Virus record (IMG/VR): IMGVR_UViG_3300046050_000096
Coordinates: 1 to 32,041 of that record
From: a virus
Taxonomy: Duplodnaviria > Caudoviricetes
DNA length: 32,041 bases
Reading direction: 5' to 3' (one strand)
The position numbers and the translations under genes are program-made. Below, one piece after another: positions 1 through 32,041 of the stretch. The first letter of the stretch is position 1, and every line of letters starts with the position of its first letter. The notes under the pieces were generated by a model. The model worked only from the letters and a program-made list of their open reading frames with translations. It was not told where the DNA came from and ran no database searches.

Positions 1-1056
1 TCACGCGTCGAGGTACGTCGCCCGCAGCCGCGCGAGGAGCTGCCGCTGAAGACCCGGCGACAGCGCGCCGCCGAAGATGCGCAGGTCGGCGATGGCCCCT
101 TGCAGAAAGTTACCAGACGCGCCCTCTTTGCCCGCGTAGTACGTACCGTCCTCACGAAGCACGGTGTCCACGTCGTCGCTCACCTGCTGCCCCCCCACGA
201 TGAAGACGCGGCCCCGCCCCGGTTTGTAGCTAACGAGGAACTCAACGAATTCCCCAAGCACGACGGTGCTTGGCGGGGACTTAATGACGGGGGCCTGGCC
301 GATGCGCAGCGATAGCCGATTTACGCTGTCTTGCGTGTCGAGGTCGATCTCTGCATCGGTTCCGTCTTCGCCCCCGACCACTGTGTGATTCTTGTCCACA
401 TCCAGTCTTACGACGCCAGCAAACGTGAACCCGTAGTCGCCGGGCCGAAACACCGGATCGGCAAGCTGGAGGGCGTCGTCGGTGCCGTCAAACGTAAGCA
501 CCGGAAAATCTCCGCTGGCATCCTTGCCAGGCTGCTCGCTGCTGGTGCCCTGTGTCGCGTCGTGCCCGTAGCTGCTTTTATCCGTCCACGTGCCCGCCCC
601 GTCGTAACTATCGCCGTCGCCCCAAAACAGCAACCCCTCGTTGCGTTGCAAATCGCCGATCCCTTTCAGCGAAATCTCGCCGGTGAGCGCCTCCCCGGTG
701 CCGCCGCCAGTGGGCAGTTCGGGCACGAGGCAGGAGCCCTCCTTCGTGGCCCCGTTTGGATAGGAAAGCACGACGTATGCGGGTTGTGCGTTGGCGTGCG
801 CGTTGCGGAGAATCCGGTAGCCTTCCCCTGGCTGCACGCGCTCGCCAGCGTAGGTATGAAGCCGCCCGGCCTGAACGTCCCAACTGCCTTGCCCTGGCAC
901 GCTGTACGTACTGTCGTAGCCGTCGGGGTTCGCCGCCTCCAGTGTTTCCAACTTGGAGTTCAGCGATCTGCTGCGCACGCTGCCCACGCGCAGCAGCACT
1001 CCGTCTTCGGGGCGGCGCACTAAAAGCGTGAAGTAATCGGAGAGGGTAGCAGGCAT
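1..1056 (-). CDS. Tail-tube-like N-terminal domain fused to a LamG/concanavalin A-like C-terminal domain (351 aa)
   Basis: N-terminal ~135 aa has tail-tube-like features (SRSLNSKLETLEA, SWDVQAG, GEISLKGIG). The C-terminal part (LTFDGTDD...FLQGAIADLRIFGGALS) is LamG-like and clearly paralogous to the C-terminus of 9737..10816. Confidence 0.7.
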   Translation of the reverse strand: MPATLSDYFTLLVRRPEDGVLLRVGSVRSRSLNSKLETLEAANPDGYDSTYSVPGQGSWDVQAGRLHTYAGERVQPGEGYRILRNAHANAQPAYVVLSYPNGATKEGSCLVPELPTGGGTGEALTGEISLKGIGDLQRNEGLLFWGDGDSYDGAGTWTDKSSYGHDATQGTSSEQPGKDASGDFPVLTFDGTDDALQLADPVFRPGDYGFTFAGVVRLDVDKNHTVVGGEDGTDAEIDLDTQDSVNRLSLRIGQAPVIKSPPSTVVLGEFVEFLVSYKPGRGRVFIVGGQQVSDDVDTVLREDGTYYAGKEGASGNFLQGAIADLRIFGGALSPGLQRQLLARLRATYLDA

Positions 1057-1062
1057 GAGCTG

Positions 1063-3102
1063 TTATTTGTTCGAGTCGAAACCGTCGACAACAGCGGTGT
1101 GAAAGCGATTGCCGCTCCACGAGTTAGCAACCACGACCCCATCATACCCCTCGGGCATGTGAACGCCAGCAGCGCGAATACCTTGATTGCCGCTATACAA
1201 ATAGCCGTTGTGCCAATAGGACGGCCCCCGTTTGCGATTTTGCAGAATCAGCCGCAGCTCTTCCTGGAGCATTTGCCGAAACGACGAAGGCGACAGGACC
1301 CTGCCGGTGCGAAGCGAACGCATAAATGCCATAATATCGCGAGCACTCATGATCCAGCCTCCCACCCCCGTAAATGTTAGTTCCCCGAAGTCATGTCCCC
1401 CACTCGGCGTCGTACCGTGCTCATAGGCCAGCGCGTGCGAATCGTCAGCCGGGGGCGCTGAATATGCATTTTCGACGCAGCCAGCGAATATCTCCCGCTG
1501 TACGAAATCGTCGTATGCCTCCCCAGTCACTTCTTCGATAAGCGCCTCAATAACAGCGAGGGAGCCATTTTTGTAATCGTACTTTGCGCCCACCTCGTGC
1601 CCGAGCGGCCCGTCCAGATAATCCTGCACTTCCGTGTCGAACCCGCCGTAAAGGTCTATGTCTGTCGTCAACCCCGAACGCATTTGCAGAAACTGGCGAA
1701 CGGTAGCCTCTTCCGCCCCAGATGCAATAGAAGTATAACGATCTTTGAGGTACGGCCATGCGGCGTCACTCAAGCTCAAATGCCCTTGTTCGACGAGGCG
1801 CATTATGGCTACGGCAGTAATGGGCTTCGCAATACTGGCGCCGTGGCAAGGAGTATCCAGCGTAAAGGGCAGATCGCCTTCACCTGATGCACGTGCCTTT
1901 CCTCCCGAGTCAGACTGAACAACCGATCCGTTTTGCTCGATAATCCATGCGTAGCCCACCGGATTGTCGATTCCGGCAGAAATGGAGGAGGGGAAACTGG
2001 TTGATGCTGCCGACCGCGTTTGCGAAGAACGGCGCAGGAAAACAGTGCCATGAACGCCGTGGCTGTCAGTGTCTTTGCGAAACACCGGCGGCTCGAAATC
2101 CGATGCCCCCGGCACAGGCGTAGCCGAAACCATCCTTGCTGTCCGTGCGGTGCCAGAGCCGTCACTGCCCCACACCCACTCTTCGCGGATGTATTTCGAC
2201 CACCAAGATTCCTCCCCGTCGCCTGATTCGGAATGTGTGACGAACGGAAATCCAGCAACAATCCCGTCGGTCGGTAGTCCCGACGTATCTCCGAGAATCA
2301 CGTCTCGGGTGTTGCCAGACACTTCGTCTGTTGCACCGACGGTTACTTTTTCAACAGAGTTGCTGGATTCAATGCCACTGAACGCACGCGCAAGCCCGGC
2401 GAGCACCTGCGTACTTCCCCAAGAAAAAGTGAGGCTCTGGCCGTCGGATGAAAGAAAACCACCGTAGATGTAAGCACCTAAATCAGTGTCAGTTGGGTGA
2501 GGTTGCGAAGCCAGTTCGGTAAAGTCGCTTGGAGGTGATACGGAAGGATGGGTTTGTACTGTGAGAAGGACGAGCACATAATCTCCAGACTGCCAAGAAC
2601 TGTCGGAAAACACCGCTTCTGTTCCCTCGCCGTAGTCTATGGCCGTCCCCCGTTCGGTGAGCACGGCATAGGAAACCGGGCTAACTTCTGCAACTGGACC
2701 GCATCCAGAGGGGGCATATCGAAAGAAGTTCTTTCTAGTTGTGTCACCATCACTTACTGAAACTCCAATAACCACGAACGAAAGGTCTGAAGGCAGACCC
2801 GTTTCGTCTACGGTGATTTCTGGCACCCCTTCTGTCGACCCATCGCTCGCTTGGCTCTGCGAAAGTGACCCACTCAACCACGAAGGCCGCGCATCTCCAT
2901 CATTTTCTCCGCGCACCTCATCGGTGCCATCGGAGTAGGCCAGAAGCTCCACGAACACGTCAAATGCTTCAAGATTATCGCCATCCGCATCGGTTACGGC
3001 CACTCCGCCAGATACATCGGTAGGAGAAAACGAAGCAGTGCCGCTGGACACTCCTGCGTTCACCGTGTTGTCCTTGCGAGAAAAATCGGTTCGGTCAGCC
3101 AT
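1063..3102 (-). CDS. Tail-associated protein with C-terminal serine hydrolase domain of beta-lactamase class C / D-Ala-D-Ala carboxypeptidase type (679 aa)
   Basis: Start ATG at 3102 overlaps the upstream stop (TAATG). Motifs SxxK (ASIAK), LQMRSG, YxN (YKN) and HxG (WHNG) are present. N-terminal half is Ser/Thr/Asp/Gly-rich and beta-sandwich-like. Confidence 0.85.
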   Translation of the reverse strand: MADRTDFSRKDNTVNAGVSSGTASFSPTDVSGGVAVTDADGDNLEAFDVFVELLAYSDGTDEVRGENDGDARPSWLSGSLSQSQASDGSTEGVPEITVDETGLPSDLSFVVIGVSVSDGDTTRKNFFRYAPSGCGPVAEVSPVSYAVLTERGTAIDYGEGTEAVFSDSSWQSGDYVLVLLTVQTHPSVSPPSDFTELASQPHPTDTDLGAYIYGGFLSSDGQSLTFSWGSTQVLAGLARAFSGIESSNSVEKVTVGATDEVSGNTRDVILGDTSGLPTDGIVAGFPFVTHSESGDGEESWWSKYIREEWVWGSDGSGTARTARMVSATPVPGASDFEPPVFRKDTDSHGVHGTVFLRRSSQTRSAASTSFPSSISAGIDNPVGYAWIIEQNGSVVQSDSGGKARASGEGDLPFTLDTPCHGASIAKPITAVAIMRLVEQGHLSLSDAAWPYLKDRYTSIASGAEEATVRQFLQMRSGLTTDIDLYGGFDTEVQDYLDGPLGHEVGAKYDYKNGSLAVIEALIEEVTGEAYDDFVQREIFAGCVENAYSAPPADDSHALAYEHGTTPSGGHDFGELTFTGVGGWIMSARDIMAFMRSLRTGRVLSPSSFRQMLQEELRLILQNRKRGPSYWHNGYLYSGNQGIRAAGVHMPEGYDGVVVANSWSGNRFHTAVVDGFDSNK

Positions 3103-5903
3103 TATTCGGCGCGAACGTCTGAAAGGGTATATTGAGGAGGCGTGCCTGCTTCGGCACGAACATCCGAGAGACTCCAAACCGGAACGTCTCCGCAACAATC
3201 ATCCACACGAGCACGAAGCGTCGAAACTTCGTCCTCAAGTGTAGAAATCCGCCTGCGATGTGTCGATAGCGTATCGGCTTGCTGGTCCTGCTTGGATTCG
3301 AGTTGGCGCACGATCCGAAGCAACGCCCGGTGGCCGAAGTACACGCCGCTCCCGCTCGCCAGCGCCCCGTCGAGCGCCACGTCCGCCGTCGCGTCGTCTG
3401 CGTCGGCCACCTCCAGCGTCGTGTCGTCCGTGCCCTGGTCATCCGTCACCTGCATCTCGATGGGTCGACCGCTCGCGTGATTGACGACAACGATGCGGTC
3501 GCCTTTTTGCAAGACCGCCTCGCCCTGCGCCGTCACCGGAAGTGACGAGATGCTGCCTGAAGCCACCTCCGCGGTTGTTGTAGCAAGCGGATTCTTCGAG
3601 GCAACGTAGCCGGCCAGCTCGCGCACGTCGGCGGCTGCGGTCTCGAGCGTCGTGTCGATGCCGCGCTCGCCATCGTCGGAGGGCGCATCGAAACCGTCGC
3701 CTTCTTCTGCTTCGCTGGTCGTCTCGTAGCTGACGTCGGTGTACTGGAGGCGCACCCACTCCGCGGCGTCGGTGGCGTGGTAGAGGTCTTTCGACAAGCT
3801 GGACGGATGGTAGCGCGCCGTACCCGACGAGCCACTGGCGAGCCGCGCTCCCGGCACGGCGAAGGCTTGTCCCGGGCGGTACGGTGCGTCGTCTGCACCG
3901 GTGAGCAGCGCGTACGTCTCCTGCCGTACCTCCAGCACGCTCGCCTGCGCGGACACCCACGTCGCCGCCATCAACTCGTCAAGGAGCAGCGCGCTTTCGG
4001 CCTCGCCGCTGGCGTACGGGCCGCGCTTCCAGTCGGTCGCCAGCGCGCCGTCCCAAGTCAGTCGCGTCGGGTGCGCGAGGGTGGGGCCTTCGCCGAGGTA
4101 CACCTCCACCTCGTCTTTCTCGCCTTCGGCTCCGGTGCTCACGATGGTGCGGCGCGCGCCGAGCACGTCGCCATTTTCGTCGGCGAGGTAGAGCCGCACG
4201 TTATCCCAGATCACCGCAAAGGCTTTTTTGCGGTCATCGCCGGGGTTTTGCTCCCCGGACGAGTAAAGCGTGATCGTAGGTGTCCCTCCAGTCGGGTGAG
4301 GCGGCGTGATGAAGGTGAAGCTGTTGTCTTTGTCTACCGGCACGCCGACCTCGCCGGCCTTCTTCCCCTGAAAGGCCACGACCGGGAATTTCGATTCGGA
4401 GGCAGTCTCGCCGACAGCACGCCATTCGCAGTCTTGCCAGATGCCTTCGTCGTCCGGGCTGATCGGTACCAAGAAATAATCACCGACCTTGAGCTCTGCA
4501 TACGTCTCATGTAAAATCGGATTGTCAACAGGGCGGTATTTCGGACGCACCTTGAAGTCGGCGCCGAACGCGACCGGCAGGCCCTCCGGCACGATCCGCG
4601 ACGTCCCCGACTTGGACTGCGCCGACACTCCGTCGTCGCGGACGCGACTTCGCACGAAGCTCGGGTCATCCGACGGTCCCGTCACCATCGAGGGCAAATA
4701 CAGCCCCAGCTTCGTGCTCACCTGATCAGCAGACTGTCCGTAGTCGTCGATGAAGGGGGTTCCAATATCGTCTTGCGTATAGTCCTCGTACTTCTTCGCA
4801 TCGACGCTGTGGATGCCCGTGAAGCCGTCGTTGTAATTCCAGCCGGGTGCTCCGTCTGTCAAGCCCCGCCCTTCCTGAAAATCGCCGTTGCCTATGAAGT
4901 CGCCGACTGGCCCGTAGCTGTACAGCGTCTCGGCGGTGCCGCGGCTGGGACGATACGAGCGCTTGCCCTTGCGCCGCTCGTGTCCCTGCGCTGGGTCGTA
5001 CTGGAGCGCGCCGGCCGCCTCTTCGGTGCCCTGCGCGGTGCCGTCGGCCGCGTACACGTGCCGCGTGTAGGGCTTCCCGCCCGCCATCAACTCGCGGCTC
5101 ACGAGGTGCCACCGCCCGCCGTACTGAAAGAGCTGCGCGCCGGTCACGTAGAGGATCTGCTTCAACACCGCGTGGCAGTCGAGCGCGTCGCCTTCGTCGT
5201 CGGCGAACGCCTCGCCGCTGACTTCCAGATGCGCGAGCGGGTCTTCCGCGCTGGACCGGTCTGTCGCCGTCGCCGCCTGGTAGGGGTACCACGCCAGCGC
5301 CGACGTGAGCGGCAGGCTGTACGACAGCTTCCCGAGCGCGCGTTGCACGTGTACCAGCAGCGACTCGCGCACGGTCGGCGTCGAGCCGTCCGGGTACGTG
5401 AGGCCGGTCGATGCGGAATAGTTGGGGCCGCCGCCCGAGGTGTACGGCACGTCCTTGAGGCTGCCGATACCATCGACGGCCTGAACCGCGACGCGGTTCG
5501 GCGCGGTCATCGTGCTGTCGCTGTACACGTCTGTCTTGACACGCCCCGTCCAGTACAGCGACCGGGTGCCCGCCTCGCCAAACGTCTCCTCGATCTCCAG
5601 CAAAAAGCGCCCGTTCGGCGCGCCAAGCAGCTCGTCAAGCAGTCCGGTGCCGCCGACCTTCCAGAACTGCGCCTCGGCGTGGGAGGCCAAAAGCGGCGTG
5701 TAAATGTCGCTCCCCTTGCGCCCCCACGAGAGTGAAAGTGGCGAGTCAGTCGGGTGCGCGTAGCCTTCGCCCTCCGGGTCGCGCTCGTCAAAGAGGAGCG
5801 TCGTCGCGTCGCCGGTGTAGCCGCGCTCCAAGAGGCGCACGTAGGCGTGCCCGCCGTAAGCTGACGCGACACGCGAGTCGTACCTGACGCCGAAGGTAGC
5901 CAT
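3102..5903 (-). CDS. Large minor tail / tail-tip protein (933 aa)
   Basis: Directly downstream of the tape measure gene; tail-hub-like segments (LYWTGRV, AVDGIGSLKDVPY, GAQLFQYGGRWHL); C-terminal coiled coil. Confidence 0.75.
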   Translation of the reverse strand: MATFGVRYDSRVASAYGGHAYVRLLERGYTGDATTLLFDERDPEGEGYAHPTDSPLSLSWGRKGSDIYTPLLASHAEAQFWKVGGTGLLDELLGAPNGRFLLEIEETFGEAGTRSLYWTGRVKTDVYSDSTMTAPNRVAVQAVDGIGSLKDVPYTSGGGPNYSASTGLTYPDGSTPTVRESLLVHVQRALGKLSYSLPLTSALAWYPYQAATATDRSSAEDPLAHLEVSGEAFADDEGDALDCHAVLKQILYVTGAQLFQYGGRWHLVSRELMAGGKPYTRHVYAADGTAQGTEEAAGALQYDPAQGHERRKGKRSYRPSRGTAETLYSYGPVGDFIGNGDFQEGRGLTDGAPGWNYNDGFTGIHSVDAKKYEDYTQDDIGTPFIDDYGQSADQVSTKLGLYLPSMVTGPSDDPSFVRSRVRDDGVSAQSKSGTSRIVPEGLPVAFGADFKVRPKYRPVDNPILHETYAELKVGDYFLVPISPDDEGIWQDCEWRAVGETASESKFPVVAFQGKKAGEVGVPVDKDNSFTFITPPHPTGGTPTITLYSSGEQNPGDDRKKAFAVIWDNVRLYLADENGDVLGARRTIVSTGAEGEKDEVEVYLGEGPTLAHPTRLTWDGALATDWKRGPYASGEAESALLLDELMAATWVSAQASVLEVRQETYALLTGADDAPYRPGQAFAVPGARLASGSSGTARYHPSSLSKDLYHATDAAEWVRLQYTDVSYETTSEAEEGDGFDAPSDDGERGIDTTLETAAADVRELAGYVASKNPLATTTAEVASGSISSLPVTAQGEAVLQKGDRIVVVNHASGRPIEMQVTDDQGTDDTTLEVADADDATADVALDGALASGSGVYFGHRALLRIVRQLESKQDQQADTLSTHRRRISTLEDEVSTLRARVDDCCGDVPVWSLSDVRAEAGTPPQYTLSDVRAE

Positions 5904-5907
5904 GCGC

Positions 5908-8319
5908 TTATTGCTTGTCGGTTCCGTAGGCGTCGAGACGGCGCTGGCCCTCCTCCTGCGAGAAGACGAGGTCGCCGCTGGGCGTGACGCTGGGCGTCAC
6001 CTTGACCTCGACTTCCTGTTTCTGCGGCGCGCTGGAACCGCCCCCGCCCGACGCGCCCGAAGAGGTATCCGACGTGCTGCCGGTGTCGGTTGCGTTGCCG
6101 CCGCCGGCCGTGTAGTCTACCGGGCTGCTGCGCAGACCGCTACCGGCGGCAGCGGCCCCCTGCACGGCGCGGTTGCTGTCGGACAGCGCCGCGCTCAGCG
6201 CCGCCCCCGCGGCCACCAGCGCCGCGCCGATGCCGATAGCTGCGTACGGATTCAGAAAGCCTCCGCTCGAAAAGAAAGACGCCATCAGCGCGCCATAGCT
6301 GATCAGCAGACCACCAATCTTCTTCATCACGCCAGCCAGAATGTCGAGCAGCTTTTTGCCTACGTCTTTGAACGAGCCGCCCGTCACCAGCATCTTCCCG
6401 ATGCCCTCGGCGAGGCTGCTGATTGCATTCGCGAGCCCCTTCTGAAGCGTCTTGTTGATCTGCTTGAGCGTCTGCTTGAACGCTTCCTGCATTTCCAAAA
6501 AATTGGCAACGGCTTTCGCCCCTCCGCTTTTCACCAGCGACGCCATCCGCTGGAAGCCCACACCGAACTCTTTGGCCGCCGTTTTGATGAAGCCCGGCTG
6601 CTTCGCAATCTTCGCCGTCTGCTTCTGGAGGCCTTTCGCCACCGTCTTCAACGGTTCAAGCTTACTCACATCAACCGTCGGCACCTGTAAGCCTCCGCCG
6701 CCCGACACGTCGCTTTTCGGCGCGCCCTGCGTGCTGTCTCCACCACCGCCGCTACTTCCGCTCATGCTTCCGCTGGAGGATGCAGACGACATGCGGGAAA
6801 AGCTCGACTCGACGGCATCAGCAGTCCTTCCGGCCTCGATGCGCATCTCTTTCAGCGACGAGATCATCGTCTCGATCCCGCCAGCCATGTCGTCGCCGTA
6901 CCCCGGCACCTTTTCGGCGAGCGCCTGCACCACCCGCAAGACGCGGCGCGTAGCCGTAACCGCGGTGTTGACGACGAGACGCCACGCCGTTTTAGCCACC
7001 GACTTCACGTCTGCCCACGCCTCCGCCCAGTCGCCCGTGAGGACGTTCAGGAACGCCCCGATGGTGTCGCCGGCGATGCTGATGAGCGTCTTGATCTGCC
7101 GGACCGCCTCCCCGAAGTAGTCGGAGACGACGGCCTGTATGGTGTCGCCCCATGCTTCCCAAGCCGCCGACGCCCAGTCGATCCACTGCGCGATCATCTT
7201 GCGCAGGTCCGTGAGCACCGGCCGCGCCGCCGACAGGAGTGCGCCGAAGATCTCTTTCGCGCCGGACACGAAGCCGTCCAGCGCGCTCTTCGCCGCGCCG
7301 ATCGCGCCGGGAAAACGTCCTTCAAGCCACGAGGTCACCGAATCCCAATTGTCATGCAACTTCTTCCCTGCCGTCGCCAATGCACCGACCGCCGCAACAG
7401 TCGCCAGCACCGGCGAAGAGAGCGACGTGAAGGCCGCCAGGAGCGGCGTCGCCAGCGCCGTCATCGCGCCGATGGGACCGACCGCCTGACGCACCGCGGC
7501 GAGCATGCGCTGGAAACCGCCAACAACCGCTGTGATCGCCGGCGCCAGCGGCACGAGCACTGCTTCCAAGAAGCGCAGGGCCAGCGTCGTCACCTCCGCG
7601 AGCGTAGGCATGAGCACTTCGGAGACCGGCCCGCTCACGCCAGCAATGCTGCCCATCACCTCGCCGAGCACGCGCACGATGCGCCCCATCCCGGCGAGGA
7701 ATGCCTTCGAGGCGCGCGCCGCGCCGTCCATACCGCTACGTAGCCCGTCGAGCATCCTGGCCACGCTGCGTCCCAAGATCCCCATGCTGTCAGCCAGCGC
7801 CTGCGTGAGCGGGGCCGCCGCCTCGATCAGGCGGCGCACGCTTGGCATCACCGCAGTCGCGAAGCGGGAGAGGCCGCTCGTCGCCGTCTGAATCTGCGGG
7901 GCGAGCGCCTTGAACGAGGCCCCAAGGTCGGGCGCGATGGCGTCGAAGGTGCCTTGCAGTTGGCGCGCCACGTCGGGGAGCACGTCCGCGATGGGCGCGG
8001 CGAGGTCTTGCATTTCGCTTTTCACGCCGGAGGCCAGCCCCGAAAAGGCGCTCTGCACTTTCTCCGACTGCGCCGCCGCCGCGATGCCGATCCCCGCCAT
8101 CGACCCGACCGCCGCGGCTCCGGCCGCGCCGGCGGCCACGCCGATCCCGGTAATGGCCGTTCCAAGCCCCAGCGCCGACGTGACGCCGGCGCTGGCGGCC
8201 TTGTTCATGCGGCCGATGCTTTGCCCGAAGCCGCGCAGCTGCCCCTTCGCCTTCGAGAGCGCCCGCCGCAGCCCTTTCAGCTCGCCGGTGATTTCGACTT
8301 TTAGCTCGCCGGCGGTCAT
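5908..8319 (-). CDS. Tail tape measure protein (803 aa)
   Basis: N-terminus MTAGELKVEITGE; Ala/Gly-rich helical sequence with periodic Trp (NWDSV, GDWAEAW) and hydrophobic stretches; follows the tail chaperone pair. Confidence 0.9.
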   Translation of the reverse strand: MTAGELKVEITGELKGLRRALSKAKGQLRGFGQSIGRMNKAASAGVTSALGLGTAITGIGVAAGAAGAAAVGSMAGIGIAAAAQSEKVQSAFSGLASGVKSEMQDLAAPIADVLPDVARQLQGTFDAIAPDLGASFKALAPQIQTATSGLSRFATAVMPSVRRLIEAAAPLTQALADSMGILGRSVARMLDGLRSGMDGAARASKAFLAGMGRIVRVLGEVMGSIAGVSGPVSEVLMPTLAEVTTLALRFLEAVLVPLAPAITAVVGGFQRMLAAVRQAVGPIGAMTALATPLLAAFTSLSSPVLATVAAVGALATAGKKLHDNWDSVTSWLEGRFPGAIGAAKSALDGFVSGAKEIFGALLSAARPVLTDLRKMIAQWIDWASAAWEAWGDTIQAVVSDYFGEAVRQIKTLISIAGDTIGAFLNVLTGDWAEAWADVKSVAKTAWRLVVNTAVTATRRVLRVVQALAEKVPGYGDDMAGGIETMISSLKEMRIEAGRTADAVESSFSRMSSASSSGSMSGSSGGGGDSTQGAPKSDVSGGGGLQVPTVDVSKLEPLKTVAKGLQKQTAKIAKQPGFIKTAAKEFGVGFQRMASLVKSGGAKAVANFLEMQEAFKQTLKQINKTLQKGLANAISSLAEGIGKMLVTGGSFKDVGKKLLDILAGVMKKIGGLLISYGALMASFFSSGGFLNPYAAIGIGAALVAAGAALSAALSDSNRAVQGAAAAGSGLRSSPVDYTAGGGNATDTGSTSDTSSGASGGGGSSAPQKQEVEVKVTPSVTPSGDLVFSQEEGQRRLDAYGTDKQ

Positions 8320-8354
8320 AGCTTAGCAGGCGTTCTTCTTGAAAAAATGTCTTT

Positions 8355-8657
8355 TCAGGAAATGCCTTTTTGCTCGCGGAGCTCGTCGAGCTCGTCGGTG
8401 AGGGCGTCCCACTCGCTTGCGCTCGGCGCGCTGGCGTCGCCTTCGCCTTCGGAGAAGAGCTCCTCGTACCCAAGCGGCTCCATATCCATGAAGCCGCGCA
8501 TGTGGTTGGCCAGAAAAAGCGCCCGGTCCCAGTCGTCTCGGTGCTTCGCCTCCCGTCGCTTGCGCTCCGCCTCGACGCGGCGCGCGAACTCGCGCGGAAG
8601 CATCTCCCAAAAAGCGCGCTCGCTGATCCCGGCCGCTGCAGCGGTGTCAAGCATCAT
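8355..8657 (-). CDS. Tail assembly chaperone, second frame (gpT-like), probably expressed as a -1 frameshift fusion with 8654..9157
   Basis: GISERAFWEMLPREF is typical of gpT-like domains; this frame is open back to the GGGAAAG site at 8771-8777. Confidence 0.8.
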   Translation of the reverse strand: MMLDTAAAAGISERAFWEMLPREFARRVEAERKRREAKHRDDWDRALFLANHMRGFMDMEPLGYEELFSEGEGDASAPSASEWDALTDELDELREQKGIS

Positions 8658-9157
8658 TCCCCACGTGGCCGCCGCCGGTCGGTCGTCCGGTCGCGCGCTT
8701 GCGCGGTCTCTTCTTTTCGAGACGCTTCCCGCTTGCTCTCCGCCGGCGCCTCCTGGGCCGGCGCTTGGGACTTTCCCGCTGCGGTGATGTGCTCCATCAC
8801 CGTTTCGAAGAGCTGCTTCTGGCGCGCCTCGCTCATCTCGTCAATCCAGTCGGCGACCTGGATCCAGTCGCGCGGCGGGGACGGCGGCTGGTGGCCCTCC
8901 CTCGCGCGCTTGCGCGCTCCGTCCTTGAGCGCCACGTAGATGACAGCAAGCACGTCGCCGATCTGCATCTCGCGCCCGTCGATCTCGCCTTCTTCGAGAA
9001 CGCTTTCGTCCTCGTCGGCTGCCTCCGCAGCCTTCTGGAGCGCGGAGAGCGATACGTCGCGCATGTCGCAGAACTCCGCGTTGGCGGCCATGCCAAAGCG
9101 GATCGGGCGGTCTTTCCCGCCGACGTGAACGTCGATGATGGGGCGCGGAGAGGCCAT
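8654..9157 (-). CDS. Tail assembly chaperone (gpG-like, 167 aa)
   Basis: Lies between tail tube and tape measure genes; N-terminal VGGKDRPIRFG; contains the in-frame slippery heptamer. Confidence 0.8.
   Translation of the reverse strand: MASPRPIIDVHVGGKDRPIRFGMAANAEFCDMRDVSLSALQKAAEAADEDESVLEEGEIDGREMQIGDVLAVIYVALKDGARKRAREGHQPPSPPRDWIQVADWIDEMSEARQKQLFETVMEHITAAGKSQAPAQEAPAESKREASRKEETAQARDRTTDRRRPRGE
8771..8777 (-). other. Programmed -1 ribosomal frameshift site G GGA AAG
   Basis: Minus strand reads GCG GGA AAG (Ala-Gly-Lys), the same heptamer as lambda G-T; the -1 frame has no stop before joining ORF 8355..8657. Confidence 0.85.
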
Positions 9158-9238
9158 AGCGTGAGTTGGAGTGTAGCTTAGCGAAGAAAGGGCAGCTGCG
9201 CGGCTTCGGAGAAAAGCCGGGGATCATCCATTGGCGGC

Positions 9239-9700
9239 TCATCCGCCCGCCGTTTCGAGCTTGCCACTGAAGTCGGCGCTGAAGGAGTACTCGATGCGGG
9301 AGTTGGTCTCCCCTTCCAGGTCCAGCTGCGTGAGCGTGGCGACCTGCCCGTATGTTTTGGCATTTGCGTTGACCGAGCCGTCGGCGTTTACGGGAGTGAA
9401 GAAATACCAGTACTTCCCGTTTGCGTGCTGCTGCTCGTAAGCCTCCTCAATCACTTGCTGTCCCGCGTCGCTATAGACGAACAGGCCGCCGCCTTCGATG
9501 GAGGAGGTTTTCTCTCCCGGCTCGTTGGTGGCATGCGGGGCAGTGTCGTCAGTCGTGCTGTCCACCGCTTCAGTCGAGCGCGAGAAGCTCTTCGTTTGCG
9601 TGTGGCCAATCTTGGTGCGGTCTCCTGGCGCGGGCATGTCGTTGGCGCCCAGCGGCGCCGAGGGGAGCGCCATTTCGAGGATGTAGTCTTGGCCTTGCAT
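9239..9700 (-). CDS. Major tail tube protein (153 aa)
   Basis: Tube-like motifs (KSFSRSTEAVDSTT, SSIEGGG, EYSFSADFSG); immediately upstream of the tail chaperones. Confidence 0.8.
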   Translation of the reverse strand: MQGQDYILEMALPSAPLGANDMPAPGDRTKIGHTQTKSFSRSTEAVDSTTDDTAPHATNEPGEKTSSIEGGGLFVYSDAGQQVIEEAYEQQHANGKYWYFFTPVNADGSVNANAKTYGQVATLTQLDLEGETNSRIEYSFSADFSGKLETAGG

Positions 9701-9736
9701 CGTATCGAAGAAGGGGTCGGTAGGGAGGGGAGCGAG

Positions 9737-10816
9737 TCAGAGGTTGTACGTGCTGCGCAAGTCATTCAGGAGCGCGTCTTGGCGCGAGAGGGGAAAGGTC
9801 CCAGCGCCGACCAATAGGTGCGCCAGCTCGCCGTCTAAAAAATTATCATCTCTCTCAGCGCCGATGGAATACGCTCCCGTTGCTCGCCCGATGTCGCCGA
9901 TGTCGTCTTCGACGCGAGTGTCTCCGACAACCATCGAGCGCCCAGCGCCCGGCTTGTAGCTCACCAGAAACGCGAACCACTTGCCGAGTGCAATTGAGCC
10001 GGCTGGCGAGGAGATCACCGGCGCCGTTCCGATCCGCAGCGACAGTCGGTCTGAACTGTCTTGGGTATCCAGATCGATCTCCGAGGCGGTTCCGTCTGCG
10101 CCGCCCCCGATTAGCGTGTGGTTTCTGTCGCTTTTCAGCCGCGCCACGCCTGTCAAAGTGAAGCCCCATGACCCCGGCGGGAAAACCTTTGACGAGATCG
10201 AGAGCTGATCGTCGGTCCCATCGAACGTGAGGAATGAGAACGCGCCGGAGGTGTCCAGGCCCGGCGCTGCGGCGCTGGAGGGGGCCGTCGCGTCGTGTTT
10301 GAAAACTGATCCGTCGGCCCACGTGCCGCTCGAAGCGTCGTAGCTGGAGCCGTCTGCCTCGAAGGACACGCGTGGGGCCGCCGCCAGAAGCCCCGAGAAG
10401 TCCGCGCTCAGCGAGTATTCGATCTGGCTGCTGCTCTCGCCTTCGATGTCGAGTTGAGTGAGGGTGACCTGCTGCGCGTACGTCTTCGCCTCTCCGTTCC
10501 GGCGCGGCGTAAAGAAAAGCCAGTACTGATTGCCAGCCCGCTGCTGCTCATAACACGCTTCGAGCATCTGCTGCCCCTCACCGATGAATGCGCGCAGCCC
10601 GCCCGCCTCGATTGAGGAGGTTTTCTTGCCCGGTTCGCTGGTGCCATGCGGGGCGGTGTCGTCGGTACCCGTATCAATCGCCTCTGCGGCACGCGCGAGG
10701 CTTTTGGTGCGTAGCCGACCGAGCTGCAGGCGGTCTGCCGGCGCCGGCATCCCGAGCGGGTCGGGAGCCGCCGCGCTCGGCGGCGCGATCTCTACGGTGT
10801 AGTCTTGCCCCTGCAT
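9737..10816 (-). CDS. Tail tube paralogue fused to a LamG-like domain (359 aa)
   Basis: N-terminal ~145 aa aligns closely with 9239..9700 (MQGQDY, DDTAPH, EPGxKTSSIE, LTQLDxEGE, EYSxSADFSG); C-terminus aligns with that of 1..1056. Confidence 0.8.
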   Translation of the reverse strand: MQGQDYTVEIAPPSAAAPDPLGMPAPADRLQLGRLRTKSLARAAEAIDTGTDDTAPHGTSEPGKKTSSIEAGGLRAFIGEGQQMLEACYEQQRAGNQYWLFFTPRRNGEAKTYAQQVTLTQLDIEGESSSQIEYSLSADFSGLLAAAPRVSFEADGSSYDASSGTWADGSVFKHDATAPSSAAAPGLDTSGAFSFLTFDGTDDQLSISSKVFPPGSWGFTLTGVARLKSDRNHTLIGGGADGTASEIDLDTQDSSDRLSLRIGTAPVISSPAGSIALGKWFAFLVSYKPGAGRSMVVGDTRVEDDIGDIGRATGAYSIGAERDDNFLDGELAHLLVGAGTFPLSRQDALLNDLRSTYNL

Positions 10817-10824
10817 GGTCGTCC

Positions 10825-11286
10825 TTAGCGAGTAGCGTAGTGGTCAAAGCGAAAGTCCAGTACTGCGCGGCGGCGCGTGCGCCCCTCGGCGCCGTCAGCG
10901 GGCAGTTTCTGCGCGCTGTCGTGCTCCAGCTCCTGCTGGCCGTATCCCTCGACGGCGAGCGGGCGCGAGGTGAGCGCCTCCTCCGCCTGGCGAAGCGCCT
11001 GCATCAGTGCGGCCGGGCTGCCGGGGCCGCCCCGCTGGAGGTAGTGCGCCACGAGGCGAACGGTCGCCTCGTAGAGCACGCCGTCGTCGGTGTAGGAGGG
11101 GTCGCTCGTCAAAAGCTCCACGACGATGAAGGGGTCGCCGACGGCCGGCTCTTCTTCGCCGGCGGCCGGCTCGGTGTCGAAGACAGGAATCGCCTGCGAG
11201 GCCGGATGCAGGTTCAGGCGCGCCACGACCGCCTTCTGAAGCGGCTCGAACGGCGACTGGACCGGCTCGCGCGTGGAGGTAGGCAT
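10825..11286 (-). CDS. Tail terminator / tail completion protein (DUF3168-like, 153 aa)
   Basis: Position between the HK97 gp10-like gene and the tube genes; LQKAVVARL, VFD, PFIVV and terminal RAVLDFRF pattern. Confidence 0.7.
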   Translation of the reverse strand: MPTSTREPVQSPFEPLQKAVVARLNLHPASQAIPVFDTEPAAGEEEPAVGDPFIVVELLTSDPSYTDDGVLYEATVRLVAHYLQRGGPGSPAALMQALRQAEEALTSRPLAVEGYGQQELEHDSAQKLPADGAEGRTRRRAVLDFRFDHYATR

Positions 11287-11329
11287 CTATCCTTGGAGGG
11301 CTATCTCTGAAGAGCTATCCTTGGAGGGC
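11287..11329. repeat. 15-bp perfect direct repeat CTATCCTTGGAGGGC
   Basis: Copies at 11287-11301 and 11315-11329. Confidence 0.85.
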
Positions 11330-11707
11330 GCGGCGGAGGCGATTGATCGTTTCGCGGCGGTTGGACTCGAAGGCGCGTTTCATGTAGTGGCTGCCCTTCT
11401 GGTCGTAGGTGCGCCCCAATGAATCGGTGCCGCGAAAGCCAAACTCTTGGCGCGCAGCGTATTCGAGCCCGGTGTAGACCTCGCGGCCGGGCCCAGAGTC
11501 TTCGGTGGCACGCTGCGAGATGGAGTTGCGAAGGTTAGCGGTATCGACGGGCGCGTTCTCTTTCGCGTCATCGCGAATTTTGATGGCGGACGCTTCGAGG
11601 GCGTGGCCGACGCGCTGGCGCTTCTCTTTCTCTTCCTCCCCGAGCCGCGCAATCGCGCTTTCCAGCCCGTCGAGGTCGATATCGATTTCGATGTCGTCCT
11701 GTGCCAC
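11315..11707 (-). CDS. HK97 gp10-family putative tail/neck component (130 aa, GTG start)
   Basis: AKENAPVDTANLRNSI, EYAARQEFG and YMKRAFE motifs; the upstream extension in the ORF track overlaps two real genes. Confidence 0.85.
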   Translation of the reverse strand: MAQDDIEIDIDLDGLESAIARLGEEEKEKRQRVGHALEASAIKIRDDAKENAPVDTANLRNSISQRATEDSGPGREVYTGLEYAARQEFGFRGTDSLGRTYDQKGSHYMKRAFESNRRETINRLRRALQG

Positions 11708-11718
11708 GGCGGGGTCGG

Positions 11719-12045
11719 TCAGTCGTAAGAGAGCACGAGCTTTTTGTCGAGGCGCACGACGCGGGCGATTGTAGCTTCTGACTCGCCGCCACTGGGCCAC
11801 GCTATCACCACCTCGTCGCCGACCGCGAAAGCCGTCGGTTCGGGCGCGTCTTGCGGCAAGAACGCTGTCGCGTCTCCCTCTTCGGTGACGACGCCCTCTT
11901 CCGTTTGTACCCTCGATCCGCGGTCCTGCACGTCCGCCCACCCGTCGTAGACGAGCTCCTCGCCGGTGTCCTCGAAACCGCCCATCCCGTCGGAGACCGG
12001 CTGGGTCGTTTGGGTCACAAGAAGCCGGTGGTCGTAGCTCATCAT
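11719..12045 (-). CDS. Head closure / head-tail adaptor protein (108 aa)
   Basis: DGMGG motif, beta-rich, located after the connector gene with ATGA overlap. Confidence 0.7.
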   Translation of the reverse strand: MMSYDHRLLVTQTTQPVSDGMGGFEDTGEELVYDGWADVQDRGSRVQTEEGVVTEEGDATAFLPQDAPEPTAFAVGDEVVIAWPSGGESEATIARVVRLDKKLVLSYD

Positions 12046-12389
12046 GAAGCGTAGACGGTGGTGTCATCAATCTTGCGCAGGCGCCACGCCCACCCGTCCG
12101 GCCAGCGCGCGTCGAGGGCGCCTTCCGCGCGCGATTGTGCGCGGCTTCCGCGCGACTCGCTGGAAAGGGTATCGTCCTCGGCGTAGTAGCGCAGCCGGTG
12201 GCTGGCGACGTCGGCGATGGTGAGGCGAAGCGCCTCGGCCACATCTCCGACCTGCTCGTCGTCAAAGCCAGCCTTTGCGAGCACGTCCCGCTCGGCGGCG
12301 GCCGCGACCGTCTCCAGCTCGTCGTGCTCGCGCACGCTGGCGTGGAGAAGGTTCAAGTCCTCACTTTTTGCCGGGTCGAAGTAGGCCAT
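12042..12389 (-). CDS. Head-tail connector protein (115 aa)
   Basis: Helical protein with LSSESRGSRAQS segment in the usual connector position. Confidence 0.65.
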   Translation of the reverse strand: MAYFDPAKSEDLNLLHASVREHDELETVAAAAERDVLAKAGFDDEQVGDVAEALRLTIADVASHRLRYYAEDDTLSSESRGSRAQSRAEGALDARWPDGWAWRLRKIDDTTVYAS

Positions 12390-12674
12390 CTACTCTTCTT
12401 CGAGATAGGCGCGGATGTCTTCAATGGTGGAAGAGCCGATCCTGCTCACGTCATCGAGGTCCTCGTCGGAGGCGGCGTCCACCTCGTCGAGGGTCGTGAA
12501 ACGCCCGTCTTCAACGAGATGCGACCTGCCAGGGAAGTCGGAGGGCAAGTCGGTTTCGTCTTCCTCTTCTCCTTCGACTGGCTCGTAGCCATCTCTGTCC
12601 TTCAAGCGATCGAAGTGGCGCTTGGTGACGGAGTGCTCGATGCCGGAGTCCTCGTTTTTGATCACGTAGGCCAT
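12390..12674 (-). CDS. Small acidic protein with C-terminal helix-hairpin-helix-like motif (94 aa)
   Basis: ASDEDLDDVSRIGSSTIEDIRAYL resembles HhH; directly downstream of the major capsid gene. Confidence 0.6.
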   Translation of the reverse strand: MAYVIKNEDSGIEHSVTKRHFDRLKDRDGYEPVEGEEEDETDLPSDFPGRSHLVEDGRFTTLDEVDAASDEDLDDVSRIGSSTIEDIRAYLEEE

Positions 12675-12697
12675 TGGGTTCAGTCGGGCTGTTGCAG

Positions 12698-12734
12698 AAA
12701 GAAAAGTGAGCTCGGGCGCGGGCGGACCGTGCTC
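12698..12734 (-). terminator. Possible weak intrinsic terminator after the major capsid gene
   Basis: Imperfect stem GAGCACGG / CCGAGCTC followed by ACTTTTCTTT on the minus strand. Confidence 0.3.
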
Positions 12735-12740
12735 GTTCTA

Positions 12741-13748
12741 TCAGACAGTGCGCCGCAGGTCCACGAGCGCTTCCGGGCGCACCGTATGCGACCCATAGAC
12801 GTGGAGGCCGCGAATCCCGTCGCCAAACTGGTTCTCGAGGCGCATTGCCTCCATCTGCACGATCTGGTCGGCGAACGTGATGGCCGCGTTGGTGCCCAGG
12901 ACGTTGTGCTCGACGTCGTCGGTGCCGTCGTTGGCGACCTGGACGGAGTTCGACAGGAAGACGTTGAAGCCAGCGACCATCCCAATGGCGCCGGTCATCA
13001 CCACCTCGTCGCCGAGGTCGGATGCCTTGATGAACTCGTCGGCCTTGCGGAGCACGCTGAGCATGTAGGCGCTCAGCGCGGCCACGCGCCTCTGCGAAGG
13101 CACGTTCTTGGCGTCGAGGCGCTTGCTGGCTTCCACGAGCTTCGCGTAGACGTTGGCGCTGTCGATGGTCTCCTTCGCAATGACGTTGTCGGAGTGGGCA
13201 TCGACGTAGTGGCCGGCGATGTACTCGTCATCGTCGTCAGCCATCGATTCGCCGGCCTCTTCGGTGAAGGTGGAGACCAGATCGGAGTTGGACTGCACCT
13301 CGTCCACGTCATCGACCCCGAACGCGAAGTAGCGTGCCTGGTCGATGGTGAGCGTCTGTTGCGTCGAGGAAGGGTCGTCGTATGTGACGGAGCCGTTGTA
13401 GTCCTTGATCGAGATCGAGGAAGGCCGCGTGATCTGGACTGTATCGCCCTGGTCGCTGATGTCGCCCCGGTAGTCAGCGTTGGTGAGGGCGGCCATGTTG
13501 CGCGCCCTGCGCAGCTGTCGGTTGAGGTTCTGGCTCCATACCGTCGGGATGAAGTTGGACACGCTTCCGAGCGCGAGGGGCGCCGTGAAGGCGAGCCCCG
13601 TCAGCCAGTCGCCAAGCGAGCCAGCATCCAGCGAGAGACCGGCCTGCATGGCGTCGGGGCCGGCCTGGGCGGCGCAGGTGGCCGTGCCCGGCATCAGGAA
13701 GGCAACGAAGGCGAGCGCGAGGGCGAGCATCGAGAAGAAGCGCTTCAT
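12741..13748 (-). CDS. Major capsid protein (P22 coat / N4-gp56-like, 335 aa) with hydrophobic N-terminal leader
   Basis: SVSNFIPTVWS, QGDTVQI, LTIDQARYFAFGVDDVD, FGDGIRGLHVYG and VRPEALV motifs; follows the scaffold gene. ATG at 13748; an in-frame GTG at 13562 is an alternative start. Confidence 0.92.
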   Translation of the reverse strand: MKRFFSMLALALAFVAFLMPGTATCAAQAGPDAMQAGLSLDAGSLGDWLTGLAFTAPLALGSVSNFIPTVWSQNLNRQLRRARNMAALTNADYRGDISDQGDTVQITRPSSISIKDYNGSVTYDDPSSTQQTLTIDQARYFAFGVDDVDEVQSNSDLVSTFTEEAGESMADDDDEYIAGHYVDAHSDNVIAKETIDSANVYAKLVEASKRLDAKNVPSQRRVAALSAYMLSVLRKADEFIKASDLGDEVVMTGAIGMVAGFNVFLSNSVQVANDGTDDVEHNVLGTNAAITFADQIVQMEAMRLENQFGDGIRGLHVYGSHTVRPEALVDLRRTV

Positions 13749-13792
13749 GGCGCGAGGGGGTTGTGTGTGGAGGTCGAGTGAGATTTTGGGAG

Positions 13793-14578
13793 TCAGTCGG
13801 TGATGCGGCCGTCGGCGGCGGCCTGGTTGATCTCGTCGGCGTGCTCGTCGAACTCTTCGGGGCTCATCGAGGCGATCTCCTCCTCGGACCACGTGCGCTT
13901 CCCGCCGGAGCCCGCTGCACCGGGCCCGCCCTCGTAGCTGCCGCCACCGCCCTGCGGCTCTTCGTCGGCGAAAAGATTTTGCGCCTCGCCATTCTCGCGC
14001 ATCCGGCTCAGAAGGTCGGAGGCATTCGCAAATGCTCTGCCCTCGCCGCCGGGCAAGCGATTGCCTTCCGCGTCGGTGGCGACGGTGCCGTGCTCGTCGT
14101 CGTGCTCCAAGCGATCCCTGAGGCGGTGCGCCAGGTACGAGTCCGAGCCGCCTTCGAGGTACTCGGGGCGCACGCCCATCTCGCGCCCGGCCTCGATCAA
14201 GTCCGACACGAGCAGCCGGCCGCGCATCTGATCGAGCGACTCACGCAGCGGCTCGACTTCGTCCTCGCGCCACCGCTCGCGGTAGCTCTCCAGGTCTACC
14301 TCTCCTTCCTCGCCTCCGCCGTGCGCTTCGAGGACCGCCGAAATGACGCCCTCGTCTTGCGCGGCCTCGTCTCGGGGCACCATGCCCTCCGTCGCGCTCT
14401 CCTGAGCCTCGTTGCGGGCGCGAGTGACTTGCGCCTCGTGATGCTGGCGGGTGACGTGGCCCTCCGCGGCCCCAGCGGGGGTGTTGAGGCTGTGGCCGTC
14501 CGGCAGGGCGCCGGGAAGGTCCTCGGTGTCTACCTGCACCGTTTCGCCGCCGTCCGTCTCCACCTGAAAAAGAGGCAT
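13793..14578 (-). CDS. Capsid scaffolding protein (261 aa)
   Basis: Very acidic and helical, with a Gly-rich linker and C-terminal MSPEEFDEHADEINQAAADGRI; immediately upstream of the capsid gene. Confidence 0.75.
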   Translation of the reverse strand: MPLFQVETDGGETVQVDTEDLPGALPDGHSLNTPAGAAEGHVTRQHHEAQVTRARNEAQESATEGMVPRDEAAQDEGVISAVLEAHGGGEEGEVDLESYRERWREDEVEPLRESLDQMRGRLLVSDLIEAGREMGVRPEYLEGGSDSYLAHRLRDRLEHDDEHGTVATDAEGNRLPGGEGRAFANASDLLSRMRENGEAQNLFADEEPQGGGGSYEGGPGAAGSGGKRTWSEEEIASMSPEEFDEHADEINQAAADGRITD

Positions 14579-14616
14579 ATCGCCGTACGATTTGCGTCAG
14601 ATAAAAGGCTCAATAT

Positions 14617-14661
14617 CCTGTCACACACTCCGAATATGCAGCACCGACAAGAAAGTTGCAA
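14617..14661 (-). promoter_or_regulatory. Putative sigma70-type promoter for scaffold/capsid genes with downstream TGTGACAGG box
   Basis: TTGCAA (14656-14661), 17 nt spacer, CATATT (14633-14638) in an AT-rich gap; TGTGACAGG at 14617-14625. Confidence 0.5.
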
Positions 14662-14696
14662 GTATTTTCCCAAATCGTGACCCAAACTTTTGCTAT

Positions 14697-15851
14697 CTAC
14701 TCCGGCGCCGGAATTGCGTTCTCGGTGCCGAGGCGGATGTGCTCGGCGGCGCGCTCGCGTTGCCGGCGCGCGAAGTTCTCGGTGATTTCGCGCCCCTCTT
14801 CGCCGCTCCACTCGCGCAATGCCTCTGCGACTTCACTTTCGTCAGGCACCTCCGCGCGCTCCGGCTCGGGCATCGGGTCGCCCCAGTCGCTTTCGGGGCG
14901 CACGATAGCTCTGCGCCAGCACATGCAAAACGGATGAGGGTTCGCCGGCGCCACGGCTGCGGGAAAGACGCCGGCGCCTTCGCCGATGTGGTCCCACTGC
15001 TCCAGGAACGTGCAGACGTCGGGGTACCACCGCCCCTGTTCGTGCCGGCTGCTGGTCGTCCAGCGCACGTAGACGACGACGGGGCTTTTCACATTGGCGC
15101 GGTCGTCGGCGGCCGTGTGCGCATTGTTGATCTCCGTGACCGCGATACGACGAGCGTCGTAGAGGAGCGATTTCGCGCGGTTCAAGTCCCCAGAGGGCAC
15201 CTCCACGTCCTCCTCGATGGCGTCGAGCGTGCGCCCGCCCCGCGCGCCGAGGTTCGACAGGACCTCACGCAGCTCCTCGTCATCGCCGGCGAGCTCCTGC
15301 GCGATTTCGCGTGTGAGGCGCTGGTTCGACACGCCCCGCGCCACGGCCGACGTGATCGCGCGGTCAATGTCTTCGGCGGCCTCCTCAACGTTGCGGGCCA
15401 CGAGCGTCTGGAAGGTCTCCGAGATGGTGTTTTCCCCGAAGGGCAGCCCGCGCCGCGCGAACATGCCTTCCAGGGCGGCTTGGGGCACCGCCGCGAAGTT
15501 GGCGCCGACGTCAATCCCCGCCTCCTCGGAAGCGGACTCCAGCCCCTCCGCGTGGCCATCGGCAGCGAGCTGGGCAGCCTCGCGCGCGCCATTCTCGATC
15601 TGGCCGGCCCACTCGCGCCCCAGGTCGGCCATGCGTTGCCGTATGTTCGAGCGCAGGGCCTCGGCGCGCTCCTCGGTGATGCGACCTTCCTCCTGGTCCT
15701 CGACGACATCTGCAAGGAAGCGCGCGAAGCTCTCGCGCAGCTGCCGTAGCTGCTGGTCGCGCAGTCCGCCCTCGCGCAGGAGCTCCTCGCGCGAGGCGTA
15801 GAGGGCGCGCAGGTAGGCGCTCTGGACTGGCTCGGAAGCCTCGTCGGGCAT
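14697..15851 (-). CDS. Head morphogenesis / minor capsid protein (MuF, SPP1 gp7-like, 384 aa)
   Basis: ARRIAVTEINNAH, DVC and PHPFCMC motifs. Confidence 0.85.
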   Translation of the reverse strand: MPDEASEPVQSAYLRALYASREELLREGGLRDQQLRQLRESFARFLADVVEDQEEGRITEERAEALRSNIRQRMADLGREWAGQIENGAREAAQLAADGHAEGLESASEEAGIDVGANFAAVPQAALEGMFARRGLPFGENTISETFQTLVARNVEEAAEDIDRAITSAVARGVSNQRLTREIAQELAGDDEELREVLSNLGARGGRTLDAIEEDVEVPSGDLNRAKSLLYDARRIAVTEINNAHTAADDRANVKSPVVVYVRWTTSSRHEQGRWYPDVCTFLEQWDHIGEGAGVFPAAVAPANPHPFCMCWRRAIVRPESDWGDPMPEPERAEVPDESEVAEALREWSGEEGREITENFARRQRERAAEHIRLGTENAIPAPE

Positions 15852-16021
15852 CAGTTCACGTACAGGTCGAAGACATCCAGCAGGTCAGAACTGGTGCACC
15901 ACAGACTGCGCTGGTCGGCTGTCTCCAAGAAGACCGACTGCGCCCACGCCTCGGTGTGGTCACCGCAGTCGACGCTCATGTAGGCGCACCAGTACCAGTA
16001 CATGTCGGCTCGGTGCTTCAT
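15851..16021 (-). CDS. Small hypothetical protein (56 aa, Trp/Cys/Tyr-rich), absent from the ORF track
   Basis: Manual translation MKHRADMYWYWCAYMSVDCGDHTEAWAQSVFLETADQRSLWCTSSDLLDVFDLYVN; ATGA overlap upstream and TGATG overlap downstream. Confidence 0.65.
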   Translation of the reverse strand: MKHRADMYWYWCAYMSVDCGDHTEAWAQSVFLETADQRSLWCTSSDLLDVFDLYVN

Positions 16022-16260
16022 CTCATGAGCGGGGTCTTCTCGGCATTCGCCTTCTCGATGGCCACGCGCGGAGGGGCCTCATCTTGCTCGACAGCAAGGC
16101 GGAATGTGTACAGGCGCTCCCACCCAAAGAAGGACCACCAGGCGAGATGCGCGCACTGAATCCAACCCAGCGCGTTGGCCTCCGGCGTGGCCAGCCAGTC
16201 GATCAACCAGCCGCGGTTGTCCTGCGCGATCAAGCGCCGGCATATGCTTTCGGGAATCAT
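16018..16260 (-). CDS. Small hypothetical protein (80 aa, Trp-rich)
   Basis: MIPESICRRL start overlaps the previous stop (ATGA); its stop overlaps the next start. Confidence 0.6.
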   Translation of the reverse strand: MIPESICRRLIAQDNRGWLIDWLATPEANALGWIQCAHLAWWSFFGWERLYTFRLAVEQDEAPPRVAIEKANAEKTPLMR

Positions 16261-16451
16261 CCCATTTTTCGGATCTGTTCGATGATGCGCTCGGCCTTTT
16301 CGACGCGCTCGCTCGTCCATTCGGTGTCCACGCCCGGCTCGTCAGAGAACCGCAGCACGGCCGCGGCCAGGTCGGCCACGTCCATCAGCGCAAGGGCCTC
16401 TTCATCACCGTCGAGCTCAAGCGTGCGGCTGTGCTTTCCGTCTACGTCCAT
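16257..16451 (-). CDS. Small hypothetical protein (64 aa)
   Basis: Starts 9 nt after the portal stop with GAGG upstream; acidic; coupled to the next gene. Confidence 0.6.
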   Translation of the reverse strand: MDVDGKHSRTLELDGDEEALALMDVADLAAAVLRFSDEPGVDTEWTSERVEKAERIIEQIRKMG

Positions 16452-16460
16452 GTTTGGCCT

Positions 16461-17936
16461 CTATCCGCTAATGCGAGAGAATGCGTCCTGCTCTTGGGCC
16501 TGCCGGTCAGCCTGCGCGCTGGCGGCTTCCTCGACGTCTTCGCGGTCGTAGCTGACCCCGTAGTGATCGAGGATTGCCGTCGTCACCTCCACGGCCGCCG
16601 CCGTGCCCGCCGGGAGCGTGGCCGAGCGCCCGACCACCATATTTTTTAGCTTCTCGAGCTCGGCCTCCACGTCCTTCGGGGTCACGTCGGGGGAGCGCTC
16701 GACGGAGTAGACGCCCCACAGGTCAGGGCTCGACGGAAAGAGAGCCTGCTCCATGCGCCACATCCCCGCGCGCTCGAAGTCCGTCACCGGCTCGGCGAGT
16801 AGCTGAACGAAACCAGCGACGCCGCCCATGACCTCGAAGGTCATCTCCGTAGCGGTCTTCTCTTTCGCCGCATCGCCGTAGTCCTGAAACGCCTGGTGGT
16901 AGAAGTCGATGCGCTTTTGCTCCAGGCGGCCGGCGCGGATCTGGGCCGGCTCCATCGGTGGGGAGTACCAGCCGTGATCGTTGCCTTCGTTTGGCTTCTG
17001 GAGGATCGCCTCACCCTCGGCAATCGAATCGCGCACCTCATCGAAGTCGATGAAGTCGCCGGCCACGCCGAAGCGCGGCGTGCAGCCCATGCGGAGCAAA
17101 TTGTCCAGCTCCGACTCGCCGTTGAAGATGGCAAGCTGCTTGCGCGCGAGTAGGTAGCCGACCTCGCGCGGAAGCGGCATACGGTGCCGAAAAATCGGCA
17201 GGATACGCCGGCGCCTCTCGGCCGTCTCGAAGTACTCATACGAGCCGCTCTCCCCGATAGGCTTCAGGTCCTCGCCCAGCTTTTCCCAGCCTTCCAGCCC
17301 GTAGTGCGTGTAGATCGTCTCGTAGCTTTTGTCCTCCAGGACGCTCCCGGACTCGACGCGCTGGTCTTTTACGAGGACCTCGACGAGGCGCCCGCCGTCA
17401 CGCCCGACGCTTACCACGTCCTGTGGGTCGATCAGACGGATCACCGGCCGCCGGACTGTCGTCCCGTCCTCGCCGGTGACGGCCGCGTCGACGACGCCCC
17501 ACGCCTCGTGCAGGACCGTCAGGCGTGCGGCCGTCTTCCAGAGCAGGCTGGCCAGCGACGTCTCGTCCCCGTCTGCGTTGGTGCGCAGGCGATGCGCGTC
17601 GGTGCCGTCTTCGGTGGGGTCGCCCAGGCCGCGCGCGCTAAAGGCGGGCTGCCCGTTTTCGCCTTCGCCGATCTCCTCGCGCCAGGTGCGGCTCGTTTTC
17701 TCCTCGTCCTGGAAGAGCAGACCGACGAGCGCGTCGACGGCGCGGCCCAGGTCGAGCGCGGGGTCGGCCGTCTTCTTGCGCTCCTTGTAGGCGGCCGTGG
17801 CCTCCCCCTGCGCGCGCTGGATCAGGTACTGACCCACCTTTCCCTCGTGAGCGTAGGCGCCGGTGTAGACGTCCCACGCGGTGCGCCAGCGCGGGCGGCG
17901 CGCGTCGTAGACGGGATGATCAGGAGCCGTAGCCAT
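16461..17936 (-). CDS. Portal protein (491 aa)
   Basis: Follows TerL; HPVY...W...DVYTG, YLIQRAQGE..AAYKER and EKTATE motifs resemble DUF4055-type portals. Confidence 0.85.
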   Translation of the reverse strand: MATAPDHPVYDARRPRWRTAWDVYTGAYAHEGKVGQYLIQRAQGEATAAYKERKKTADPALDLGRAVDALVGLLFQDEEKTSRTWREEIGEGENGQPAFSARGLGDPTEDGTDAHRLRTNADGDETSLASLLWKTAARLTVLHEAWGVVDAAVTGEDGTTVRRPVIRLIDPQDVVSVGRDGGRLVEVLVKDQRVESGSVLEDKSYETIYTHYGLEGWEKLGEDLKPIGESGSYEYFETAERRRRILPIFRHRMPLPREVGYLLARKQLAIFNGESELDNLLRMGCTPRFGVAGDFIDFDEVRDSIAEGEAILQKPNEGNDHGWYSPPMEPAQIRAGRLEQKRIDFYHQAFQDYGDAAKEKTATEMTFEVMGGVAGFVQLLAEPVTDFERAGMWRMEQALFPSSPDLWGVYSVERSPDVTPKDVEAELEKLKNMVVGRSATLPAGTAAAVEVTTAILDHYGVSYDREDVEEAASAQADRQAQEQDAFSRISG

Positions 17937-17958
17937 GTGCAGGTTTCGACAGGTAAAC

Positions 17959-18017
17959 CCTGTCACATTTTTCTTACGAGTTACAGGTAAGGTATGCACG
18001 CGCCGGCGGCGTTGCAA
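17959..18017 (-). promoter_or_regulatory. Putative sigma70-type promoter for the portal gene with downstream TGTGACAGG box
   Basis: TTGCAA (18012-18017), 17 nt spacer, TACCTT (17989-17994); TGTGACAGG at 17959-17967; TTACCTGT occurs twice nearby. Confidence 0.5.
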
Positions 18018-18033
18018 GATCCGCCCGCGCGCA

Positions 18034-19296
18034 TCAAAGCGCCGCCGAAGCGGTGCGGAGGCCCTGCTGCCTGCCCGCCAGGTGCGAGAAGAGCGCGTAG
18101 CGAGTGCCGTCGAGGCCGTGGTCGTTGCGCTTGGCTGGCTTGTCCTCGCCACGCTCCTGGGCCCGCTCGTCCCAGACGTACGAGCTGAACTCTCCACGCA
18201 GCTCTTCGCACTGCGGCTGCACTTGCAAATGCGGCGCTCCGGTAGGCACCGCCTCCGACGAAAGCATCGACGCAACGTAGCGGATGCCGTCGAGAACGCT
18301 GTTGTCGGCCTCCTTCACGGGAAGCCCGCGCGAGCGACACTCCGCAATGAAGCTCGCCGCCGACGGGTCGATGTAGATGGGGCTGCGCCTCGGCATCTCC
18401 TCGGTGAAGTCGGCCAGGTCGTCGGCGTGCTCCGCGTCGGTCTTCTGGCCCTCACGCCGGCCGTCGTGGTAGCGCTCCCGCAGGACGTGGGCCTTTGGCG
18501 GCTTCTCGCCCGGCTTGCGTTTGGGCCAGACGGCGATGTCGTGGAAGGTGCAGGGGTTGGAGGTGCCATAGTCCACGCCAACGACACGCTGCGGCGCCTC
18601 CTCCTCGCAGGGAGCCACGTGCACGTCCTCGTCCCACATGTCGTACACGGCTCCCGCCGCCTGCACCCAGAGCCCCTCGATGAAGCGCTGATGCCAGAGC
18701 CCCGTGTACTCCGCTTTCAGCCCGCGCACGTAGTCGGAGCCCAGGAAGATGTTGTCGCTCAACTCGAAGCGCCACTGGCGGAGGTCGAGCTCGCCCTCGC
18801 GGTCCAGAAAATCCGTCTTGAGCCAGTGGTACGGGCTGTCGGTGTTCGTCGTCCCGAAGAGCTTCGCGCCTCGCACCGACATCCGCGCGAGGACCTGCTT
18901 GAAAAAACTCTCCGGCATGAGGGTGATTTCGTTGCAGAGCGCGCCGGCGAGCGTCATACCGCGGATCTTGTTTTCCGCCTGCGCGTCGTTGGCCCCTTCC
19001 AGCTCGATTCGGCGGCCGGCGATGCGCGCTTCCTTTTTTCCCAAGCTGTACTCGACGACGCCGGCGCCGAAGGTATCCAGGGCAGGCCGCAGGACGTTGC
19101 GCTCCAGCGCCTTCATCGTCTTGCCGGCCATCAGGAGATCGCCGGGCGGCCCTTTGCGGACGTAGTGGAGCCAACGGTAGAGCTCCAGTCCCACCGTCTT
19201 GCCGGCACGCACGGGGCCCCACGCGATGTTGATGCGCGCGATACTCTCCCGCAGCGTGCGGAGCTGCATCGGCGAGAGGATCGGTTTGCTCATCAC
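18034..19296 (-). CDS. terL: Terminase large subunit, PBSX family (420 aa)
   Basis: Walker A GPVRAGKT, IRGMTLAGALCNE, TTN coupling motif, nuclease GVDYG, IDPSA and NDHGLDGTRY. Confidence 0.95.
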   Translation of the reverse strand: MMSKPILSPMQLRTLRESIARINIAWGPVRAGKTVGLELYRWLHYVRKGPPGDLLMAGKTMKALERNVLRPALDTFGAGVVEYSLGKKEARIAGRRIELEGANDAQAENKIRGMTLAGALCNEITLMPESFFKQVLARMSVRGAKLFGTTNTDSPYHWLKTDFLDREGELDLRQWRFELSDNIFLGSDYVRGLKAEYTGLWHQRFIEGLWVQAAGAVYDMWDEDVHVAPCEEEAPQRVVGVDYGTSNPCTFHDIAVWPKRKPGEKPPKAHVLRERYHDGRREGQKTDAEHADDLADFTEEMPRRSPIYIDPSAASFIAECRSRGLPVKEADNSVLDGIRYVASMLSSEAVPTGAPHLQVQPQCEELRGEFSSYVWDERAQERGEDKPAKRNDHGLDGTRYALFSHLAGRQQGLRTASAAL

Positions 19297-19871
19297 CCCA
19301 CCTCCGGCGTTTCGTAGTCGTCGGCGTGGCCATCAGCGAGCGCGTCCATGCGCTCCAGGAGGCGCTTCAGCTCTTCGCCTTCGGCGTCTTGGTCGGCCAC
19401 GCGGTAGCGGTCGCGCAGAAGCTGGCGCAGGCGCCCCTGGACGCGCGTGATCGCGTCCTCGATGTCTTGGATGCGCTCCAGGTTGGCCTGACGATGCTCT
19501 TTGGTCAGATCGACTGGCCCTTCAGCGCGCTGCCCGTTTTCGGTGATGATCTCCGTCGTCGAGAAGTCCTCACCGCGCAGGCGCCCGAGGCGCGCCTGCA
19601 TCCGGCGGAGACGCACGCGGCAGTATCGGATCTGCTCGTCGAGCATCGGGAGTGCGGCCGGATCGGTGCCCTGCCACACCGCGCGCTCCGATTCCGACAG
19701 CGCGCCCGCGAAAATCGCCTCGTGCTCGCCGGTCGTTACAGCGTTCTTGTTGCCGGCTGGGGCCCCCTCATTCGTGCCACCGTGCATCCGGCAACGGCCG
19801 TTCGGCATCGCCCAGGCGCGGCAGGGGTCGCCGCTTTTCGTCTTTGCTCCGCACCGCTCCTTCTGGGGCAT
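19293..19871 (-). CDS. terS: Terminase small subunit with N-terminal HGGxSTG-like domain (192 aa)
   Basis: RCGAKTKSGDPC...NGRCRMHGG and GAPAGNKNAVTTG; overlaps the TerL start. Confidence 0.85.
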   Translation of the reverse strand: MPQKERCGAKTKSGDPCRAWAMPNGRCRMHGGTNEGAPAGNKNAVTTGEHEAIFAGALSESERAVWQGTDPAALPMLDEQIRYCRVRLRRMQARLGRLRGEDFSTTEIITENGQRAEGPVDLTKEHRQANLERIQDIEDAITRVQGRLRQLLRDRYRVADQDAEGEELKRLLERMDALADGHADDYETPEVG

Positions 19872-19896
19872 TGCATGACATTGTTTTCGGATTTAC

Positions 19897-20472
19897 TTAC
19901 CAATCGAGCGTAAACGGACGGACGCGCACGCCGAACGCAACGCCGCGCCGGCCGCCTTCCGCCAGGCGGTAGCCCGCGTGCAGCTCGACGCGACGCCACC
20001 GAAGGCCAGCGCCGGCGCCAGCACGAAAGCCCAGCGGCCCCCAGCCGGTAGCGGCGTAAGGGTACAGCTCCCAATGCTCTTCCGGCACCGCGTATTCGGC
20101 CTGCTCGAAGCGAGAAGCGGCGGGGTTAAAGGTCGTGAGCGTCACGCTCGGGTCCGAAAAGACACCGCCGCCCTTCACCTGGAGCGGCGCGTTGCTGACG
20201 AGCCCATCGGTCTCGAAGTCTTTCGGCCGGGCGTAGCAGTCGCGCACGGTGTCGGTCCGCGTCTCGTAGATGGTGCGCTCAACCGGCCGCGTGCGCGTCA
20301 CCGTGTCGGTGCGCGTGATCGTGCGCTCGGCATAGACGGTGTCCGTCTGCGCAGGCGCGGCGGATGTTCGCGCGCGGGTCTCTGGCTCCTGGCAGCCGCG
20401 GAGCTGCCAGGCGAGCGCGAAGACGGCGGCGAGCATTGCCAGGAGGCCGGCGATGCGAAGAGGGCTATTCAT
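19897..20472 (-). CDS. Lysis-cassette membrane protein, possibly spanin-like (191 aa)
   Basis: N-terminal hydrophobic helix ending LRGC, Thr-rich DTV linker, C-terminal amphipathic beta strands ending in Trp; third gene after amidase and holin. Confidence 0.6.
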   Translation of the reverse strand: MNSPLRIAGLLAMLAAVFALAWQLRGCQEPETRARTSAAPAQTDTVYAERTITRTDTVTRTRPVERTIYETRTDTVRDCYARPKDFETDGLVSNAPLQVKGGGVFSDPSVTLTTFNPAASRFEQAEYAVPEEHWELYPYAATGWGPLGFRAGAGAGLRWRRVELHAGYRLAEGGRRGVAFGVRVRPFTLDW

Positions 20473-20971
20473 CGCTATTCTGGGATTTGATCTCGGGAAG
20501 ATCGGGGAGCATGTGGTCGGCGCGCTTTTTTCCGACGGCATTTTCGTAGCAAGAGACGCCTTCGGTGATGCAAATGTAGATCATGGTCGCCTGCCCCCAG
20601 ATGGCTGCCGCGTCGGGCACGACCGCAGAATGGCGGATCGCGTCGGACACGAGGAGGCCGACGATCACAACAGCCGCATACTCGATCACCTTCCACCCCG
20701 TCGCGCGGAGGTGCCCGCTCTTGATAGACTGGCCGTCGCGCCAGGCGCGGACCAGGCCGGCCGCCAGGTCACACGCGACGATGGCCCCGGTCAGAAGCAT
20801 CAGCTCGCTGTGTCGGCCGATCGCGCTGGCGTAGAGGCCGAGCACATACAGGACTTTTTGCCAGAGCACCCCGAGGACGGTGGCGACGGGCAACTTGACC
20901 TGCCAGCTTTCGATGAGGCTGGCGAGCGGGCTGGCGACGAGCTGGTAGACTTTTTCGGTGGGCGAAAGCAT
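20465..20971 (-). CDS. Holin (phage holin 4 / TcdE-like, 168 aa)
   Basis: Several TM segments; DLAAGL..AW, IKSGHLR..GWK and EGVSCYEN motifs; TGATG overlap with the amidase. Confidence 0.85.
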   Translation of the reverse strand: MLSPTEKVYQLVASPLASLIESWQVKLPVATVLGVLWQKVLYVLGLYASAIGRHSELMLLTGAIVACDLAAGLVRAWRDGQSIKSGHLRATGWKVIEYAAVVIVGLLVSDAIRHSAVVPDAAAIWGQATMIYICITEGVSCYENAVGKKRADHMLPDLPEIKSQNSDE

Positions 20972-21579
20972 CAGGAAAGCGTGGCGGCGTATTCGGAAGC
21001 GGTGCGGGCGTAGGCGCGGGCGAGCATTTCTTTCCGCTCCACCGCGCGCTGCCAGTCGCGCCGGTTTGAGCCAAAGAAGGGCTCGCAGATGATCGTCGGC
21101 ATCGTCGTGCCCCAGAGAAGCGTTCCGCCGCGCTCGCCCTCGGCGCGTGGCTTTGCGCCGCGCCGCGGCAGCCCCAGAGCGTCGACGATCTCGTCGAGGG
21201 CAATTTTGGCCAGGTGCTGTCCCTCCCCGCTGACGGAGCAGAAAAGCGTCTCGCTGCCGGTGGCCATGAAATCCACGCTGTTGAAGTGCAACTCCATCGC
21301 GAAGTCCGCGCCGGTGGCGTTCACTTTGTCGGGGAGGTCGCTGTACCCGCCCGGATAATCCCCGCGCCGCACGACCTCGACGCGCACGTCCTGGACAGAA
21401 GCGGCCACGCTCTGCGCGATGGGCGTGTTGAAGTCGTACTCCGTGACGCCGCCCACCGACGCCGCGCCGGGCGAAGACGGGCGATGGCCGACGATGAGGG
21501 CACACTTTGGAGCGTCGGGATCGGGGCAGGTCATGAGCGGCGGGCAGGTGTAGGGGGTGTGCGTGCCCGGTCCTACCAT
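20971..21579 (-). CDS. Endolysin, N-acetylmuramoyl-L-alanine amidase (Amidase_3); true start may be 21534
   Basis: Zn-amidase motifs LIVGH, TEYDFN, ELHFNS and ICEPFFGSN. Confidence 0.92.
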   Translation of the reverse strand: MVGPGTHTPYTCPPLMTCPDPDAPKCALIVGHRPSSPGAASVGGVTEYDFNTPIAQSVAASVQDVRVEVVRRGDYPGGYSDLPDKVNATGADFAMELHFNSVDFMATGSETLFCSVSGEGQHLAKIALDEIVDALGLPRRGAKPRAEGERGGTLLWGTTMPTIICEPFFGSNRRDWQRAVERKEMLARAYARTASEYAATLS

Positions 21580-21595
21580 GCGTCCCCACCGGCCC

Positions 21596-21700
21596 GTTTC
21601 GCACTTTGTGACAAAAGCTTACCCATAAACTTGTGGCACTATTTGTTATAAATGATGTAACACACAGGCAAGCCAACGGCTCCACACCTCCGCAACAGAC
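21596..21700. promoter_or_regulatory. AT-rich divergent control region between the late operon and the Mor-like activator
   Basis: Only divergent junction in the window; palindrome TTTGT-G-ACAAA at 21605-21615. Confidence 0.6.
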
Positions 21701-22084
21701 ATGAACGACGACGACTTCGCGGCTCTCCTGGACCTCCAGCGCCACCTGAACAACGAGACGGGGGAGGTTGGAGACGTGATCAGCGCCGCGCTCCTCAACG
21801 AGCTGGGGCCGGAGTCTCAGGAAGACGCGCTGGAGCTGGCAATGGCCGCCGTTGCGCGCCTCGTCGAGCACTTCGACGGGCGGCGCGTCCACATCTCTTC
21901 CATCAAGCGCGCGAAGGACGCGATCCGCAAGGATAAAGCCCGGCGGCTGTTTGCGGAGGGGGCATCCAGGCGGCAGGTCACGGCCCGGACGGGCCTCTCT
22001 CCCTACCAGGCCCGGCAGGTGCGGGCGGAAATGGAAGCCGACTGCGACGGCGGGCCGCTGGCTGAGGCGCGCGCAGAAGCGTAG
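21701..22084 (+). CDS. Mor/C-family transcription activator-like protein (127 aa)
   Basis: LVEHFDGRRVHI (Mor dimerisation-like motif) followed by HTH GASRRQVTARTGLSPYQARQV. Confidence 0.75.
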   Translation: MNDDDFAALLDLQRHLNNETGEVGDVISAALLNELGPESQEDALELAMAAVARLVEHFDGRRVHISSIKRAKDAIRKDKARRLFAEGASRRQVTARTGLSPYQARQVRAEMEADCDGGPLAEARAEA

Positions 22085-22095
22085 AGCGGGGCTGC

Positions 22096-22119
22096 TTTAC
22101 AAAACACGTCTTTTGTTAA
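22096..22119. other. Putative tyrosine recombinase core site (9-6-9 inverted repeat)
   Basis: TTTACAAAA-CACGTC-TTTTGTTAA, arms 8/9 complementary, 20 nt upstream of the recombinase start. Confidence 0.6.
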
Positions 22120-22139
22120 CTTCGGCTCGCTGGACACCG

Positions 22140-22964
22140 ATGGACACGGCCGAAACCATTGTGGGCGCATGGCTGGCCGGTCGCCCCGAATCCACTGCCG
22201 ATGAGTACCGCCGCGACGCGCTGCGCTTTCGGCGAAGCGCCGGCGAAGACCTGGCGAGTGTCGGACGCGCAGGCGTCCAAGCGTGGCTCGACGAGCTGGG
22301 CGAGGAACTGGCCGCCTCGACGGTACGGCGCAAGCTGGCGGCCCTCTCCTCGCTCTTCGCGTTCATGCAGGCGGAGGGGCTGCGCGAGGACAACCCGGCC
22401 CTCCGCTGCCGCGCCCCGAAAGCCCGCTCACGCCTTTCGGAGAAGATCCTCACCCGCCGGCAGGTGCGCCACCTGTGCTACATCGGCGCGGAGGCCGGGC
22501 GGGACCGCCTGATGCTACGCACCCTCTACGCCCTGGCTTTGCGCACCTCGGAGTTGGTGTCCATCGAGGCGCGCGACGTGCGCCCCGCCGAAGGCGAGGA
22601 GCCACGCGAGGCCGGCCTGGTGGACCTCTACGGCAAAGGCCAGAAGGAGGCGACGTTGCGCATGCAGGGGCCGCCGTGGCCCTTGCTCTGGAAACGCGCC
22701 GGGGAGTCCAGCCCCGGCGGGGCGCTCTTCGACGTGAGCCGGCAGACGGTCTACAACGTCACGAAGCGCGCGGCGAAGCGCGCTGGCCTGCCCGAAAAGG
22801 TCAGCCCGCACTGGCTTCGCCACAGCGCGGCCTCGCACATGCTCGACGCCGGCGCGCCGGCGCATGAGGTGCGCGATTACCTACGCCATTCATCGCTGGA
22901 GACGACGTCGCGGTACGCACACGCGCGACCCGAAGCCAGCCCCGGCGCGGCGCTTTCGGCGTAG
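22140..22964 (+). CDS. Tyrosine recombinase, XerC/XerD-like (274 aa)
   Basis: SAM-like N-domain (STVRRKLAALSSLF); catalytic R (LRTSEL), K (GKGQK), HxxR (HWLRH), H (LRHSS) and Y (TSRYAH). Confidence 0.93.
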   Translation: MDTAETIVGAWLAGRPESTADEYRRDALRFRRSAGEDLASVGRAGVQAWLDELGEELAASTVRRKLAALSSLFAFMQAEGLREDNPALRCRAPKARSRLSEKILTRRQVRHLCYIGAEAGRDRLMLRTLYALALRTSELVSIEARDVRPAEGEEPREAGLVDLYGKGQKEATLRMQGPPWPLLWKRAGESSPGGALFDVSRQTVYNVTKRAAKRAGLPEKVSPHWLRHSAASHMLDAGAPAHEVRDYLRHSSLETTSRYAHARPEASPGAALSA

Positions 22965-23282
22965 CTATCCCTGCTGCTGCCACGCCCGCCGCACCTTCTC
23001 CCAGCTCGCGCGGTCGCAGTCCATCCCGAGCGGCAGGTGCTCCTTGCCCTCCGCCCGTGCCCAGTCGTCGCGCCTGAAGGCGCGCTCGACGTCGCGCCGT
23101 ATCGTCTTGCGCGCCCAACTGGAAAGCTGCGGCCACGCTTCCGCCAATGCATCGCAGTGCAGCGCAACGGCGTAGGTCCTGCGCCCGAGCATATAGCGCG
23201 TGGCGGAGACCAGAAGGTCTTCCATGTCGAAGCCGAGCGTTTCAGCCGACGGGTCGGTGCGTTCGCTAATGGAGGTACTCAT
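22965..23282 (-). CDS. Hypothetical phage protein (105 aa)
   Basis: ATGA overlap with the upstream gene; RYMLGRRTYAV segment; stop abuts the recombinase stop. Confidence 0.7.
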   Translation of the reverse strand: MSTSISERTDPSAETLGFDMEDLLVSATRYMLGRRTYAVALHCDALAEAWPQLSSWARKTIRRDVERAFRRDDWARAEGKEHLPLGMDCDRASWEKVRRAWQQQG

Positions 23283-23569
23283 TGTTCGGCGGCTTTTGCT
23301 TGCGTCGTTCGAGTATAGTCTTGTCGGGAAATGTCGCATCTGCACTCAGGGCACCACGCGAAGAAGCCCTTCCCCCAGCACTCGCGGCACACCTCGGTGT
23401 AGCCGTGCGGGTAGTAGAGGGGCGCCTCGCGGTGCAAGTCGTAGTATCCGTTGCGGCATCCTTTCCAGCAGTCTTGCCAGAGGGTCGGCGCGTGGCCGCA
23501 CTCCGGGCAGCGGCGCTCGGATCGTCGGACGTGATCGGTCATCGAGTCGCTGGTGTTTCGCGCGAGCAT
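23279..23569 (-). CDS. Cys-rich putative zinc-binding protein (96 aa)
   Basis: CPECG, CWKGC, CRECWG and CPEC motifs. Confidence 0.7.
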   Translation of the reverse strand: MLARNTSDSMTDHVRRSERRCPECGHAPTLWQDCWKGCRNGYYDLHREAPLYYPHGYTEVCRECWGKGFFAWCPECRCDISRQDYTRTTQAKAAEQ

Positions 23570-23618
23570 TATCGTGCGTGCTTGCCGGTGAAGAGATCAG
23601 GCGTGTCAGGATCGCGCA

Positions 23619-25505
23619 TCACGTCCCCCCCCCCCCTGTGGCCTCAACCACCTCAACATCGTCTTGCACGACTTCTCCTGGTCCTTCTTCTTCACCGATC
23701 TTCTTTTTCGCCGCACGAATACAGTCGAGCGCTTGGCACAGGTGGACTGCAAAAGGCGCCTCCACTGCCTCTGCCTGCTCGTGTAGCTCTTCGATCTGCA
23801 AAAATACTTTGGATAGAAGTGACTTGAAGTTGGAGTGCTTGCTGGCCTGCCTTTGTGCTACGAACCCATCCTCGCCATCTCTTTTCAAATCGGCTCGCGG
23901 GTGCGGCGACATCGTGTTAGGGTTTGGCAGAGGTAATCCATCGCCGCTGGGGGTGCCGCCTCCTGAGGGCTGCGCGTCAGCTGCGTCGCCTCCTGCGCCT
24001 TCGGCAGCCTCCTGCGCTTTCGGTAGCCACTCGTCTTTGAGTTTCGTCTGCACGGCCATCGTGCGATGCTTCAAGCGCGAGAGCGCAAAGATCTCGTCTT
24101 GGTACCTCACCTTCATGAGCTGCGTCTCGACCTCGCCGATCTGCTCACGCACCCACGTCTCGCGACGGTCGATCCCGCGTAGGATTTCTTTCACCCGCTT
24201 GCAATACTTTTGTACTTCGACGAGCGGCTGCCCCGAATAATTGCCTTCGGCCCACTCCTCGACATGCCCCACCTCACCGCGGAACGTGCCTCCTTCGGGC
24301 TGGTCTTTCTGCTGCTGCACGTCTGCTTCCGCCAGCGCTTTGCGGAGGGCCTCTGTGCCGTGCTGCTTGAGCTTCGAGATGCTGTCGTCGATGCCGTGCC
24401 GCTCACGGAGCGCCGCCGCTGCTTCCGATGCGGAAAGGTCGCTGGCGTCTTCGCTTTCGTCAGCCTCTGGCGTTTCGCCTTCCGCCTGAATTTCGGCACC
24501 GCTCCGGGTGTCCTCTGGAGCGTGAGAACTGTCGTGGCGTGCCTTCCTTTTCTGCTCCAGTTTTCTCTTCATCGAGTGCGCCGCCTCGGCCGCTTCGCGC
24601 CAGGTGTTTTGCAGGCCGGTGATCAGATAGTCGTCGTCTCCCGGATCGCCGCGCTGCGCGACGTAGCCCTGTGAGGAGTCTCTTACCGTGATCGTGATTC
24701 GCCAGCCTTCCGGCAGGCGCTCCCGTTCGACCTCGCGGTCAAGAGTAGCCACGGCGTCAGCTACTCGCTCGCGGATCGCATCGGAAGCCATGTCGTGCTC
24801 CGCAGCGGCGCGCAGGATCTCTTTCGGGTGATGCGGCGAGTCTTCGCCCCACTCCGCAGCCTTCTCCCGCTGTTCGTCAGTCATCTCGTTCAGCGAGAGA
24901 AACGCCCGCGCCTGCCGCTCCGAAAAAGTGCCTTCTTGCAGGTGCATCCGTACTGCTTTGGGCAGCTTCAGCAGGCGCAACTTATTCGCCACCGTCGAGC
25001 GCCCGATGCCCAGGTGCTCCGCCGCCTCCACCTGCGTCCAGTCGTGCCGGTCGATGCGTCCTTCGATGGCCCGCGCCTCTTCGAGCGGCGTGAGGTCCTT
25101 GCGGTCACGGTTCTCGCTCCATGCGAGCATGTCCATCCGGTGGTCACTGATCTCGCTGCGCCTCACGCGCATCATGCCACGGGCGACGACGTCGTACTCG
25201 GAGTCGCGTGCCGCGAGCACCTCGTGAGCACGCTTCCGGCGGTGGCCGAAGGCGAGCTGCACACGAAGCTGCTCGGCCTGCATCGTCTCGGCCACGGTGC
25301 GAGCGTGGGAGTGCAAGAAATCCCAATGGGAGCGTTCGATCAGCTGACCTTCCTCGTCGACTACTCGGCCGAGAGGCAGTTGCAGCAGCCCCTCGCGCTC
25401 GATGTTGTCGGCAAGAGCTTCGATTTCGGCATCATCATAGCGGTGGCGCGGCTGGTACGGGTTGTCGTCGATCAGGTCGAGGGGAACGGGGACTCCTTTT
25501 CGCAT
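23619..25505 (-). CDS. ParB/RepB/Spo0J-family protein with long C-terminal extension (628 aa)
   Basis: NPYQPR, GLLQ, GHRR, ENRDRKDLTPLEEA and HTH WTQVEAAEHLGIGRSTVANKLRLL. Confidence 0.9.
   Translation of the reverse strand: MRKGVPVPLDLIDDNPYQPRHRYDDAEIEALADNIEREGLLQLPLGRVVDEEGQLIERSHWDFLHSHARTVAETMQAEQLRVQLAFGHRRKRAHEVLAARDSEYDVVARGMMRVRRSEISDHRMDMLAWSENRDRKDLTPLEEARAIEGRIDRHDWTQVEAAEHLGIGRSTVANKLRLLKLPKAVRMHLQEGTFSERQARAFLSLNEMTDEQREKAAEWGEDSPHHPKEILRAAAEHDMASDAIRERVADAVATLDREVERERLPEGWRITITVRDSSQGYVAQRGDPGDDDYLITGLQNTWREAAEAAHSMKRKLEQKRKARHDSSHAPEDTRSGAEIQAEGETPEADESEDASDLSASEAAAALRERHGIDDSISKLKQHGTEALRKALAEADVQQQKDQPEGGTFRGEVGHVEEWAEGNYSGQPLVEVQKYCKRVKEILRGIDRRETWVREQIGEVETQLMKVRYQDEIFALSRLKHRTMAVQTKLKDEWLPKAQEAAEGAGGDAADAQPSGGGTPSGDGLPLPNPNTMSPHPRADLKRDGEDGFVAQRQASKHSNFKSLLSKVFLQIEELHEQAEAVEAPFAVHLCQALDCIRAAKKKIGEEEGPGEVVQDDVEVVEATGGGGT
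23625..23636 (-). repeat. G12 homopolymer just before the ParB stop codon
   Basis: Twelve consecutive C on the + strand. Confidence 0.9.
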
Positions 25506-25616
25506 GGCGTGTGTGGTGGTTTGTGAGTGTTCGCGCGGAAACAATTGGGATGGTCTATGTGACCTCTTCAGTTGTCTCTTTCGTTGAATGACTCATCCTG
25601 GGTCGTGTCTATGAAA

Positions 25617-25841
25617 TCAGAGCGATCCATCTTGGACTCCTTGAACAATTTCCGAAGGGCGGACAGGAATATCGGCAACATCAAGATCGTATCGTGCAGC
25701 AAGCTTTCTCGCCAGACGCTCCTCTTGCTTCTGCACCTTATCAGCCTCGCCCACCGTCAGACCTTTAGACGGCGCATCGTTATGCGTGAGCATTCGTGTA
25801 GCAAAGAGCGTCGCTATTTTTCGTGCGTCTCGTTTGGTCAT
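25617..25841 (-). CDS. Hypothetical protein (74 aa)
   Basis: Fills a gap in the co-oriented early operon. Confidence 0.6.
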   Translation of the reverse strand: MTKRDARKIATLFATRMLTHNDAPSKGLTVGEADKVQKQEERLARKLAARYDLDVADIPVRPSEIVQGVQDGSL

Positions 25842-25868
25842 GGGACGATATCGTATTGGGGGACAGGG

Positions 25869-26138
25869 TCAGGCGGAGTACTCATCGTCGATGATGATGC
25901 GGGGCATCTGGCGGCGGCCTTCGGTGACGAGGACGTCGCGGTCGCCGGTAAAGAGGTTGATGCGGTAGAGCAGCTGGCGCATGGCATCAGTTTTGACGTG
26001 ACCGAGTGAGGTGTAGACGCAGACTCGGGCCCGGCCGGGGGCGACGTGGACGTAGCAGTTCGCCTTGTCCACGCCTGCGCGGTTGAAGGCTTCCCGGATT
26101 GCGCGTTCGCGCCAAGTGTCGTTCCATTGTCTCATCAT
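25869..26138 (-). CDS. Hypothetical protein (89 aa)
   Basis: Fills a gap in the co-oriented early operon. Confidence 0.65.
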   Translation of the reverse strand: MMRQWNDTWRERAIREAFNRAGVDKANCYVHVAPGRARVCVYTSLGHVKTDAMRQLLYRINLFTGDRDVLVTEGRRQMPRIIIDDEYSA

Positions 26139-26194
26139 GCTTTCTCACTTTTGTCATCATCACGCGAAGGTGTGGCGGGACTGGAGCGGCGGCG

Positions 26195-26722
26195 TCAGTA
26201 GATGCGCAGATGGTAGCCCGGCTCGTCGATCTGCGCGATGATCTCGTTCGTCTCGAGGTCGCGCAGATGGCCGGAGCCGATGCGCTCCATTTCTTCCTTG
26301 ATCGCTCGTTTGTCGGCGCTGATCTTCACGCGGCGCAGGGCTGGCGGCAGGTCCTCCGAGTCCGCGAAGACGGTCGTGCCGGAACTGCTGTTGCGCTGGC
26401 GCTTGACTTTGCCGAGGCTCGTCTCGCGCTCGTCTTGCCCCCGCACTTCCATCGACGCGAGCAGCCGTTCTTTCAAGCTCTCGGCGGTATTTGCCGCAGC
26501 CTTCCGACGCTTTTTGAGCCGTTTCTCTTCGCGCTTGAAGGCCTCGGCCTGCTCTTCCATCGAGCGGATGACGGCGATGTAGCCCTCGGTTTTGTCTTCC
26601 TCGGCGTCGAGCAGCTCGTCGAAGCGCTCGTTCATTTCTTCGGTGATCTCGCCGCCGGATTCGAGGAGCGCGTTGCGTAGCGCAGTGAGCTCGTCGGTGA
26701 TTTCGTGCAGGGAGAGATTCAT
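26195..26722 (-). CDS. Siphovirus Gp157-family protein (175 aa)
   Basis: SLHEIT, K.EGYIAVIR, AFKREEKRL, LPPALRR and DKRAIKE pattern. Confidence 0.85.
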   Translation of the reverse strand: MNLSLHEITDELTALRNALLESGGEITEEMNERFDELLDAEEDKTEGYIAVIRSMEEQAEAFKREEKRLKKRRKAAANTAESLKERLLASMEVRGQDERETSLGKVKRQRNSSSGTTVFADSEDLPPALRRVKISADKRAIKEEMERIGSGHLRDLETNEIIAQIDEPGYHLRIY

Positions 26723-26768
26723 GGTTGTTTTGGGTGTGCTGGTGGAGAGAGAAAGAGAGAGTTGGAGC

Positions 26769-27719
26769 TTAAGATGCGTCGCGGAGATTCACGCCCGTCA
26801 TTTGCACCTCGGCGCACATCTCGCGCATCCGGTCGGTAAGGCGCGGTCCGATCTGATCTGAGAGGCCACCCCGACCCCGAAAGTTCGCCGAAAGGTGCGT
26901 CGGACGTTCCGTCTCATGCCTGGCCGACAGGATCTGAAAAAGGATCTTGCGCCGGTCTTCCGTCTCGTGAAAGCGGTCTTGTCGGGCGAAGGGATCGCCC
27001 ACGTCGTCGAGTATCAGCAGAGGCACCGTCTGGGCGACCTGCACCAGGAAGTCCGAGAGATCCATGTGCTCCGTACCTCCGGACGGGCCATTGACGGGCT
27101 TTCCGTAGCCGGCCTGGACGCTCTGCACCAGATCGGTGTACTTCACAAAAAGCGGCGTCCATCCCGACTCGAAAGCCGACCGCGCCAGCGTCACCAGCAA
27201 GCCGGTCTTGCCGCAGCCGTTCGGCCCGAAGAGTAGCAGGCCGCTTTTGCCGCGGAAGTCCCCCTTCTCCGAGATCGACTCGACAGCGCGGATGGCTTCG
27301 GCCTTGCCCTCCAGCCCGTCATCATCAACGCCGGCGGCCGCAGAGCAAGCCCGCCGAAGCGTATCGACGTTGAGGCCGTGGAGCCGCGGCGGGATGCCGC
27401 TGTGCGAAAAGTGCGAGTGTATGCGTTGCATGTGTCGCCGATTGGCTTCACGTCCATTTTCGCAGCCGCAGTATCGGGTCCCGAACCGCGTCCGCTGGTA
27501 GATGCCCAGCGGGTCGCAGCTGGGGCAGTCGGCGGAGTCAAGCTCGCCCCCCCTGGTACCATTCCGGGTCTTCCGGCCACCATCCCCGTCGGCCTTCGAC
27601 GAAGTCAGGTCGTTCGGTAGTGCTTCCCCCACCGTCACGGTCTTCTCGATGCGACCGCTGCTGCTGCTGCTTCGGGAGATCAGGCTTTTTGCCAGCCTCG
27701 ACGCGCTGCTGCTGCTCAT
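26769..27719 (-). CDS. DnaC/IstB-like AAA+ helicase loader; start uncertain (27719 ATG, or GTG at 27638 or 27632)
   Basis: CPSC...CGC zinc motif, SGIPPR, Walker A GPNGCGKT, Walker B LLILDDVG, RLTDRMREMC and RD terminus. Confidence 0.88.
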   Translation of the reverse strand: MSSSSASRLAKSLISRSSSSSGRIEKTVTVGEALPNDLTSSKADGDGGRKTRNGTRGGELDSADCPSCDPLGIYQRTRFGTRYCGCENGREANRRHMQRIHSHFSHSGIPPRLHGLNVDTLRRACSAAAGVDDDGLEGKAEAIRAVESISEKGDFRGKSGLLLFGPNGCGKTGLLVTLARSAFESGWTPLFVKYTDLVQSVQAGYGKPVNGPSGGTEHMDLSDFLVQVAQTVPLLILDDVGDPFARQDRFHETEDRRKILFQILSARHETERPTHLSANFRGRGGLSDQIGPRLTDRMREMCAEVQMTGVNLRDAS

Positions 27720-28584
27720 GGAGTCTTTCGAGGATGGAATGGAAAAATCCGCGATTCGGATTTTGGTCGTCGCCGGCCTGGATGATTGCAGCCAGCACCA
27801 CCGGCGGGCTGTGGTCATCCAGAAGCGAATCGAGGTCGTATTTGGCGAGGGCATTGCGGCGGCCCCAGGCGCTTTTTGAGAGCTTCGCCAGCCAGTAGGG
27901 ATCACCGATGTTGCCGCCAGATTTTGCGGCAGCGGCTTCGACGGCGGCGCGGTGCGGCTCGTCCCGCTCGGTGAAAAAATCGAGGTCGGGTATTGGCGGT
28001 GCGTCGTCGTCTGGCGGCGGTGGCGGGTCGGCCCGTGATGCGTCCGGCGGCGGTTCGGATTCCTGCGGTGGGGTCTCGCCCGCGCGCTCGCGCGACGCCG
28101 ACGACGACGTTTTATTCTGATAGTCTGAATAGTGTGATCTATTTGTGTTGTCTCGCTGTTGCGAGCGTGTTGATTGGATGTTGTCTGACTGTTGCGAGGA
28201 TTCGTCTTTTTCGCCGTTCTGACGCTCTCTGGGCCGATTCAAATTGTCTGTCTGTTGCGAGCGTGTTGATTGGATGTTGTCTGGCTGTTGCGTGTCATTT
28301 TTACCCATTCCCGCTTCCCGCTCGTCGCTGTAAAAGGTACGCTGCGCCTCCGCTTCGGCCGCGATGTCGTCGATGTTGCGGCACACCCAGGAGCGGGAGT
28401 AGCCCCAGATCCGCGCGTAGTCGCTCTGGGATTTTGGCCCGTCACGGCTGGCAAGGTCGAGGCCGTAGGAGATCACGCAGAAACGGCGCGGGAGCGGCTC
28501 GCCTTCGGCCTCGGCTTTCTCGCGCGCGAGCTGGAGCAGTTCGAAGAGGTCGGAACGCCGCGTGGGCTGGAGGAACTCGGGCAT
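27538..28584 (-). CDS. Replication initiator protein (lambda O-like architecture, 348 aa)
   Basis: N-terminal HTH (SQSDYARIWGYSRSWV), central repeat-encoded linker, immediately upstream of the DnaC-like gene. Confidence 0.75.
   Translation of the reverse strand: MPEFLQPTRRSDLFELLQLAREKAEAEGEPLPRRFCVISYGLDLASRDGPKSQSDYARIWGYSRSWVCRNIDDIAAEAEAQRTFYSDEREAGMGKNDTQQPDNIQSTRSQQTDNLNRPRERQNGEKDESSQQSDNIQSTRSQQRDNTNRSHYSDYQNKTSSSASRERAGETPPQESEPPPDASRADPPPPPDDDAPPIPDLDFFTERDEPHRAAVEAAAAKSGGNIGDPYWLAKLSKSAWGRRNALAKYDLDSLLDDHSPPVVLAAIIQAGDDQNPNRGFFHSILERLHEQQQRVEAGKKPDLPKQQQQRSHREDRDGGGSTTERPDFVEGRRGWWPEDPEWYQGGRA
28148..28292. repeat. Iteron array, putative origin of replication
   Basis: Two 49-bp copies (28148-28196 and 28244-28292, 46/49 identical), each holding two TTGTCTnnCTGTTGCG units; AT-rich stretch at about 28110-28147. 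Confidence 0.85.
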
Positions 28585-28648
28585 CGTTGGAGGGTCGGTG
28601 TTTTGTGGGTACGTCAGGCGAGGGGTGCGCAGACCGCGCGTGGGGAGG

Positions 28649-29779
28649 TCAGCTTTCGCCCGCGTCGTCCGGGCTGCCGAGCGCGGTGTTGCCTTCGAGC
28701 ATGTCATCGGCTGCTTGGCTCTGGCCCTCCGCATCGGCACTGGCCAGCTCCGCGCGCACCGGCTCGTAGACCTCCATGATCGCGTCGCGCTGGGAAGCGG
28801 AGGGCTGTGGGTACGCCTCCGAAAAGGCTTCCATCGCGGCGCTGACTTGCTCTTGACGCGCCTCGTGAGTGTCGGCCTCCATCGCCTGCGCGAGGTCCTC
28901 TTCCAGCGCTTCGAGGTCGTCCTCAAAAGACGCTTCCTCTTGCTCGCCAGTGGGCTCGCCTCCCGAGTCGAAGGCGTCCGTCTGCGCGGGGTCCGCGTTG
29001 TAGTTGCGCGCCTTCTTCTCTCGGTAGGCGTCTTCGATGATCTCGTCGTAGTCTTCGCGCGTGATGTCCCGCGTCGAGTCGTAGCCGTGCGCGTCGATCA
29101 GGCGACGGAGGCCCGCTTCGGTGTACCCGCCTTCATTCTTCGCGATGGCGAAGAGGCGCTTCCGCTGCGGCTGCGAGATCGTGCGCCCGTCACGGACCTG
29201 CGCGGGCTCGCGCACCTCGCCGGTCTCGTGATCTACGTCCACCGCCTCGGCGCTGGGGATCGTGCCCAGCTCGGACTCGTCGAGCCAGCCGAGCCCGCAG
29301 ATCGAGAGCGTGACGCGCCGCTTCGCTTTCGTCATGGCCTTCATCCGCGCGTTCGCCAGCGCGTCGCCTCCGCCGGGCGCGCTCACGACGCCTTCGTCCA
29401 CGTCGGTACGCCCTTCTTCGTCGCGGGCGTATGCGGTGACGGTGTACAGGCCCGTGTTCGGCTCGTAGTCTTTCTCGATCTGGGTGATCGAGACGCCATT
29501 GATGCGACGGAGCTGGTCGGTCGCCCCCTTCCGCGCGTAAAGTGTCAGGTCGCCGTTGAGGCGGATGTACTCGAAGGGGCGCGTGAGGGGGTTGAGGCCG
29601 GTGCTTTCGCACGTCTTGCGGTAGTAGGCGACGCGCTGGTCGGCTGTCAACTTCGAGAGGTCGCCCTCGAGGAGCGCCTGCTCGACGCCCTCGATGCTGG
29701 GCATCGTCTGTGCGGCGGGATCGGCTATCGCTTGCGTCGCGCCGTCGCCAGTCGTCTGAACTGCTTGCGTGTCTTCCAT
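28649..29779 (-). CDS. Putative single-strand annealing recombinase (RecT/Red-beta-like, 376 aa)
   Basis: CESTGLNPLTRPFEYI and MKAMTKAKRRVTLSICGLG motifs, ISQPQRKRLFAIA C-domain, acidic tail. Confidence 0.7.
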   Translation of the reverse strand: MEDTQAVQTTGDGATQAIADPAAQTMPSIEGVEQALLEGDLSKLTADQRVAYYRKTCESTGLNPLTRPFEYIRLNGDLTLYARKGATDQLRRINGVSITQIEKDYEPNTGLYTVTAYARDEEGRTDVDEGVVSAPGGGDALANARMKAMTKAKRRVTLSICGLGWLDESELGTIPSAEAVDVDHETGEVREPAQVRDGRTISQPQRKRLFAIAKNEGGYTEAGLRRLIDAHGYDSTRDITREDYDEIIEDAYREKKARNYNADPAQTDAFDSGGEPTGEQEEASFEDDLEALEEDLAQAMEADTHEARQEQVSAAMEAFSEAYPQPSASQRDAIMEVYEPVRAELASADAEGQSQAADDMLEGNTALGSPDDAGES

Positions 29780-29795
29780 TGGGTCAGAGGGGGGG

Positions 29796-30239
29796 TCAGT
29801 TGCGAGAGAGCGAGACGGTGCCGCCGGTCGACGGCGAGAAGCGGGTCCAGAGCGCGGGCGTCGGCCCCAGGAGGCCCCGCCGCTCGCGCAGGAAGGCCAC
29901 GCGCCCGGCGTCCTGGACGCGACGCAGCGCGGTGGGGCCCGTGCCGATGGCGTACGCGCCGGGCGCGCCCAGCTGCATGAGCGTAGGCTTCGGCGCGAGC
30001 GGGATCATGTCGCGGCCGGGACGTTGTTGGGGCGTTTCGGAGGATGATTTCACGGGCCAGAGATAAGGTTGAGCGGGCAGCAGGGTGAAGAGCGAAGAAT
30101 GGCAGAAGCTGCGCGGCGGCCGGTTTTTCCGCCTTCTGCGCGCCTGGCGCAGCCTGCGGACGTGAGAGCGGATGACGCTGGCGAGGTAGCCGGCGCCGAG
30201 CGCGCACGGAGCAGCCAGAATGAGCAGCGCGAGGAGCAT
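29796..30239 (-). CDS. Hypothetical protein with N-terminal TM helix and basic stretch (147 aa); may start internally at 30008
   Basis: MLLALLILAAPCALGAGYLA start overlaps the upstream stop (TGATG). Confidence 0.45.
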   Translation of the reverse strand: MLLALLILAAPCALGAGYLASVIRSHVRRLRQARRRRKNRPPRSFCHSSLFTLLPAQPYLWPVKSSSETPQQRPGRDMIPLAPKPTLMQLGAPGAYAIGTGPTALRRVQDAGRVAFLRERRGLLGPTPALWTRFSPSTGGTVSLSRN

Positions 30240-30559
30240 CACGAGGCCACCTCCGGCGTGCCCGCCGAGCCGCCGCCTCCTTGCAGGTCGGTGTGCTCCA
30301 CACACGCGGCCGGGACGACCATCGCGCAGCGCTCGCGCACCTGCGTCGAGTAGCGCGTGGGCTGCGTGCGTTCCGTCCAGGACAGACGGACGATGCGCCC
30401 CGAGACATTCACCTTCTCGTGGATCGGTGCGGGGCGTCCTTTCGGAAAGCACTCGCCGATCCATTCGTCGGCGGCTTCCAACGGGCACGAGGCGCGGTAC
30501 AGCTGCACGCCGCCGCGGTCGGAGAGGACGGCCCAGCGTGGGGAAGAGTCTTCGGACAT
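30239..30559 (-). CDS. Hypothetical protein (106 aa)
   Basis: Co-oriented, C/A-rich leader, coupled to the next ORF. Confidence 0.6.
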   Translation of the reverse strand: MSEDSSPRWAVLSDRGGVQLYRASCPLEAADEWIGECFPKGRPAPIHEKVNVSGRIVRLSWTERTQPTRYSTQVRERCAMVVPAACVEHTDLQGGGGSAGTPEVAS

Positions 30560-30577
30560 GGGTGGTGCGTGGTGAGT

Positions 30578-31012
30578 CTACTTGCGGTGCTTTCGGGGCT
30601 GCTTGACCTGGTATCCGTCCACGATGCCCGCCTCGACGGACGACTCGTATTTGCGGATTTCCGCTTCGGTGATGCGCACGGTGCGCTTCCCGCCGATGCG
30701 GACGGCGCGCAGCGGGCAGTCGCCGTCTTCGCAGAGGCGGCGCACGCTGTCGGCAGAGAGGCAGGCGTCCCAGTCGTCGGGGTCCACGTCGAGCGGGTCG
30801 CGCCCGGTCGTGAGGCGCACGCCCGCTTCCTCGTAGGTGTACTTCCGCCGCTCGGGCGGCTCGTCGTTGCCGTAGCGGACGCGCTCGTCTACGCGCTCCA
30901 GTTTTTCGAGCACGCCGTCGAGCGTCTTGCGCAGGCGCGCCAGCTCGACAGCCGGGTCGTCGTCCCCCAGCGCGTCGGGTCGGTCGTTTCCGGTCGGGGC
31001 CGTCTGGCTCAT
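30578..31012 (-). CDS. Excisionase-like (MerR-type HTH) DNA-binding protein (144 aa)
   Basis: YTYEEAG...LSADSVRRLCEDG..LRAVRIGG..TVRITEAEI motif with N-terminal coiled coil. Confidence 0.7.
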   Translation of the reverse strand: MSQTAPTGNDRPDALGDDDPAVELARLRKTLDGVLEKLERVDERVRYGNDEPPERRKYTYEEAGVRLTTGRDPLDVDPDDWDACLSADSVRRLCEDGDCPLRAVRIGGKRTVRITEAEIRKYESSVEAGIVDGYQVKQPRKHRK

Positions 31013-31066
31013 GGCGCGTGAGAAGCGTCGGCAGGAAAAGTCAGCTGGCAGGGTCAAGCGAAGCGG

Positions 31067-31405
31067 TCAATGCAGGCGCCGTATCGTTACGCGGTCGTTG
31101 TCTTCTTTGGCCTCCCACGCGTCTACCCAGGCGATGGCGACGTAGGGCACGCCGCTGATGCGCCCGATTTCGACGAGCTCGTCAAAAGGTACGTCGCCCG
31201 GCGGCTCGACCTCTTCGGCGATCTCTTGGACCTGGACGGTGCGCCGGTGCGCCTCCCAGCGCAGCTCGTGCAGGCGGTTTTCGAGGCGGTCGATCTCGTC
31301 TCGCTGGTGCTGGAGCTTTTTGCAGGAGTCGTTGAAATCTTTCCGCGTCGGCTCGTCGGGGATGGAAAGTCGCTGTTCGGGGTTTCGGTTGAGTTTGTCT
31401 TTCAT
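31067..31405 (-). CDS. Hypothetical coiled-coil protein (112 aa); frame is also open from an ATG at 31561
   Basis: MKDKLNRN start; coiled-coil LQHQRDEIDRLENRLHEL. Confidence 0.6.
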   Translation of the reverse strand: MKDKLNRNPEQRLSIPDEPTRKDFNDSCKKLQHQRDEIDRLENRLHELRWEAHRRTVQVQEIAEEVEPPGDVPFDELVEIGRISGVPYVAIAWVDAWEAKEDNDRVTIRRLH

Positions 31406-31442
31406 GTCGGAGCGGGGAATGGGGTGAGGTAGGGAAGCCTTT

Positions 31443-31875
31443 CGGCTGGGATTGAGTGAAAGGGTTGAGTGAGGTTGTGGCGTGAGGCCCCGTGCGAGCA
31501 GCGCGCAGCCGCGCCGGGAATCCGCGGCGGCCTCGCTGCGCGTGATGGTTGGATCACTCATCGGGAGGGTCGTCTTGGCCCACGTAGGCGCGTAGCGCGT
31601 CGAGCGTGCGGGGGATCGAGTTTTCCCCTTCTGCGGCGGGGGTGTAGACCTTGAAGCCATTGTCGCCGGCGTACTCGTGGATCATCACGATCCGCCCGCG
31701 CACGCCCCATGCGTGGATGACGCTGTTGTTGTTCGTTGCGACGTTGGGGAAGGTTGAGAGGTGGTGGCCGCCCCGTTTGAGCAGAAAGTCGGTGATTTGC
31801 TTCATCGGGGGTTGCTTCATCGTGTCGGACATGGTAGCGGCTGGGATTGAGTGGAAGGGTCGAGTGAGGTTGTGG
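31443..31875. repeat. 38-bp direct repeats flanking gene 31554..31832
   Basis: 31443-31480 and 31838-31875, 36/38 identical. Confidence 0.88.
31554..31832 (-). CDS. Hypothetical protein (92 aa)
   Basis: ATG 5 nt after the repeat leader; co-oriented. Confidence 0.7.
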   Translation of the reverse strand: MSDTMKQPPMKQITDFLLKRGGHHLSTFPNVATNNNSVIHAWGVRGRIVMIHEYAGDNGFKVYTPAAEGENSIPRTLDALRAYVGQDDPPDE

Positions 31876-31888
31876 GCGTGGCGTCGGG

Positions 31889-32041
31889 TCAGAGCGACAC
31901 GGTAGCTTCGGTGGCCATGCCGTCGCCGGTCGGGGGCCCTTCGCCAGCCCGTATCGCGTCGATCTCGGCCAGCAACGCCCGCCCGCCAGCGATGGCGCGG
32001 CGCGCCTGCTGCCCGGCCTTGCGCAGCGACTCCGACGCGAT
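31889..32041 (-). CDS. 3' end of a gene starting beyond the window
   Basis: Open frame IASESLRKAGQQ...EATVSL ending in TGA at 31889-31891. Confidence 0.55.
   Translation of the reverse strand: MASESLRKAGQQARRAIAGGRALLAEIDAIRAGEGPPTGDGMATEATVSL

Follow-up and report, generated by a model that had tools for sequence, protein, structure and literature searches.

What could a stretch resembling a secretion signal be doing at the front of a tailed-phage major capsid protein? The question is raised by a 32,041-nt stretch of DNA (IMGVR_UViG_3300046050_000096; hereafter the window), a provirus record estimated to be 51% complete. The capsid ORF of this record (12741-13748, minus strand) translates into a 335-aa protein, as a sequence-only reading of the locus had stated, and its first 61 residues precede the capsid domain proper. 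That reading had proposed that the capsid is made as a hairpin precursor tethered to the inner membrane and is then released by host enzymes. The analysis presented here, which rests on sequence comparison, finds a leader that is conserved, optional and signal-like, on a capsid of an ordinary family, and membrane tethering by this leader is likely. In the following sections, the identity of the capsid, the coding status of the leader, its distribution and anatomy and the supply of proteases are considered in turn, before the possible roles of the leader are weighed against each other.

The capsid gene and its phage setting

The identity of the capsid was established by profile and structure matches. 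The phrog_267 profile matched residues 61-332 (E = 1.5e-60), which identified the product as the major head protein; PF25209 was matched with 34.1 bits against a cut-off of 27, and the match to Che8 gp6 (8e16; E = 2.4e-28) began at residue 63. The N4-gp56 family model (TIGR04387) scored 51.7 bits, under its curated cut-off of 60. The family profiles and the Che8 structure all begin at residues 61-66 of the 335-aa protein, and the HK97-fold capsid domain (phrog_267, Che8 gp6-like) was accordingly placed at 12741-13565 on the minus strand. Alignment also bore out the proposal that Gly61 occupies the column of Met1 of the leaderless homologues. The AlphaFold models were of low confidence (pLDDT 54 and 57) and uninformative on topology; the best structural match of the full-length model was Che8 gp6. 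The ESM Atlas gave no usable match.

The capsid gene follows the portal and scaffold genes in the head operon. The head-tail cluster, encoded on the minus strand, runs from the small and large terminase through the portal protein (16461-17936; phrog_145; 45% identity to L107, start placed by alignment), two small ORFs of 56 and 64 aa in the portal-MuF interval (15851-16451), neither with a protease match, a MuF-like head morphogenesis protein (14697-15851; phrog_1657, E = 5.7e-22), a separate scaffolding protein (13793-14578; phrog_206, E = 7.9e-7; 41% identity to the co-located L107 gene) and the capsid to the connectors and tail genes. The small-ORF interval is partly replaced in one variant, run X4, in which 15855 is joined to 16257 with 96 other letters between them. 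The best named match of the cluster was L107, a prophage within a Rhodothermaceae MAG: of 22 window proteins tested, 14 matched it, with identities of 25-52% and the gene order preserved. The Salinibacter phage M8CR30-2 (Holosalinivirus) has the same order of MuF, gap gene and capsid as the window. From this synteny and gene order, we infer that a Salinibacter-like member of the Rhodothermaceae is the likely host. The capsid region was found in five DNA runs from two studies, all labelled halite metagenome, one of which may be the source of the record; no RNA run was among the listed holders. The alignment search with the portal found no viral contigs.

Several further features of the window were recorded. 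Three tail-tube-like genes (phrog_1407) lie on the minus strand at 9239-9700, 9737-10816 and 1-1056; one encodes 153 aa, and two are longer with C-terminal additions, one addition being a concanavalin-like domain. The minus-strand gene at 1063-3198 encodes a tail-region protein with a beta-lactamase-fold domain that matches phrog_382, 'minor tail protein with lysin activity'. A lysis cluster (19897-21892, minus strand) with a holin-family match, a weak amidase match and a lipoprotein-like gene stands immediately upstream of the terminase, pointing to a probable diderm bacterial host. A tyrosine recombinase is encoded on the opposite strand (22140-22964, plus strand) among replication and lysis genes, and a long ParB-like gene (23619-25544, minus strand) lies between the replication and lysis genes.

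Coding status and start of the leader

Judged by its coding statistics and by its conserved frame in P0002, P0003, P0004, P0059 and P0060, the 61-codon leader (13566-13748, minus strand) is genuine coding sequence. Its GC3 was 0.90, compared with 0.89 for the capsid body. Under a codon model that was built including the capsid body, the leader scored 0.47 bits per codon in frame and -0.85 and -0.44 off frame, with 0.55 for the body. In the variant contig X3, the leader carried six amino-acid and four silent changes and no indel, and 1-nt indels were located in the true non-coding gaps (at 12705, 12727, 14617 and 14688). Over capsid codons 62-166 of X3 only four changes were listed, all of them silent, which counts against strong short-term constraint on the leader.

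The gene starts of this phage mostly lack Shine-Dalgarno pairing and have open, G-poor upstream regions, with a mean G fraction of 0.19 and a mean fold of -6.1 kcal/mol for 16 picked starts. The region upstream of ATG 13748 (-25 to -1) had a G fraction of 0.08 and a fold of -6.2 kcal/mol, and none of the 201 internal ATG and GTG codons matched it on both measures. The gap between the scaffold stop and the capsid ATG (13749-13792, minus strand), which is G-poor and weakly structured, is likely the initiation region, without a Shine-Dalgarno sequence. The earlier reading had pointed to Val63 as a possible alternative start and had named initiation there as the outcome that would overturn it. Val63 is indeed encoded by GTG (13560-13562, minus strand), in frame, and the close variants spanning that codon show no change at it. 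The sequence fails to support a start at this position: the context is that of an ordinary internal codon (G fraction 0.32, fold -13.6 kcal/mol; 15% of internal codons were as good on both measures), and the codon lies in a predicted stem, with a mean unpaired probability of 0.18 compared with 0.73 at ATG 13748. Val63 is invariant among the leaders, and valine is near-invariant at this column in the leaderless capsids too, which means that its conservation does not mark a start. An upstream GTG at 13892 was rejected as a start; its codon score was -0.78 and it overlaps the scaffold gene. The internal Met7, Met19 and Met34 of the leader are not conserved.

Distribution of the leader among related capsids

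A first homologue search returned 57 proteins, three of which carried the leader (P0002, 97%; P0003, 88%; P0004, 56%), the other 54 being 259-298 aa long. The leader is present also in the cluster members P0059 and P0060 (fragment). Stops or frameshifts in the leaders of close homologues had been named beforehand as evidence that would speak against a translated leader; it is instead in frame in all five database proteins that have it. In P0004 the frame is kept despite a four-residue insertion and a one-residue deletion. Between the present protein (P0001) and P0004, identity was 48% in the leader and 157/274 (57%) in the capsid domain, and the leader alignment scored 132, the highest score among 5000 segment-wise shuffles being 68.

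The leader is rare in the wider family. Among 207 homologous proteins, 203 of them usable, 194 had fewer than 15 extra residues and nine had longer extensions, namely the present leader (five), unrelated hydrophobic sequences (two) and polar sequences (two); P0152, with 14 extra residues, fell below the 15-residue cut-off and was spotted by eye. At the DNA level, 399 of 403 loci gave a match, 17 were skipped and 382 were scored, and a comparable leader was found in 0 of the 382, the 403-locus set being redundant with 196 distinct N-termini. Two scored loci passed the hydrophobicity filter, but in these a basic stretch and the capsid's own ATG come after the hydrophobic part. A deeper search, taking the best 120 of 1496 matches, added 111 new proteins, none longer than 300 aa. 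When a leader-only profile was run against longer proteins, three of 8000 scored candidates matched, all of them these capsids, and no donor gene was found, which is weak evidence that there is none. In 401 genomes of the class of G001, the profile gave one match (E = 4e-4), located in a 1179-aa frame, and G001 itself gave two weak matches. L280 was discarded as a leader relative, its match being a chance one inside a tape measure gene. The three virion genes read in Bacteroides phage B124-14 carried no such leader.

In trees of the capsid domain only, P0004 was placed with the leaderless P0010, and the P0001 group with the leaderless P0005, P0006 and P0011; a single clade of leader-bearing capsids was rejected (p-AU 1e-7, under a simpler model). 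Since the leader-bearers do not form one clade, the leader would have been lost at least three times or transferred by recombination. By this distribution, it is an optional module, repeatedly lost or exchanged, and dispensable at the family level. The capsid of the syntenic prophage L107 has no leader, which counts against a need for tethering. The DNA behind a leaderless call was covered for L107 and for relatives further removed. Some of the other 'leaderless' entries may therefore owe that status to a miscalled start, even though the Met in question stands exactly at the Gly61 column.

Two further observations concern the N-termini of relatives. The scaffold-capsid gap of the prophage (L107:7870-8003) contains an 8-bp hairpin and a weak resemblance to the 3' end of the leader, with 43 of 1000 shuffles scoring as high; this could be a decayed leader or chance. 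The more distant family capsids P0106, P0115 and P0152 have hydrophobic N-terminal extensions of 51, ~15 and 14 residues, respectively, which are unrelated to the present leader, and two of which end in A-x-A directly before the capsid domain. These extensions are possible independent gains or cut-off gene calls; the occurrence of unrelated hydrophobic leaders in the same capsid family would suggest repeated gain.

Anatomy of the leader

The leader opens with a Met-Lys-Arg n-region followed by a 16-residue hydrophobic helix 1 (residues 4-19; together 13692-13748, minus strand). The 19-residue Kyte-Doolittle hydrophobicity (KD19) of helix 1 was 2.0-2.25 in four homologues, and the n-region has two Lys/Arg; P0060 has Thr at position 2. 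Compared with P0004, 7 of 22 residues of this part are identical (32%) and the hydrophobicity is equal. A candidate signal peptidase I site, A27-Q28-A29↓G30-P31-D32, follows at 13653-13670 (minus strand), and the motif [AV]-Q-A↓[AG]-P-[DE] at residues 27-32, which is of low information, was kept in four of the four aligned leaders. The n-h-c layout and the conserved A29↓G30 site strengthen the earlier reading of helix 1 as a signal peptide, and by this layout helix 1 resembles a textbook Sec-type signal.

The second part of the leader is a conserved block (residues 44-61; 13566-13619, minus strand) that contains a marginal helix 2 and the candidate cuts G51↓L52 and G61↓S62. It is identical to P0004 at 14 of 18 positions (78%), exceeding the 57% of the capsid domain. 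The KD19 of helix 2 was 1.37-1.64 in four homologues, compared with up to 1.49 for a stretch of the soluble P0001 body, and its insertion energy, roughly estimated, was +1.6 to +2.5. The loop between the helices has no Lys/Arg and two to four acidic residues, and the sequence after the leader-capsid junction has four or five basic and no acidic residues, this basic stretch being general to the capsid family too. The charge pattern therefore fits the positive-inside rule for a two-helix hairpin. The membrane hairpin proposed earlier thus stands as regards charge and is weakened as regards its second helix, which is only marginally hydrophobic; because of this marginal helix, a procoat-like two-helix hairpin is best described as plausible.

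Within residues 1-66, seven bonds passed a signal-peptidase or a rhomboid rule in all four leaders. Only G51↓L52 and G61↓S62 passed both and the other five passed one, both rules being permissive. The rhomboid motif (P4 hydrophobic, P1 small, P2' hydrophobic) is present at G51↓L52 in four of four leaders, near the N-terminus of the helix. G61↓S62 satisfies the same motif, but at the C-terminal end of the helix. The sequence P[LI]ALG↓[ST]V was kept in all leaders.

Proteases available for processing

In agreement with the sequence-only reading, no protease gene was recognised in the portal-capsid interval by profile searches and ORF inspection. Across the window, which covers ~51% of the provirus, 0 matches were obtained for the S78 prohead protease (PF04586) and for the ClpP-type protease (PF00574), as well as for rhomboid (PF01694) at E<=10, and there was no multi-helix ORF between the terminase and tail genes. 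The MuF-like gene matched two PHROGs labelled 'head maturation protease' over part of the length of these PHROGs, which we read as MuF-domain matches. The arrangement is not that of the HK97 delta domain, in view of the separate scaffold gene and the 0 matches of PF04586 and PF00574. The missing protease had been offered in support of a membrane route, and this argument had to be given up: the leaderless L107 and M8CR30-2 are also without a recognised protease, so its absence is no evidence. As the window holds no protease, any cut would be made by the host or by an enzyme encoded in the half of the provirus that the record lacks. Four rhomboid matches were obtained in the Rhodothermaceae MAG. 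With a host rhomboid as query against the phage collection, the two records inspected proved to be pieces of bacterial chromosome. Signal peptidase cuts on the outer face of the membrane and could not by itself free a domain that lies in the cytoplasm. Of the release by signal peptidase and/or an intramembrane protease that had been suggested, signal peptidase as the sole enzyme therefore falls away.

A membrane-tethering model and its alternatives

From the observed coding status, conservation and sequence features, we infer an M13-procoat-like tethering of the capsid to the inner membrane, with release by host signal peptidase together with an intramembrane or cytoplasmic-face protease; we give this model about an even chance of being correct. 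Translation from ATG 13748 would yield a capsid precursor, which helix 1 would direct to the membrane, with entry via Sec/YidC. Signal peptidase I would cut at A29↓G30 on the periplasmic side, and residues ~48-63 would act as a weak stop-transfer helix, so that the capsid domain would be held on the cytoplasmic side, as in M13 procoat. A second cut would release the subunit, most simply by a host rhomboid at G51↓L52, or by a cytoplasmic-face protease at G61↓S62; the latter would give the N-terminus that leaderless relatives have after Met removal. The purpose would be to retain the subunits at the membrane, the site at which procapsids are initiated on the portal, and to put off polymerisation until release. 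Such a benefit is plausible because SPP1 procapsids are initiated at the inner membrane by way of the portal. A failure of helix 2 as stop-transfer would mean export of the capsid domain, which would count against tethering. In a broader version of the model, an HK97-fold head would be built from a membrane-inserted procoat hairpin by two cuts, of host signal peptidase and host rhomboid, with no phage protease, and the leader would be a portable module that has passed from one capsid lineage to another and arisen anew more than once. This broader version, by which membrane-gated capsid maturation would be a recurring, undescribed route in Caudoviricetes, is put forward tentatively, as the chances seem to us to be somewhat against it.

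The best conserved part of the leader is residues 44-61 rather than helix 1, a pattern suggestive of a protein contact, and helix 2 is poor as a membrane helix. Both observations would suit a soluble pro-peptide whose hydrophobic helices pack on the scaffold, the portal or each other in the procapsid, in the manner of a small delta domain. Such a pro-peptide would either stay inside the shell or be cleaved off at G61↓S62 by a host protease in the cytoplasm. A basic n-region followed by 16 apolar residues (KD19 2.0-2.25) and an AxA↓[AG]P[DE] site is, as a matter of general knowledge, normally caught by the secretion machinery, however, and a separate scaffold gene is present, so that we regard a soluble role as unlikely, though by no means negligible. 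In its favour, PMC5744158 describes an uncleavable capsid leader that phage 80alpha tolerates. Helix 1 could also tether the capsid alone, as a monotopic or uncleaved anchor that does not cross the membrane, with residues 44-61 forming a recognition helix on the cytoplasmic face, one cut at G61↓S62 and no role for signal peptidase. The P[LI]ALG↓[ST]V sequence of all leaders is in line with this, as the cut would recreate the usual N-terminus of the family, and the unrelated short leaders of P0115 and P0152 (maybe cut-off gene calls) consist of a single hydrophobic stretch to which the capsid domain is directly joined. Yet the acidic, Lys/Arg-free loop and the conserved AxA site better suit a translocated loop, and an anchor made of helix 1 alone has, in our estimate, a small chance.

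The topology problem would disappear if the gene used two starts, GTG 13562 for the cytoplasmic capsid and ATG 13748 for an exported or membrane-bound minor form (a decoy, sink or regulator). The GTG lies in the capsid frame and does not differ among the close variants covering it, Val63 is invariant in the leaders, and family members with equally short N-termini exist (P0072 and P0073). Against this, the GTG has a context like that of internal codons and is predicted to lie in a stem, ATG1 has a better context than any of the 201 internal codons, and Val at this column is near-invariant in leaderless capsids also, which makes a double start improbable. The absence of the leader from most homologues would be expected if this stretch were open but not translated, or if it had arisen through faulty assembly, but the coding statistics contradict such an origin, an in-frame identity of 48%, with indels, is kept in a capsid that is 57% identical, and the leader occurs in contigs of two studies; we consider an artefact of this kind barely credible. 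A single virion N-terminus (G30, L52, S62 or S64) would distinguish the models.

Comparison with known systems

To our knowledge, tailed-phage capsid proteins are regarded as soluble and cytoplasmic, reaching the membrane, if at all, via the portal. If the tethering model is true, the Sec-type leader borne by each subunit would couple head assembly to host secretion and intramembrane proteolysis. In the literature searched, which left most subscription papers outside, no Sec-type leader was described on a tailed-phage capsid protein. Signal-peptide predictions for individual ORFs are reportedly given in the supplement of 10.1101/2020.10.09.334284 and may be relevant to this point. Annotators may trim the starts of such leaders as errors.

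M13 procoat, the precursor of pVIII, consists of a signal peptide, an acidic periplasmic loop, a second helix and a basic cytoplasmic side, and is cut by signal peptidase I. This is the layout proposed for the capsid leader, and no homology is claimed. The second helix of M13 procoat is strong and forms the mature coat protein, whereas that of the present protein is marginal, would have to be shed and is followed by a soluble HK97-fold domain of 274 aa.

The leader of phage 80alpha is short and not known to be membrane-like, and the present leader differs in length and hydrophobicity from the L27-like motif of Prp-cleaved leaders. According to PMC5744158, the capsid and scaffold leaders of 80alpha (Staphylococcus) are cut by the host protease Prp. 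Like the present phage, 80alpha has a separate scaffold gene and an N-terminal extension on an HK97-fold capsid, which in 80alpha is processed by a host protease. Cleavage of the 80alpha capsid leader is described there as dispensable, whereas the present leader is 61 residues long, has the n-h-c layout and occurs on the capsid but not the scaffold, and the phage is of the diderm type. For SPP1, a siphovirus of the scaffold type, passages of PMC13212656 (where T4 is also cited) describe portal-dependent initiation of procapsids on the inner face of the membrane. Attachment is via the portal in these passages, which mention no membrane leader on the capsid, whereas in the present proposal the leader is on the capsid itself.

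The rhomboid motif must sit near the N-terminal end of an N-out helix, as stated in PMC2941825. The TatA-type rhomboid substrates (AarA, GlpG) described there have a small P1, hydrophobic P4 and P2' and helix breakers downstream, and these features are shared by W48-L-T-G51↓L-A, with Pro/Gly downstream. Unlike these substrates, the present helix is marginal and its orientation is a predicted one, and the window encodes no phage rhomboid. The closest comparison is with the Che8-like (phrog_267) capsids, M8CR30-2 and L107, which share the capsid family and the MuF-scaffold-capsid order, with no protease gene recognised, and differ in having Met at the Gly61 position, without the leader. Natural controls are therefore close by, in the form of sister capsids and a fully syntenic prophage that lack the leader, with no phage protease in the head cluster.
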